64,000 nt of DNA from Spirochaetia bacterium (GCA_965198005.1 CBDAOI010000003.1:896001-960000); one strand, 5' to 3'. Positions 1-64,000 are shown, counted from the first letter of the stretch. The notes: generated by a model from the letters alone, not told the origin. Numbers and translations are program-made.

Positions 1-906
1 AAGATTGATATGCTGGGGACTGTCGGCAGCTCTCAATTAAGGTCTATCGACGAGGTAGAGAGACTCGAGCGGACCGACCCCGAAATCGAGCTGTATACGT
101 ATAAGTTTCGGTCCGACAACGTTTTCTATCTCGTCGGTCTGGACAGACCGCCCTGGAATGACATCCGGGTGCGCCAGGCCATGCAGATGGCACTGGACCT
201 CGAGACCGTTGTCGCTACCTACTATAAGGGTTATGGCGGTGCGACTCCGCAGGGACATATAGGCAATGATGTGCCGGGGATTGGCACGCCATTTGAGGAG
301 TGGCCCGAAGAGGTCAAGAAAACCTATAGGTATGACCCGGCAGGGGCAGAAGCGTTGCTTGATGAGGCTGGGCTTACCCGCGGCGCGGACGGCATTAGAT
401 ACAAGACCGGCCTGGCCTTCTTTGAACGGTACGATGTGAGCTATGCAGAACTGGCCGCGGGATACTGGCGTGAGATTGGTGTGGAGGTCGAGATAGATGT
501 TTTCGGTACTGAGGGATCCCAGGTGGCCAACCCAGAACAGGATACCTACAGAATTATTTGGGGGGAAGGGGCCTTCAGGTATGCTCTCTACCGTATTCTG
601 AACCAGTTTTATTCGGAATACCAGTGGAGCCGCAGTGGCGTGAAAGACCCCGAATATGACGCTCTGATTGATGCCGCCTCCGCTGCCACCTCCATCGAGG
701 AGAAGGATAGGTTCCTGAAAGAGGCAAATATGTACGTCATAGAAAAACAATTTAGGGTATGGGGTCCTGAAACCCCACAGTTCCAGGCAACGCAGCCGTG
801 GGTCAAAGGTTATAACGGCGAAGTGAGAGTAGGAGATGGTGAAACCCAGTCAGTCTTAGCCCGCGTCTGGATTGATAGTGAGCTGAAGGCAGCAATGGGT
901 TATTAG
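1..906 (+). CDS. ABC transporter substrate-binding protein family 5 (peptide/nickel), 5' part outside window
   Basis: Motifs DIRVRQAMQMALD and YDPAGAEALLDEAG; C-terminus ARVWIDSELKAAMGY closely matches the full paralog at 29633-31417. Confidence 0.9.
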   Translation, partial: KIDMLGTVGSSQLRSIDEVERLERTDPEIELYTYKFRSDNVFYLVGLDRPPWNDIRVRQAMQMALDLETVVATYYKGYGGATPQGHIGNDVPGIGTPFEEWPEEVKKTYRYDPAGAEALLDEAGLTRGADGIRYKTGLAFFERYDVSYAELAAGYWREIGVEVEIDVFGTEGSQVANPEQDTYRIIWGEGAFRYALYRILNQFYSEYQWSRSGVKDPEYDALIDAASAATSIEEKDRFLKEANMYVIEKQFRVWGPETPQFQATQPWVKGYNGEVRVGDGETQSVLARVWIDSELKAAMGY

Positions 907-1598
907 TGGGTTTCAGCAGCCGACAAGACTGCATTCCAGCCGGGGAAGGACCGGCCGTATCAATTACCCGGTTCGGGTACGTAGCGATGCCACAGTTCGT
1001 GTTGGGTAACCGCACGATAGCTGCGTGGTGTATAAGGCCCTGCCGCTTTGTCAGGCACAGGACTGCAAGGTGGGGGCATCCAGAGGGTCGAGCGAGCACA
1101 GGAGCCTGAACATAACGGAATGTCTGCAGCCCCGATATTTGACCCCCGGCGAAAGATGCTGTCCGGGACCTTTTGGTGTGCCGAGCACGTAAGCCCTGTT
1201 GCGAGGCCGACGCTCTTCGTGAAGAAACGGGTACATGCAGCGAAGAGACACTACGGGGGTAGGGGACCAAGCGACTGTGCAAGGAATGCAGGGACAAAGT
1301 CGGGAAGGACCATCTCCCAGCAGGGGTGTACCCGGGTAACGTGATAAGTCGCAGCGGGCATCGAGCCGGGCGTATGCGTGCCGTGCCAGCGCTTGAGCTT
1401 CGGCCCCGTCGGGAAGGTCCATCGGGTAAAGTGGGCATGGCCGCCAACCGGACTCGAGAAATTCGACCGTCCGGGATGAGAGGGGGGCTTCGCGGAAACG
1501 TGGACTATGGTGGAACTAGGATCCTGCCTCGCAATCGAAAGAGCGAGGTGGTTATGAATCTCTGCCTAAGGCTTGCGCGCGCCGCGATTCTACCCGGC
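906..1598 (+). ncRNA. ORF-less group II intron (ribozyme only); 5' boundary approximate (906-910)
   Basis: Domain V-like hairpin AACCGGAC-TCGAGAAATTCGA-CC-GTCCGGGAT at 1446-1477, then a domain VI-like stem (GGGGGGCTTCGCGG...CCGCGATTCTACCC) ending CTACCCGGC at 1598; no RT ORF; sequence after 1598 (CACCCCT) matches the post-stop sequence of the paralog after 31417. Confidence 0.75.
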
Positions 1599-1703
1599 CA
1601 CCCCTCTGGACTCCCCAAAACGGTGAGAGGCCAGGTTTTTTGGCAAGGGTCATGCGCACCTTAGAGAGTGCCGTGTGAGCCGGGCAAGGGGATCGTCTAA
1701 GTG

Positions 1704-1782
1704 GATTGCGGTTTTCACCGCAATGACGGGGAAAGAGGGCAACGAGATTGCCACGCCCCGATAAATCGGGGCTCGCAATGAC
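1704..1782. repeat. Two REP-like palindromes ending CGCAATGAC
   Basis: GATTGCGGTTTTCACCGCAATGAC (1704-1727) and GAGATTGCCACGCCCCGATAAATCGGGGCTCGCAATGAC (1744-1782). Confidence 0.55.
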
Positions 1783-1865
1783 GGGGGACATTGTAAGAAA
1801 TTGCCGGGAAATATGATGGACGCTAGAGATTCAGTTCTAGTCCGACGAATGATGAGGAGTGTGAC

Positions 1866-2861
1866 ATGAGAGCCTATATCATCAGGCGGTTATTGCTGAT
1901 AATCCCCACCCTGTCTATATTGACCATCCTGGTCTTTCTTTCGGTCCGCTTCATCCCGGGCGATATAGTAGACGTAATGGTCAGAAGGATGGAATGGCTG
2001 GGTGGCGTAGACCGTGAAGCTCTTGAGCATATGCTGGGCTTAGACGTACCTGTGCACGTACAGTATGGACGCTGGCTAGGAGTGTTGCCGACCCCTGACT
2101 GGGTTACCGGTGAGTCCCACTTTAAAGGTCTCCTCCAGGGAACCCTTGGCGAATCACTGATGGGCGGTGGGACGGTGGAGGATAGGATATTAAATGCACT
2201 GCCGGTAACCATCGAGCTTGGTTTGTTGTCAATCGTAATCGGGCTAGTAATAGGGCTGCCAGTCGGCATCTACTCGGCGATTCGCCAGGATACGGCCGCC
2301 GACTACGTGGGGCGCACCGCGGCCGTCATCGGCATGGCAACTCCCAACTTCTGGCTGGGAACCATGGTCATGATCTTCCCGGTAATCTGGTGGGGCTGGT
2401 CGCCACCGATGAGGTGGTTTCCTTTCACCGAAGACCCGCTGGGGAATTTGGCGGTGTTGATCATTCCCAGCCTGATTCTGGGGACGGCCGCTTCTGCAGC
2501 CTCAATGCGGATGACGCGCACCATGATGCTGGAGGTGCTCAGGCAGGACTACATTAGGACTGCCTGGGCCAAGGGTCTCAAGGAGAGGGTAGTTGTTATC
2601 AGACACGCCATCAAAAATGCCCTCATCCCGGTAGTTACCCTGGTAGGCCTGCAGTTGCCTCTGCTGGTAGGTGGCTCCGTTATCATGGAGAACATATTTA
2701 ACCTGCCGGGGATGGGTCGTGTCATGCTGGATTCACTCGCTGAAAGAGACTACCCGGTGGTCTCCGGAATAAACCTGTTTTTGGCCACCGTGGTTATGGC
2801 GAACAATCTATTTATCGACCTGATTTATCCTTATTTAGACCCCAGGCTACGATACAGGTAG
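1866..2861 (+). CDS. dppB: ABC transporter permease, DppB/OppB type
   Basis: MRAYIIRRLL start, EAA loop DYIRTAWAKGL, C-terminal YLDPR. Confidence 0.92.
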   Translation: MRAYIIRRLLLIIPTLSILTILVFLSVRFIPGDIVDVMVRRMEWLGGVDREALEHMLGLDVPVHVQYGRWLGVLPTPDWVTGESHFKGLLQGTLGESLMGGGTVEDRILNALPVTIELGLLSIVIGLVIGLPVGIYSAIRQDTAADYVGRTAAVIGMATPNFWLGTMVMIFPVIWWGWSPPMRWFPFTEDPLGNLAVLIIPSLILGTAASAASMRMTRTMMLEVLRQDYIRTAWAKGLKERVVVIRHAIKNALIPVVTLVGLQLPLLVGGSVIMENIFNLPGMGRVMLDSLAERDYPVVSGINLFLATVVMANNLFIDLIYPYLDPRLRYR

Positions 2862-2874
2862 TGGAGGCGAAAGG

Positions 2875-3846
2875 ATGAGTCAGCTTAGAGATATCCCGCG
2901 AGAAGAAGCCGAAACGAAGAGGCGCCACGCCTTAGCCGATTTCTTCGTCAGGCTGGTCAAGGAGAAGCCACTGGGTACTGCCTGCGGGATTATCATATTG
3001 ATATTGATTCTGGTGGCTATCTTTGCCGATGTTCTGGCTCCTTATCCATATTGGGAACAACACCTGGTAGACAGGCTGCAGGGCTCATCAGCCCAGTATC
3101 TGCTGGGTACCGACCAGTTGGGGCGAGACTTCTTGAGCCGCATCATCATAGGGGCTCGTCTTTCCATAGTTGTCGGTCTGGCGGCGACCGCTCTCAATGT
3201 TGTCGTCGCTCTCCTGATAGGTGGCACTTCAGGATTCCTGGGTGGTAAACTGGACCTGGCTGTGCAAAGATTTGTCGATGCCTGGATGTCTTTCCCGGGA
3301 CTGCTCCTGTTGTTAACCATAATGTCCATAGCGGGGCGGGGTATACCACAGATAATAGTGGTCCTGGGGATAACAGGAGGCATCGGCGGCTCAAGAACAG
3401 TAAGAGGCGCCGTTATCGCAGTAAAAGAGAACGACTATTTTCAGGCAGCGGAGTCGATTGGCTCTTCAAAATGGAGAACATTTATCCGACATGTGCTTCG
3501 CAATATTGCGGCTCCCATAATCATTATATTAAGCATCAATATCGGGGGGGTGATTATGTCTGAGGCTTCTTTAAGTTTCCTCGGCTTTGGTCTGCCCATC
3601 GGGGTTCCCAGCTGGGGAGGTCTGCTCAGCCGGGAAGGGCGCCAGTTCATGGAGGATGCTCCCTGGCTGGCGCTCTGGCCGGGATTCTGCCTGACGATTG
3701 TCGTCTACAGTTTCAACATGTTCGGCGACGCGGTGAGGGACCTGCTTGATCCCAGGCTCAGGGGTGGCGCGGGGCATCCCGGTGCCTATGGCGCGAAGTC
3801 TGCTGAGAAAGCCAGGAAAAGACTGGAGTCCAGGGCAAACAAGTAG
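2875..3846 (+). CDS. dppC: ABC transporter permease, DppC/OppC type
   Basis: LGTDQLGRD, EASLSFLGFG...PSWG, GDAVRDLLDPR. Confidence 0.92.
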   Translation: MSQLRDIPREEAETKRRHALADFFVRLVKEKPLGTACGIIILILILVAIFADVLAPYPYWEQHLVDRLQGSSAQYLLGTDQLGRDFLSRIIIGARLSIVVGLAATALNVVVALLIGGTSGFLGGKLDLAVQRFVDAWMSFPGLLLLLTIMSIAGRGIPQIIVVLGITGGIGGSRTVRGAVIAVKENDYFQAAESIGSSKWRTFIRHVLRNIAAPIIIILSINIGGVIMSEASLSFLGFGLPIGVPSWGGLLSREGRQFMEDAPWLALWPGFCLTIVVYSFNMFGDAVRDLLDPRLRGGAGHPGAYGAKSAEKARKRLESRANK

Positions 3847-3979
3847 CGATGGGACTCGTCGAGAAAGCGGCTATTTCAGCCACACGTGCGATCGAGTACC
3901 CGAGCATTTCGTCAACGTCTCCTTTCTAACACACGCTGATCCAAAAGCACGGCAGCTGCAGGGTTTGTAGTACTCCAAT

Positions 3980-4853
3980 GTGGGCTTACAGCAGCAGGTG
4001 CCGCTACCGCAACCAACCCCAGAGCCCCACCCAGGCTATCTGCCACGGGCGCAGAACCTCCTGCAGCGCGTTTTCAAGGAGCACTTCTCGGAGTTTGCTG
4101 CTTGTTATGATGAGCGGTACGCGGGGCAGTACGGCAGGTTCAGGCTGGAGCGCATCCAGAAAGTGGCCCAGCGGTTCACCGTGTGCGGTGACTACGCTCG
4201 CGGTGTTGCCCGCATCCGGTGCACCAACACCGAATGTGGCCACGATCACTTTCGTCCCTTCAGCTGTAAACGTAAGCGAAGCGTCGTCGGATTTTACCTC
4301 TGTCCGTCCTGCTCCCAGAAACGCACCCTGCTGCTCTCGGAGTATCTCAGCGAGCGGCTGCTGCTGCGGCTGCCGCATCGTCAGTTCGTCTTCTCCTTCC
4401 CCAAGGCGTTGCGGGTGTTCTTCAAGTACAACCGGAGGCTGTTCTGTGCGGTCTCTCGGCTGCTGTTTGCCATCGTCCAAAGCTTCTACAACGAGGCTGC
4501 CGGGAACAAGGTGAGAACCGCAGCGGTGATCGCCTACCAGTCGTCGGGCGACCTTTTGCGGTTCAACCCTCACTTCCACGCCCTGATCCTGGAGGGCGCT
4601 TCGATGCAGCGGGCCGCTTCATCTTCATCCCCTTGGGCGATCTGGCCCGGATGACTCAATACCTGCGGCGCCGAGTGCTGAAGTTGTTCCTGGACAAGAG
4701 GTTGATCAGTCGGAGCTTCGCCGAGAATCTGCTGCGCTGGCGTCATTCCGGATTCAGCATCGACCATTCGGTGCGGCTGCACGCGCACGATCAGCAGGCG
4801 CGCTGGGCGCTCTCACAATACATCGCCCGCCCACCACTTTTCGCTGAAGAAGA
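3980..4853 (+). pseudogene. IS91-family (Y2/HUH) transposase, frameshifted near 4598 and 3'-truncated
   Basis: Zn-binding CGD...C..CGH...SCK...CPSC, HUH motif FNPHFHAL, then HSGFSID and YIARPP in the next frame; ends at the RIT junction. Confidence 0.85.
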
Positions 4854-5707
4854 AGCCATGCCCGAATCGTGTTGAGGTCCACGCCGGCACGCAACAGGTG
4901 AGTCGCCGTGGTGTGGCGAATCACGTGCGGGCTGACGCGCTTGCCGACCAGCGACGATACCCGGGCTGAGGCGACGGTCGCGCAGCGACCGACCAAGCGG
5001 CCGATGCCGAAGCGGGTGATCGGTTGTCCGTGCCGGTTGAGGAAGACCTGCTCCGCGGCAGGGCGCCCATCGACCAAAGCTGTCAGCAGGCGCGCCGTGC
5101 GCGGCCAGAGCGGGCACTGACGGACCTTGCCGCCCTTTCCGCGTACCGTTGCCAGAGAAGGATGCGACCCGGGGACGGTCAGTTGTAGATCGCCGACCGT
5201 GAGTTGCGCGGCCTCGGACGCCCGGACGCCGGTGTTGTAGAGGAACAGCAGCAGGGCACGCTCGCGGCGGCCCTGCCGCGTGCCGTGGTTGGGAGCGTCG
5301 AGTAAGGCGTCGATCTCGGACTTCTCCAGATAGGAGATCGGCTTGGGGGCCGCCTTCTTGCGGGGCAGAGCACGGATCTGCGTGCACCATTCGACGTGCT
5401 CGGGACTGCGGCTGCCGACGAAGCGGGCAAACGAACAGATGGCCGTGAGCCGCTGATTGCGGGTCTGCGGGGAGCAGCCCCGCGCATCTTCAAGATGTGC
5501 GAGGAACTGCAGCACACGCTCGGAGGTGAGATCGAAGACGGCCAGCCGGTCGACCGGTTTGCGCCGCGCGCGGCTGACGAAGGGGAGCAGCAAAACCAGC
5601 GTGTCACGGTAGCTGCGTTGAGTGTTGCGGGCCAGATTACGCTCACTCACCAGATGCTCCGCGAGGAAGCGTCGCAGCCAAGGGCCCAGAGTACGGGTAT
5701 CAGTCAT
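4854..5707 (-). pseudogene. RitC-like tyrosine recombinase truncated before the GH...Y motif
   Basis: YNTGVR, GKGGK, HVIRH present; protein diverges after NTIRAWL, so the catalytic Tyr is missing. Confidence 0.85.
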
Positions 5708-6653
5708 CGCGGCCTCCGGTTGCGGTCTCTGCGTAGCGCTCGAAGCGGAGCGAAGCCGCGCGCAGCAACTCAGGGGTCATGCTGAGATAGACAGCGGTTC
5801 CTGCGATGTTGACGTGGCCCAGGTAGGTGGAGAGGAATGGCAGCAAGCGTTGCACGTCCTTCCCTTGGCGGTACCAGGAGGTCAGTCGATGGACGGCGAA
5901 CGAATGTCGCAGGTCGTGCAGGCGCGGCTGACGGCGGGCTCCGACCGGGTTCCGCACTCCAGCCGCTTGGCGCAAAGCGGCGAACGCCGTGTGCACGGTT
6001 GTGCGCGCCAGCGGCGTGCCATCGCGATTCGCAAGGAAAGGCAAATCGTGCGCTGCATGGGCGGTGTAGGGCACCCGCCGCGCGACGTATTCCGCGAGCA
6101 CCTGGGTAAGGTGCGACCCCAGCGGCACGAGCCGGCTCTTGTAGAACTTGGTCTCGCGCACGGTGAGCAGCCCGGCCGGCAGGTCGACGTCGGCCTGCGT
6201 GAGCCGCCGCGCTTCGCCGTGCCGCAAGCCGGCTCCGTACAGCAACAGCAGCAGCGCGCGGAACGTGTGCGCCTGCAACTGCACCGCTCGCTTGCGACAG
6301 CCATCCACGGCGTCGAACAGGCGGCGCAGTTCGTCACGCGAATAGATGTACGCCGGTGCGGACGGGGGCTCCTTCGGTTCGTCCGCAGGCAACGGCGAAT
6401 GGGTCGCGTGGCCGCGGCTGATCGCATAGCGGTAGAAACCGACGAGCACCGTACGCTTGTTGGCCCGGTAGCGGGTGAGGAAGCCGTTGCCTGCGAGGAA
6501 GGCACGCGCCTGTTCGGTGCCTGCGGCGTCGCAGCCGACCTCGCCGCCGACGCTGCGGCAGTAGAGGTGCAGAATGCTGGCGCCGGACCTGAAGTGCGCA
6601 CCCCGCGCTTGCCGCCAAGCGATGTATTGATCAACGACCTCAGCGAGCGTCAT
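5700..6653 (-). CDS. RitB-like tyrosine recombinase
   Basis: Starts MTLAEVVDQY; YGAGLR, TKFYK, HDLRH, YLGH, TAVY all present. Confidence 0.88.
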   Translation of the reverse strand: MTLAEVVDQYIAWRQARGAHFRSGASILHLYCRSVGGEVGCDAAGTEQARAFLAGNGFLTRYRANKRTVLVGFYRYAISRGHATHSPLPADEPKEPPSAPAYIYSRDELRRLFDAVDGCRKRAVQLQAHTFRALLLLLYGAGLRHGEARRLTQADVDLPAGLLTVRETKFYKSRLVPLGSHLTQVLAEYVARRVPYTAHAAHDLPFLANRDGTPLARTTVHTAFAALRQAAGVRNPVGARRQPRLHDLRHSFAVHRLTSWYRQGKDVQRLLPFLSTYLGHVNIAGTAVYLSMTPELLRAASLRFERYAETATGGRDD

Positions 6654-7726
6654 ATCAGCCACTCCAGGTCGATGTCCGCCACTTGGCGCAGTCCGGCGAG
6701 ATCGACCTTGGCGTATACCGCCGTTGTGGTCGGGCTGCGATGCCCGAGATGGTCTCCGATCTCCTTGAACGACAGCCCTTGGTCCAACAGGCGCTGCGCG
6801 CATGCGTGGCGTAGCGCGTGTGGTCCTCGGCGCTGTGAGACGACCCCCAGGCGGCGCAAGCGACGGCTGACCAGAGCCTGCACTCCGGCGGTAGCAAGCG
6901 GGCGGAACGGGGCTCTGAGCGTGAGGAACAGGGCACGCTCGCCTCACCGGCGCGCAAGCCGTACACCGCGAACAGCAGCACCACGGCGCGGTCACGCTTG
7001 TCCGCAGGGCGCTCACCCTCGGTCGTCCCGAGCAAGCGCTGGACATCCTCCCAGGCCAGCCCCGCGGGGACCGTCTCGCCTTGGTACATGCGCTCCGGCA
7101 TGATTGCTGCGGCCAAGCCCGGCGCGCACCAGCCCCGCCCTTCGGCGTAGCGGAAGAATATGCGCAGGCGTTTTGCGTAGCTGCAGATCGAAACCCGAGC
7201 ACATCTGCCGCTGGCGCTCTGCTCGGCCACGAACCGATCCAGGTCCGCGATCGCAAGCGTGTGCAGTGGTCGATCCTGATCGCGGAACCGACTGAGGAAC
7301 TCGTCCACTATCCAGCAGCGGCTGTGGATCGTGTGCTCGGACAAACCGCATTCCCGCCGCATCCAGTCGGCAAACGCCGCGACCTTCGGCACATGCTGAT
7401 GGCGCGCAACAACCGGTGGCACCTCCAAGCGGCCCAGGAAGCGCAGCCACCGCGCCGCCCGCGCCACGAACACCGCTACGGCGGCCGGCTTGGCATGCTT
7501 GCCCGCCCGCCGCAGGCGTGGCAGCGCCCACTGCACGGCTGCAGCTTCGACCTGCGCAAGCTGGACCTTGCCGTTGCCCTCCCGCAAATCCAGCAAGCGC
7601 ACGACCTCAACCTGATTGCCGGCAATCTTGCGCAGGGTCGAGCGTTTGGCTCCCAACTTGAGCCAGTGCCTGAGATAGCGCAGGCGGCTATCCGCAAGGG
7701 GCGCCGTCCGGTACTGCTCGACCGTG
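6650..7726 (-). pseudogene. RitA-like tyrosine recombinase with internal deletion/frameshift (~6940), 5' end cut by IS21
   Basis: N-part up to YGLRAGEA in one frame; HALRH...LGH...TAVY C-part (6650-6883) in another; middle missing. Confidence 0.82.
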
Positions 7727-8245
7727 TGCAGATTCCGGTGCAAAAAAGCCACTGATTCCGTTTTGAGAGAGCCAGCCGTCCGGAAATAAAAAGCCACCCG
7801 TCCGGCGGAAAAAAGCCACTTGGAGGCTGATTTCCGGACGGGGTCGGCCGATCCTCCGCTACGCTCCCCCCAAAACCTTATAGGAGGGAGTCGCATGGCA
7901 CGCAGGAGGATTCGCGTGGAGAAGATCAAAGAGGTCATCCGCTACGGGGTGACCACCGAGCTCAGTGAGCGAGCGATTGGACGAGCGCTGAAGGTCTCGC
8001 GCACGGTGGTGGCGAAGTACCTGGAGTGGTTCCGCGACAGCGGACTGAGCTGGGAGCAGGCGCAGGAGCTGCCCGACAGCAAGCTGCTGACCGTATTGGA
8101 GGGCACGCGCGCCCCGGAGACGAACGCGCGCTATGAGCGACTGGCCGAACGGTTTCCGACGATGGTCAAGGAGCTGCGGCGCAAGGGAGTAACGCTGCAG
8201 TTGCTCTGGGAGGAGTACCAGCGCGCGCACCCTGACGGCTACCAG
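7727..8245 (+). mobile_element. istA: IS21-family left end plus 5' fragment of istA (7895-8245)
   Basis: Starts TGCAGATTCCGG; four AGCCA-core repeats at ~22-bp period (7748, 7771, 7793, 7815); MARRRIRVEKIKEVIR HTH and KGVTLQLLWEEY...PDGY typical of IstA. Confidence 0.85.
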
Positions 8246-8397
8246 TGTTGCCCGCCAGGTGAGATTTCCGAGATGTGGACAAATCCGCCAGTGGGGGTAG
8301 GATAGGTTCGCCCGGGAAGCGTTCCGGAGATCACGAAAAAAGATAGGGGCCACCGCCAGTACTTACTCCGGGTACAACGGTGACCCCCACCTAAAAG

Positions 8398-9072
8398 CTG
8401 GATCATCCTAAACTAGACGGCTTCGACTTTCAAGCCTACCGCCAATCCCTGATCAGAGAAGGCGGCAAGCGTCCCTGCGTGCTGTGCGGGGAGAGCCATG
8501 CGGTGGTGATTCATTGCTACTGCAAACGCCTGGTGCGGTGCACCGACGGCAGTAATCACCAACACCTGATCGTGGTGATCATCTGTGAGCGGGCGCGGGA
8601 AGCGGGCACCCAGTACACCAAACGCATGCTGCCGTGGTTTGTGATTCCCGAGTGCAACATCAGGCTCGACCTGGTGCTCGAGCTGCGGAAGAAGCACCCC
8701 ACGGCCGGCAGCGCGCGTGACCACGGCTACGCGGTGATCGGCAGCGCCTGTGAGCGCACCATAGCGCGTCATCTGCTGTGGGTGGACGACAACATCGCAG
8801 CGATGCTGCTGGAGGTGAACGAGTGGGTGGCCGAGCTGGCGCCGTTCACCGCCTTGCCACCGGTGCGCGTGGGCGAAGATGCGCTGGCGCAGTTGCGGCG
8901 CTCAGTGGCCGCGCTGGAGAAGGCCAGACAGGCCGCGCTCACCGCCATCGGAGTAGCGTTCACCGTTATCGGCTGCGTTCACCTCGCCTACGTCGCGGAG
9001 CGCGCCCGGAGCCCCCCGCCGATTTCATTGAGTTTAGTATTTCGAGGCGGCTGTTGGTTTGATACCACTTAA
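8398..9072 (+). CDS. Transposon ORF1, putative Zn-binding protein (DUF6431-like); start uncertain (CTG 8398 or GTG 8479)
   Basis: Frame open from 8395; PCVLCG...H..IH...R....C...TKRMLPWFVIP pattern. Confidence 0.6.
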   Translation: MDHPKLDGFDFQAYRQSLIREGGKRPCVLCGESHAVVIHCYCKRLVRCTDGSNHQHLIVVIICERAREAGTQYTKRMLPWFVIPECNIRLDLVLELRKKHPTAGSARDHGYAVIGSACERTIARHLLWVDDNIAAMLLEVNEWVAELAPFTALPPVRVGEDALAQLRRSVAALEKARQAALTAIGVAFTVIGCVHLAYVAERARSPPPISLSLVFRGGCWFDTT

Positions 9073-9691
9073 GCATCCACCCACAGGAGGCATCAAAGTG
9101 GATCAACTACTGGTTTCCCCCGACCGTTTGGCGCAGCTGGAAGAGCTGCTGCTGCTCTTTCATCGGATCTTGACCGAACCGACGCCACCGCCACGCCGCC
9201 GCGACTGGTTGCTGGAGCATTGCCGGCGCAGGAGCGCCGATGAGCGCGATCTGTGGCGTGCCCTGGCTGGCTACCGCAGCAGCGATGCGACGGCGTTGCT
9301 GCATGCCGACCACACCCGGGGGTCGATCTTCAGCCGCCAGGCGGCGCTGGTGCGGGAGAACATTCTGAGCCAGCTCATCGATGCTCCCCAGTGCGTGCTG
9401 GGCGGGTTCGATGAACTCTCCCAGCTGCTGCAGCTGATCGGCGACCGGTTGCAGTTTCTCTGTGACTGGGTGCTGGAGTTGTTCCTCACTCCCGAGCCGT
9501 GGCAGCCGCTCGATTCACACCACCTGGAGGTAGCCGGCGAGGTGCTGCTGCAGAAGCTCGCCGAGGAGGTCGAGCGCCTGCGTGAGCTGTACGCTGAGCA
9601 GCCCCGCCTGTCCCTCGACGAGCTCACCAGCGAGTACCGCGATTGGCTGTGCCGGCGGGCCGTCGTCGGCGAGCGCGAGGACCTCGAATGA
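9059..9691 (+). CDS. Transposon ORF2, hypothetical helical protein
   Basis: 210-aa ORF overlapping ORF1 and coupled (ATGA) to the transposase. Confidence 0.65.
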   Translation: MIPLKHPPTGGIKVDQLLVSPDRLAQLEELLLLFHRILTEPTPPPRRRDWLLEHCRRRSADERDLWRALAGYRSSDATALLHADHTRGSIFSRQAALVRENILSQLIDAPQCVLGGFDELSQLLQLIGDRLQFLCDWVLELFLTPEPWQPLDSHHLEVAGEVLLQKLAEEVERLRELYAEQPRLSLDELTSEYRDWLCRRAVVGEREDLE

Positions 9692-10388
9692 GCGGCCCCG
9701 ACTTCCCTTGGGAGCAGATCCCGGACGCGGCCATGGAGGCGTTTGACGAACGCCTGCGCTTGGTCGAGATGCTGCTCGACCCGCACATCGGGAACGCCGA
9801 CAAACGCGCGGAACGCCGGCGCTACTGCGAGCAGCATCGGGTTGGGGAGCGCACCATCAGAGGCTACCTCCACCGCTATCGCAAGAAGGGCCCCCGGGGG
9901 CTGCTGTTCTACCGGCCGCGGCCCACCTCGCCTCGCGTCCACGATCCTGGGCTGCGCGCCAAGCTCCTCGCGCTGGTCAACGAGCTGCCCACCAGGAGCG
10001 TCCCCCAACTGCGCAAGCTGCTCGCCACCGACGATCAGTTGGGCAGCAAGATCAAACGCATCTCAGATCGCACCATCTACCGCTTCCTGGCCGAGCAGGG
10101 TCTCACCCAACAGGTCCGCTACCGCATGCTCGCTGAAGACTCGCGCAGCTCCTACCGCTCGTTCGAGGCACCGCACTCCCTGGCCCTCCTGCAGGCCGAC
10201 GCCCGCGACGGCATCTGGCTCGACACCCCCCAAGGCCGCAAGAAAACCTACCTGTTCCTCTGGATCGACGACTTCTCCCGCAAAATCCTGTTCGGCAAGT
10301 ACTATTTCGACGAGAAGCTGCCCGCCCTGATGGACAGCTTCCGCTATTGCGTCCTGCGTTACGGCGTGCCGGTTCGGTGCTACGTCGA
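9688..10388 (+). pseudogene. DDE (rve/Mu-type) transposase, N-terminal part, interrupted by RIT
   Basis: HTH motifs, LLQAD, WIDDFSR, YGVP..CYVD. Confidence 0.88.
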
Positions 10389-10475
10389 TTATCCCGAAAA
10401 AAATGAAATGCCGAAGTTTGTCGGTAACTTGTTTCCACACAAACAGATAGCGTTGCAAACTTCGGCATAACATTG
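10383..10475. repeat. RIT terminal inverted repeat (left)
   Basis: 90/93 identical to the reverse complement of 13771-13863; internal ATGCCGAAGTTTG...CAAACTTCGGCAT dyad. Confidence 0.95.
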
Positions 10476-10481
10476 GGGCTC

Positions 10482-11510
10482 TTAGAGGCCGCACAGCCGC
10501 CTCAGACTCTCCTCATTCTTCCAGGCGGGTGTTTCGTCCGCCAGCCCGGGATCTGCTTGCTCCATGGCTTTGCGCAGCATCGCGACGTCCGCGGAGGCAT
10601 AGATCTCAGTGGTAGTCACGCTTGCATGTCCCAGGAATTCCGCAATGTAGGGAAGCGGCATTCCGGACTGATAGAGGTGCATCGCTCGGCTATGTCGAAA
10701 CAGATGGGGGTGCACTCTCGGCGGCACCTCAGCGCATGCCGTGCGCGCGCTTTCGCCGTATTTTTTGACCAAAACGCTGATCGCATCGGTGGATAGCATG
10801 TGCGGCCTTCCTGCGCGAACGGAATAGAACAGCGGCACTTCGTGACGGTCGACGGAACCAGCATGGAATTGCCGTACATACTCCTTCAGATGGGCAACGG
10901 TCTTGTCCATGAGCGGAACACTTCTGGTTTTGTTGCCTTTGCCGGTCACCAGTACGAATGGGTTTCCTGCATCCAGATGGAAGTCGGTGACGCGCAAGTC
11001 GACCAGCTCTTGAACCCTGGCTCCTGTGTCGTATAGCAGAATCATGATCATCCTGTTCCGTCTCCCCTTTACGGTTGTCTTATCAGGTTGAGCGAGCACC
11101 GTCCTCAGGGCCGTCTGCGACAGGTAACCGACCGGCGTCCGGGCCATCTTCAGTAATGGAATCTTTTTCACCTCCTGGAACACACTATAGAGGCTGACGT
11201 CTTCATCCGCACAGTATCTGAGGAATGCCTTGAGAGCGGATAGTCTGAGATTGCAGGTTGCGACTCCGCACGGCCTCTGGCGCAGCCACTGAATGTACTT
11301 GATCACCGAGTCTCGCGTGAAGTGATCCCATGATACATTCGCGAACTTGATCCGATGTTGTGCTTCGAGGAAGTCGCAGTACATGCCTATCGATCGTCTG
11401 TAGGAGTCAACGGTGTGCGCACTGCAACAGCGTATTTTCGGCAACTGGACCGTGAGGTAATCGCGTACACACTTCCAGAATTGTTGTCCCGGTGTGCTAT
11501 TCCTGATCAT
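10482..11510 (-). CDS. RitC-like tyrosine recombinase
   Basis: YDTGAR, GKGNK, HLFRH, LGH, TEIY. Confidence 0.92.
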   Translation of the reverse strand: MIRNSTPGQQFWKCVRDYLTVQLPKIRCCSAHTVDSYRRSIGMYCDFLEAQHRIKFANVSWDHFTRDSVIKYIQWLRQRPCGVATCNLRLSALKAFLRYCADEDVSLYSVFQEVKKIPLLKMARTPVGYLSQTALRTVLAQPDKTTVKGRRNRMIMILLYDTGARVQELVDLRVTDFHLDAGNPFVLVTGKGNKTRSVPLMDKTVAHLKEYVRQFHAGSVDRHEVPLFYSVRAGRPHMLSTDAISVLVKKYGESARTACAEVPPRVHPHLFRHSRAMHLYQSGMPLPYIAEFLGHASVTTTEIYASADVAMLRKAMEQADPGLADETPAWKNEESLRRLCGL

Positions 11511-12465
11511 GGTCCACCTCCGGAAGAACGGCCTCGGTTGCGCTCACCTTTGTTGCGAATGTAGCGAAGAACTCGGGAACCAGGTGAAGGTAGTAATCGG
11601 TACTCGTCAGGCTGGCGTGTCCCATGTACCTGCTGAGATAGGGGAGCATGGCGTTGACCTCAACACCGGTCGCGATCCACCTGTTCAGATTGCTCAGCGC
11701 AAAATGATGCCTGAAGTCGTACGCGCGCGGTCGGTTGCCGCATCCGGGTCCCAGGCCCGCCGCCTTCCAGATGCTGTTGAATACCGCTGCTACTCTGCTG
11801 CGGCTGTAGCAATCCGATCTCGTTGTCGGGAAAAAGTAGATTCTCCCGGGATATACCTCGGACACCCGTGCGGCATATCTACAGAGCAGACCCAGAACGT
11901 CGTCCGGCACCGGAAGTCTGCGACTTCTGCAACCCTTCGACCACATGATGTCGATATATCCGGTTTGCAGATCAACCTGCTCGACGCGCAGCGTTCTTGC
12001 CTCACCGGTCCTCAGGCCACAGCAATACAGGAGGCGGAAGAATACTGGGAGGACCAGATGTCGCGCCTGCGCCGCCCCCCGGGGCTGAAGCTTGTCGCAG
12101 GCAACGAAAAATGCCGTAATCTCTTGGTGAGTGAAGAAATGAGGCACGTACCTAGCGGCGGCACGGATGCCAGCAGCCGGAAGCACGAAGGCATCTGCAA
12201 CGCCGATCGACTGCATATACTTGCCAAGTTCGCGGAGCGGCGATAGCCGGGTACGATGCGCTGCCGGATTCTCCCCGTCCTTGGCTTTCGCCCAGCCGCG
12301 AACCAACTCTCTGCTGAGGGATTGGTAGGCGGGATGAAGCGCTGCGTATCTGTCGAAGTCGTGGAGTTTGAACTCAGCGCTCTCGTAGGAGTAGCCGACG
12401 GCGCGCTTGGTCGCGACCAGTCCCGAGATAAAGGGTGCAAACAGGCTTGAGTATGCGCTACTCAT
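11497..12465 (-). CDS. RitB-like tyrosine recombinase
   Basis: Start MSSAYSS overlaps the upstream stop (ATGA); YCCGLR, YDFRH, YMGH, TDYY. Confidence 0.9.
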   Translation of the reverse strand: MSSAYSSLFAPFISGLVATKRAVGYSYESAEFKLHDFDRYAALHPAYQSLSRELVRGWAKAKDGENPAAHRTRLSPLRELGKYMQSIGVADAFVLPAAGIRAAARYVPHFFTHQEITAFFVACDKLQPRGAAQARHLVLPVFFRLLYCCGLRTGEARTLRVEQVDLQTGYIDIMWSKGCRSRRLPVPDDVLGLLCRYAARVSEVYPGRIYFFPTTRSDCYSRSRVAAVFNSIWKAAGLGPGCGNRPRAYDFRHHFALSNLNRWIATGVEVNAMLPYLSRYMGHASLTSTDYYLHLVPEFFATFATKVSATEAVLPEVDHDQE

Positions 12466-13697
12466 GACAGGCCTGCGCAGTCCACGGGAATCTGGGCGAG
12501 GTCCAACACACACTCTCTCATGCGCTCTTGGTCGGTCGCCAAGTAGACGTCGGTCGACTCTTTGTGGGCGTGTCCAAGCATGGTCGAAATGGTAGTAACT
12601 GGGACCCCCTTGGAGAGCATCCTGGAGGCCGCAGAGTGACGCAGGACATGGAGTCCCTTGCGTTCGCTACCAACCCTTATCCCGGCTTGGAGGAAGGCGC
12701 TCCGAAGCACCGCATAACAGGTCGCATGGCCTGACAGAACGGTGAACGGGGCTAGACAACGAAGGAATACATACGGCGTGTCGGCTGATGGACGCTCATC
12801 AAGCAGATAGGCGGACAGTGCATTGCCAACATCCGCGGTCAGCGGGATCTTGAAGGCGATTCCGGTCTTTGACTGGGCGATTGCGATGGTGTCATTGACC
12901 CAGTCGATATCTGTGAGTTTGATCCTCAGGATGTCTACGGAGCGCAATCCGGTTCGCAAGGCCAACAGGATGATGGCCTTATCCCGAAGCCGGAGTTGCC
13001 CGTTCTGCAGCACCTTTTTCAGTGCATCATTTTCGTGGTCCAAAAGGATCGGTATGATTGGCCTGTTTCTGACACAGCGTGAAGGGACTGCCAATAGCAG
13101 CCGTTCTTCGGTTTCTGAGAATCTGAGAAACAAGCGGATGTTCGAGGCAACGGTACGAATACTGGTGGGCCGGTATGTGGCGAGCAGATGCTGGAAGAAA
13201 GCAGGTACCATAGCGGCGCTGGCGAGCGTCAGCGAAGTGCAGTCGTGGTCCTCCAGGAACAACAGGAATTGGCGGACTGCGTTGGCGCAAGACTGTATCG
13301 TATTCGCGCTCTTGTTCGTGGCTCCAAGCTCGTCCATGAAGCTCTCATGCAGGAGCAGCAATTCTTTCGACTTGGGCATCGGCTGGCGGTCGAATGTGTA
13401 CGTGGTCCATCTGATTGATCCGTTGGCGACGTATTCTTGCAGTATCAACGATGCTCGTCTGAGATGGTTTCGTCTGCCACGTCCGATTGCGCCCGCCTCG
13501 TGCTGTTCCTCTAGGTCATGCAGGAAACCTTGGATCAGACTGTCGCAGAAAAGTTCGACGTTGCGTGCGGCTGCGTACTGCTTGAGCCGCCTATATGTTT
13601 GTCGATAGTGGTTGATCGTTGCCGGGTCAAGGCCGAACTTTCCGATCTCCTGAAGAACGCTCTCGACAAGATCGTCCAAGCACAGGTTGGTGTGCAT
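12462..13697 (-). CDS. RitA-like tyrosine recombinase
   Basis: TGLR, QSKT, HVLRH, LGH, TDVY; GGAGG RBS upstream. Confidence 0.92.
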   Translation of the reverse strand: MHTNLCLDDLVESVLQEIGKFGLDPATINHYRQTYRRLKQYAAARNVELFCDSLIQGFLHDLEEQHEAGAIGRGRRNHLRRASLILQEYVANGSIRWTTYTFDRQPMPKSKELLLLHESFMDELGATNKSANTIQSCANAVRQFLLFLEDHDCTSLTLASAAMVPAFFQHLLATYRPTSIRTVASNIRLFLRFSETEERLLLAVPSRCVRNRPIIPILLDHENDALKKVLQNGQLRLRDKAIILLALRTGLRSVDILRIKLTDIDWVNDTIAIAQSKTGIAFKIPLTADVGNALSAYLLDERPSADTPYVFLRCLAPFTVLSGHATCYAVLRSAFLQAGIRVGSERKGLHVLRHSAASRMLSKGVPVTTISTMLGHAHKESTDVYLATDQERMRECVLDLAQIPVDCAGLS

Positions 13698-13770
13698 TGA
13701 AGCACCTCCTTGAATGATGTCCAGATCAGGGTCTGGCTCTGCTCATCCTGGACCGTGCCCTTGCAAGCGG

Positions 13771-13889
13771 CAATGTTATGCCGAAGTTTGCAACGCTAAC
13801 TGTTTGTGTGGAAACAAGTTACCGTCAAACTTCGGCATTTCATTTTCTTCGGGATAATCGACGAAATGCCGAATTCGGCATTTCGTCGA
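13771..13889. repeat. RIT terminal inverted repeat (right) plus overlapping perfect 32-bp palindrome
   Basis: IR at 13771-13863; TCGACGAAATGCCGAATTCGGCATTTCGTCGA at 13858-13889. Confidence 0.95.
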
Positions 13890-14592
13890 CAACGGAAAAG
13901 TTTACATCTCGCGCCACATGATGGCCATCCTGGTCGAGTTACAGGTCAAACGAGTGCGCCACCCGCCCTATCAAAGCTATTGCAAGGGGAAAGTCGAGGC
14001 CGCCAACAAGATCATCAAGAACCAGTTCCAACGCGAGGCCCAAGTCGCCGGGATGCGTACTCTCGATGAACTGAACTCCGCCTTCTGGGCCTGGATGGAT
14101 CTGGAATACAACGTCCGCGTCCACTCAGCCACCGGCCAGAGTCCCGATGCACGTTTCCGCGACGGGCTGCCCGCCGACCACCGCCGGATCACCGATCTGG
14201 AGACCTTCAACGCCCTGTTCCTGTGGCGCGAACGGCGCACCGTCACCAAGTATGGCAGGATCAAGCTGCACGGCAACCAATACCCCGTCACCAGCGTCCC
14301 CCATGGCAGCGTCGTCGAGGTCCGCTTCGACCCCTACGACCTCGCCCAGCTGGCCATCTACGACCCCGGCGGCGGCCTGCTGGAGACCACCAGCGCTTCC
14401 AAACAGGTCACCACACAGGTGCCGGCGGTCCCCGAGGAGTCCCGCGCCAAGCCGCCTGAGGTGTCGGCCGCCGCCCGGGACTACTTCACCCGCCTGCGCG
14501 AGCAGCACCACGCCCGGCTCCGCGACCGTAACCAGACTTCGTTCAGCCAGTTCCGCACTACCCCCAAGGAGCACCACGATGCAGATGCATGA
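13890..14592 (+). pseudogene. DDE transposase, C-terminal part (Mu transposase C-terminal domain)
   Basis: Resumes (D)NGKVY; PYQSYCKGKVE, YN.RVHSATGQSP, VEVRFDPYDL. Confidence 0.88.
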
Positions 14593-15376
14593 TCACGTCC
14601 TCTCCTTCTTCGGCTTCTCCCGCCTGCCGTTCGGCAAGCACCTCCAGCCCGCCGACACGTTCCCCTCTGCCGCCCATCAGGAGGCGCTCTCCCGCCTCTC
14701 CTTCGGCGTCGCCGACGAGGATCTCCTGCTCCTCACCGGCCCCATCGGTTGCGGCAAGTCGGTCGCCCTCGCCGCCTTCGTCAGCGAACTCGACGGCAAC
14801 CGCTACCGCCCCCTCTACGTCCGCGGCGCCGGCCTCTCGGAAGCCCAGCTCTACAAGGCGATCCTCGATGAGTTGAAGATCGATCCGCCGTTCTTCGCCG
14901 GCCAGGCCAAGCAGCTGTTCTTCAAGACCATCCCCGAGCTGACCAAGAAACCACTAGTCATCCTCGACGATGCTCAGGACCTTGCGGCCACCGCCCTGAC
15001 GGCCATCAAGAACATGGTCAACTTCGCCTTCGACACCAAAAACTCCATCACCTTCGTCCTCGCCGGCCAACCCGAGCTGCGCGAGTTGCTCAGATATGTT
15101 TCCTTCGCTTCCTTGCGCCAGCGCATCCGTATCTCCTATCACATGCCGGCCATGGCTCTGGAGGAGACCTGTCGCTACATCGACCACCACACCGTCCGCT
15201 GTGGCCGCCCTGCCTCGATCTTCGCCGATGATGCCAAAGCTGACATTCACCGCCACGCCGGCGGCGTTCCGCGCCTGGTCAACGCCGTCTGCTATCGCTC
15301 CATCCTGCGTGCCGCCGTCAACGATATCCGCATCATCGACTCCACCAACATCGTTGCCGATGAACTCCACGACTAA
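14579..15376 (+). CDS. ExeA-like AAA+ ATPase (TnsC/IstB analogue)
   Basis: FFGFSRLPF, Walker A GPIGCGKS, Walker B VILDDAQ, LAGQPEL, GVPRLVN. Confidence 0.9.
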   Translation: MQMHDHVLSFFGFSRLPFGKHLQPADTFPSAAHQEALSRLSFGVADEDLLLLTGPIGCGKSVALAAFVSELDGNRYRPLYVRGAGLSEAQLYKAILDELKIDPPFFAGQAKQLFFKTIPELTKKPLVILDDAQDLAATALTAIKNMVNFAFDTKNSITFVLAGQPELRELLRYVSFASLRQRIRISYHMPAMALEETCRYIDHHTVRCGRPASIFADDAKADIHRHAGGVPRLVNAVCYRSILRAAVNDIRIIDSTNIVADELHD

Positions 15377-15490
15377 ACCGCGACAGCCGGCACCGCTGGC
15401 GTTCGCCGCTGGCGGACACCAGCATCACAGGCTGGCACGCGCTGGCAACCCTGCTTGGCACGGTTTGGAAACGGCGGCTGGCTGGAAACA

Positions 15491-15738
15491 CCCTCGGGGT
15501 ATCGATCACCGACGGCGCCAAGATGCTCGGTGTAACGCGGAAGGCCCTCTCGGAGCTCGTAAATGGCCGGGCTGGGTTGAGTCCTACGATGGCCCTTCGG
15601 ATCGCGAAGGCGACCAACACTTCGCCGGAAAGCTGGTTCAGGATGCAGGCGAATCTCGACCTCTGGGAGGCGCGGAAAAAAGAACCACACAACGTAACCA
15701 GATTCCCGAAACAGCCAGTAACAGCAGCACACTCGTAG
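15491..15738 (+). pseudogene. higA: HigA-family antitoxin, 5'-truncated by the transposon end
   Basis: LGVTRKALSELVNGR...MALRI...SWFRMQ HTH signature. Confidence 0.8.
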
Positions 15739-16851
15739 CGACGCCCTCGCCGGCGCGGCGACGCCTCGCGCCGGTCTAGCCCGACCGCTCCATCTTCTGC
15801 AGCGCCTTGCGGGCCCTCTCGTCGGCGCGGGCACCCACGCCACCGCCCACCGCCCACCGACCCGCCGCTGCCGCGCAGCGGCGGGTCGCGCAGGTCGCGC
15901 AGCGCGTCGCGAACTCGTCAGCCTAGAAGCACGTTACAGCGGCCCTCTTCCTCATCCCGCTGTCTTAAGTCAGTACCGGGAGATTCAGCCCGCTGTGATT
16001 GCCTGGGTCAAGCCGACGAACCACGCCGGTGTGAGCTCTTCGTTGACTACGCCATTCGGGATGCCGCCCAGGTGGTCACGCGCCGGAGCACGGGCGGCCG
16101 TCCCACCCTCCCACCAACGTGCGACGGATCGGCCCAAGATGTCTTCGCGCTCGATCATCCCGGCGCTTCCACCTTCAGCTTCGCCACCGCCGCACCCACC
16201 CGGCACCTCCCGCGGTATCACGCTGGAGGAACGGTGACCTCCACCCGTGGCTCCATCCTTGGCGCCACGGCTGGCTACTCCGGAGGCGCGCCCGGAACGC
16301 GCCCGACCAGGTCGACGAGCGCCGGGGTTCGGTATGGGCGTGACCTGGCCGGTCAGCTCGAAGCGGATGGTGCTGGCATCGTATGCACCGAGTAAGTGGC
16401 TCGATAGAGCTGGCTCCGAGAAGCGCGCCAGGTGTTGAGCCGGGCGACCGGCGACCGCACCGATCTCGACGCTGGTCTCTCGTACGTCTCTCATCGGCGC
16501 ACTCTCAATACTCGTCGTCACAGCGAAGGCGGGCACTAGGTACCTCATCACATGACTGACGCGTCGTCCGTTCGTGGGCTCCGTGACCGGACAGTGCGGG
16601 CCATCGGAGAGATGTGGCGTTCGCGGCCGAGCGACGCTAACTGAGAACGTCAGTCTGCGACTGGCGCTGGCGCTAAGGCCGTTTCCAATCAACCGAGACA
16701 CGGTCGGTCGCGAACAAGGGGCCTTGGTTCCTACCACTAAGTCCACGAAACCGACACGAAGAAACACGAAGGAATCCCAGGAGGGAACACCGTAGACGTA
16801 GGGTGGGCGTGTCTACCCCTCTTCGTTAGACTGCGAGGCCAACAGAATCCA

Positions 16852-18021
16852 ATGATTGACCGTGCCATTGAAGACCTGATGGCCCTGCTCCCAATCGAAG
16901 GCCCGCCGGCAGGTGAAGGTCGCGTTGCCGATCATCTGCGTGGCGCACTCATTGAGATCGGTGTTCCCGAGGCGGACATCCACGTCGACCAGGCGCAGGA
17001 GCAGAGCGAGTACGGAGGCGATACGGGCAATCTGATTGTCCGGATGGATGGGAATCGAGGCGGGCAGCGGCTGATGTTCAGCACGCATATGGATACGGTG
17101 CCTGATGCGGTTGGCTGCATTCCTCGTCTCGATCGGGAAAATAACCGCATTGTCAATGATGCCGAAGGCAGGGCGCTTGGAGGTGACAATCGGACCTCCT
17201 GCGCAGTGCTGCTTCACCTGGCCCGGGCTCTCGTCGAGAAGGGGGGCGACCATCAACCGATCACGCTGGTCTTCTTTATCCAAGAGGAAGTTGGGCTCGT
17301 CGGGGCCAGAGGGATGGATCTTTCGATGCTTGGCGATTCCCTGCCCGAGATGTGCTTCAATCTGGACGGCGGTCGGTCGGATGTGGGCGTGACGGCCGTG
17401 ATCGGCACCGAGCGCTTTACGATCGATGTAACTGGAATCGCGTCACATGCGGGGCGGCCGGGCGGCGGCGTGTCAGCGGCCATCATCGCGGCGCAGGCGC
17501 TCGCCGAGATCGAGCAGGGAGGATGGCAGAGCGTGATCGATCAGCCGGATGGGAAAGGGTCGGCGAACGTGGGTATCGTGCGAGGTGGCCAGGGAACGAA
17601 CGTGGTGATGCCTTCGATGCATATCCTGGCGGAGGCCCGATCACACGATCCAGCGTTTCGGAAGAAGATCATCGATACGTGGAAGGCGGCTTTCGTGAGG
17701 TCCGCTGAAAGCTTTCATAACGAACGGGGCGAGAACGGGACAGTCGCGTTCGGACCTGGCCCGACCTACGAGGCGTTCGCTCTCGACGATGATGCCCCCG
17801 TGGTTCAACGCTATCTGAGTGGAGTGAAGGCCTGCGGGATGGATCCGAAGACCGTAAGCAACGACGGCGGGATGGATGCGAACTGGATTGTCGCGCACGG
17901 GATTCCGACAGTGACATTCGGGGCGGGACAGCGAGATGTACATACGTCGGATGAGTGGATTGCCTTGGAGGACTTTGCGGCGGCATGTCGTCTTGTAACA
18001 CAGCTGGCGGAGGTTGTGTAA
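16852..18021 (+). CDS. M20/M25/M40 metallopeptidase (peptidase T-like)
   Basis: HMDTV, LGGDNR, QEEVGL, GGMDAN, VHTSDE. Confidence 0.88.
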   Translation: MIDRAIEDLMALLPIEGPPAGEGRVADHLRGALIEIGVPEADIHVDQAQEQSEYGGDTGNLIVRMDGNRGGQRLMFSTHMDTVPDAVGCIPRLDRENNRIVNDAEGRALGGDNRTSCAVLLHLARALVEKGGDHQPITLVFFIQEEVGLVGARGMDLSMLGDSLPEMCFNLDGGRSDVGVTAVIGTERFTIDVTGIASHAGRPGGGVSAAIIAAQALAEIEQGGWQSVIDQPDGKGSANVGIVRGGQGTNVVMPSMHILAEARSHDPAFRKKIIDTWKAAFVRSAESFHNERGENGTVAFGPGPTYEAFALDDDAPVVQRYLSGVKACGMDPKTVSNDGGMDANWIVAHGIPTVTFGAGQRDVHTSDEWIALEDFAAACRLVTQLAEVV

Positions 18022-18029
18022 AAACGAAG

Positions 18030-18300
18030 CCGAGTCGCTGCTTTCCGAACAGATCCCTCAAACGGATTAACTCGGACGTTTTGACGACCTGCTCCGCAAG
18101 GTGCGGCGGGATGAAGATGACACCGTCGTCCCGGCCGAGTACGACGTCCCCGGGCATGACCGTGGCCTGGCCGATGCGGACCGGACAGTTCATGCCAGCC
18201 GGCATGATCGTGGGCGACGCGAACGTCGGGTGGTAGCCGCGCACGAAGCTGACGAAGCCGGGGAGCTCCTTGATGCCGTCGATGTCGCGAACGGCCGCGT
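18030..18300 (-). pseudogene. RraA/HMG-aldolase family internal fragment
   Basis: AVRDIDGI...PVRIGQATVMPGDVVLGRDDGVIFIP; no native start or stop. Confidence 0.7.
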
Positions 18301-18353
18301 CCCAGAATCAGGCTGGGAATGAGGAACACCGCCAGATTCCCCAGCGGGTCTTC
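18300..18353 (-). repeat. 54-nt patch of a dppB permease gene
   Basis: 53/54 identical to 32062-32115, on the opposite strand. Confidence 0.9.
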
Positions 18354-18370
18354 TGTTTATAATACTCTAG

Positions 18371-19342
18371 CTATGTGTCTGTTAATGCCAGGCTGTAGTA
18401 CTCAGGTTTCGATCTTACTTCTTTAATGAAATCGGCCACTATCTTTTCGAAGTCCGCATACAATGGCTTCCACCTCCATTCCTCACGAGCCCGGCTGTCA
18501 TCGAAGTTATTGTGACTGCGGTAATAATCCATGACCCATGGGTCCGGCTTATAGGTAAATTGAGCTTCCGGAATGAACTTCTTTATAGCCAGTTCTACCT
18601 CCTTGGCCGATAGTGATGGGAAGACCCCTACAATGTTATAGCAGACGGTCTCTATTTGCTCCTTGGGTGCATCATACAGCATTTGTGTGGCCCGCATAGC
18701 ATCTTCATAGTACAGGACAGGAAGTTTGGTGTCTTCGCTGACAGGACATTCAGCCGGCCTGCCCAGGGCCGCATTTTGAATCATCCAGGCAATATATTGC
18801 AGTTTCTTACTGATCCTAACACTGGGACCAAAGATGTTGGGGTATCGTATGCAGCGAAAGTCAAGATCAAATGTCTTCCGATAGAATCTGCCAATAAGCT
18901 CACCATATAGCTTGGTTACACCGTACACGCTAGCAGGCCGTTGTAGTGTCTCATCGGTGATAGTTTCAGTAGGTATTCCCAGACTGTAGCTCATCATACT
19001 GCTGGTAAACACCACCCGCTTTACCCCGAAGAGTCGCGCCGCTTCCAGGACATTCATTATTCCGGCGACATTCCCTTCATAAACGGCCCAGGGCTGTAGG
19101 CGGGAGCTCGGTGCATTTCCAAGGTGAAATACGCCTTCTACGTTGTTTTCCTTGACAACATTCAACACTTCAGGCCAGACCTTTTGGTCTCCCTGGACAA
19201 CCTTTACATTATTCTTGATATCCGCCACGCGCTCTATTTGCGGAGCGATGTCAAACAATATGACGTCTTCGCCCCTCTCTACGAGTCTATGTGCCAGGCC
19301 AGTACCAACCCAACCTGTTCCGCCGGTAATAAGTATAGACAT
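18371..19342 (-). CDS. NAD-dependent epimerase/dehydratase (extended SDR, threonine dehydrogenase-like)
   Basis: ITGGTGWVG, YGVTK, RYPNIFGP; AT-richer than flanks; strong RBS. Confidence 0.88.
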   Translation of the reverse strand: MSILITGGTGWVGTGLAHRLVERGEDVILFDIAPQIERVADIKNNVKVVQGDQKVWPEVLNVVKENNVEGVFHLGNAPSSRLQPWAVYEGNVAGIMNVLEAARLFGVKRVVFTSSMMSYSLGIPTETITDETLQRPASVYGVTKLYGELIGRFYRKTFDLDFRCIRYPNIFGPSVRISKKLQYIAWMIQNAALGRPAECPVSEDTKLPVLYYEDAMRATQMLYDAPKEQIETVCYNIVGVFPSLSAKEVELAIKKFIPEAQFTYKPDPWVMDYYRSHNNFDDSRAREEWRWKPLYADFEKIVADFIKEVRSKPEYYSLALTDT

Positions 19343-19359
19343 CCTTCTCTCCTTCCTTT

Positions 19360-19510
19360 GAGGTTTGGCTTCTTGAGCTTAAAAACAACCGTCCAATCGT
19401 CGGTGGCCGTTACTGATTCGAATCTCGTTGCGAGTCTAACTGCTTGGGTAGGTCCGGCTTCACTGAACTTGCCCAGTCCCAATATACGAGTGATAGGAAG
19501 AGTAATCGAG
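19360..19510 (-). pseudogene. SBP family 5 internal fragment
   Basis: RILGLG...ESVTATDDWTVVFKLKKP matches the 29633-31417 protein (RILGLG...ESVTATDKWTVVFKLKEP). Confidence 0.8.
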
Positions 19511-19914
19511 GGCCGAACAAGCGTCAAGCACCCGCGAGGTGGAGCGGGGTCGCGACTGATCAGCACGAGGGCGAGCGGTGGCTGTGGCAGCGGTAACGAG
19601 GGCTGTCGCAGGCCGGTGCGGCGAGAATGCCGCGGATAAGGGGGCTGACTCGGGTTGGGTGAGACTCGATGAAGACGCCGCCGCGACCGGCGGGCAGCGG
19701 GCGCGGGCGTGCGCGATGAAGACTGCGGCGGGCGACCAAGGCTACCGCCAGCGCCTGGAACGGCGCGCAATACGCGAGCGCACAACTGGCGGGTGTCAAC
19801 GGCAGGGCCGCCGCTGCACAGTGCCGTGGTGCGTGTGAGCGGGTCAGCTCCGTGCATGTCGTCCCCTGCATACAGGATGTGATCGTCCTACACTCCTTCG
19901 CCGCCGCCGGGCGG

Positions 19915-20222
19915 CGGACGTCGGACACCACCGCCAGGAGTGGGATGGATGAGCAGTACGCCTCGGCCAGCGGCGAGAGCAGGTTGGTGGCGCCCGGCCC
20001 GACGGTGCCGTCGCACACCCCCACCCGCCCGGTGATGCGGGCGTAGGCGTCGGCCGCGTATCCGCCGCTGCGTTCGTCCCGCATCAACATGTGCGAGATG
20101 CGCCCCGGCAGTCTGCGCACTCCCTCGTAGAGCGGCAGGGTTTGCCCACCCGGCAATCCGAATACCTTGTCTATGCCGCTCTCCACGAGCAGTCGGGCCA
20201 ACCGTTCGCCAACTCGCATCAC
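19915..20222 (-). pseudogene. TPP-binding (acetolactate synthase-like) N-terminal fragment
   Basis: VFGLPGGQ, RDERSGGYAADAYAR, GPGATN; similarity ends after AVVSDV. Confidence 0.8.
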
Positions 20223-20294
20223 ACCTCCGACTCTGATGCCGGTAGCTTAGCAGCTGCGTCCGCGCTCGCCGAGCCTGCTGAGCTCAGGCGGCGG

Positions 20295-20637
20295 TCAGTG
20301 GCGGCCGCCGCCGATGAGGATGGTCTCGCCGGTGACGTAGTCGCTCAGGTCGGTGGTAAGGAACTCCACCACCTTGGCGCATGTCTTCGATGGTGCCCTC
20401 GCGCCGCAGCGGTAGCGAATCGGCCATGGCACTGCGGTCGCCGAGGCGGCCGGTGCGGATGATCGCCGGGGCGATCGCGTTGACGTTGATCTGGTAGGGG
20501 CCGAGCTCGGCCGCCAGCGACTGGGTGTAGTGGATGATGCCGGCCTTGGCGACGCCGTACCCACGTCCGAGACCGCGCGCGCCGCCGGTAACCAGAGCGA
20601 CCTTGCCTGCCAGCTTGCCTCGTTGCCGATCCTCCAT
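20295..20637 (-). pseudogene. SDR oxidoreductase with central deletion
   Basis: TGGARGLGRGY joined directly to YGVAK (YxxxK); INVNAIAP; YVTGETI in another frame. Confidence 0.8.
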
Positions 20638-20704
20638 AGTCGCAGTCAGCATATCACCGCGGAACCCGTCAGATTGGTGCGCTCGGGAGTATATGCTCAG
20701 CCCC

Positions 20705-21159
20705 ATGGCAAGCAACTGGAAGCTTCATCACCTCGGCATCCCGGTCCGCGACCTCGACGCATCTCTGCAGGCGTACGAGGCACTGGGTGTCACTTCGTTT
20801 GGGCAGGAGTTCCCCATCGACAGCAGCAAGATCGAGGAGTACCTGGTGTATGGCAAGACGCCAGATCCGGTGGTCAGGACGAGGGGGATCATGGGCAGCG
20901 TCGGGCCGGTGGGGGTCGAGCTGCTGCAGCCGGTGGAGGGCACACCGTTCACAGGGAGCTGCTGGAGAGCGTCGGCGAAGGCGTCGGCCATGTCGCCTTT
21001 ACCGTAGACGACATCGAGGCGGAGACTGCCAAGATGGTGGCGCGCGGCTTCCCGGTAATCCTGAGCATCACGCATGCCGGAAGAGACACCCGCAGCGCCG
21101 TGTACCTCGACACGCGCAGCACGTTCAGTAACCTCATCATCGAGCTGATGCAGGCATGA
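20705..21159 (+). pseudogene. VOC/glyoxalase family protein with 1-nt frameshift near 20940
   Basis: LHHLGIPVRDL, VELLQP, EGVGHVAF, IIELMQ. Confidence 0.8.
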
Positions 21160-21928
21160 GCGCGTGACGCGCTGAGCACTTGCACACCGCTTGTTTCCAT
21201 CCCAAGCATGGCGGTGACGCCGGAACAGTCGGCCCGGTTCATCGTGCGCCGGCGTAAGCGCCAGGATGCCCTGCTGGATGTGAGATTCGACGCGATGCGG
21301 CACGCCGCCGAGCGAATCGTTGCCGTCATCGCTCAGCGCTACCGTCCAACGCGGGTCTATCAGTGGGGCTCGCTTCTCGACCGCTCCAGGTTTCGCCGCT
21401 ACTCCGACGTCGACATCGCCGTTTCTGAGAACTTCTACACCGGCGCCGAGACGATCCTCCTCAGAATCAGTCAGTACTTCGAGAACGCCCTCGAGCCCGA
21501 ACGCTGGCACCGAGAACTGCTGCACAAGATGACGCTGGAGGTCCCCGAAATCCGTCCGCGGTTGGTTTCCGAGGAGACCTTCTCCGATCTGGAGGAGCTC
21601 CTGCGGTTCAGGCATTTTCGCCGCTACTACCTTCAGTTCGAGTACAACTGGGACAAGCTGCGTGTCGTGGAGTCGGCGTACGTTCGCGCGCGCGATCGGC
21701 TGGACGACGAGCTGCGCGCGTTCGAGTCGTTCCTGGGGGAGATCGCCGAGCGGCTGTAGCCACGACCTCAGGTCGGCTGATTCCCGGCGGTACCTCAGGT
21801 TGGGGTCACGCCGCCAAATCCGACCCCGGGGCCGAGAGCGGATGCGCCTGCCAACCGACGGCGTGAGCGATGGTCCCTGAAGCTGCACGTGGTGTAACCT
21901 CATCATCGAGCTGATGGAGGCATGAGCG
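21128..21928 (+). repeat. 35-bp direct repeat (21128-21162 and 21894-21928) flanking the MNT-HEPN module
   Basis: GTAACCTCATCATCGAGCTGATG(C/G)AGGCATGAGCG, one mismatch. Confidence 0.9.
21208..21759 (+). CDS. In-frame fusion of MNT nucleotidyltransferase N-half and HEPN C-half
   Basis: WGS...SDVDIAV (MNT) runs into NFYTGAE...WHRELL...FRHFRRYY (HEPN-like). Confidence 0.7.
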   Translation: MAVTPEQSARFIVRRRKRQDALLDVRFDAMRHAAERIVAVIAQRYRPTRVYQWGSLLDRSRFRRYSDVDIAVSENFYTGAETILLRISQYFENALEPERWHRELLHKMTLEVPEIRPRLVSEETFSDLEELLRFRHFRRYYLQFEYNWDKLRVVESAYVRARDRLDDELRAFESFLGEIAERL

Positions 21929-21929
21929 G

Positions 21930-22976
21930 ATGACCATGCAGGCGGTGGTCAAGACCCGCCGGGGGCCAGGCAACACCGAGCTGGTCGAGATTCCGGTTCC
22001 GGAGCCGGGGCCTGGCCAGATCAAGGCAGAGATCAAGTTCTGCGGGATCTGCGGGACCGACCGCAAGATCGTCAGCGACGACCACGCCTACTACCGTCCA
22101 CCGATGGTGCTCGGTCACGAGTTCAGCGCCGTGGTGGTCGAAGTGGGCGAGCGGGTTACGCGGGTGCAGCCGGGCGACCAGATCGTAGTGGCGCCCCTGG
22201 ACTCTCGGGTCACCCTGCACCAGCGGCACGGCTGGGACTGGCCTACAGGCAGGCGCCGTGGATTCGAGTCGCCCTGGGGCACCGCCAGCTACGGCGGCAT
22301 GACCCGATTCGGGGTGTGCGAGGAGGACGCGGCGCTGCGGCTGCCGGCCGGCGTCGACCTGGAGTCGGCGGCCATGACCGAGCCGCTGGCGGTGTGCACC
22401 AGAGGCATCCTGTCGCACGGCGAGATTCGCGCCACCGACGTGGTGGTGGTGTCCGGTCCTGGCCCCATCGGCCTGCTGGCAGCACAAATCGCCAAGGCCC
22501 AGGGCGGCCACGTGGTGGTGTGTGGCGTGGACGGCGACGAGGACAAGCTCGAGGTTGCCCTGCGGCTGGGTGTCGATGCGGTGTACAACGTGGAGCAGGA
22601 GGACCCACTCCCGCATCTGCTGGAGCTGACCGCGGGTGGCGGTGCAGACGTGCTGATCGAGTGCTCCGGACATGGGTCATCGGTCAATCGGCTGTTCGAC
22701 TACGCGCGCCGCGGGGCGCAGCTCATCCAGCTCGGCACCTCCATGCACCCTGCCGAGATCGACTTCATGCAGATCGCGTACAAGGAGCTGAGGGTGGTCG
22801 GTAGCTTCGGCTACCTCCATCGCGACTGGGAACGGAGCCTACAGCTGATGAGCACCGGCAAGGTGAATCCGCGGCCGCTGGTATCCCACACCATGCCGAT
22901 GTCGCAATGGCAGCAGGCGTTCGACACGCTGCGAGACCGGCAGGGGATCAAGATACTGCTCTACCCCGATCGCTGA
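21930..22976 (+). CDS. Zn-dependent alcohol/polyol dehydrogenase (MDR)
   Basis: CGICGTD, GHEFS, EPLA, GPGPIG. Confidence 0.9.
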   Translation: MTMQAVVKTRRGPGNTELVEIPVPEPGPGQIKAEIKFCGICGTDRKIVSDDHAYYRPPMVLGHEFSAVVVEVGERVTRVQPGDQIVVAPLDSRVTLHQRHGWDWPTGRRRGFESPWGTASYGGMTRFGVCEEDAALRLPAGVDLESAAMTEPLAVCTRGILSHGEIRATDVVVVSGPGPIGLLAAQIAKAQGGHVVVCGVDGDEDKLEVALRLGVDAVYNVEQEDPLPHLLELTAGGGADVLIECSGHGSSVNRLFDYARRGAQLIQLGTSMHPAEIDFMQIAYKELRVVGSFGYLHRDWERSLQLMSTGKVNPRPLVSHTMPMSQWQQAFDTLRDRQGIKILLYPDR

Positions 22977-23960
22977 CGCCACTCACCCCGGTCGTGGTCG
23001 GCGTCCGTGAGCGCTGCCGGAGCCGCCCCAAGGCCGAGCCGAGATCGCCGACCCCCAGGGCGGCGACGTCGTCGCCGATATCGTAGCGGTTCGCCGGCGT
23101 GCCAATGACGAGGTGCGGTCCGGGGCGCCATGGCAGACTGCTGCCTGCGAGCTCGCGCGAGACGGTGCGGATGGTTGCCGCATCCTCGGGTCCGGGATGC
23201 TCCTGCCACTTCACCTCGACAAAGGATAGGTGGCCGCCACTGTCGACCACGAAATCGATCTCGCGAGCGCGCTGATCGCGATAGCACCAGAGCGTGGCCG
23301 GCTCATCCTGGAGGGACACCAGCTTGCGGAGCTCCGCGAAGACGAAGGTCTCCCAGACCGCCCCGAGCAGGGGGGACGTGGGCAGCGTCGCTGCGGTCAG
23401 ATTCAGCAGATAGCAGAGCAAACCACTGTCACGAAAGAAGAACTTGGGAGTCGTCGCGGGCCAGATCGCTCTTGTTGAGGACGTTGCCGCTGCGGGTAGC
23501 GAGGACTCGGAGGAATCGTTCGAAATCCCGAAGGCTGGCCACGTGCAGAATCTGGCGTACGTCGCGCTCGAGGTAGGTCGCCAGATACGCCGCGTAGAAG
23601 TCGCCCGCGGGTAGCTCGGGAACCCGCCACAACTCTGGGAACTGCCCGCGTACCATCAACGCAACGAGGTCGCCCTTGCTGCGGTTCGCGGTTGCAGCCG
23701 GGAGCTCCCCCAGGGCAAGCGTCTCCAGGTCGACCAGAGCTAGTCTACCTGCCAGGCTGTCGCTGACCCCTTCCATCAGGGGAAAGTGCTGGCTGCCGGT
23801 CAGCAGGAAGCGGCCGCTGACGTGACGCCGTCGGTCGATTGCGACCTTCAGATGGCGAAACAGCCCAGGCGCATACTGCACCTCGTCGACGATGAGTGGA
23901 TCTGGATGCTCGCGCGGGAAGTCGTCGGGATTTCGCTCCGCCTGTTCCGCCTTGCGCCGA
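22948..23960 (-). pseudogene. AAA_14/DUF4143 ATPase, 5'-truncated and internally deleted
   Basis: DEVQYAP, LTGSQ, SLAGR, TYLERDV, PKFFFRDSG, YRDQ..REIDF across frames. Confidence 0.8.
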
Positions 23961-23964
23961 GACG

Positions 23965-24636
23965 ATCTCGCCGACGATGAGGTCCACCGCCCGTCTGGTG
24001 AACTCCGGTATCATCGCCTCTGGTTTCCAGCCCGCGATGGCAGGGCCGGGCAAACCCAACAACTCCGGCGGTTTGTCCCGGGTGGGGGTGGCAGTGACGT
24101 GATCGTCCTCGATCCATGTGTAGGGCGGAAAGGTTGGCACATCGACTCCAAAGTAGCTGTCGAAACCGCAGTCCACCGGACCACCGCCCAGGCGCCCCGA
24201 GAAGTCGATATTCGCTGCGTAGTCGGCCCGAGGCTTGCGGGCCGGTTCGCCGAACGGTAGCGAGTCGTTGGGATGGGCGCCGTCGAGGGTCGGCCAGTCC
24301 AGGCCCAGGTGCCACTTGCCGATGCAGGCGGTTCGGTATCCTTCCCTGCGGAACAGATGGGCCAGGGTGTCGCGATCCGGTTCGATGAGGGATCCATCTC
24401 ACGGGTAGACATCCCACTTTCGAGCCGAGATCGCCACGTGTAGCGACCGGTCAGAAGGAGTATCGGCTTGGCGTGCACACACTCGATGAGGCATGGGCGT
24501 CGGTAAAACGCATTCCGTGCTGCGCCAGCCGATCGAGGTTCGGTGTTGGGATCTTGGAGGCCGCATTGTTCGCCTTGAGGTCTCCATACCCCATGTCGTC
24601 CGCCAGAATGACGATGATATTCGGTCGTGAATCCAT
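23965..24636 (-). pseudogene. Arylsulfatase N-terminal part, frameshifted and truncated
   Basis: [20 protein letters not shown] motif, GKWHLG, GFDSYFG. Confidence 0.85.
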
Positions 24637-24798
24637 GCTGCTCCGCGGTGACCTGTAGCGCCGCCCTCCCCGCGACCGCCACCGCTCCGCTAAGGGTCAG
24701 CTATCGGCGCTCCGCTCCGCAGCACTGGCACCCAATCTGCGGCTGCGGCCGCGGACTAGCGAGCGGTAACTGGGCTGCGCCCAGCTACCGCTCGCCGA

Positions 24799-25644
24799 AT
24801 GGAAAGCAGGTATCGCGGCGCCGGGGTCGGCTACGGCAACCTCGGGGCCCGCCACGCGGAGGTGATGTCTGGGCTGGAGCGCATCCGCCTGGTCGCGGTC
24901 GCCGATGAGGTAGCGGAGGCGCGCGCACGGGCCGAGCAGGATTGGCCGGGCGTCGCGCGCTACGCCGACGCGGCGGAGATGTTCCGCACGGAGGATCTCG
25001 ACATCGTCGCCATCGCGACGCATGCGTCGAGCCACGCAGCACTGTCGCTGTTGGCCGCCGATCATGGCGCGCACGTCGTGTGCGAGAAGCCGATGGCGGC
25101 CAGCCTGGCGGAGGCCGACACCATGGTCGCCCGGTTCGAGGCGGCGGGGCTGCAACTCGTGATCGACCATCAGTTTCGATTGGGCCCCGGGGCTACCACG
25201 ACGGCGGCCCTGCTCGAAGAGGGAGCCATCGGTCGACTGCAGACCATAAGGGCGAACTTCACCAAGAGCCGCCCGGCGGGCTGGGAGCTGGGCGTAACCG
25301 GAACCCACGTCTTCGATATGGTGTGCAAGGTCGCGGGCAACCCCACCGACTGCATCGCCCACATCCTCGCCGATGGCAACGACGCCAGCCGCGACGATAT
25401 CACGCGCGGCGGCTACTGGACGCCTTCGGGGATGGTGGATCATGGCGACCCCTCGCATGTCGGCGACCACGGTTGGGTAGTGGGCGACTCGCTAGGCGCC
25501 GTTTTTCGTTTCGATTCAGGAGCCGTGGCTCGTGTCATAAGCGATGCCGGCCCCTTGATCACCCCCGCCAAGGCGGTGCGTCAGCTTCTTCCAACCGGGG
25601 ACGACGAGAGCTGTTGTTGTCAGGTATCGTATAGCCGTGAGTAA
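24799..25644 (+). pseudogene. Gfo/Idh/MocA oxidoreductase, C-terminus replaced by unrelated shreds
   Basis: GVGYG, HVVCEKPMA, GTHVFD; tail VARVISDAGPLI resembles a PIN (DUF3368-like) start. Confidence 0.7.
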
Positions 25645-25649
25645 ACCAC

Positions 25650-26039
25650 GTGGCTTACTACATTGAGGAGATCAAGCAGTACTGGGTCTACGACCCTGAA
25701 GGTGCCGAGCGACTGCTCGACGAGGCCGGATACCCACGCGGCGCGGACGGCGTCCGTTTCAGGACCGAGATCCTCGCCAGAGTGCCGGTCACGCTGGAGC
25801 TGGGGGCGGCGGCGCTGCTCATCGGCCTGGTAATCGCGCTGCCGGTCGGCATCTACTCGGCGGTGCGCCAGGGCACCCTGGGCGATTATGTCGGACGCAG
25901 CGTCGCCATCTTCGGGCTGGCCACCCCCAACTTCTGGCTGGGCCTCATGATCCTCATCTTTCCCGGCAGCTGGTGGGGCTGGGCGCCGCCGATCAGACTG
26001 TTTGCCTTCAGTGCGTGGTGCAACGGGCACCGTCATTGA
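25650..26039 (+). pseudogene. Chimera of SBP fragment and dppB fragment
   Basis: YDPEGAERLLDEAGYPRGADG joined in frame to PVTLELG...PNFWLG. Confidence 0.85.
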
Positions 26040-26143
26040 GAAGACGTGATCGATGGTGACGCCCATCGCCAGCGTGGTGGAGAGTTCGTCGCGGTTGGCG
26101 CTCAATCCGTCGATTGCTGTAGTCTTTGGACTATATTACCGGT

Positions 26144-26347
26144 ATGAGACAGAAGGTGAGGGACGCACTCAAGCGGGCCAGAGAAGCAGGATGGGTACAT
26201 GTTCGCACTACCGGTAGCCATCGTCACTTCAAGCATCCGTCCATTCCGGGTACGCTCACCATCGTGGGCAAACCGAGCGATGATCTGCACCCCAAGACCT
26301 GGAAATCCATTCTCAATACCATCAACCCCGACGGAGAGGAGTCATGA
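26144..26347 (+). CDS. hicA: HicA toxin
   Basis: GW...R..GSHRHFKHP...GKPSDDL. Confidence 0.88.
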   Translation: MRQKVRDALKRAREAGWVHVRTTGSHRHFKHPSIPGTLTIVGKPSDDLHPKTWKSILNTINPDGEES

Positions 26348-26562
26348 GTCGCAAATACATCATCATAATCGAAAGCGGAGAACGCAACTGCTCCGCATAC
26401 GCTCCTGACTTGCCGGGATGCATCGCCACGGGTATGACCATTGAGGAAACCAAGCGCAACATGACTGACGCCATTGTGGCACACCTGCAGTTCATGCGTG
26501 AAACCGGGGATCCAATCCCGGAGCCCACCACCGTTGTGGCTGATTCCGTAACCGTTAGATAA
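26344..26562 (+). CDS. hicB: HicB antitoxin
   Basis: AYAPDLPGCIATG.T.EE...GDPIPEP; ATGA overlap with hicA. Confidence 0.88.
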   Translation: MSRKYIIIIESGERNCSAYAPDLPGCIATGMTIEETKRNMTDAIVAHLQFMRETGDPIPEPTTVVADSVTVR

Positions 26563-26599
26563 TCGGATTCCACTTCAGGTCACGATACAGATCCCGCAG

Positions 26600-27238
26600 A
26601 TGGTCCCGATCCAGCGTGCATACTGCACGTACACGGGCACGTCGATTGCGGCGACTACCCCGGACGGTGAGCGCACGAGCCGCCGCATCACCATCGGCCA
26701 GTACAAGACCACTCCGAACAACGTGGTTACCTCGACCGGCGAGACCTACTACTTTACGCCCCCGGAGCAGGTGAAGCAGGAGATGGGCGACCTGATCGAC
26801 TGGTGCCGCGCGCAGGAAGCGAACGGCGAGCATCCGGTGATCATCGCCGCGATCTTCCACTACCGCCTGGTCCGCATCCACCCGTTCGACGACGGCAACG
26901 GCCGCATGGCCCGACTGCTGATGAACCTGATCCTGCTCAGGCACGGCTACACCGTGGCCATCGTCCAACGCGAAGCGCGGGACCGCTACCTGGAGGAGCT
27001 GGAACGAGTCGACCGGACCGAAGACCCGGCGCAATTCATCGATTACGTGGCCTCCTGCTGCGAGTACCCGCTGAATCTCTACCTCCGAGCCGCCCGCGGG
27101 GAGCCGATCGAAGACCCGGGCGATATCGACCGGGCGATCGCCCGCTTCGCACAGTCGCTCATCGAGAGTGACGAGAGTGGATCAGCGCTTGAGCGCATGC
27201 CGCGTGGGTGGCAGACTGCGTTCTCATGGGCACGGTGA
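26600..27238 (+). CDS. Fic-domain protein, probably truncated
   Basis: Canonical HPFDDGNGRMAR motif. Confidence 0.75.
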   Translation: MVPIQRAYCTYTGTSIAATTPDGERTSRRITIGQYKTTPNNVVTSTGETYYFTPPEQVKQEMGDLIDWCRAQEANGEHPVIIAAIFHYRLVRIHPFDDGNGRMARLLMNLILLRHGYTVAIVQREARDRYLEELERVDRTEDPAQFIDYVASCCEYPLNLYLRAARGEPIEDPGDIDRAIARFAQSLIESDESGSALERMPRGWQTAFSWAR

Positions 27239-27283
27239 TCCGTGACCACTCGTCCCCGCGTCGCTACCACCGAAGCCACCGAA

Positions 27284-29018
27284 CAGCAATTCTCGGTGAA
27301 CAAAAATTGAGAGGGTCGGCGTGGGGGGCAATGGCGGGCGGGACGGCACGGGACGGCACGTAAGTGGTCGTATAGGTCATGAGTATGTAATAAGTTGCCT
27401 AGCGTCTGGACACTCGATCCCAGGGTTGTCATGCTGTCTCCTATGGCAAGAGGTCGCCGCAGAGGTCCATTATTACTTCGTTTTCGTGCGCTCCTGGTCT
27501 CCTTGAACCTGCACGCCGCGAAGGTCGTCGATACCCGCCAAGCCAGCAAGGTCCGGTACTCCCTGCAGGATTGCTACGTCTACGTGTGTGGTTTCGCCTT
27601 GTTTTACCTCCAAGACCCTTCCGTGCTGGAGTTCCAACGCCGCTTCCAGGACCAACTCCGCACCAACAACCTCAACTCTACGTTTGGCGTCGCTCAGATC
27701 CCTGCCGACTCCCAGTTCCGCGATCTGCTCGACAGCCATGACTATGAACCGCTGCTCGGCTGCTTCGGCGACTGGATAGGGCGCATGCAGTACACCAAAT
27801 GGCTGCAGCACTATCAGTTCCTCGACGGTCGCTATCTCATCACCATGGACGGCTCCCAGTACTTCAGCTCGTACCAGGTGAACTGTGAGTGCTGTCTGAC
27901 CGCCACCAACAACGGCACCGTACGCTACCACCACGACATCCTGCAGACCGCCATCGTCCACCCCGACAAGCGGCAGGTGCTGCCGTTGGCTGCGGTGATC
28001 GTCGCCGATAGTCTGTACTCCAAGCAACCGTTCATCGAACAGGTGCGCGCCGCCCGCTGCTCGTTTCTGCTGGTGGCCAAGCCGGAGGATCACACCAGCC
28101 TGTACCAGGATATCGACGGGCTGCGCCGCGGTCGGCTGCTGGACCACCGCTGCACCATCGACGTGGGTTACCGGGGCACCGCTGAACGGCAACCCCCGCA
28201 GTCCCAAGATCAACTTCGTGCACTACCGCATCGTACGGGCGGGCACGCCCACCTATCAAAACGCCTGGGTGACCGACTTGGTGCCCAGCGCTGGCAGCGT
28301 AGCGCGGATCGTGCGTGCGGGACGGGCACGCTGGAAGATCGAGAACGAGGGGTTCAATACGCTGAAGAACCAGGGCTATCACCTGGAGCACAACTTCGGC
28401 CACGGTGACAAGTACCTGTCGGAGGCGTTCTTCGTGCTCAACCTGCTGGCCTGTTTCATGCACCGGATATTCGAGCTGGTGGACGGTCTGTATCAGCAGG
28501 TGCGGGCTGGGTTCGGGTCGCGCCGGGAGTTCTGGGGCGCGGTGCGTGCCACGTTCCGGCTATTCCTGTTCCCGTCGTGGGACCAGGTGCTGGTGCGGAT
28601 GAACTCGCCGCCGCAGCCGCTGTCCGGGTAGCCGCTCCCTGGGGAACTGAACCTGCTCCCTGAACGATCCCTGACTGGGGCTGCGGCGCAGGTGTGCCGG
28701 CCGCGCGCGGGCAACCGGCCCCGAAGGGCCGAACGCTGCACCGCGCCAGCCCGCGGCATCGGCCGAGCGGCGGTGGCTGACGGTGGTCAGGTCATCGCAC
28801 GGGGCTGCATGACGGTGGCTAAATACATCACCTGCAATCAGTTACAGAATTTCTTCCGGGTCGGGCCGTCCGGTGCATGCCTTTCACGGGAGGAATGGGT
28901 ATTATGGGTCGTGCATTTACGCGGTGGGCCAACAGGTGGGCATGGTCGCATTTCACATACGGAGGGCTTGAGCTTATGACACTCTGCCCCTCTACCAGCC
29001 GTTCACCGAGAATTGCTG
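27284..29018 (+). mobile_element. Insertion sequence (IS4-like/ISNCY DDE) with perfect 18-bp IRs
   Basis: CAGCAATTCTCGGTGAAC at 27284-27301 and GTTCACCGAGAATTGCTG at 29001-29018. Confidence 0.88.
27443..28631 (+). pseudogene. Transposase with internal deletions/frameshift
   Basis: MDGSQYFSS...C..C, ADSLY, RARWKIENEGFNTLKNQGYHLEHNFGHG. Confidence 0.82.
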
Positions 29019-29632
29019 ACGGTGCGGGGGCTTGTTGACATGACCCTCGTTCTGTGCTCTCTTGTCTCCGAGAGTGCCATGTACGTCACGCGCCGCTCGT
29101 CCATAGCCCCCCCCCCCCCCGGGGACTTTCGTACATCCTGTAGATCACTAACCGCTCAGACTTATCGCTCCGCGTGCACGCGGCCCGCTGCGCGTATCGC
29201 CCTGGTAGCGGGGCGACACGTGTCGTCGCCGGCCCGGTCCATCGCCGAGCCAGCATACCGGTCGCCCGCGCCCTTCCTGGCCGACCGCAACCGCTCTGCC
29301 CTGCGGGAATTGGATCGCAACCCAGCGCCGGCGTTGCCGGCTCATCAGACTCGCTGCTTCGCCAATCGGCATCTCGCCGCCCACTCGCGTGGAGTGGCGG
29401 GGGTGGCGTCTGCACGTCAAAGGAGGGAAGCGATGAAGCTCTGCTGAATCAGGCGCAACTTTCCATGCCTTTCGGCGCGGCACGCGTCAAAGGAGGCACG
29501 GGATAAAGGACTAAAGCAGGGACCGAGCGGCTGCGGCCGCGAAAGGATGTCGCCCTCGCTCGACTGGAGCAGGCGAGGGGCCGGCAGTGGAATCAGCGCT
29601 CTCAACAATTTTTTGATGTGAGGTAGAGAACC

Positions 29633-31417
29633 ATGAGTAATATGGTGAAAAAAAGCGTGGCGATCCTGATTGGACTCGCCCTGACCGCAACCGGCCTTTG
29701 GGCGGGTGGCACAGAAGAGGAGCCGGCAGCCGCGGCTGACAAGAAGTATGTGACCGACCCCTCCACCGGCAAGGTGGTGACCGCGCCGGAGTATGGCGGG
29801 ACAGTGACCTTCGCCCAAAAAGAAGAGCCGCCGGGTACTGACTTGGTGGTCTCTGGTTCGGCGGGAGGCGTCGATGGCGTTTTAGAGAAGTTGGCCTGGG
29901 GGGACTGGGCAACGCCCAGGGTCAAATGGAACTTCCAGTTTCTCAACGTACCAGCTAACACGAAAGGGCAGTTGGCGGAAAGCTGGTCGCAGCCCGACTC
30001 ACTGACGTATATCGTCAAAGTCCGCCAGGGCGTTCGCTGGCATGATAAGCCGCCGATGAACGGTCGGGAACTGACTGCCCAAGATATCGAGTACAACTTT
30101 CACCGTATCTTGGGACTTGGCAGCGGTTTCACCGAACGTAGCGAATTTGCTACTAGCTGGCGCGATGTGCAAGTGGAATCGGTAACGGCCACCGACAAAT
30201 GGACGGTTGTTTTCAAGCTGAAGGAGCCACACCTCTTTGCGCTGGTTGCTATGCTCGACGGCAACATGGCTCGGATATACCCCCCCGAGGTAATCAAGGA
30301 ACATGGGGACGTTACGGATTGGAGGAACCTGGTCGGCACCGGGCCCTATATGCTGACTGACTGGACCGAGGGCAGCTCTATCACCTGGGACAAGAATCCT
30401 GACTACTGGGGCGCCGACGAAAAATACCCGGAGAACCGCTTGCCCTATATTGACCGGTTAAGGGCCCTGACTATGCGGGAACCGGCAACACAGCTGGCGG
30501 CACTGCGCACGGGTCGGGTTGATTACCTAGGTCGGAACGGCCAAGCCGCAATGAGGAGTCTCGACCAGGTAGAGAGCCTCCAGCGGACCAACCCTGAAAT
30601 CGTGATATCGTCGTTTTCCGTCGGGAGTGGGGGGACTATGTTTGGCATGAACGTTCAGATAGAGCCCTTCGACGACATCAGGGTGCGCAAGGCAATGCAG
30701 ATGGCAATAAACCTCGAAGAAATTAGCAATGCATACTATAAGGGTAATGCAGATGCAATACCTCAGGGGCTGCTAAACCGTATGTTTACAGAGGTTGCCA
30801 CCCAATTTGAAGATTGGCCCGAAGATGTCAAGAAGGTCTTTGACTACGACCCGGAAGGCGCCGAAGCGCTGCTTGATGAGGCCGGGTATCCTCGCGGCGC
30901 GGACGGCATTAGATTTAAGACCGAGTTGATGCATTTCGTCCGGTACGATTTGAACTATGATGAATTAGTCGCCTCATACTGGAATAAGATTGGCGTTGAT
31001 GTAGAGATTGATGTACAGGAAGCAGCTACATATGGCCCTAGAAGAAATGAGAGGGATTTCGAAATGATCAACGCGGAGGGGGCCAGTATTTGGTACCCAT
31101 TGCCAGTAATGTTTCGCTATGTGCCGGCCGCACCTTGGAATACCTCCAATGTCAACGACCCGGTTTATACAGCCAAGTTTGAAGCCGGCGGAGCCGCTAC
31201 CACCCTCGAGGAGCAAAACAGGATAGCCGGAGAGTTGAATCAGTATGGGATAGAGAAGTTCTGGACGATTTGGGGTCCTGGGGCCCCACTGTATGTGGCG
31301 ATCCAGCCGTGGATCCAAGGGTTTAACAATGAAGGGGCGTTGGGAAACGGTCAATATACCGCCATCTTCGCCCGCCTCTGGATTGATAGTGAGCTGAAGG
31401 AAGCTATGGGTCACTAG
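29633..31417 (+). CDS. ABC transporter substrate-binding protein family 5, complete
   Basis: Signal peptide then AGGTEEE; LAESW, GTGPY, DIRVRKAM. Confidence 0.93.
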   Translation: MSNMVKKSVAILIGLALTATGLWAGGTEEEPAAAADKKYVTDPSTGKVVTAPEYGGTVTFAQKEEPPGTDLVVSGSAGGVDGVLEKLAWGDWATPRVKWNFQFLNVPANTKGQLAESWSQPDSLTYIVKVRQGVRWHDKPPMNGRELTAQDIEYNFHRILGLGSGFTERSEFATSWRDVQVESVTATDKWTVVFKLKEPHLFALVAMLDGNMARIYPPEVIKEHGDVTDWRNLVGTGPYMLTDWTEGSSITWDKNPDYWGADEKYPENRLPYIDRLRALTMREPATQLAALRTGRVDYLGRNGQAAMRSLDQVESLQRTNPEIVISSFSVGSGGTMFGMNVQIEPFDDIRVRKAMQMAINLEEISNAYYKGNADAIPQGLLNRMFTEVATQFEDWPEDVKKVFDYDPEGAEALLDEAGYPRGADGIRFKTELMHFVRYDLNYDELVASYWNKIGVDVEIDVQEAATYGPRRNERDFEMINAEGASIWYPLPVMFRYVPAAPWNTSNVNDPVYTAKFEAGGAATTLEEQNRIAGELNQYGIEKFWTIWGPGAPLYVAIQPWIQGFNNEGALGNGQYTAIFARLWIDSELKEAMGH

Positions 31418-31445
31418 GGAGTGCACCCCTACTGACCTCAGGGAA

Positions 31446-31510
31446 AAGGGGGCCGGGAGGCGCGCGCTTCCGAGCGCGTTTCGCTTGCGAGCGCGCTTCC
31501 CGGCTCCCTT
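31446..31510 (+). terminator. Long GC hairpin after SBP gene (attenuator or mRNA stabiliser)
   Basis: AAGGGGGCCGGGAGGCGCGC pairs with GCGCGCTTCCCGGCTCCCTT. Confidence 0.5.
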
Positions 31511-31533
31511 ACTCATTGCATGATGGGTGTGAC

Positions 31534-32493
31534 ATGAGAGCCTATATCATCAGGCGGTTATTGCTCATCATCCCCACGCTGTTCATTTTGACGATCCTGG
31601 TCTTTCTCTCGGTGCGCTTCATCCCCGGCGATATCATAGACGTAATGCAAATTAGGATGGCATCCCAAACAATGGCGGTGCTTGACCGTGCAGCCGTTGA
31701 GCGCCGGCTGGGATTAGACGTGCCCGTCCACGTGCAGTATGTACGCTGGATAGGAGGCATTTTTCTGCGCGGTACCCTTGGTGAATCACTGATGGGCCGT
31801 GGGGCGGTGGAGGAGAAGATAATAGATAGACTGCCGGTAACCATTGAGCTTGGTTTGATGGCAATCCTCATCGGCCTGGTGATCGCGCTGCCGGTGGGCA
31901 TCTACTCGGCGATTCGCCAGGATACCGCCGCCGACTTCCTGGGGCGCTCGGTCGCCATCATCGGCCTGGCAACGCCGAACTTCTGGCTGGGAATAATGGT
32001 AATGATCTACCCGGCGATCTGGTGGGGCTGGGCGCCGCCGCTGGAGCTGGTTTTCTTCACCGAAGACCCGCTGGGGAATCTCGCGGTGTTCCTCATTCCC
32101 AGCCTGATTCTGGGAACGGCCTCGGCGGCCGCGACCATGCGGATGACCCGCACCATGATGTTGGAGGTGCTCCGGCAGGACTATATCCGGACGGCCTGGT
32201 CCAAGGGGTTGAAGGAGCGGGCCGTGGTGGTCCGACACGCCGTCAAGAACGCCCTCATCCCGGTGGTGTCCCTGATCGGCCTGCAGTTGCCGATCCTGGT
32301 CGGGGGCGCCGTGATCATGGAGAACATCTTCAACCTGCCGGGGCTCGGGCGCCTCCTGCTGAATGCCCTCAACGACAGAGACTACCCGATGGTCTCCGGA
32401 ATCAACCTGTTCTTCGCCACTGGGGTCGTGGTAATCAATCTGCTCATCGACCTGATCTACGCGGTCCTGGACCCCAGGGTCCGCTATGACTGA
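31534..32493 (+). CDS. dppB: ABC permease, DppB type
   Basis: Close paralog of 1866-2861. Confidence 0.92.
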   Translation: MRAYIIRRLLLIIPTLFILTILVFLSVRFIPGDIIDVMQIRMASQTMAVLDRAAVERRLGLDVPVHVQYVRWIGGIFLRGTLGESLMGRGAVEEKIIDRLPVTIELGLMAILIGLVIALPVGIYSAIRQDTAADFLGRSVAIIGLATPNFWLGIMVMIYPAIWWGWAPPLELVFFTEDPLGNLAVFLIPSLILGTASAAATMRMTRTMMLEVLRQDYIRTAWSKGLKERAVVVRHAVKNALIPVVSLIGLQLPILVGGAVIMENIFNLPGLGRLLLNALNDRDYPMVSGINLFFATGVVVINLLIDLIYAVLDPRVRYD

Positions 32494-33360
32494 TTTCTTT
32501 CGCAGGCTGATCAAGGAGAAGCCGCTGAGCATCATCGCCGGGGTGGTCATCCTGCTGTTGATGCTCGTGGCGATCTTTGCCGATGTTCTGGCGTCCTTTC
32601 CGCATGATGAAGTCAACATCGTAGACCGGATGCAGGCCCCCTCGGGCCGGTATCTGTTGGGGACCGACCAGTTGGGGCGCGACCTGCTGAGCCGCCTTAT
32701 CTTCGGCGCTCAGATCTCTCTGACCGTCGGTCTGGCGGCGACCGCTGTCAATGTCGTGGTGGCGGTGCTGATCGGCGGACCTTCAGGATTCTTTGGCGGT
32801 AGATTGGACCTGGCGGCGCAGAGATTTGTCGACGCCTGGATGGCGTTTCCAGGCCTGCTGCTGTTGCTCACCATCATGTCCCTCTGGGGCGGGGTTTGCC
32901 GCAGATCATCGTGGTGTTGGGGGTAACGGGCGGCATCGGCGGCTCGCGCGTAATCCGCGGCGCGGTTATTGGGGTAAAGGAGAACGTCTATTTTCAGGCG
33001 GCAGAGGCGATCGGCAGCACCAGGTGGAGAACCCTCATCCGCCACGTCCTGCCCAATATCGGCGCTCCGATCATCATCGTGTTCACCATCAACGTCGGGG
33101 CAGTGATCATCAGCGAGGCAGCGTTGAGCTTTTTGGGATTCGGTCTACCGATCTCGGTTCCCAGCTGGGGAGGGATGCTGAGCCGGGAAGGGCGTGAGTT
33201 CATGGAGGTGGCGCCACGGCTGGCGCTCTGGCCGGGGCTGTGCCTGACGATCGTTGTTTACTGTCTGAACATGTTCGGCGACGCGGTGCGGGATCTGCTC
33301 GACCCGCGGCTGCGTGGTAGCGGCGGGCGCCTGGGTGCCGCTGCCGCGAGGGCCGTCTAA
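32486..33360 (+). pseudogene. dppC: ABC permease, DppC type, with 1-nt frameshift near 32885
   Basis: ORFs 32486-32926 and 32896-33360 together align to 2875-3846. Confidence 0.85.
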
Positions 33361-33596
33361 GCGAGGCCACGAGTGCCACCGACCGCGATGAGCAGACGCG
33401 CATACTCAGGGAGATGTGGCTCCGCTGGGCGAGACTGTACCCCAGGGTGCCTACCGTTATACCCCCACTCCTTGCCGTCTGGCACCCGTATGTCAAAGGC
33501 TTCAGCGGTGAAATGGTCGCGTCAATTCACAATGACGCGCCGATATGGGCCAGGGTCTGGATTGACCAGGACAAGAAGAGAGAAATGGGGTACTAG
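33361..33596 (+). pseudogene. SBP C-terminal fragment
   Basis: PYVKGFSGE...WARVWIDQDKKREMGY; begins right after the dppC stop. Confidence 0.8.
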
Positions 33597-33619
33597 GCTC
33601 ATTTCTGTGTGACCCTTCT

Positions 33620-33660
33620 GAAAAGGGAGTTGGGGTGCCCAGCGTGCCAACTCCCTTTTC
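33620..33660 (+). terminator. Hairpin after SBP fragment
   Basis: GAAAAGGGAGTTGG / CCAACTCCCTTTTC 14-bp stem. Confidence 0.6.
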
Positions 33661-33720
33661 TATTCACCGAGCCACCCCACGACGCGATAATGCCAAGAGA
33701 AGGCCGCTTCCCCAGATAAA

Positions 33721-34998
33721 ATGCGTGGCTACATAATCAGGCGATTGTTGCTCATCATACCCACGCTGTGGGTATTGGCGAGCATCGTCTTTTTGACGCT
33801 ACGTTTCATCCCGGGTGATGCAGTAGACGTCATGGCAAGCATGCAAGAACAGCGCGGCTCTCTGGACCGTGAAGCAATTGCGCGCATCATGGGACTGGAC
33901 GTACCGACGCACGTGCAGTACGTACGCTGGATGGGAGGCCTTGCACGCGGTGATCTCGGTAAGTCATTGTTTGGCTTTACACCGGTGATCGATCTGATGC
34001 GCCCCAGACTGGCGGTCACCTTCGAGCTTGGCCTCATGGCTCTCTTGATTTCGCTGGCAGTAGCCCTACCCATTGGGATTTCCTCGGCCGTACGGCAGGA
34101 TAGCTTGGGCGACTATGCAGAGCGTAGCTTGGCGATCGTCTTCATTTCAGTTCCCACGTTCTGGATGGCAACCGTAGTGTTGCTCTATCCGTCGGTGTGG
34201 TGGGGGTGGTCTCCACAGGTAAGACTCATCCGTTTTGCTGAAGACCCGTGGGGAAACGTGGTGCAGTTCCTCATTCCCGCTTCTGTTCTGGGCATGGTTA
34301 CCAGTGGAACCATCATGCGGATGACGCGCACCATGATGCTGGAGGTACTGCGGCAAGACTACATCAGGACTGCCTGGTCCAAGGGACTGAGGGAGAGGTC
34401 CGTGATCATAGGACACGCTCTGAAAAATGCCTTTATCCCGGTAATCACGATGGTAGGCCTGGAGGTGCCCCTTCTGGTGGGCGGCTCGGTGATCATAGAG
34501 CGGATATTCAACCTCCCCGGGATGGGGAATTTGCTGCTGCAAGCGCTCAGTACCAGAGACTATCCTGTGGTCTCTGCAGTAAACCTTGTTTTCGCCACCG
34601 CAGTCATGGCAATTGCCGTATTCTCCGGGGTGCTGCCGAGACCTGCGGCGTTGGACACGGGCGAGGGGGTGCTGCCTGTATGCGTCAAGGCGGGCACGGC
34701 GGTCCTCTTCGACCGCAGGATCTGGCACCGGCGCGGCGTCAACACCTCGGACGTGAGTCGTCGCGCCATCATGTTTGGCTACAGCTATCGCTGGCTGCGC
34801 GGGCTCGACTATAACTCGGTGCCTGCGGAGGTGCTCGCCAAGTGTGACCCCATTCGCCGCCAGCTGCTGGGCGATGGCGTCAACTACAAGGGATGGTGGC
34901 AGCCGACGGAAGCCGACGTGCCGCTAAAGGGGTGGCTGCGCGATCATCGGGGCGAGGAACACCCAGAGTACAGCCAGCGCGACGACGAGCTCGCCTGA
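33721..34998 (+). CDS. Chimera: DppB permease lacking its C-terminus, fused in frame to a phytanoyl-CoA dioxygenase (PhyH) C-terminal fragment
   Basis: DppB up to FATAVMAI (~34615), then KAGTAVLFDRRIWH...RRAIMFGYSYRW. Confidence 0.75.
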   Translation: MRGYIIRRLLLIIPTLWVLASIVFLTLRFIPGDAVDVMASMQEQRGSLDREAIARIMGLDVPTHVQYVRWMGGLARGDLGKSLFGFTPVIDLMRPRLAVTFELGLMALLISLAVALPIGISSAVRQDSLGDYAERSLAIVFISVPTFWMATVVLLYPSVWWGWSPQVRLIRFAEDPWGNVVQFLIPASVLGMVTSGTIMRMTRTMMLEVLRQDYIRTAWSKGLRERSVIIGHALKNAFIPVITMVGLEVPLLVGGSVIIERIFNLPGMGNLLLQALSTRDYPVVSAVNLVFATAVMAIAVFSGVLPRPAALDTGEGVLPVCVKAGTAVLFDRRIWHRRGVNTSDVSRRAIMFGYSYRWLRGLDYNSVPAEVLAKCDPIRRQLLGDGVNYKGWWQPTEADVPLKGWLRDHRGEEHPEYSQRDDELA

Positions 34999-35027
34999 CT
35001 CCATGCCGCGGAACGGCACTTTATCCA

Positions 35028-35444
35028 TCACTCTTTCAGGCGATCCTGGAGCGGCTCGGGCTCATCGTCGGAGGGCCCCGCATTCTCAGGGACGTCGAGG
35101 TCAGCGAGGGGCACGCCCAGGGCGCGAGCTACGGCGAGCATGCGGCCGTCGTAGCTGGCAAGCGACGCCAGATGCAGCGCATCCAGCGTCCTCGCGGACA
35201 CTGGAAAGGCGTCCAGGGCGCGCGCGAGCACCGTCGGAGACAGCTCCAGCAGCGCGACACGCCCGACGAGTTCGCGAGCCGCCTCTCCGTGCGAGTGGGC
35301 GAGGCCGCGCGCGTGCAGCCGGGTCCAGATCTCATACACCAGCAACCGGCTCGCCACCAGGGTCTCACTCCAAAGCGAGGCCGGCGGGCGGCGATCCTCG
35401 GCCAACAGATGCGCGAGCGCTACGGACGTATCGAGGTAGATCAA
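35028..35444 (-). CDS. vapC: PIN-domain (VapC) toxin, possibly with a small internal deletion
   Basis: IYLDTS, RTLDALHLAS, SYD. Confidence 0.82.
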   Translation of the reverse strand: MIYLDTSVALAHLLAEDRRPPASLWSETLVASRLLVYEIWTRLHARGLAHSHGEAARELVGRVALLELSPTVLARALDAFPVSARTLDALHLASLASYDGRMLAVARALGVPLADLDVPENAGPSDDEPEPLQDRLKE

Positions 35445-35734
35445 CGTGCGCTTCTATCCTCCCCCAGTTCCGCGAGCAGCTCGTGCAACGGTGCGACGGC
35501 TGGGGGTGTCGGAGGCGGGGCGGACGAGGTCAGGACTGGTGGTGTGAGCCAGCCATTCCGCACTGCATCGGCCAGCACCGCATCGGCCAGCAACGGACTC
35601 CTCGTCGCGTGCGGGGGACCGAGCTCGGCCACTATCCGGTCACGGTCCGTGATCAGAACGGTTTCGCCTGACGCCGCCACCCGCACGTACTCGCTGAGCC
35701 TGCTGTTCAGGATCTTTATGCCGACCGATCGCAT
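35441..35734 (-). CDS. Phd/YefM antitoxin
   Basis: VGIKILNSRLSEYVR...GETVLITDR; 4-nt overlap with the toxin. Confidence 0.82.
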   Translation of the reverse strand: MRSVGIKILNSRLSEYVRVAASGETVLITDRDRIVAELGPPHATRSPLLADAVLADAVRNGWLTPPVLTSSAPPPTPPAVAPLHELLAELGEDRSAR

Positions 35735-35743
35735 GGGACGTAG

Positions 35744-35763
35744 GGTAGCTCCTAGTAGCTACC
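35744..35763. promoter_or_regulatory. Putative TA autoregulatory operator
   Basis: GGTAGCT-N6-AGCTACC, about 10 bp upstream of the antitoxin start. Confidence 0.5.
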
Positions 35764-35858
35764 TCGTCAAGGTGTTTCGGCGTATTCCTGAGTCGCAACA
35801 TCTACGCCGTGCGCCGGTCGCTGCTGGCGCTGGTCCTGGTCAGCGGTCAGGTGCGCGC

Positions 35859-38078
35859 TCAGCGGGTCGCGGTGACCAGCAGGCTGGCGGCGGTCCAGGG
35901 CAGGGTGGTGCCGAGCCGGCGCTCGAGTTGCCGGCGCAGGACGGCGATGGCGTCCTCGGCCACGCCGGCGGCGCGCAGCAGGTCGGCGTAGGAGGCGCGC
36001 TCCCGGTCAGGGCCGGCGCCGGCGGCGTTGGTGGCCGGGGGCGGCGGGAACCAGCGTTCGATCAGGGGGCGCGTGATCGCGAGTTGCCCCGGCTGCTCGG
36101 TGACCTCGGTCGCCAGGTCCGTGACGCATGCGGCGAGGGCGGCGCGCGCGGCGTCGCCGGTCAGCGGTTCGCGGCCGCGGTAGTGCTCCTCCTCGGCGGC
36201 GGCTACGGCCGCGCGCGTGGCCGCGTCCAGCGGCGCGAGGTCGAGCAGCCGGTGCAGGCGCGGCGTCCGTTCGGGCAGCGCCTCGGCCAGCACCAGGCGG
36301 CCGCCGGCCGCCAGCCGCGCGGCGCCCGCCCGCGCCAGGGCCGCTCCCCCGGCGGCGCGCAGCACGTTGCGGCCCACTACCGCGTCGAAGCGCACGGCGG
36401 CGTCGACCGCCGCGGGGTCCCGCACCAGGGTCGGCCGTAGCGGCGCGGGTAGGGTCGCCAACTGCGCCTGCATGCCGGCAGCCGCCCCGGCCGCCACTAT
36501 TGCGAACACCCCGCCCTCCGGGCAGCGGCGCAGCAGCTCGAAGGTCACCAGCCCGCTGCCGAGGGCGAGGTCGAGCACCACGCTGTGGCGCTGCAGCCGG
36601 GCCGCGGCCACCACCCGGTCGCGCTCCGCCGCCAGCCGCACGGCCGCGTCCGACAGCGAGCGCTCCAGCCAGTGGTCCAGCTCGCGTTGCAGCCGCGTGC
36701 CGGCGCTGGTCAGGATCGGGTCGCCGGCGGCGTCGCCTGCGCGTTCCAGGGCGGCGGCCAGATTGGCCTCGCGCCGCCGCGCCACGTCGGTGCGCAGGGT
36801 CGCCTCGTGGCCCGAATCGGTGGGCTCGTAGAAGACGCGGCCCTGCAGCTCGCGCGGCAGGTATTGCTGCGCCACCCAATGGTCGGTGTAGGCGTGCGGG
36901 TAGAGGTAGCCGGCGCCGTGTCCGAACCCCTCGGCGTCGCGACTGGCGTCGCGTAGCGGCCCGGGGACATCCCCGTCGCGTTCCTCCGCGACCGCGCGCA
37001 GGGCATCGAAGAACCCGAGCGTGCTGTTGCTCTTGGGCGCGGTGGCGAGGTACAACGCGGCCTCGGCCAGATGGAACCGGCCCTCCGGCAGCCCCACGTA
37101 GTCGAACGCCGCGGCGCAGGCTGCGGCCACCTGGATCGCCGCGGGGTCGGCCAGCCCCACGTCCTCCGCCGCCAGCACCAGCATGCGCCGGAACAGGTAG
37201 CGCGGATCCTCCCCGGCATGGACCATGCGCGCCAGCCAGTAGAGCGCGGCGTCGGGATCGGAGCCGCGCACGCTCTTGATGAACGCGCTGATCGTGTCGT
37301 AGTGGGCATCGCCCTCCTTGTCGTACAGCACTGCGCGGCGCTGAATCGACTCCTCCGCCACCGCCCGGTCGACCCGGATCACGCCGTCGGCGCCGGGCGG
37401 GGTGGTGGTGACGGCCAGCTCCAGGGCATTCAGCAGGCTGCGGGCGTCGCCGTTGCAGACGTTCAGCAGGTGGTCGAGCGCCGCCGGCGCCAACTCGGTG
37501 CGGTAGGCGCCGAGCCCCCGGTCCGGATCGGCGAGCGCCGCCCGCGCCACGCGCGCCAGATCATCCCGGCTCAGGGCCTGGAGCTGGAAAATGCGGCTGC
37601 GGCTGACCAGGGGCTTGATCACCTCGAAGTAGGGGTTCTCGGTGGTGGCGCCGATCAGCACGATCGTGCCGTTCTCGACCGACGGCAGCAGCGCGTCCTG
37701 CTGCGCCTTGTTCCAGCGGTGCACCTCGTCCACGAACAGCAGCGTGCGCCGGCCATGCAGGTCGCGCGCCTCACGCGCCGCGGTAATTGCCTCGCGTAGC
37801 TGCTTGACCCCGGCCAGCACGGCGTTCAAGGCGGTGAACCGGGCGCGGGTGGTGCCGGCGATGACCCGCGCCAGGGTGGTCTTGCCGGTACCGGGCGGTC
37901 CGTAGAAGATGATCGAGGAGATCCGGTCAGCCTGGATCGCACGCCGCAACAGGCGTCCGGGGCCGACGATGTGGTCCTGCCCCACGAACTCGTCGAGCGT
38001 CCGCGGGCGCATCCTGGCGGCCAGCGGCGCGTGGCGGTCGCGTTCGGCCGTCCCCTGCGCTTCAAACAGGTCGCTCAC
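35859..38078 (-). CDS. rarA: Replication-associated recombination protein RarA/MgsA with C-terminal methyltransferase-like extension
   Basis: PLAARMRP, GPPGTGKT, GATTENP, SAFIKSVRGSD, YLYPH; tail VLDLALGSG. Confidence 0.92.
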   Translation of the reverse strand: MSDLFEAQGTAERDRHAPLAARMRPRTLDEFVGQDHIVGPGRLLRRAIQADRISSIIFYGPPGTGKTTLARVIAGTTRARFTALNAVLAGVKQLREAITAAREARDLHGRRTLLFVDEVHRWNKAQQDALLPSVENGTIVLIGATTENPYFEVIKPLVSRSRIFQLQALSRDDLARVARAALADPDRGLGAYRTELAPAALDHLLNVCNGDARSLLNALELAVTTTPPGADGVIRVDRAVAEESIQRRAVLYDKEGDAHYDTISAFIKSVRGSDPDAALYWLARMVHAGEDPRYLFRRMLVLAAEDVGLADPAAIQVAAACAAAFDYVGLPEGRFHLAEAALYLATAPKSNSTLGFFDALRAVAEERDGDVPGPLRDASRDAEGFGHGAGYLYPHAYTDHWVAQQYLPRELQGRVFYEPTDSGHEATLRTDVARRREANLAAALERAGDAAGDPILTSAGTRLQRELDHWLERSLSDAAVRLAAERDRVVAAARLQRHSVVLDLALGSGLVTFELLRRCPEGGVFAIVAAGAAAGMQAQLATLPAPLRPTLVRDPAAVDAAVRFDAVVGRNVLRAAGGAALARAGAARLAAGGRLVLAEALPERTPRLHRLLDLAPLDAATRAAVAAAEEEHYRGREPLTGDAARAALAACVTDLATEVTEQPGQLAITRPLIERWFPPPPATNAAGAGPDRERASYADLLRAAGVAEDAIAVLRRQLERRLGTTLPWTAASLLVTATR

Positions 38079-38389
38079 ACCGGCGCTGCCCCCGCTGGCG
38101 CGCCTGCAGTCGATAACTCGCCGTCGCCGGACACCGCTTCCCCCCGGATCACCACATGGTCCCGTCGGGGGCGAGGCCGAGCAGGAACCGGCCGGCGGTT
38201 TCGTAGTGTTCCATTCTGCAGATCCCGCGCGCGGCCCAGGCGCGGTTGCGCGGCAGCGGGATCGAATCGAATATCATGGCTGGACAGCGTATGCGCACAC
38301 CGCCGACCCGCACAAGCTGAACCGGCGCGTTGCTTCGACCTTCCCACGACTTACCGCACTCTGCCCTGGTGGGCTATGATCGCAGCAGG

Positions 38390-40249
38390 ATGATTCGTCG
38401 TTTCACGATCAGGGGCTTCAAGCGATTCGACCGCGAGACAAAGATCGATTTCGACGCGGTGACCGTACTGGTCGGGGCCAACAACAGCGGCAAGTCGACC
38501 ATCCTCGAAGCCTTGACGCTGTTTCAGTACTGCATTGAGACGACCCGTCGGGCCAACGGCAAGGACCCCGGCAAGAAGCAACTCGGCCTGTTGCGCCGCT
38601 CGGTGGGCCCCGACGAATTCGGCGTCCTTCCCGTAGCGAAGCCGACCGATTTGTGGCCCCATGGACAAACGACAATCGGGAAGAAAATGCAGACTATCGA
38701 GCTGCACGGCACGTACGACAATGGCGCCGAGATCGGCTTCACGTTGAGATTGAGCTACAACAGGTTCAGCATTACACCAAAGTCGACGGGAGACGTAACG
38801 GCAGCCATCAGCCAGCAGGACATCCGACTCATACCGGTGTTTTCCGGCTTTCTGCCACGCGAGGAGTATCTCACACCACCCGCGCGTCAGGAACGACTGC
38901 GGCTGCAACGGCACGGCGAGACCGTGCGCAACCTCCTGTGGGACCTGCGGGAACATCACGAGTCGCGCTGGAACAAGCTCGTGGACGTGCTCCGTGATCT
39001 GTTTCCGGAGAGCGTCTTGCGGATCAAGTTCGACGTGGACCTCGACCAGTTCCTCAACGCAACGTATCGGGACCAAGTGCTTACCCGCGAACTGGACGTG
39101 ATGGTGACCGGTTCGGGATTTCATCAGGCGCTGCAGATTCTGGTATCCGTGCTCACGCCCGGCGCCCGTACTCTGCTCCTCGACGAACCGGATGCTCATC
39201 TCCATGCCCGGCTGCAGACGCAGCTCATGGCAGTCCTGGAACGGCTCGCCGAGCAGGAGCATGCGCAATTCATCCTTGCGACTCACTCACCGCAGCTTCT
39301 CAGCGTCGCTCCCAGCGGCTCGATCAGAGTCTGTATGGACGGCACGGTCGTACCCTTCGACGTTGGGCCGGCACAGCTCGAGATGCTCGAGGATCTCGGA
39401 GCCATGGACCGCATGGAGATCGTCCCGCTCCTCACCAATCGCGCGATCGTATTCGTCGAGAACAGGAGCGATCAGAAGTTGCTCGAACGGTTTGCGCGCA
39501 AGCATTGGGGTGAGAAGAGACAGCAGGAAGTGTGGCGCGGGCTGACCTTCATGTATACGTACCAAGGACCGGTGGAAGCTCGGGTGCTCGATCTTGCCCG
39601 GCAGGTGAAGGACCTCTTGAACAGTCCCGGTGTTGCGTTGCCCCGACCCGTTCGCATGCTTGCAATCGGCGACCGTGACTACCGTACCGACCAAGTACGC
39701 CGCCGTGAGTTGCGCGCCCATACCGCCCGGGCCGGCTCCCCGGCCTACCAGCTCGATCTCACCCTGCGGTTGTGGGAGGCCAACGAGATCGAGAATTATC
39801 TCCTCGACTGGGCAGCGTTGCGTGCCGCTCTCGGTCGCCAAGCGGATGCGCTGGGCTGCGCGCAGGACTGGAGCCGGCACGAGGACGCGTTTTTCGAGGG
39901 ACTGGATTCCCTGTTGGATGGACAGCGGGAAGCGGTGCGGCAGTCCCTGGCGACACGCATTCAGAACGAGGATCGGAGACTTGCGTTGAGTACCGCCCTC
40001 GAACGCGCGGACGAGTTCCTGACGCAGGCATGGGAGGATCCCACCCGGTGGTGCGATGCAAAACAGGTGCTCGGCCAGCTTCGGGCCTGGCTTCAAGATC
40101 GGGGACTGCCCCTGAGGATCGCCGACGAGGGTATTATCGAGGCCATGGAAACGGTCCCTGCCGACGTGCGGAAGGTCCTGCGAGAATTGCAGCGGATCGC
40201 CAGTCCGCGCCCCGCCCGGCGAGCAGCACGTTCCAGGAAGGCGGTATAG
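38390..40249 (+). CDS. ABC-type ATPase fused to TOPRIM nuclease (OLD/PARIS-like)
   Basis: GANNSGKS, GSG signature, LLLDEPDAHLH, ATHSP; FVE..SD, DRD, EIENY. Confidence 0.8.
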   Translation: MIRRFTIRGFKRFDRETKIDFDAVTVLVGANNSGKSTILEALTLFQYCIETTRRANGKDPGKKQLGLLRRSVGPDEFGVLPVAKPTDLWPHGQTTIGKKMQTIELHGTYDNGAEIGFTLRLSYNRFSITPKSTGDVTAAISQQDIRLIPVFSGFLPREEYLTPPARQERLRLQRHGETVRNLLWDLREHHESRWNKLVDVLRDLFPESVLRIKFDVDLDQFLNATYRDQVLTRELDVMVTGSGFHQALQILVSVLTPGARTLLLDEPDAHLHARLQTQLMAVLERLAEQEHAQFILATHSPQLLSVAPSGSIRVCMDGTVVPFDVGPAQLEMLEDLGAMDRMEIVPLLTNRAIVFVENRSDQKLLERFARKHWGEKRQQEVWRGLTFMYTYQGPVEARVLDLARQVKDLLNSPGVALPRPVRMLAIGDRDYRTDQVRRRELRAHTARAGSPAYQLDLTLRLWEANEIENYLLDWAALRAALGRQADALGCAQDWSRHEDAFFEGLDSLLDGQREAVRQSLATRIQNEDRRLALSTALERADEFLTQAWEDPTRWCDAKQVLGQLRAWLQDRGLPLRIADEGIIEAMETVPADVRKVLRELQRIASPRPARRAARSRKAV

Positions 40250-40251
40250 AG

Positions 40252-41583
40252 ATGGAAGAGTCCAACCGGCTGGCGTTGCGGACCAAGCTGGGGTACGGCG
40301 TCGGCGACCTCGGCGGCAACCTGTTCTTTACGATCATGGGGTTCTGGCTGCTCAACTTCGTGACCGACACGCTGGGGCTGGCGGCCTCGCTGGCCGGGCT
40401 GGCGCTGCTGGTCGGCCGGGTGTGGGACGCGGTGACCGATCCGCTGATAGGCTCGCTCTCCGACCGCACCGTGTCGCGCTGGGGGCGCCGCCGCCCCTAC
40501 CTGCTGTTCGGGGCGGCCGCGGTGGTGGGCGGCATGACCCTGGTGTTCCTGGACGTGGGCGGGCGCGGCTGGAGCGACGCGGCCCTGTTCGCCTGGGTGG
40601 TGTTCGCCTTCTGCGTGGTCAACACCGCCTACACCGTGGTGTACGTGCCGTACGGGGCGCTGACGCCGGAGCTGGCGCGCGGGTTTCAGGAGCGCACCAA
40701 CCTCACCGGCTACCGCATGGCCTGGGCGATCGTCGGCACCCTGCTCGGCGCCGGGGCGTTCACGCTGGTGGCCGATGCGGCCGGGTACGCGGCCGCGGGC
40801 GCGGCGTTCGGGCTGCTCACGGCGGCGGTGGTGCTGATCACCTTCGCGTCGGTGCGCGAGCGGCCGGTGGCGCCGCAGCGGGTGCCGGTGGGCAACCTGT
40901 TCGCGAGCTACGCGGCGGCGCTGCGGGTGCGGCCGTTCCTGCTGGCGCTGGTGCCGTGGACGCTGTTCATGACCGGCATCGTGATCGCCACCAGCGCGGT
41001 GCCGTTCTACTTCGAGCACCTCTACGGGCGTCCGGAGCTGGCCCGGTTCGCGTCGCTGGTGCTGCTGCTGGCCGCGTTTGCCGCGATCCCGGTGTGGGTG
41101 CGGCTGTCGCGGCGGCTCGGCAAGCGCACCGCCTACAACGCCGGCATGGTGCTGTTCGGCGGCGCCCTGCTGGCGGCGTACCTGGTCGCCCACCGCGACG
41201 TGACCGCGCTGTTCGTGGTGATGGCGGTGGCGGGGGTGGGGCTGGCCACCAACTACGTCATGCCCTGGTCGATCATCCCCGACGTGGTGGACTACGACGA
41301 GTTGCACCACGGCCAGCGGCGCGAGGGGGTGTTCTACGGCATGTGGACCTTCCTGCAGAAGCTGGGGCTGGGGCTGGCCGGCGCCGTCAGCGGCGCGGTG
41401 CTGCAGTGGACCGGCTACGTGCCCGACGTGGCGCAGACGCCGCTGGCGCTGCACGGTATCCGGCTGTTGATCGGGCCGATCCCCGTCCTGTTCCTGCTGG
41501 CCGGGATTCTGGTGCTGCACCGCTACCCGATCGACCGCGCCACCCATCGCGCGATCGCGGCCAAGTTGGAAGCGGCCTCGTAA
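40252..41583 (+). CDS. MFS GPH-family sugar:cation symporter
   Basis: KLGYGVGD, WDAVTDP..G..SDRT.SRWGRRRP, RREG.FYG. Confidence 0.9.
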   Translation: MEESNRLALRTKLGYGVGDLGGNLFFTIMGFWLLNFVTDTLGLAASLAGLALLVGRVWDAVTDPLIGSLSDRTVSRWGRRRPYLLFGAAAVVGGMTLVFLDVGGRGWSDAALFAWVVFAFCVVNTAYTVVYVPYGALTPELARGFQERTNLTGYRMAWAIVGTLLGAGAFTLVADAAGYAAAGAAFGLLTAAVVLITFASVRERPVAPQRVPVGNLFASYAAALRVRPFLLALVPWTLFMTGIVIATSAVPFYFEHLYGRPELARFASLVLLLAAFAAIPVWVRLSRRLGKRTAYNAGMVLFGGALLAAYLVAHRDVTALFVVMAVAGVGLATNYVMPWSIIPDVVDYDELHHGQRREGVFYGMWTFLQKLGLGLAGAVSGAVLQWTGYVPDVAQTPLALHGIRLLIGPIPVLFLLAGILVLHRYPIDRATHRAIAAKLEAAS

Positions 41584-41601
41584 CGTGGTACCCTAACCGC
41601 C

Positions 41602-43083
41602 ATGAGTACGAGCTTTGACATCCGCAACTTCGTAAACGGCCAATGGTCGGCCGCGGACGCCGCCGCCGCGTCGCTGGCGGTGCTGAACCCGGCTACCGGA
41701 GAGACCCTGGGCGAGACCCCCCAGTCGCCGGGCGCCGAGGTGGACCGCGCCGTGCAGGCCGCGGCCGCCGCCCTGCCGGAGTGGCGGCGCACACCGCCCG
41801 GCGAACGGGTGCAGTACCTGTTCAAGCTCAAGGCGCTGATGGAACGCGACGTCACGGAGCTGGCGCGCACCATCACCCTCGAGAACGGCAAGATCCTCAG
41901 TGAATCGCTCGGCGAGATGACGCGCGCGATCGAGAACGTCGAGGTGGCGTGCGGGATCCCGATCCTGATGCAGGGCGACGTCCTGGAGGACGTGTCGCGC
42001 GGGATCGACGAGTTGATGATCCGCCAGCCGGTCGGGGTGTGTGCGATCATCTGCCCGTTCAACTTCCCGGGCATGATCCCGTTCTGGTTCTTTCCCTACG
42101 CCCTGGCGTGCGGCAATACGGTAATCGTCAAGCCGTCGGATCGTACTCCGCTTACGCTGCTGGCGATTGCGCGTCTGATCGAGGAGACCGGGCTGCCGCC
42201 GGGGATATTCAACGTGGTCAACGGCGGCGCGGACACGGTCAACGCGCTGCTCGACCATGCCGGCATCTCCGCGGTGAGCTTCGTCGGCTCGACCGCGGTG
42301 GCGCGGCACGTCTACGCCCGCGGTTCCGCCGCCGGCAAGCGGGTGCAGGCCCAGGGCGGGGCCAAGAATCCCGTGGTGGTGCTGCCGGACGCCGAGATCG
42401 ACATGGCGACCCAGATCGTGGTGGACTCCGCCTACGGCAGCGCCGGGCAGCGCTGTCTGGCCGCGTCGCTGGCGATCACGGTGGGCGACGCCACCGCGCC
42501 GTTCACCGAGGCGATGGCCGCGGCGGCCTCCAACCGCGTGGTCGGCAACGGCCTGGACGACCAGGTCGAGATGGGGCCGGTGATCAGCCATGCGAGCAAG
42601 GAACGGATCGAACGGCTGGTCGGGGTGGGCGCCGGCGAGGGCGCGCGCGTGGTGGTGGATGGCCGCAACGCCTCGATTGCCGGTCTGGAGCGCGGCTCGT
42701 TCGTGCGCCCCACGCTGTTGGCCGACGTCTCCGCCGGCAGCACCGTGGCCACCACCGAGATCTTCGGCCCGGTGTTCGGGGTGATGCACGCCGACACCGT
42801 GGAAGACGCCATCCGGCTGGTAAACAGCGGCGACTACGGCAACATGGCCTGTCTGTTCACCACCGACGGGCGCGCCGCGCGCCGCTTCCGCTACGAGGCG
42901 GACGTGGGCAACATCGGGATCAACATCGGGGTGGCGGCGCCGATGGCCTACTTCCCGTTCTCGGGCTGGCGCCGCAGCTTCTTCGGCGTCCTGCACGCCC
43001 AGGGCAAGCACGCGGTCGAGTTCTTCACCCAGACCAAGGTGGTGGTGGAGCGCTGGCCCGAGTACTGGTCGCGCAAGTTCTAA
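41602..43083 (+). CDS. mmsA: CoA-acylating methylmalonate-semialdehyde dehydrogenase
   Basis: PFNFP, FVGST, GGAKN, AGQRCLA, EIFGP. Confidence 0.9.
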
Positions 43084-43245
43084 CCCGGCCACCGCGCGCG
43101 TCCGCGTCCGTGCGTGCGCGGCGCACACTTGACATGGCCGGCCGATCGCACGCATATGTAGCGTATCTGGCCCGGCAGCACCGCGGCCGGTGTGCCGCCC
43201 CGCCACCCTTCGGGACGCGCACCGGCGCAGGGCAGGGGAGGGGGC

Positions 43246-44838
43246 ATGACAGCGCTGTTGCTACGCCGGTGGCGGAGCCTCCGGCAGCAGGCCGCGGCCC
43301 AATGGGGCCGCTGGACGCTCATTCAGAAACTGGTTCTGGGCGGCGTGTCGGGCGCCACGGCCGCGCTCGTGGCGCTGCTGCTCGCGCTCGGCGCCGCTCC
43401 GTCCTCGGTCCCCCTGATCGGCGTGCCGATCCCCGACGAGTACGATCGGCTGCGCATCACCACCCGCCTCGATCAGGAGGGTGAGGACTATCAGGTCCAC
43501 CCCGACAACCGCATTTTCGTGGGCGATGCGGACACCGCGCGCCGGCTGCGGGCGGTCCTGATCCGCGAGGAGCTGATCCCGTTGCAGACCGATCCGTTCG
43601 CGCTGTTCGACGTGGACCGGTTCTCGGTGACCGACTTCGAGCGCAACGTCAACCTGCAGCGTGCGCTGACCCTCAACCTCGAGCAGCACATCGAGGCGCT
43701 CGACGGCGTTGCCGCGGCCAACGTCACCCTGGTGGTGCCGAAGCGGGAGCTGTTCGCCGAAGACCAGCACCCGACCACGGCGTCGATCATCATCACCCCG
43801 GAAGTTGGCAGCGACATCCTGGAAGACCGGACGAAGGTGGCCGGCGTGCAGCGGCTGGTGCAGTTCGCGGTGGAGGGACTGACGGCCGAGAACATCGTGA
43901 TTCTCGATCACCGGGGGAATCAGGTAAACGGGTCCGCCGGGTTGCCGCAGCTCGACCGGATCTCCCTGGCACAGCAGCAGATCACCACCAAGTTCGACTT
44001 CGAGCAGCGCTACCAGCGCGAGATCATGGCCGCGCTGGAGAAGATCTTCACTGCCGACCGGGTGCAGATCGTGAAGCTGGATCTCGATCTGGACCTGTCC
44101 ACCGAGACCACCGAGACCGAGGAACACTTTCCGATCACCCTGCGCGCGGATGATCCGCGCACGGCCGAGGACGAGTCGGTCACGCTGCCGTCGCTTACCG
44201 TGTCGCGAGAGGAACAGCGGGAGACGTCAGTCGACGGCGGCGAGAGTACCCATCTGATTCAGAACGAGGTGGTGAATCGGCGCAGCACGGTGTCCGAGAA
44301 GAGCCCCTGGACCATCGACCGCATCACCGTGAGCGTTGCGCTGGACGGCGTCTGGAACCGGCTGTACGAACCGGGCGGCAAGCTGGCGCTGACCCCGGGC
44401 GGGGGGATTCGGCGCGAATACGTGCCGGTGCCGGCGGAGGAGTTGCGCAAGGCGCAGGTGCTGATTGAGAACGCGATCGGCCTGGACCCGGAGCGCGGCG
44501 ACTCCGTGACCGTGGAGCAGCTGCCGTTCGATCGCACCGCTCAATTTCGCGCGGAGGACGCCCTGGTCAGGGAGGAGGCGCAGCGGCGGCGGCTGCTGCC
44601 GGCCGCGGGGGCGGCGGTAGCCGGAGCCGCCCTGACGCTCCTGGTGCTGGTGCGCGGCTGGGCGCGCCGCCGCCGCCGGGCCGAACTCGCCCGCGGCGCG
44701 GCGGCGGCCGGCAACGGCGCACCGCACCGGACCGCCGCCCGGCGCAAGGAGGAGCTGCGGGAGAGCGCGATCAGCCTGGCCCGCAAGCACCCCGAAGACG
44801 CGGCCCGCGCGCTCCGCACCTGGCTGTCCGACCAGTAA
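43246..44838 (+). CDS. fliF: Flagellar M-ring protein FliF
   Basis: TDFERNVNLQRAL, PKRELF...ASI, V.FAVEGL..ENIVI.D, RGDSVTV, two TM helices, RTWL end. Confidence 0.88.
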   Translation: MTALLLRRWRSLRQQAAAQWGRWTLIQKLVLGGVSGATAALVALLLALGAAPSSVPLIGVPIPDEYDRLRITTRLDQEGEDYQVHPDNRIFVGDADTARRLRAVLIREELIPLQTDPFALFDVDRFSVTDFERNVNLQRALTLNLEQHIEALDGVAAANVTLVVPKRELFAEDQHPTTASIIITPEVGSDILEDRTKVAGVQRLVQFAVEGLTAENIVILDHRGNQVNGSAGLPQLDRISLAQQQITTKFDFEQRYQREIMAALEKIFTADRVQIVKLDLDLDLSTETTETEEHFPITLRADDPRTAEDESVTLPSLTVSREEQRETSVDGGESTHLIQNEVVNRRSTVSEKSPWTIDRITVSVALDGVWNRLYEPGGKLALTPGGGIRREYVPVPAEELRKAQVLIENAIGLDPERGDSVTVEQLPFDRTAQFRAEDALVREEAQRRRLLPAAGAAVAGAALTLLVLVRGWARRRRRAELARGAAAAGNGAPHRTAARRKEELRESAISLARKHPEDAARALRTWLSDQ

Positions 44839-44855
44839 CGGACTTGCCGGCGTGG

Positions 44856-45482
44856 TCAGAAGTGACGCACGTGGGGCAGAAGTTCGCTGCCCGGGCGGCC
44901 GGCAACGGTTGCGGCCCAGCCGACCAGATCCGGACGTGAACCGTAAAGGACGAAGACCCTGCCGTCTCGCGCCGGGCCGGGACGGAGGCCACCGTCCACT
45001 CGCCAGCCGCTTGCTGCACCCGGCAACAGAGCCGCCGACGGGGCGGTCATGGCGGTAGCTCCCTGCGCTCGCAGACGCCGTGCCTCCGATTGGCAGCTTT
45101 CATACGTGCCGGGCGCACCGGTCGAGACTTCCAGCGGCAGTGCGGGCCGCTCCGGCGCAAGGTCGCGGACGCGCTGCGGACCGGGGTCCTCCGGTCGCCA
45201 GGTCCCACTCAGGAGTTGGGCAGGAGAGCGGCTGCCGAGCAGCTGGGCGAGCACGTCGCCGCCCAGCACGCGGTTCACGCCGCGCCATTCGGAGGCCGGC
45301 GTCGGCGACGCATCGAGCGCTTCGACCAGACGCCGAAACGTGTCCATCAACACGCGCGTCTTCGACCAGCTCGACGAAGAGATGTGGGAGACTCGCCGCG
45401 CCACACTGACGGCCCAATCGTGGTGGACGTCGCGGGCATTGGCGAATGCTACGAGGAAGCCGGTATCGGCGATACCCATCAC
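44856..45482 (-). pseudogene. Chimeric ORF: PIN N-terminus, antitoxin pieces and RES-like toxin C-terminus
   Basis: ADTGFLVA...D.HH, then SEW...LAQLLG|SPAQLLSG.W, then Y..CQ..ARRLR...APSAAL. Confidence 0.55.
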
Positions 45483-45682
45483 GACGGCGAGAACCCTTTC
45501 CTGGTCGAGAGGTCCTGGGCCAGTCGAACCGACCCGGCGAGGCGCATGTAGCGCCGCGTCTGTACGTCTTCACGCCGCGCCCTCTCCAACTGATCGCGGA
45601 TCAGGCGCCCTTGCGACACGCCCATTGCCTGTGCGGTCCGTTCGACCCATTCCGCGAGATCGTCTTGCAGCCGTATCGTCAA
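45479..45682 (-). CDS. Ribbon-helix-helix (CopG-like) antitoxin; start uncertain
   Basis: TIRLQDDLAEW...GVSQGRLIRDQL...DLSTRKGF; overlaps the PIN start. Confidence 0.65.
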   Translation of the reverse strand: MTIRLQDDLAEWVERTAQAMGVSQGRLIRDQLERARREDVQTRRYMRLAGSVRLAQDLSTRKGFSPS

Positions 45683-45781
45683 CGTGTGACAGGGGTGTAT
45701 CGGCGTGTCCTGGCCGGTCAGCGACTTGTCCAGATGTACATGCGTAATACTTCGGATCGACGACACCGCTTAACCTTAACC

Positions 45782-45903
45782 TTAACGAGCGGCGGGACGC
45801 TTGCGGCGCGGCTGGCGGCGGGGGCCGGAGAAGCGGCCGGTGCCGCCGCGGAGGCGGGGATCGAGCAGGTCGCGCACCGCGTCGCCGAACATGTTGAAGC
45901 TGT
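45782..45903 (-). pseudogene. 3' end fragment of a dppC permease
   Basis: FNMFGDAVRDLLDPRLRGG followed by a stop; matches dppC ends at ~3713 and ~33268. Confidence 0.85.
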
Positions 45904-45904
45904 G

Positions 45905-46843
45905 TCAGCGGTCCGCCGGCAACACCGCAACCCTGGACTCGGTCAGCGCGAAGCCGTGCTGGGCGCGATGCGGTGGGCTGTCGAACGCCTGCGTCGATTT
46001 GTACGTCTCGAAGCGGCCGTCGGCCGCCACCGGTCGCACCCTGGCCTGCAACGCAGCCTGCTCCTCCCGGCTCATGGGCGCGAAATCGCGCGCCACCGCC
46101 GTATTCTGGTCGACCTCGTCCACGGTCGTCATCCCCGATACCAGCACGCTGATGGGCTGCGAGAGCGCGAAGCCAAGGCACTCGGCGAGGGTGAGCCCGG
46201 CACCGGTCAGGAACCCCGCGTTGCCGCCCAGGGCTTTCATGCCGATGACGCCGATGCTGCGTCGCTGAGCTTCGGGCAGCACGGTGGCGATGAAGCTCTT
46301 GTAGTGCGGGTCTAGCACCGTCACCGGCATTTGCACGGTCGACCACGGGAACTCGTGCTGCAGCATCGCCATCAGGTAGTCCGGCTCCTTATGCCCGGTC
46401 GTGCCGACGAAGCGAACCTTGCCCTCCGCCAGCGCCTTGTGGGCAGCTTCGGCAGCGCCGTCGGCGGCAAACACCAGCTCGGCATCGGTGGCGTAGTTGA
46501 TCTCATGAAACTGCCACAGGTCGATGACGTCGGTGCGCAGCCGTCGCAGGCTGTCCTCGAGATTGGAGAGGGCGCCCGCGCGATCCCGGGCGCAGACTTT
46601 GGTCATCATAAAGATCTCGTCACGCCGGCCCTGGGTTGCTTCGCCCATCAGCCGCTCTGAGCGCCCGTCGCTGTACTCCCAGGCGGTGTCCATGAAGGTC
46701 ACACCCTGTTCGATCGCGCGCTGAATGACGCGCACCACCTCTCGGTCGTCTGGATTGGCGCCCGCAACGTGTCCGCCACCCATGCCCAGGATCGATACGT
46801 CCTCGCCGGTTGCGCCCAAGGGCCGTGTGGGCAAGCTACTCAT
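45905..46843 (-). CDS. Aldo/keto reductase
   Basis: LGMGG, DTAWEY..G.SE, TK, SLRRLRTDVIDLWQFH. Confidence 0.9.
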   Translation of the reverse strand: MSSLPTRPLGATGEDVSILGMGGGHVAGANPDDREVVRVIQRAIEQGVTFMDTAWEYSDGRSERLMGEATQGRRDEIFMMTKVCARDRAGALSNLEDSLRRLRTDVIDLWQFHEINYATDAELVFAADGAAEAAHKALAEGKVRFVGTTGHKEPDYLMAMLQHEFPWSTVQMPVTVLDPHYKSFIATVLPEAQRRSIGVIGMKALGGNAGFLTGAGLTLAECLGFALSQPISVLVSGMTTVDEVDQNTAVARDFAPMSREEQAALQARVRPVAADGRFETYKSTQAFDSPPHRAQHGFALTESRVAVLPADR

Positions 46844-46881
46844 GGCGGTGACCGTACACCGCAACCGGGTCTCTGTTCTAT

Positions 46882-46913
46882 TGTAGGGGGCCCCAACTGT
46901 AGGGGGCCCCAAC
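46882..46913. repeat. Perfect 16-bp tandem duplication
   Basis: TGTAGGGGGCCCCAAC x2. Confidence 0.9.
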
Positions 46914-47049
46914 CGAAGTGCGCCCGCCAGAGATTGGGCACGGGCGACGGGTGTAACACCGGCTTTTCGTCACGCATCACCGTGCCCATGAGAACGCAGT
47001 CTGCCGCGCGCGGCACACCGTCAAGAACTCACGGTTGCCGTGGTTGCCC

Positions 47050-47859
47050 TCAGCGCCCCGGTTGGAGCAGGGCGTCGATGCGGCCGCGCATGCGCCGCCA
47101 GTGGCTGCCGGGCCAGTAGAGGCGCAGGCAGCGGGGACAGCGGCTGAAGGACTGCTGCTGCACGCGCACCAGAGGGGGCAGGAGGTGCAGAATCGCGGCC
47201 TTGGCGACTGGTTCGAGCGGCTCGTTGCAGCGCATGCAGCGGGAGAACGGGCGCAACGTAGCGCCCAGATCGAAGCGACGCAGCACGAACTCCAGTTGCT
47301 GATCAGGGTCCTGGGAGCGGACGAAACAGCCGTGGGTCACCTCCCTGCGCTCCAGCAGGCGCCGGTCGCGGGTCAGGATGACGCGCTGCTCGCGCCGCGC
47401 CGCCGCCACCAGCCGGGCATCCTCGTCGTCCGCGCCGCCGGGCCGCAGCATGCCGGCGTCGGTGGCGTCCAGGCCGCACATGCGCAGCAGCGTGGCGAGC
47501 TTGATCAGGTTGGCGTCCACCAGAAACCGTAGCCTGCGCAACGGTGCGGGGCGCACCCGCGTGACGGCCGAGATGTCGAAGCTCTCGAACACCGGGTAGA
47601 CACTGGCGCGCTGGCCGTGCTGCAGCCGGTACCCGAAGTCCACCGACTCGCCGTCCACCAGCAGCAGGTCGACTTCGCAGTGCGGAACGCCGCAGTGCTC
47701 CACCAGCGCCTTGGTGGTGGTGCCGTCGTGCACCGCCACCTCGAACTCACGCCCGCGCAGGTGAAGCGGCAGAAAGTCCCCCAGCTCCTGATAGAAGCGC
47801 ACCCGCACGCGGTGCCGGCGGCCCGGTCCGAGGTGCGAGCTCCGGTCGTCCGTGGTCAT
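47050..47859 (-). CDS. Mut7-C RNase with N-terminal ubiquitin-like domain
   Basis: RFY.EL.DFL, GVPH.EVD, FLVD..L.KLA..LR..G.D, LTRD, RC..CN, C..C...YW.GSH. Confidence 0.9.
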   Translation of the reverse strand: MTTDDRSSHLGPGRRHRVRVRFYQELGDFLPLHLRGREFEVAVHDGTTTKALVEHCGVPHCEVDLLLVDGESVDFGYRLQHGQRASVYPVFESFDISAVTRVRPAPLRRLRFLVDANLIKLATLLRMCGLDATDAGMLRPGGADDEDARLVAAARREQRVILTRDRRLLERREVTHGCFVRSQDPDQQLEFVLRRFDLGATLRPFSRCMRCNEPLEPVAKAAILHLLPPLVRVQQQSFSRCPRCLRLYWPGSHWRRMRGRIDALLQPGR

Positions 47860-47969
47860 CGTAAGCTCACGGGGTGCGAACTGCGAGCAACTGCGAGCCA
47901 CTGCGCGCAACGGCGGTTGCTCTCGATGCCCCATTCCCCCGAGTATGCGGAAGCAGGAGGACGCTGGAG

Positions 47970-48314
47970 ATGGAGCAGGGGGGGGCGACGTTCGCCGGCT
48001 ATCAGCGAAAGTCCCGCAGTACGTGGAGCCGCGTCGTGGTGGATCACGCCATCCTCTATCCGACCCTGGGGCTCACCAACGAGGCGGGTGAGGTGGCGGG
48101 CAAGGTGAAGAAAATCTTTCGCGACAAGGGCGGAGTGATCGGCGAGGAGGATCGCGCCGCGCTCAAGAGCGAGCTCGGAGACGTGCTCTGGTACCTGGCC
48201 CAGATCTGCACGGATCTCGATCTGTCGCTGCAGGAGGTGGCCGAGGAGAACCTGCGCAAGCTGGCCCGGCGCCAGCAAGCGGGCACGCTGCAGGGCGAGG
48301 GCGACGACCGGTAG
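47970..48314 (+). CDS. MazG-like nucleoside triphosphate pyrophosphohydrolase
   Basis: LGL.NEAGEV..KVKK, ELGDVLWY, N..KL..R, G.GD.R. Confidence 0.9.
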   Translation: MEQGGATFAGYQRKSRSTWSRVVVDHAILYPTLGLTNEAGEVAGKVKKIFRDKGGVIGEEDRAALKSELGDVLWYLAQICTDLDLSLQEVAEENLRKLARRQQAGTLQGEGDDR

Positions 48315-48337
48315 CGTGCAACACACCCGATCATCCG

Positions 48338-50641
48338 TCACTGGAGCGAGAGCATCAGGTTGACCGCGTAGTCGGGCGGTTCGCTGGCCGTGGGGCGGTC
48401 GCGGAGGGTGCCGGAAATACCCGTGCGCAGGCCGGAGTCGAAGTCGAGACGGTAGCCGAGACGATACTCCGGCGTGCCTTCCGCCATGGACACTCCCACC
48501 CACGGCGTTCCCGTGGTCGAGCCGTCGGGGAACGGGATGCCGTAGCCGAACTCGCCAGCGAGATTCCAGCCGCTGGCGGCACCGTCGCCTGGCGGCAGAG
48601 CCACCCTCGTATCGAGTGCCCAAGGCGTCGCCTGACCGTCCCGCCCGGCCGATTCACGGGAAGAGGAGAACGTGAAGTACGGGCCCCTCGCCGAGTTCAA
48701 CTGCGGATCGTAGCGTAGCGAGCCCGCCACGCTCCATCTCCTGAGACCCTCGGCCGCATGCACCAGCAGCGCGCGCGCGTGGAGCTCGGCCGTCACGTGG
48801 TGCACCCGATGCGCGTAGCGCAGCCCGCCGCCGATCTCCGCTCCAAACCCGCTCTCCACGTCGCCGCCGTCATGCCGCATGCCGACGTCGACGAACGGGG
48901 CAATCAGCTCTCCTGATTCGGGGGCGTGTTCGTACCCACCTTCCAGCACGACACGCACCCGGGTGGCATCCGCCGACGCGGCCGCGAAGGAGGTTGACGC
49001 GTCGGCGTCGATCCGCAGCAGCAGCGCGTCGGCCTTGACCGTCAGGGCAAGACCGTTGCCCTGGTCGGGCGCCAGAATCTCCGCCAGGGCGCCGGCCGCC
49101 CCCAGCTTCATCGTGATCCCGGTATCGTTCGGCGCGGCGTCCGGCGCGGCCTCCCGGCTCTTGAGCGCCAGGGTTCCGGAGCCGATGCCGCCCGCGCCCC
49201 AGAGCGAGAGGCGGTCGCCCACCCCCACCCGCAGATACGGATAGATGCCGGTCAGAGAGGAGGACGCTTCGAGCTCGGTGCCGTCCGGCGCCACCGTACC
49301 GGCCCCTTGACTGTGGGAGACCGCGACCCCGATCAACGCGCGCTGCGCCAGGAAGTCCGCCCCTACGGTCGCGCTCCGGACACTGCCGTCCGGGGCCTGC
49401 GCGTCGTCCGCGTCTTCGAACCGCGAGAACGCTCCCCGGCCCCAGAGGCTCATCCTGGAGCCGCGCTCATCCGTCCATTCGAGGTTCGGCAGCTCGTCCA
49501 GGCGACGACCGTTGGTTCCGTTGGTTGCGGGCGGCGCCGGTCCCGGGTACTGCGCACACCGCCACCGGGGCGCCGGGTGGTCCGCAGCAGCCTCCCCCGG
49601 CCGGCGATCGCGCGCGCATCGCATCCGCTCGTCGAGCGCATCCACTACGTGGGCCGCCGCGGTACCGCCGAACTGCCCGAGCCAGTCCGTCGGTATCGCC
49701 CGCGCCGACTGCCGGTCTCGGTACTCGTCGTCGCGGATGGTGGCGGTGCCCTCGCGATCGACCAGCGTCGCGTTGCGTGCGTCGCTCAACCGCACGGTGA
49801 ACACCTCGTCCCCTTCCGCCTCGTCGTCGTCGAGCACCGGGACCGCCAGCGTCGTGCGCGTGTCACCGGGCTCGAACGTCAGTGTCGCGCTCATGGGCGT
49901 ATAGTCCGCGCTGGCCGTCGCCGTGCCGTCGAACGTCGCATACTGCACGGTCACCGCTTCGTTGCTGGCGCGGCGCAGGCTCACTCGGAACACGGCTCGT
50001 CCCTCGTTCTCGGCCACGCTCACGTCGTCGATGGCCAGCGTCGGCGGGCCGGTCAGCGCCGGCGGATCGGTGGGCGGCGTCTGGGAATTGTCCGGACGCG
50101 TCAGGGAGTCCTCGGGCGGCGGGTTGGTCGTTCCGGAGTTGTTCGAGACGCGTGCCGTGACCGGACCCGCGTCGTGTACCGGGCACTCGGCGGTGTGATC
50201 CCACACCTCGTGGGTAAAGGTGACCTGCGTATCCAGTTCGGCGTCATCCGCGGCCGTGATGCGGATCTCGCGCCACTGGTCCCAGTTGTCCTGATCGAAC
50301 TCCCAGCCGACCGACGGCACCCAGCTCAAGCCCTGGTAGTTACCGTCGGCGCGCACCGCGCCGTCGGCGCGCACCCGGACCCACCATCCGTCGGCAGTCG
50401 GTTGTTCAGTCAGCCGCAGGCGGTAGCTGACGGAGTGTCCGGCGCGGATGGTCAAGCTGGCCGGCGCGACCTCCACCGTCCCACCCCACGGAGTCGCGCC
50501 GTTGTTCTGCGCATCGACCCCGGGCGCTCCGATGCCGTACAGAAGCGCCAGCACCCCTACGGCGAACACGCCGAGAGGCCGGCCGGGGAAGCCGAGGCAG
50601 CTACACCGTTTCTGAGCAGACGCCGACGATCTTCTCAACAA
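48338..50641 (-). CDS. Autotransporter-like outer-membrane protein with Calx-beta domain
   Basis: Signal peptide, Calx-beta (DGTATASADY...DDDEAEGDE.F.V.L), Pro/Thr linker, beta-barrel-type C-half. Confidence 0.8.
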   Translation of the reverse strand: MLRRSSASAQKRCSCLGFPGRPLGVFAVGVLALLYGIGAPGVDAQNNGATPWGGTVEVAPASLTIRAGHSVSYRLRLTEQPTADGWWVRVRADGAVRADGNYQGLSWVPSVGWEFDQDNWDQWREIRITAADDAELDTQVTFTHEVWDHTAECPVHDAGPVTARVSNNSGTTNPPPEDSLTRPDNSQTPPTDPPALTGPPTLAIDDVSVAENEGRAVFRVSLRRASNEAVTVQYATFDGTATASADYTPMSATLTFEPGDTRTTLAVPVLDDDEAEGDEVFTVRLSDARNATLVDREGTATIRDDEYRDRQSARAIPTDWLGQFGGTAAAHVVDALDERMRCARDRRPGEAAADHPAPRWRCAQYPGPAPPATNGTNGRRLDELPNLEWTDERGSRMSLWGRGAFSRFEDADDAQAPDGSVRSATVGADFLAQRALIGVAVSHSQGAGTVAPDGTELEASSSLTGIYPYLRVGVGDRLSLWGAGGIGSGTLALKSREAAPDAAPNDTGITMKLGAAGALAEILAPDQGNGLALTVKADALLLRIDADASTSFAAASADATRVRVVLEGGYEHAPESGELIAPFVDVGMRHDGGDVESGFGAEIGGGLRYAHRVHHVTAELHARALLVHAAEGLRRWSVAGSLRYDPQLNSARGPYFTFSSSRESAGRDGQATPWALDTRVALPPGDGAASGWNLAGEFGYGIPFPDGSTTGTPWVGVSMAEGTPEYRLGYRLDFDSGLRTGISGTLRDRPTASEPPDYAVNLMLSLQ

Positions 50642-51049
50642 TCCACCGGTTCATGACTTCCATCATGTGTCGCAGCAGGCGATTGAATGACGCTTGCAAC
50701 TCCCCTGGATCATCGCCGTTCAACGTGACGAAGAAGTGATCCGGTTTTGATACACCGGCTCCTGCGACTGAGAATTTCCAGGAACACTTTCCTAGATTGA
50801 CGGTATTCTCGATCTCGATGTTGAATAGCCCCTCGGTATTCTGGAAGTGCGAGAGCCCGAACCGAATTCTGATTGTGATCTCCGACGCGTGCCCCGGCAC
50901 GGTTCCTGCCGGCAACGTGACCGCCGGGAGTGCTCGGCATGCTCACGCGCTCCGAATCAGCACTACCTCAATGATCGTCAATGATCGTCTCGGTCGTCTC
51001 TGACGCGCCCTTACCAAGACGGCGCGGGCGCGGTACATTACCGGTCGCG

Positions 51050-52414
51050 ATGACCTACCGACTGCTGTCGCTGGGCTGCCAGATGAATACTTCGGACGCG
51101 GAGCGGATCGCGGCGGTGCTGGAGGGTGCCGGGTTCGCCGAGGCGCAGAGTGAGGCGCAGGCCGACCTGCTCGGGGTGGTGGCGTGCTCGGTGCGCCAGA
51201 AGGCGATCGACCGGGTCTACGGCCGCATCCACGAGTGGAACCGCTGGAAGGCGCAGCGGCCGCTGCTCACCTTCGTGTCCGGCTGCATCCTGCCCGAGGA
51301 CGAGGCGAAGTTCCTGCGCCTGTTCGACCTGGTGTTCCGCATCGACGATCTGCCGCAGCTTCCGGAGATGATCCGCACCTCCGGCGTGGTCACCCCCGCG
51401 GCGATCGACGCCGCCCTGCATCCGGGGCGCTCGGTGACGCTCAACCACACCGACCGGTTCTGGGGCATCACGCCGCGCTACGGGTCGGCCCACGCCGCCT
51501 ACGTCCCGATCCAGAACGGCTGCGACAAGTTCTGCACCTTCTGCGCGGTGCCCTACACCCGCGGGCGCGAGGTGTCGCGGCCGGCGGCCGACGTGCTGCG
51601 CGAGGTGGAGGGGTTGCTGGCGCGCGGCTACCGCAGCATCACGCTGCTGGGCCAGAACGTGAACTCCTACGGCCGCGACCGGCCGGGCGCCGAACCCAGC
51701 TTCGCCGCATTGCTCGGGGAGGTGGGGGCGCGGTGCGACGCCGCTGCGCAGAAGGTGTGGGTGTACTTCACCTCGCCGCATCCGGCGGACATGTCGCCGG
51801 CGGTGCTGGAGCGCATTGCCGAGTACGACTCGCTGGCTACGCAGATCCATCTGCCGATGCAGTCGGCCGACGACAAGGTGCTGATCCGCATGAACCGCAA
51901 CCACCGCCTGGACCAGTACCGGGCAGTGGTCGACAACATCCGCACGATGCTGCCGGCCGCGACGCTGTTCACCGACATCATCGTGGGCTTCTGCGGCGAG
52001 ACCGAGGAGCAGTTCGAGCGCACCCGCCGGGCGATGGAGGAGTTCGCGTTCGACATGGCCTACGTCGCCATGTATTCGCCGCGGCCCGGGGCGGCGGCGG
52101 CGCGCTGGCCGGACGACGTGCCGCAGGCGGAGAAGAAGCGGCGGTTGCAGGTGCTGTCCGAGGTGCTGCAGGAGACCGCCCTGCGCCACAACCGGCGCTG
52201 GGAGGGGCGCACGGTGGAGGTGCTGGTCGAGGCCGAGGACCGCAAGCCGGGGCTGCTGATCGGCCGCACCGAGGGCCGCGTCCCGGTGCGCTTCGCCGGC
52301 GGCACCGACCTGATCGGCACCCACGTGGCGGTGGACGTGACCCGCGCGCGGCCGCTGTCGCTGGAAGGCGAGCTGCCGGTGGCCGCGGCGCCGGCCGCGC
52401 TGGCCGCCTCCTGA
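51050..52414 (+). CDS. miaB: tRNA i6A37 methylthiotransferase
   Basis: GCQMN, CSVR, CDKFCTFC radical SAM motif, LLGQNVNSY, TRAM domain. Confidence 0.92.
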   Translation: MTYRLLSLGCQMNTSDAERIAAVLEGAGFAEAQSEAQADLLGVVACSVRQKAIDRVYGRIHEWNRWKAQRPLLTFVSGCILPEDEAKFLRLFDLVFRIDDLPQLPEMIRTSGVVTPAAIDAALHPGRSVTLNHTDRFWGITPRYGSAHAAYVPIQNGCDKFCTFCAVPYTRGREVSRPAADVLREVEGLLARGYRSITLLGQNVNSYGRDRPGAEPSFAALLGEVGARCDAAAQKVWVYFTSPHPADMSPAVLERIAEYDSLATQIHLPMQSADDKVLIRMNRNHRLDQYRAVVDNIRTMLPAATLFTDIIVGFCGETEEQFERTRRAMEEFAFDMAYVAMYSPRPGAAAARWPDDVPQAEKKRRLQVLSEVLQETALRHNRRWEGRTVEVLVEAEDRKPGLLIGRTEGRVPVRFAGGTDLIGTHVAVDVTRARPLSLEGELPVAAAPAALAAS

Positions 52415-52482
52415 AAGTGCGCCGGCCGATCTGCTCCACGCCGCCTACCGGCGAATCGCGTCCCGCGTAGCCCGCTGAGCCG

Positions 52483-53793
52483 GTGAACCGGGCCGTGCCG
52501 CCGATCGCTCTGCCGCGCGGGTTCCGCCGCCTGCCGCTGGCCGAGCGCCGGGCCGCGCTGGCCGCCGCGTTGGGCTGCCAACTGCCGGCCGCCCTGTGCG
52601 GTGACGCGGAAACGGGTGCGGTCGCCGACCTGCTGGTAGAGAATGCGGTCGGTGCGTTCCCGCTACCGGTCGGGCTGGCGACCGGTTTTCGGGTGGACGG
52701 CGAGGAGCTGGTGGTGCCGCTCGCCACCGAGGAGGCGTCGGTGGTGGCCGCGGCCAGTTACGGCGCGCGCCTGCTGGCAGAAGGGGAGGGCGGCGCCGGT
52801 ATCCGCACCGAGGCCGATCCGCCGATCGCAACGGTGCAACTGTTCGTCGAGCAGGCGCGCGACGATGCGGAGCAAGCGGTGCGCGCCGCGCGGGCGGAGA
52901 TCGCCGTCCTGGTGGACGCGGCCGTGGCGACCCTGGTGGAGCGCGGCGGCGGGTTCCGGGAGGTGACGGCGCAGCGGGTCGGGGACGCGCTGAAGGTGGA
53001 GATCGACCTGGACGTGCGCGACGCGATGGGGGCGAACAAGGTCAATACCGCCGGCGAGGCGGCGCGCCCGTTGCTGGAACGGCTCACCGGCGGGCGCCTG
53101 CTGATGGCCATCGTCACCAACGCCAGCCGCCGGGCCCGGGTGCGCGCGGCGGGGCAGGTGGCGTGCTCCGGCCTGGCGCGCGGCGCGTACTCCGGCGCCG
53201 AAGTGGCGCGGCGCATCGTGCGCGCCGCCGCGATCGCCGCCGCCGACCACGACCGCGCCGTGACCCACAACAAGGGCGTGCTCAACGGCATCGCCGCGCT
53301 CACCCAGGCCACCGGCAACGACACGCGCGCGGTCGAGGCGGCTGCCCACGGCTGGGCCGCCGCCGGCACCGCCTACGCACCGCTCACCCGCTACCGCGTC
53401 GCCGGCGGCACGCTGCAGTGCCGCCTGGAGTGTCCGCTGCCGCTCGGCACCGTCGGCGGCGCCGTCGGCCTGCACCCGGTCAGCCGCCTGGCGCTCCGCA
53501 TTCTGGGCAACCCCGACAGCCGCCGGCTGGCCGCCATTGCCGCCGCCGTCGGCCTGGCCCAGAATCTCGCGGCACTGCGGGCGCTGGTATCCGAGGGCAT
53601 CCAGCACGGCCACATGCGCCTGCACGCGGAGCGGCTGGCGTTCACCGCCGGCGCGCGCGGCGCCGAGGTAACCGCCATCGCCGCCGCGCTGGCCGCAGCC
53701 GGACCGATGGACGTCGCCACCGCCCGCCGACTCCTCCGCGCCCAGCGCGCCCAAGCCTCAGTGACGTCGGCGCCGGCCGTCGCCACCGACTGA
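52483..53793 (+). CDS. mvaA: HMG-CoA reductase class II
   Basis: ENAVG, TEEASVVAA, DAMGAN, THNKG..NG, GND.RA.EA, GHM.LH. Confidence 0.92.
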   Translation: MNRAVPPIALPRGFRRLPLAERRAALAAALGCQLPAALCGDAETGAVADLLVENAVGAFPLPVGLATGFRVDGEELVVPLATEEASVVAAASYGARLLAEGEGGAGIRTEADPPIATVQLFVEQARDDAEQAVRAARAEIAVLVDAAVATLVERGGGFREVTAQRVGDALKVEIDLDVRDAMGANKVNTAGEAARPLLERLTGGRLLMAIVTNASRRARVRAAGQVACSGLARGAYSGAEVARRIVRAAAIAAADHDRAVTHNKGVLNGIAALTQATGNDTRAVEAAAHGWAAAGTAYAPLTRYRVAGGTLQCRLECPLPLGTVGGAVGLHPVSRLALRILGNPDSRRLAAIAAAVGLAQNLAALRALVSEGIQHGHMRLHAERLAFTAGARGAEVTAIAAALAAAGPMDVATARRLLRAQRAQASVTSAPAVATD

Positions 53794-53805
53794 TCCGAGG
53801 CACCC

Positions 53806-54518
53806 TTGAAGACGGGATTCGCACCATTGGTGTTCGCGGTTGGCCTGCTTGTGGCCTCACAGCCGGCTCACACCCAGGAGAAAACCACGGCGCCCGGGGA
53901 CAGTGAGCTGCTGCGACTGCTTACGCTCGAACAGCTACACAACGGCCTATACCATCTGCCGCTGCTCGGGACGAGGAGACCCCGATTCGATTCCACGAGG
54001 GGCAGGGATCGATCAAGTACGGCGCGGGCGCGACGCAGCAGGTGCATGCCGGACTGGTAGGCGACCTGGTCGCTTTTGGCGACCTCGACGGTGACCAGGT
54101 TGCCGACGCCGCGGTAGTCGTCTTCATCGACCCAGGCGGCAGCGGCACCTTCATCCACTTGCTGGCGATGCATGACCGCGAAGGCGCGCCGTTTCAGGCG
54201 GGACGGGAGTTCTTGGGGGATCGGGTACGCGTGGAAAGCCTCACCATCCGGGGCGGTCGCATGTTCGTGACGATGATAGCACACGGTCCCGACGACCCGA
54301 TGTGCTGCCCATCGACCCGGTTCCGGCGCGCGTTCACGTTGCACGGACGCCGGCTGGTGCCGACTCAGGTGGCGGAGGTGGCGGAGGTGGCGCAGCGAGT
54401 TGCGGGCGGCTGTCGGACGTGCGAGAATGGCGCACGCTCCGCCTATGTGTGTACGGTTGTGTGTATTGATTCCAAGGGAAACCGGAATAAGGTTCATCTA
54501 CGACGTTCGGACAGGTAA
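53806..54518 (+). pseudogene. Secreted protein of unknown function, 1-nt frameshift near 53970
   Basis: Signal peptide; GDLDGD..DA...GGSGTF...DDPMCCPS in the second frame. Confidence 0.6.
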
Positions 54519-54520
54519 CG

Positions 54521-55516
54521 GTGTGGGGAGCGTGGGGGCCGGGCGTACGGTTGGCTAGCACGCGCGGGGTGCGGGTACGGGCTGCGCCGTCGCTGGCTCT
54601 GGTGAAGTACTGGGGCAAGAGCGACGCGCGGCGCAACCTGCCGGCCACCTCCAGCCTCGCGGTTACGGTCACGGGCCTGCACACCGCCGCGCGGCTGTGG
54701 GAGGCCGCCGGACCCGACCGCCTGACCGTGGACGGCGCCGAGGTGCCCGCGGCGCGGCACGGCCCCTTCTTCGACGCCGCGCGGACCACCCTGGGGGTAA
54801 CGACGCGCTACCTGGTGGAGGCGCACAACAACTTCCCCGGCGCGGCCGGGCTGGCCAGTTCCGCGTCGTTGTTCGCGGCGCTGGCGGTGGGCTGCGCGGC
54901 GCTGGCGGGCATGGCCCCGGCGCGCGCCGGCCTGTCCGCGCTGGCGCGCATCGGGTCGGCGTCGGCGGCGCGCGCGGTGTGGGGTGGGTTCAGCGCGCTT
55001 GAAGCGGGCGCCGAGGCCGCCGTGGGCGCGTTCCCGGCAGACCACTGGCCCGAGTTGCGGCTGCTGGTGGCCGTCACCTCGCGCCGCAGCAAGCCGCTGC
55101 CGTCGCGCACCGCCATGATGCACGTGGCCGCGACCTCGCCCTACTACGACCCCTGGGTGGCCACCGCGGAGGCCACCTTCCAGGCAGCATTGGAAGCGGT
55201 GCGAGCCCGCGACCTGGAGCGGCTCGGCCCGCTCATGCGCGTCAGCTACCTGCGCATGTTCGGCACGATGTTCGCCGCCGATCCGCCGATCAACTATCTG
55301 CGGCCGCAGTCGCTGCGGGTGTTGGAGGTGCTGGCGGACCTGCGCGCGGCAGGCGTCGGCGCATGGGAGACCATGGACGCCGGCCCCCAAGTCAAGGTCG
55401 CCTGTCTGGCGGTGGACGTGGACCGGATCCGCGCCGCGCTGCTGACGGACGCGGGGCTGGCCCCCGCCGACCTGATCGAGACGGCTCCCGGCGCCGGCCC
55501 CTGCATTGTTGACTGA
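54521..55516 (+). CDS. mvaD: Diphosphomevalonate decarboxylase
   Basis: ALVKYWGK, NNFP..AGLASSAS, R.GS.SA.R, TMDAGPQVK. Confidence 0.92.
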   Translation: MWGAWGPGVRLASTRGVRVRAAPSLALVKYWGKSDARRNLPATSSLAVTVTGLHTAARLWEAAGPDRLTVDGAEVPAARHGPFFDAARTTLGVTTRYLVEAHNNFPGAAGLASSASLFAALAVGCAALAGMAPARAGLSALARIGSASAARAVWGGFSALEAGAEAAVGAFPADHWPELRLLVAVTSRRSKPLPSRTAMMHVAATSPYYDPWVATAEATFQAALEAVRARDLERLGPLMRVSYLRMFGTMFAADPPINYLRPQSLRVLEVLADLRAAGVGAWETMDAGPQVKVACLAVDVDRIRAALLTDAGLAPADLIETAPGAGPCIVD

Positions 55517-56459
55517 CCGTCTGGGCGTGGCCGCGCCGGGCAGCGTGCTGCTGCTTGGCGAGTACGCCGTTACCGAGCCGGACGCGCCGGGGATCACGCT
55601 GGGCGTGCTGCCGGAGGTGCGCGCCACCTGTGAGGTGCGCCGTGCGCCGCGCATCACGGGGCGGATGGGCGCGCGCCGGTTCCTGTGGACGCCGGGAGAG
55701 TGCGACTCCCCGCTGTTCGGTGCCCTGGTGGAGGAGTGCGGCGTACCATGCGGCGCGATCGAGGTGGACTCGAGTGCCCTGGTCGGAGGGCGCGGCAAGC
55801 TGGGGTTGGGGTCCAGCGCCGCGGTTGCCGTGGCGGTGGCGGCGTTGCTGTTGCAGGGGGCGCGGCCGCGCGCGGCGGCCGCGGTGGACCGGGAGCGGGT
55901 GTTCGCCGCCGCCCTTGCCGCCCATCGCCGTGCGCAGGAGGGGCGCGGCAGCGGATACGACGTGGCGGCCTCGGTGTGGGGTGGGGTGGCGCGCTTCAGC
56001 GGCGGGCGCGTGCCCCAGGTGGCGCTGCTGCCGCGGGCGCTGCTGCCGGCCTCCCTCTGCCTGGTGATGGGCGGCACCCCGCTGGCGACCACGGCCGCCG
56101 TGGCCCGCTACGAGCGGTGGCGCCGGCGTGAGCGGGCCGCGGCGGCCGACTTCCGGCGGCGCTCGCGGGCCGCGGTCGAGCGGTTGCTGGCCGCCGCCGA
56201 CGCGGCCGACTGCTGTGCCGCCATCGCCGCCGCCGGCGCGCTGACCCGCTGCCTCGGAGATCGCATCGGCGTGGCGGTTGAGCCGCCGGACCTGCGCGCC
56301 CGCCTGGACCGGTTGCGTGCCTGCGGTTGGGCCGCCAAGCCGGTGGGAGCGGGCGGCGAGCTGGGCATTGCCGCGGCGCCGGCGGACCGGCAGCTCCCGG
56401 CCGTGCCGTACGTGATGCCAATACGGCTGGCGCCGGAGGGATTGCGCTGGCTGACCTGA
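55506..56459 (+). CDS. mvaK2: Phosphomevalonate kinase (GHMP)
   Basis: PGS..L.GEYAV, KLGLGSSAA, GSGYDVAAS..GG, K..GAGGE. Confidence 0.8.
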   Translation: MLTDRLGVAAPGSVLLLGEYAVTEPDAPGITLGVLPEVRATCEVRRAPRITGRMGARRFLWTPGECDSPLFGALVEECGVPCGAIEVDSSALVGGRGKLGLGSSAAVAVAVAALLLQGARPRAAAAVDRERVFAAALAAHRRAQEGRGSGYDVAASVWGGVARFSGGRVPQVALLPRALLPASLCLVMGGTPLATTAAVARYERWRRRERAAAADFRRRSRAAVERLLAAADAADCCAAIAAAGALTRCLGDRIGVAVEPPDLRARLDRLRACGWAAKPVGAGGELGIAAAPADRQLPAVPYVMPIRLAPEGLRWLT

Positions 56460-57640
56460 TCGGACGCGCGGCCGGCAAGCTGCTCCTGTTCGGCGAGCAC
56501 GCCGTGGTCCACCGCCATCCTGCCCTCGGCATCAGTCTGCCGTGGACCGCCGAGCTGCGGATCACCCCGCTGGCTGCCGCAGCCACCGGCCGGTCCACTG
56601 GCCGGTCCGCGGCCCAGGACGGGCTGCCCCGCCTGCCGCCGCCGCTCGCCGCGATGCTCGGCCATCCGCCCTTCGCGGCGGTTGTCGAGGTCCGATCGCA
56701 GATCCCGGTCGGGCTCGGATTCGGCTCCAGCGCCGCCCTGTGCGTGGCGGCCGAGCGCGCCTTCGGCGGTGCGGCGCCCCGCGACTCCGGAACGCCGGAG
56801 TCGGCGAGTCGGCCGCCCGTTCGCTCGGAGCAAGCGGCCGCCGACCAGCAGGTGGTTCCTGCAACCTCGGGCGCGGCGCGGGCGCCAACGGCTGCCGCTG
56901 CCGACCTGTGGCGCGGGGCGCACGAGCGCGAACAGGTGTTTCACGGCACGCCGTCGGGTGCGGACACCGGCCTCGCGGCGCGTCCGGGGGTGGGCTTTCT
57001 GAGCTGGCCCGCGGCCGCCGGCAGCGGCGGCCTGCCGAGCTACGAGTCGCTCCCCGCGGCCGAACTGCACCTGGTGGCGGCGGCGGTGCCGCGCCGCGGC
57101 GATACCAGGGCCCAGGTCGCCGCGGTAGCCGGCCGCCTGGGCGCCGGCGACCCCGGCACCGGCAAAGACCTGCACCTCCTCGGCGGGTTCAGCCGGGAGG
57201 CGCGCGGCCTGCTGCTGCGGGGACAGCCAGCGGCGCTGGGGAGCTTGGCCGACGCCGCCCAGCGCGTGCTCGCCCGCCTCGCTCTGGCCGACCCGGCGCA
57301 GGATCGCCTGCTGCAGGCCGGCCGCCGCGCCGGCGCGAGCGGCGGCAAGCTGAGCGGCGCCGGCTGCGGCGGCGCCTGTTTCCTGGTCTGCCGCGACGCC
57401 GCGACCGCAGGCCGCGTCCTGGAGGCGGTCGCGGCACAGGCGACGGTGGCCGCCCGGGTGGTGGTGCAGGGCGGCGCCCCGCGGCTGGCATCGCCCGCGG
57501 AGCCGGCCCCCACGGTCGGCCGCTGGCTGTACCTGCCGCGAGCCGGCAGGCGCTTGCCGGTGGGCGCCGATCGTGCGATGCTTGGGGCCAGTCAGCACGA
57601 TCCGGCGAGCCGGGTCGGAGGAGGAGAGACGTGGCGCTGA
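56447..57640 (+). CDS. mvaK1: Mevalonate kinase (GHMP); probable CTG start
   Basis: GK..LFGEHAVV, P.G.GFGSSAA, HG.PSG.D, KLSGAG.GG; GGAGG 8 nt upstream of the CTG. Confidence 0.82.
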   Translation: MADLIGRAAGKLLLFGEHAVVHRHPALGISLPWTAELRITPLAAAATGRSTGRSAAQDGLPRLPPPLAAMLGHPPFAAVVEVRSQIPVGLGFGSSAALCVAAERAFGGAAPRDSGTPESASRPPVRSEQAAADQQVVPATSGAARAPTAAAADLWRGAHEREQVFHGTPSGADTGLAARPGVGFLSWPAAAGSGGLPSYESLPAAELHLVAAAVPRRGDTRAQVAAVAGRLGAGDPGTGKDLHLLGGFSREARGLLLRGQPAALGSLADAAQRVLARLALADPAQDRLLQAGRRAGASGGKLSGAGCGGACFLVCRDAATAGRVLEAVAAQATVAARVVVQGGAPRLASPAEPAPTVGRWLYLPRAGRRLPVGADRAMLGASQHDPASRVGGGETWR

Positions 57641-58287
57641 GAATCAACGACGAGGCCCCCAACTTCACGGCGGAGACGACCCAGGGGCCGATCAACTTCC
57701 ATGAGTGGATCGGGGACGGGTGGGCCATTCTGTTTTCCCACCCCAAGGACTTCACCCCGGTGTGCACCACCGAGCTGGGGACCATGGCGGGCCTGCAACC
57801 GGAGTTCGAGCAGCGCAACTGCAAGGTTGTGGGGATCAGCGTAGACGGCGTGAGCGACCATGAAGCGTGGTCGCGTGACATTGAGGCGTCCCAAGGCCAC
57901 GCGGTTACCTATCCGCTCATCGGCGACCCCGATCTGTCGATCGTGAAGGCCTACGACATGCTGCCGGCGGACACCGGAGACACCTCCCAGGGCCGCACGC
58001 CGATGGAAAACGCCACCGCGCGGTCGGTGTTCGTGATCGGGCCGGACAAGAAGATCAAGGCGACCCTGACCTATCCGATGAGCACGGGCCGCAACTTCGC
58101 CGAGATCCTGCGGCTGCTCGACTCCTGCCAGCTCACCGCGGCCAAGCAGGTGGCGACCCCGGCCAACTGGAACCAGGGCGACAACGTGATCATCCTGCCG
58201 TCGGTCTCCGACGAGGCGGCCAAGGAGATCTACCCCGACGGCTGGGAATCGCCGCTGCCCTACATCCGCGTCGTCCCGCAGCCGTAG
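57631..58287 (+). CDS. 1-Cys peroxiredoxin (Prx6)
   Basis: FSHPKDFTPVCTTE, YP.STGRNF; GGAGGAG RBS. Confidence 0.92.
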   Translation: MALRINDEAPNFTAETTQGPINFHEWIGDGWAILFSHPKDFTPVCTTELGTMAGLQPEFEQRNCKVVGISVDGVSDHEAWSRDIEASQGHAVTYPLIGDPDLSIVKAYDMLPADTGDTSQGRTPMENATARSVFVIGPDKKIKATLTYPMSTGRNFAEILRLLDSCQLTAAKQVATPANWNQGDNVIILPSVSDEAAKEIYPDGWESPLPYIRVVPQP

Positions 58288-58332
58288 CTGCCGCCAAAAC
58301 CGGCGCCCGCCGGCGGGTCCACCCGCCGCGCG

Positions 58333-58716
58333 TCAACTGCCGCGGTAGGTGGTGTAGCTCCAGGGCGACACCAGCAGGGGTACGTGGTAGTGGGCGTCGG
58401 CGGCGATCCCGAACCGTACGGTGACCTGGTCGAGAAACGGCGGATCGGGCAGGGCCACCCCAGCCTGGGCGAAGTATTCGCCGACGTGGAACACCAGTTC
58501 CCAGGTGCCGGTGCGAAACGCCGCGCCGCTCAGCAGCGGCTGGTCGCAGCGACCGTCGTGGTTGGTGCGGACCGACTTGACGAGGCGGCGCTCGGGGCCG
58601 GGAGAGTCCGCGCCGGCGCCGCCGGCCGAACCCGCGGCATAGAGATCGATCCGGATGCCGGCCCCCGGGGTGCCGTGCGCGGTGTCGAGCACGTGGGTGG
58701 TGAGTGCGCCCATCAT
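58333..58716 (-). CDS. uraH: 5-hydroxyisourate hydrolase
   Basis: THVLD, HYHVPLL, C-terminal YRGS. Confidence 0.93.
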
Positions 58717-59564
58717 TCCCTCCGCAGCGTGGCCGCGATCTGGCCGCTGGGCTCGTCGGTGGGCAGAAACAACCGCCCCTGCGGTTCCAGCTCGAACGGA
58801 CTCAGGTCGATCGGCAGGTAATGCACGTTGGGCATCGACAGCGTGATTTCCATGATGTCCGGGGCGGCGGCGAGCGCGGCTTCCCCCATGCGGTACAGGC
58901 TGTCCTGCACCGAGTGGCTGAAGGTGGTGGCGAACACCCGCAACAGCGCGGCGCGCACGGTGGCGGCGACGCCTGCCCAGTCCGTGGCCCCGGCCGCCGT
59001 GGTGGCGTCAAAGCGCCACCTCACGTCCAGGCGGGTCGCGAGGATGCGGTCGGTGGTCGGCGCCAGGGTCGTGTATTCGTCCTGCACGTAGCCGACGAAG
59101 CCGGACGCGGTGGTCTTCATGATCGCGCAGTCACGAAAGCCGGCACTGAGCTCGCGGCTCGAACGGGTGGCCGTGACCTCCGCGAACGGCCGGCCGCCTT
59201 CCGCCCGCACGAAGCCGTGGGGATGCGGCCGGCCGTCGATCGCCATCCGGCTCCAGGGCGTCTCCTCCAGCTCGACCCGCGCCTCGGACACCTGTGCGTA
59301 GCGCTCCAGCAGACGGTGCGCAATGGCCAGCGCGAACGGCTCGTTGGCACTGTCGAGGTACTCCAACCCCAACACCTGCACCAGGTTCTTGATCGTGTCG
59401 GTCGGCACCACCCGGCTGTTGTCGGCCGCGGTGTAGGCGCGCTCGAACTCGCCGTCGAGGCTCACGCCGACCCGTACCTCGCGCACCTCGTGCCGATCGG
59501 CCAGCCGCTGCACGCGCAGCAGCCGCACGTTCGCCTTCCCGTACCGTTGTTGGACAGATGGCAT
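58713..59564 (-). CDS. pucL: Urate oxidase (uricase)
   Basis: YGK..V, DN..VV.TDT.KN, KTT.SGF, SVQ, PN.H, P.G.I. Confidence 0.92.
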
Positions 59565-59741
59565 GCAGTCGAATCCCCCCGTAGCGCCGCTCACTGATGA
59601 TACGGCTGATACCCATTGCAGGTCATTGCCCACAACGGGCGTTTGCCAGTCAATCTTGCCCCCCGACATATTGTGCGTATATACTGCTCTAGGCAAGACG
59701 CTACTCAATGTCGGTAGCAACTCCCGATAGGAGGTTATCGA

Positions 59742-60119
59742 ATGGCCGAGGACATCGCAGTACGAGCCGCCGGCCCTCTGCATACGATGAGCCAGAGGGG
59801 AGTCCCACCAGTTTCCTGGGAGCATGACAAGAGCAGATTCTGCATTGTTCTAAAGGGGGTTTCTTTGCAACCAACACAGGAGCCTGACGAAGGTGTAAGG
59901 CTGTTCTTTCGACCACCGGTACTATTCGACATGCGCCTCCGCAAAGCAGGCTCCGACAGTTGGGGTCCCGGTTTCATACTTCCCGTAACCAGTGTTGCGC
60001 TCTCCAATTTGGAACCGGACACTGAGTATGAATGCAAAGTGTCCGAAGTAGACTTGCAGGGGAATCCCAAACCTGATTCTCCTGTGTATACGAATAGTTT
60101 TCGCTCTCCTAGCAAATAG
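59742..60119 (+). CDS. Small protein with fibronectin type III-like motif
   Basis: LSNLEPDTEYECKV; AGGAGG RBS; no signal peptide. Confidence 0.65.
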   Translation: MAEDIAVRAAGPLHTMSQRGVPPVSWEHDKSRFCIVLKGVSLQPTQEPDEGVRLFFRPPVLFDMRLRKAGSDSWGPGFILPVTSVALSNLEPDTEYECKVSEVDLQGNPKPDSPVYTNSFRSPSK

Positions 60120-60673
60120 TGACGTCGATACTCATGAGTACAATTTCACAACTCCAATACGTCAGGCCGGAGAGTTCTATCCCCGAAGAGTACTTTGTGC
60201 AGACATCGAATCTATCGTCTGCGACGGAGGCAGGGCACGACCCTCTTGCCACTCACGCTCAAGACTTGATTGTTTGGTATCTCTCAGAACGCTTGATTGA
60301 GATTCCGATAGGCCATGTAGCAGAGCGGCTGTCAGGTATCCAGGAACAGATTTCTGATCTATCGAAACTTCAAGACGGCTGGCTCGATGGCGATGGTAAG
60401 GCTCCTTCAAAGCAAGGACTATCGTGGTTACTGTTCGTGTTCCATGTATCTTTCCCTTACGATGCTCCTTTACCTCGGCTGTATCCCACCGAACAAGGTA
60501 ACGTTCAAGCTGAGTGGCGAATAAAAACGAGGGATATGAGTCTCGAAGTAGATCTCCAAAAACACTTAGGCGACTGGCACAGTCTCGATTTACAGTCTGG
60601 TGATACTGTGACAGGCCTTATCAACTGCGATAATGACTCCGATTGGCAGTGGGTTAGCGATCAGTTGACTTGA
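60119..60673 (+). CDS. Hypothetical protein (antitoxin-like, L..L.DGW.G motif)
   Basis: LSKLQDGWLDGDGKAP...YPTEQGNVQAEW; abuts neighbouring ORFs. Confidence 0.6.
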   Translation: MTSILMSTISQLQYVRPESSIPEEYFVQTSNLSSATEAGHDPLATHAQDLIVWYLSERLIEIPIGHVAERLSGIQEQISDLSKLQDGWLDGDGKAPSKQGLSWLLFVFHVSFPYDAPLPRLYPTEQGNVQAEWRIKTRDMSLEVDLQKHLGDWHSLDLQSGDTVTGLINCDNDSDWQWVSDQLT

Positions 60674-60674
60674 G

Positions 60675-61076
60675 ATGTTCGCAGATGCGTCCTCGCTGTT
60701 TCGGCAGATTCATCCTAGCTGGGTCCAAGAAGGTGACATTACTTCTCAGGCGTTCACTCCGACCAAGAAGGACAGACGCAGACTGTCGTCGTATGATGGT
60801 ACGATGATAACTGCCAAGGACTCCTACTATCACTATACCGCAGATCTGGCGCAAGCTTCCGTCGGCGTAATGGCCATAACACCTCAGGAATGCAAGGATC
60901 ATGGGCTCTTGGTTTCTGCCGATCCTCTGCTAAACTTCGATTCCCATGTTGTGATAGTTTTTCCTGATGAGCTGACGAAATCGGGAACAAAGAACAAGGC
61001 AAAGTACTTGAAAGAGATAGCCACACGCCGAGGTTGGCAGTTCAAACCTGATAGCGAAGTATCTGAACGAGACTGA
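60675..61076 (+). CDS. Hypothetical protein, possible ADP-ribosyltransferase/RES-like toxin
   Basis: LFRQIHP...AF.P...D..LSSY...SH pattern; starts 1 nt after the previous stop. Confidence 0.55.
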   Translation: MFADASSLFRQIHPSWVQEGDITSQAFTPTKKDRRRLSSYDGTMITAKDSYYHYTADLAQASVGVMAITPQECKDHGLLVSADPLLNFDSHVVIVFPDELTKSGTKNKAKYLKEIATRRGWQFKPDSEVSERD

Positions 61077-61313
61077 TGGGCCGCCCGATGACGACGTCCT
61101 GCAAGGCTCCAGTATCCGGAATGGCGGTGCAACGGCCGCAGGCGCGCAGTGTGGCCGGACGGCGGTCGTTGCTCCGCCGGCGGATTCCCTGGGGCCGCCG
61201 ACCCGCGGGTGGTCACGTTTGCCGGCAACCGCCGCCGCCAGCGGGAGGAATTGACGGGATACGGAAGTGCATGAACACTATGAGGTGGACGGTCGGACCG
61301 TCCGGAGGGCAGG

Positions 61314-61917
61314 ATGGCAACGCCTTTTGAACCGCCGCGCGACATTTGGGAAGTCAATCAGAGCTTACAGCTTGATGAGCACCTCGATGGCGCTCAAGAT
61401 CCCCGATGGGTGGATACCGAAGTTGCACGTGGCGAATACAGTTTCTTGCGCATCTGTGGTCGACGGTACCGATCGTCTGAGCGGCGATGACGCTCGTGCG
61501 TTCTTTGAGACGGACGTACATCAGCTACAACAGGTGCGTGGATTATTCGTATATTGCGCGCCAGTTCATCTGGCTTACGAAGGTACCAACGTCAGGCAGA
61601 ATTTCACTGACATCTTCCAGTTGCCCATGATCAAGCTTGTGAGCGACGACGACTCGCCTCACGAAGCGGGCCGCGAGGCGATGCGCGAACTGCTGCATCG
61701 ACGCGCGGCATCCGGATTGTTTGACAGCGGAGTCGCCGATCGCCTTATTGGGCACAGCGGCGGGCACCCGCGCGACCTGCTGCGGCTCGTGCGCTATTTG
61801 CTCTACAACCTGGCTCTGCTGGAATACAACGATTTCTACTGGCGCAGTCATCCCGTGATTCGTACGACGCGGGAATACATGATGGCACGCCGATCCCTCA
61901 CCCAGTCAGATGAGTGA
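61314..61917 (+). pseudogene. P-loop ATPase with large internal deletions (Walker A lost)
   Basis: MATPFEPP start with GGAGG RBS, then Walker B-like VVDGTDR and SGGHPRDLL in another frame. Confidence 0.6.
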
Positions 61918-63391
61918 ACCCGGTACCGCGTGGCCGCTCTACTCGGAACATTCCGGAACGCTGATAAGGCTTCGCCGACTGGTAGAGCACAGACGGGCGT
62001 TTGTCCTCTGCTTTCTAACCTATTCCGATAGCGCCTATCGCGATACAGCCGCCGGCTTTCTGTCGGAACTGTTGGGGGCGCGGCTTCGTGTCGTTATTGA
62101 TAGGGATGTCCGAATCGGCACCGAGGAGTTTTTCCAGCGACTGTGCGACCGCGCTTACCAAGGTCCGGCACTGCTCAGCGGTCTCGAACTGTGGCCGGAT
62201 GGACTGGATGACCTGCTGAAGCGGCTGAACTATCGCCGAGAAGCGCTGGCGACGCGTTGCCAGCGTCCGTTGTTGGTGTGGATCCGGACGCGCGATGTGT
62301 GTGAAGTGGCAACCGTCGCCGCCGATCTTTGGGCGTGGCGGTCCGGCGTGTTCGATTTCGCTCTGCCGCCGGCCACCGGTCGCGCCGATCTCAAACAGAA
62401 TCGAACTATCCGGAGCTTGACCTATACGGCCGATCCTCAAGAGCGGTTGGACCAGTTGCAACGGCACCTCCGCACTCGCTCGTCGTTCGATTTGGCGGAC
62501 GTGGGCTTGCTGATTGAGTTGGGTGACTTGCGGCGGTCACTCGGCCAACCCGCAGATGCGGACAGATCATATTCTCGTGCCTTGACGGCGTTGTCGGGCA
62601 CTGACGACCGAAGGCGTCTGGCGATCGTACATGGTCGGATTGCCGACACTCTCGAGATGCGGGGAGAACTGGAGGAGGCGCTGCGCATCCGGAAGGAAGA
62701 GGAGATTCCTGTCTATGAACGTCTTGGGGACATGCGCTCGCTGGCCATGGCCAAGGGGGCGATCTCCGATATATTGCAGATGCACGGCGAACTGGACGAG
62801 GCGTTGCGTATCCGGACGGAAGACGAAATCCCGGTCTATGAGCGCTTGGGAGACGACCGTTCGGTCGCCATTACCAAGGGGCAAATCGCCGATATACTCC
62901 AGGCTCGGGGCCAACTCGACGAGGCACTGAGAATTCGTTCCGAAGTGCAATTGCCGGTCTTCCAACGCTTGCGGGACGTGCGTTCGGTTGCCGTTACTCA
63001 AGGGAGGATTGCCGATATCTTGCTGGCCCGTGGCGAACTGGACGAGGCGCTGCGTATTCTCACGGAAGAGCAGCTGCCGGCCTTCGAACGCCTAGGGGAC
63101 ATGCGCTCGCTTGCCATAGGGGACGTGCGGTCGCTTGCGATTACGAACGGTCAGATCGCCGATATTCTGGAGGCGCGAGGGAACCTCGACGAGGCATTGC
63201 GCATTCGCATGGAAAAGGAGATACCCATCTATGAGCGGCTCGGGGATGGACAGTCGCTTGCCTCTGCACGGCTGAAGATCGAACAGCTTCGCCAGCAACC
63301 CCCGGAACTCGGCGCGCGGCCACAACACTCGCGCAGCAGGTCGACGGCTTGGTGCTCAACATCAAGACGATTGCCCCGCGACACGGAGTAG
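61910..63391 (+). CDS. TPR-repeat protein with inactive STAND-like N-terminal domain
   Basis: LN.RRE.L...P...W...AADLWAWRSGVFDF followed by repeats. Confidence 0.8.
   Translation: MSEPGTAWPLYSEHSGTLIRLRRLVEHRRAFVLCFLTYSDSAYRDTAAGFLSELLGARLRVVIDRDVRIGTEEFFQRLCDRAYQGPALLSGLELWPDGLDDLLKRLNYRREALATRCQRPLLVWIRTRDVCEVATVAADLWAWRSGVFDFALPPATGRADLKQNRTIRSLTYTADPQERLDQLQRHLRTRSSFDLADVGLLIELGDLRRSLGQPADADRSYSRALTALSGTDDRRRLAIVHGRIADTLEMRGELEEALRIRKEEEIPVYERLGDMRSLAMAKGAISDILQMHGELDEALRIRTEDEIPVYERLGDDRSVAITKGQIADILQARGQLDEALRIRSEVQLPVFQRLRDVRSVAVTQGRIADILLARGELDEALRILTEEQLPAFERLGDMRSLAIGDVRSLAITNGQIADILEARGNLDEALRIRMEKEIPIYERLGDGQSLASARLKIEQLRQQPPELGARPQHSRSRSTAWCSTSRRLPRDTE
62618..63256 (+). repeat. 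Five 41-aa (123-bp) TPR-like tandem repeats plus one 8-aa remnant
   Basis: Unit A.T.G.IADIL..RG.LDEALRI......P..ERLGD.RS. Confidence 0.9.
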
Positions 63392-63667
63392 AGCAGGCGC
63401 AATTGGCGGCGCCGGCCGCCCCAGCTCGGAACGGTCGCTGGTGGCACCGTCAAGCTCCGGCAGCGTCACCGGGACGGTCGCGTGCAGACAAGAATGCGGA
63501 GTTGTCTCGGCGGCTGTCGTGAAGCCCGGACGGTTGCATGCCCTATCTTCGACGTACTGGCAGCCCTCGCGGTTCAGCGTGTCGCCCCAGCGGACCGGCC
63601 GGTTGCTCCGTCAGCCTGATTCGGGCATCATGGTGACCAGCCGCTCGGGAATGGCGACAACACCTGC

Positions 63668-64000
63668 ATGAGAACGATGGCAGAAGCACCGGCGAGCACA
63701 AAACGACGCCTCGCAACCGAGGTGGCGGAGTTGTATCCGCCCCAAGGTCAATGGAGTGAGTCGGATTACTTCTCCCTGCCTGACACCAACCGCCTGACGG
63801 AGCTGTCGCGAGGACGATTCATCATGCCACCCCATCCGACCCGACGGCATCAAGCCGCGCCAAGCGCACCGACCGCACCGACAAGGCCGAAGACTACGCT
63901 CGGGCAGGGATTCCGGAGTATTGGCTCGCTGATCCCGATGCCCGTACCGTGGAGGTGTTCGTTCTGAAAGGGCAGAGGTACGAGCTGTTGGGTAGATGGG
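63668..64000 (+). pseudogene. Uma2 endonuclease with central deletion; runs off the window
   Basis: W...DY..LP....EL..G...M.P.P...HQ jumps to DK..DYARAGIPEYW. Confidence 0.8.

Follow-up and report, generated by a model that had tools for sequence, protein, structure and literature searches.

The window is the whole stretch of 64,000 nucleotides of a Spirochaetia bacterium genome that was analyzed (GCA_965198005.1, CBDAOI010000003.1:896001-960000), and its region 8246-15490 holds a copy of a 3.74-kb transposon, enlarged by a 3.5-kb recombinase-in-trio (RIT) element inserted in the transposase gene. The transposon contains four co-oriented genes, in agreement with the original prediction made from the sequence. 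Together with the flanks, the features are:

7820-8245, plus strand: 5' portion of an istA gene (IS21-like from repeat structure), interrupted at the first base of the element
8246-8361, no strand: left end, with the terminal inverted repeat and three inward-facing GCCAG sites (8254, 8287, 8355); terminus common to all copies
8246-8258: left terminal inverted repeat, TGTTGCCCGCCAG
8276-8303, plus strand: promoter-like site TGGACA-16-TAGGAT, with the second GCCAG site in its spacer (9/12 in a consensus scan, a pattern match only)
8380-9072, plus strand: ORF1, about 230 aa and rich in Cys/His, resembling DUF6431; codon 5 (8392-8394) is an in-frame TAA
9098-9691, plus strand: ORF2, 197 aa, entirely helical, paralogous to the DNA-binding region at the N-terminus of the transposase
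9688-10388, plus strand: transposase, N-terminal part (HTH_32/HTH_29 and the first part of the DDE core), ending ..RCYVD
10384-10388 and 13885-13889: RIT core GTCGA, repeated
10389-13884, minus strand: RIT element in the transposase gene, with three tyrosine recombinase genes and 108-nt inverted repeats
10482-11510, 11497-12513 and 12462-13697, minus strand: the RIT tyrosine recombinase genes (Pfam Phage_integrase in all three)
13864-13884: 22-nt palindrome of the RIT
13885-14592, plus strand: C-terminal portion of the transposase (remainder of the DDE core and Mu-transpos_C)
14579-15376, plus strand: AAA+ ATPase (AAA_22, ExeA/GspA-like, Mu B-like), its start overlapping the transposase stop
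15377-15490, no strand: right end, with six inward-facing GCCA[AG] sites (CTGGC or TTGGC at 15478, 15455, 15442, 15432, 15409 and 15396) and the terminal inverted repeat
15478-15490: right terminal inverted repeat, CTGGCTGGAAACA
15491-15738, plus strand: 3' part of an HTH_3 (HigA-like) gene, 5'-truncated at the last base of the element

BLAST searches with the two element halves recovered seven full copies (this one included) and two fragments in the window's own genome, 94-99% identical, with the same termini in all, exact to the base, and none ending elsewhere. This confirms the earlier call of a TGT/ACA transposon with imperfect terminal inverted repeats: as inverted repeats, TGTTGCCCGCCAG and CTGGCTGGAAACA agree in 11 of their 13 bases, and the four-gene element has TGTTNCCNGCCAG ends. 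Every sub-terminal core listed in that prediction is present, and the cores form arrays at both ends. Read inward, GCCA[AG] occurs three times in the left 120 nt and six times in the right 120 nt, with none in the opposite orientation; these nine sites compare with an expectation of 0.8 (genome-wide, 0.41 per 120 nt; Poisson P 2e-7, a generous value because the motif was picked after inspection). There is no such excess in the element interior (14 and 10 counted vs 12 expected), and the left-end GCCAG positions are conserved in loci L025 and L026. In metagenome loci, ends were called by a script as 16-nt TGT../..ACA termini matching at 12 or more positions, which succeeded in 14 of about 25 loci with ORF1 and the ATPase; all 14 with both ends called span 3538-3795 bp and start with TGTT, mostly with ..CCTGCC.. 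thereafter.

The 3.74-kb transposon is autonomous and has multiplied in this genome, with one copy (c4) retaining four intact frames and both termini and another (c5) having four open frames and a damaged left terminus. The family is recently active, and metatranscriptome contigs from libraries X15 and X16, which carry the RIT-less transposase junction along with pieces of ORF1, the transposase and the ATPase, provide a weak hint of its transcription. The window copy itself is dead, since the RIT element has split its transposase gene. In keeping with RIT organization, this insertion has three tyrosine recombinase genes side by side, with overlaps, and is bounded by inverted repeats 108 nt long and 92% complementary. 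The genome has three RIT copies, the two others lying elsewhere and being 94% identical. The tyrosine recombinases are part of this insertion, and the other six full copies of the transposon are devoid of it.

Both ends of the window copy cut genes, as had been proposed, viz., istA on the left and the HigA-like gene on the right. Another IS copy matches the 200 nt 5' of 8246 with 100% identity and then continues with different sequence, and two other genomic copies of the left-flank IS run on past the cut point with other sequence; the IS21 label derives from the original prediction and this repeat structure, with no Pfam match for the istA fragment. On the right, in-frame reading of the HigA-like gene upstream of 15523 enters the element. 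The reported lack of a target-site duplication in the window copy also stands. Duplications are absent in five of the seven full copies of this genome, with no flanks pairing up between copies. Where clean, at three sites, they are 6-7 bp long: CCCTGCT (7, or 6 plus 1), CGGTGC (6) and GCTGGA (6), which share no evident common sequence. The first flanks insertion c3, with a single CCTGCT at the same spot in three same-genus genomes, and 6-bp duplications occur in loci L025 and L026. The missing duplications may reflect assembly error; for the window copy, the adjacent deletion suggested earlier is plausible because the rest of istA adjoins no other copy.

The intact transposase frame in copy c6 encodes 482 aa with HTH_32, rve and Mu-transpos_C domains (Pfam), and the intact-copy protein matches PF00665 (E 2e-7) and PF09299 (E 1.2e-11), identifying it as a TnsB/TniA-type DDE transposase. 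The ATPase matches AAA_22 (E 7.7e-17) with no TniB- or TnsC-specific family among its Pfam matches, and a PDB sequence search found no TnsC, TniB or MuB chain. In PHROGs, the two proteins match the families of the Mu A and B proteins, namely phrog_310 'transposase' (E 1.6e-46) and phrog_296 'DNA transposition protein' (E 1.9e-14). Pfam detects TniQ in none of the element ORFs, and neither TnsA nor resolvase domains in its four ORFs. Thus, the predicted pairing of a Mu-type DDE transposase with an AAA+ ATPase in the absence of TniQ is borne out, and the Pfam domains and PHROG matches place the family in the Mu/Tn552/Tn7-Tn5053 superfamily of DDE transposons with an AAA+ partner.

It is very unlikely that the element is just an ordinary member of a catalogued family (IS481, IS21, Tn6049, Tn552 or Tn5053) with nothing new to it. 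IS481 is indeed the best NCBIfam model, but all IS-family models fall far below their cut-offs: NF033577 (IS481) scores 134 bits vs 224, NF033546 (IstA) 41.5 vs 160 and NF038214 (IstB) 17 vs 200, with IstB_IS21 (PF01695) missing from the Pfam matches. Tn552 encodes a DDE transposase and an ATP-binding protein and makes a 6-7 bp duplication. This gene pair and duplication length fit our element, but the repeats at the Tn552 termini are long, it carries cargo genes along with a resolvase and its res site, and it is not known to have ORF1 or ORF2. In common with the Tn7-like and Tn5053 elements, our element has TGT/ACA termini, transposase sites arrayed asymmetrically, a DDE enzyme of TnsB/TniA type that includes the C-terminal barrel of Mu, and a candidate AAA+ regulator; however, it is without TniQ/TnsD, TnsA, the resolvase (TniR) and cargo, and its duplication is 6-7 bp rather than their 5 bp. 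The likeness to phage Mu extends beyond the A- and B-like proteins to the presence of a separate protein, ORF2, that shares the transposase N-terminal DNA-binding region, much as the Mu repressor shares the N-terminal DNA-binding fold of MuA; in contrast to Mu, the element is only 3.7 kb long and without phage genes.

The closest named element that we found is Tn6049 of Cupriavidus metallidurans CH34, for which published accounts give a length of 3.5 kb, TGT..ACA ends, 12 copies and a gspA-like ATPase gene (PMC2864759, PMC4739549). The annotation of its record, NC_007971, lists a small 'transposase', an IS481-family transposase and an AAA ATPase. The two elements are alike in size (~3.5 kb), multiple copies, imperfect TGT...ACA inverted repeats, a small upstream ORF, and a DDE transposase gene that overlaps the next gene, for an AAA_22 ATPase of 'GspA/ExeA-like' type. 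Yet, their transposases are only 24% identical over 205 aa (E 1e-14) and the ATPases 25% (E 9.2e-12); the transposase of Tn6049 qualifies for the IS481 family and is without a Mu-transpos_C match; its upstream ORF is unrelated to ORF1 (hhalign 2.4%); it has no equivalent of ORF2; and it is reported with 4-bp direct repeats as against 6-7 bp here. By sequence comparison, Tn6049 appears to be distant kin, of the same family by no threshold that we applied. The family is little studied and, by NCBIfam cut-offs, the element is not a catalogued IS; since Tn6049 exists as a distant named relative, the general kind is not undescribed.

The ORF1 frame is matched by homologues from 8395 on, and at the position of the TAA they carry an Arg; although all eight left ends in this genome have this stop, the element has multiplied. 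ORF1 (AlphaFold2 pLDDT 80.7) has a DUF6431-like Cys/His beta-hairpin, an HTH-like segment (conserved G..ERTI.RH), long helices and an invariant C-terminal tail ..FDT[ST]. In a Pfam search at E up to 1, neither ORF1 nor ORF2 matches any family, including the DUF6431 model PF20020 for ORF1, which is touched by 4 of 27 distant ORF1 family members (best E 0.0012, below the gathering cut-off). By ESM features ORF1 scores 0.95, with 25 of 30 matches in DUF6431 clusters. In hhalign comparisons, the ORF1 family aligns with one DUF6431 protein at 78.8% (93.7% with a more diverse profile) and with another, from Streptomyces, at 55.6%; against the latter, a profile of close ORF1 relatives gives only 1.5% probability. 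ORF1, whose relatives form 188 clusters at 50% identity, is on these sequence grounds best seen as a probable distant relative of DUF6431 and not an orphan, and is probably a DNA-binding accessory or adaptor protein. A comparable arrangement occurs on a Streptomyces plasmid (NZ_CP109471), where a Zn-ribbon and HTH protein (DUF6431 plus HTH_23) lies upstream of a transposase with HTH, rve and Mu-transpos_C domains, 30% identical to ours, and an AAA_22 ATPase. It differs in having no ORF2, a 92-aa ORF between the transposase and ATPase, and a DUF6431 protein that passes the Pfam threshold, unlike ORF1; a search for the ends of this element found none.

ORF2, whose homologues are also 197 aa long, is related over ~130 residues to the transposase N-terminus (hhalign probability 97.2%, E 4.4e-11; BLASTP E 4e-11 against its own transposase in locus L028) and has no catalytic domain. 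In L030 and L031 its slot is occupied by 146-150-aa ORFs that tblastn does not recognize. The TAGGAT and spacing of the promoter-like site are kept in L025 and L026. Given its paralogy to the transposase N-terminus, a role in regulation or end binding is likelier than one in target choice, and ORF2 is probably an end-binding regulator.

The order ORF1, ORF2 slot, transposase, ATPase recurs in records of Spirochaetia, Dehalococcoidia, Deltaproteobacteria/Desulfobacteraceae and Pirellulales; in metagenome loci, the transposase follows ORF1 in 44 of 51 and the ATPase follows in 25 of 31. Co-occurrence of ORF1 and ORF2 with the transposase-ATPase pair, on which the original prediction depended, is thus found across several phyla and in most metagenome loci, and the two are conserved parts of the element, not passengers. 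Elsewhere, three loci of one lineage (L142, L143 and L145) have ORF1 and ORF2 followed by IstA/IstB-type genes, and two (L140 and L141) have a solo ORF1 amid housekeeping genes. As for their role, the same prediction envisaged a target-selection or regulatory module: the conserved module is there and regulation is favored for ORF2. No result shows that either protein selects targets, and no structural match links ORF1 or ORF2 to any activity.

Could ORF1 and ORF2 be mere expression regulators, i.e., a repressor and antirepressor of the transposase operon acting outside the transpososome? The DNA-binding region that ORF2 shares with the transposase and the promoter-like site overlapping an end site are consistent with this, as is the faster evolution of both proteins (51-58% identity to L025 and L026 vs 79-80% for the transposase and ATPase). 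Further, both genes are under relaxed constraint within this genome, with pN/pS among its copies of 0.77 for ORF1 and 0.74 for ORF2 vs 0.17 for the transposase and 0.24 for the ATPase; from these high values, the two may be dispensable or decaying here. However, a pure regulator pair should be easily lost, yet this one is kept across phyla at 31-37% identity, and DUF6431 proteins accompany such transposases even without ORF2, leaving this proposal rather unlikely. Equally doubtful in our view is that ORF1 is a true TniQ replacement, which recognizes a target feature and recruits the AAA+ ATPase, with ORF2 as a second selector or co-factor. TniQ too combines Cys/His and HTH-like parts, similar in kind to ORF1, which heads the operon in company with the ATPase and has the invariant tail; moreover, several insertions have hit mobile-element genes: istA of IS21 in the present copy, the gene for an IS91-like Zn-finger protein in L026, and the interval separating IS3 and IS630 genes in L031. 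Against this, ORF1 and TniQ show no sequence match at the above Pfam limit, the known target sites have no evident sequence in common, insertions in mobile DNA may merely be the tolerated ones, and the element spread here despite the stop at codon 5.

The best explanation overall, which we hold to be reasonably probable, is an autonomous Mu-superfamily transposon with a transposase, a MuB/TnsC-like ATPase, ORF2 as a regulator and ORF1 as a DNA-binding accessory protein. The N-terminal HTH domains of the transposase would bind the GCCA[AG]-containing arrays (three left, six right), and the enzyme would pair the TGT/ACA ends and join them to the two target strands at points 6-7 bp apart. The ATPase is predicted to act as a target-DNA-bound activator in the manner of MuB or TnsC. 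Solely from missing genes, there being neither a TnsA-like second nuclease nor a resolvase, transposition is expected to proceed by nick-and-join and be replicative. Within one chromosome, this would generate adjacent deletions and so explain the copies without flanking duplications. ORF2 may bind the ends or the promoter, competing with or assisting the transposase, with the second left-end site sitting in the promoter-like element; analogues are the Mu repressor vis-à-vis MuA domain I-alpha, IS911 OrfA and Tn5 Inh. ORF1 might be an adaptor between DNA and the ATPase or an assembly factor, and is the best candidate for the role that TniQ has elsewhere. A bolder proposal, which we regard as quite unlikely, is that DUF6431-type Cys/His and HTH proteins are the missing third subunit of a large, unstudied Mu/Tn7-superfamily branch, linking a DNA feature with the AAA+ ATPase as TniQ does, with an unrelated fold, and partnered in this family by the repressor-like ORF2; if true, DDE/AAA+ transposons would have a novel means of choosing targets and controlling transposition.

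Among machines for targeted DNA insertion, the best understood are DDE transposons that work with an AAA+ partner, such as Mu, Tn7 and the CRISPR-associated transposons, and these are being developed into genome-engineering tools; to our knowledge, in all of them an accessory subunit sets where and when insertion occurs. The family described here is compact (3.7 kb, four genes, no cargo), widespread in uncultivated bacteria, and offers two uncharacterized accessory proteins, of which ORF1 is tied to a domain of unknown function found alongside transposases of this kind in several phyla. Once the roles of both proteins are understood, DUF6431 would gain a function, and a further mode of controlling such transposases could come to light.

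RIT elements have been reported within the transposase gene of a Tn6049 relative (PMC3414803), and in a 2023 paper a comparison table marks its RIT column 'not formally tested' (PMC10214605). As a separate observation, in such transposase genes it is repeatedly the codons of the DDE catalytic motif that RITs split, and this recurrent insertion may offer a first handle on RIT target choice.

With the inserted recombinase-in-trio (RIT) element largely left out, we used the left part (up to 10387) and the right part (from 13874) of the 7245-bp element stretch at 8246-15490 as BLAST queries against the window's own genome assembly (four contigs, 4.89 Mb, 90% complete). These recovered six further full-length copies of 3389-3800 bp each (c2-c7 hereafter), besides two fragments, one of 1.7 kb from the right-hand part and one of 0.34 kb from the left end. 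The copies show 94-99% identity and define an element unit of ~3743 bp; every one begins with (T)GTTGCCCGCCAG, at 8246 in the window, and closes with ..GG(A/C)AACA. The original prediction of a transposon with these two boundaries is thus secured, with seven independent copies fixing the same first and last base. Copy c4 retains four intact frames and both termini and c5 has four open frames and a damaged left terminus, while the remaining copies carry frameshifts, deletions or the RIT. Because only diverged (76%) copies or fragments are found, in 3 of the 10 other genomes of the genus, the burst of seven copies is specific to this genome.

The 13-nt terminal inverted repeats (TGTTNCCNGCCAG) match at 11 of 13 positions, and inside them lie directional repeats of a short motif:

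Sub-terminal GCCA[AG] sites, read inward from each end
Left end, positions 9, 42 and 110: GCCA[AG]; none in the opposite orientation
Right end, positions 9, 32, 45, 55, 78 and 91: GCCA[AG]; none in the opposite orientation

From the genome average, 0.41 such sites are expected per 120 nt, giving a Poisson P of 2e-7 that is generous, the motif having been picked after inspection. There is no excess of the motif in the element interior, and the site places are unchanged in relatives with only ~76% DNA identity. All 14 metagenome loci with both ends called by script begin with TGTT, mostly continuing to ..CCTGCC.., and span 3538-3795 bp. A sigma-70-like pattern, TGGACA-16-TAGGAT at 8276-8303, holds the second left site in its spacer, though it is a pattern match only. 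At the opposite end, contigs of the sequencing runs X1 and X2 and of the RNA library X16 join 15367 to 15444, skipping 76 nt (15368-15443) with three right-end sites; this join may represent a variant or diverged right end of other copies.

Four genes make up the coding complement of the element:

Genes of the element
8380-9072: ORF1, Cys/His protein; its relatives, 230-237 aa long, match the frame in full from 8395 and begin MTPTR(E/K)L.HPKL
9098-9691: ORF2, helical protein; relatives of 197 aa
2395-3843 of locus L020 (intact frame, copy c6): transposase with the Pfam domains HTH_32, rve and Mu-transpos_C
14579-15376: ATPase with AAA_22; below threshold against the ExeA-like NCBIfam model

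The transposase matches a PHROG family named 'transposase' (E 1.6e-46) and the ATPase one named 'DNA transposition protein' (E 1.9e-14), which, going by their names, we read as the Mu A and Mu B families. In PDB sequence searches, the ATPase recovered P-loop stretches only, and the transposase retroviral integrase cores and, weakly, the IS21 IstA protein; the scores for all curated IS-family models stay well short of the cut-offs. The anticipated lack of a TniQ gene holds, because neither ORF1 nor ORF2 has any Pfam match even at E up to 1. A complex prediction for the ATPase, ORF2 and ORF1 returned a score of 0.00, which is uninformative either way.

ORF1 and ORF2 belong to the element, and their proposed co-occurrence with the transposase-ATPase pair is corroborated by the recurrence of the gene order in representative genomes and metagenomes. 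The order ORF1, ORF2 slot, transposase and ATPase is seen at 6 of 10 loci of species-representative genomes, titled in their records as Spirochaetia (2), Dehalococcoidia, Deltaproteobacteria, Desulfobacteraceae and Pirellulales; the other four are degenerate or at contig ends. Among 80 metagenome loci, 51 extend at least 1600 nt downstream, and in 44 of these ORF1 is followed by the catalytic transposase part; 31 extend at least 2900 nt, and in 25 of these the ATPase follows. The exceptions comprise two truncated loci, one in which the ATPase is displaced beyond the contig end by a RIT, and two sets of related contigs. In the near-identical L140 and L141, a solo ORF1 has glycosyl hydrolase, AIR-synthase-like and aminotransferase genes as neighbours. 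In L142, L143 and L145, ORF1 and an ORF2-like gene precede IstA-like (rve + Mu-transpos_C_2) and IstB_IS21 genes, which may reflect either an IS21 nested in the element or the swap of a module. Searching 1.84 billion cluster representatives with a profile gathered 188 relatives of ORF1 (E up to 0.001); in the first search, none of the relatives was named or had a Pfam domain.

ORF2 is a duplicate of the HTH region of the transposase that lacks the catalytic core, on two grounds. In L028, a relative, BLASTP pairs ORF2 with the N-terminal part of the transposase of that same locus (30% over 128 aa, E 4e-11). Comparison of family profiles, with L028 included in the ORF2 alignment, likewise matches ORF2 to the transposase N-terminus across 129 columns (probability 97.2%, E 4.4e-11). 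The paralogy is visible in the profiles and L028 only; the corresponding BLASTP comparison within this genome is not significant, and here the pairwise similarity has faded. The structural model of ORF2 is poor (pLDDT 61.5) and without a Foldseek match, and the ESM Atlas yielded no usable match.

The AlphaFold2 model of ORF1 is better defined (pLDDT 80.7, pTM 0.77). It comprises an N-terminal helix, a long beta-hairpin bearing the conserved motif C-x2-C-G..H....H / C, three short helices that surround an invariant G..ERTI.RH segment, which we read from the model as probably helix-turn-helix-like, long helices and a conserved C-terminal ..FDT[ST]. Two fold comparisons brought up no solved structure similar to this model: Foldseek found no match in the PDB (best E 0.19), and a VIA comparison with 48,161 chains reached a best Z of 3.4, with the N-terminal Cys/His domain barely covered. 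The ESM features of ORF1 fall with DUF6431 clusters (score 0.95, 25 of 30 matches). With its family profiles, the match probability is 78.8% and 93.7% for one Pfam-positive DUF6431 protein and only 1.5% and 55.6% for a second, and 4 of 27 distant family members touch the Pfam DUF6431 model below threshold. Distant homology of ORF1 and DUF6431 is, on these comparisons, which point both ways, a fairly probable reading. DUF6431 proteins occupy the equivalent position in other settings: a Streptomyces plasmid encodes one with HTH_23 upstream of a Mu-type DDE gene, after which come a 92-aa ORF and an AAA_22 gene, and at locus L038 a DUF6431 protein precedes an ORF with integrase-like motifs recognized by eye. 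A search for inverted repeats around the Streptomyces element found none, and in the searchable literature DUF6431 has incidental mentions only, in neither title nor abstract. In this genome, 809068-809238 of contig C3 (L035 ~1501-1671) matches DUF6431 below threshold (22.4 bits against a cut-off of 26.6); its neighbours are the truncated copy p8 and part of a further ExeA-like ATPase gene.

A separate observation concerns the ORF1 start. An in-frame TAA occupies codon 5 (8392-8394) at 8 of 8 left ends, including that of an old, 94%-identical fragment, and this codon is Arg in relatives at 72-73% identity. No ATG, GTG or TTG lies between it and 8479, and a start at 8479 loses the first Cys of the C-x2-C motif.

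The closest named element that we found is Tn6049, described in two papers as a 3.5-kb element with a gspA-like ATPase, 12-bp TGT..ACA repeats and reported 4-bp direct repeats, of which C. metallidurans CH34 has 12 copies (PMC2864759, PMC4739549). Kinship with the proteins of the present element is only distant (transposase 24% over 205 aa, ATPase 25%); further, the Tn6049 transposase passes as IS481 family and lacks the Mu C-terminal domain, and the small ORF upstream of it shows no match to ORF1. The element also scores below cut-off for both IS21 and IS481. TniQ and a 5-bp duplication are traits of Tn7/Tn5053 and a resolvase one of Tn552; our element has none of them, which sets it apart from both groups. 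It probably works in the manner of Mu/Tn552-type elements and would constitute a new variant within that superfamily, a distinction drawn from comparisons that leave ISfinder and TnCentral outside. The searchable literature on DUF6431, ExeA with transposase, Mu-like transposases and Tn7 target selectors, which leaves most subscription journals outside, holds no description of the four-gene family.

Clean insertions are flanked by target duplications of 6-7 bp. Copy c3 lies between two CCCTGCT repeats, and a single CCTGCT is present at the homologous gene start in three genomes of the same genus, where the far flank is not conserved. The relatives L025 and L026, both on finished chromosomes, have CGGTGC and GCTGGA, respectively, and c5, with its damaged left tip, has an imperfect repeat. 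The window copy, as was originally claimed, has no duplication on inspection of its flanks, and neither do c2, c4, c6 and c7. These missing duplications may reflect assembly joins; among the matches listed, no contig bridges the outer junctions of the window copy with at least 31 nt on both sides, which speaks neither for nor against their assembly. A comparison by eye of the left flank of each copy with the right flanks of the others, which bears on recombination or inversion, gave no match. Since the element has no gene for a second nuclease or a resolvase, and the remainder of the interrupted istA adjoins no other copy, we infer replicative transposition followed by adjacent deletion, the latter already suggested in the original prediction, as the simplest reading. 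Separately, the count of duplications on metagenome contigs (0 of 14) was discarded as evidence, as the flanks of short contigs may stem from different copies.

The RIT adds 3.5 kb to the window copy, and comparable insertions occur elsewhere:

RIT insertions
10389-13884: window RIT; three Phage_integrase genes, minus strand; 108-nt inverted repeats, 92% complementary
L071 ~2777-6246: RIT
L072 ~3123-6598: RIT
L030 ~2140-5640: RIT in a Desulfobacteraceae relative
L113 ~2670-6160: RIT on a metagenome contig

The window RIT splits the transposase frame at ..RCYVD|NGKVY.., the codon of the second catalytic Asp, with core GTCGA. A second RIT of this genome, 94% identical to the first, interrupts another rve-type gene, with barely any relationship to the transposase, at ..FFLD|KGPGF. 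The partner of this gene is an AAA_22 gene that shares 28% identity with the element's ATPase. Equating the ..FFLD|KGPGF position with that of the window RIT rests on the DDE motif, pairwise BLASTP not being significant. The third copy of the genome abuts ..AFFID| in a gene remnant. In L030 and L113, another RIT splits the transposase of the family at ..HCKG|KIE.., the catalytic Glu motif, and these two insertions may share ancestry. All junctions have a common layout: core, left inverted repeat, right inverted repeat, inverted core copy, a 20-22-nt palindrome built from the inner motif of the inverted repeat, and core again. RIT hosts are thus repeatedly the catalytic-motif codons of rve-type transposase genes paired with AAA_22 ATPases. 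These recurrent sites and the shared junction layout suggest that RITs may home site-specifically into transposase genes. A 2012 paper records RITs within the transposase gene of an element related to Tn6049 (PMC3414803).

Contigs of X1 and X2 place the element at many sites, and the RIT-less junction 10382|13884 is present in X2 and in a contig of the RNA library X15. Pieces of ORF1, transposase and ATPase in two metatranscriptome libraries of one study offer a weak hint of transcription, with DNA carry-over possible; that the RNA-library contigs leave the ORF2 region uncovered proves nothing. Across the copies, the pN/pS values, from small counts and non-independent pairs, are 0.17 (transposase), 0.24 (ATPase), 0.77 (ORF1) and 0.74 (ORF2), and synonymous sites diverge 3-6 times more in the right half. 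This pattern suggests that the copies may be mosaic and that constraint on ORF1 and ORF2 may be relaxed in this genome.

An Rfam search (E up to 0.1) of 7800-16000 found no RNA families. To the right of the element, a ~90-nt repeat at ~16270-16390 recurs at more than 20 places on all four contigs with 85-95% identity, resembling a miniature repeat family. Directly left of the istA fragment, 5700-7938 holds on the minus strand two long overlapping ORFs with tyrosine-recombinase-like motifs recognized by eye, which may be a further recombinase cluster.
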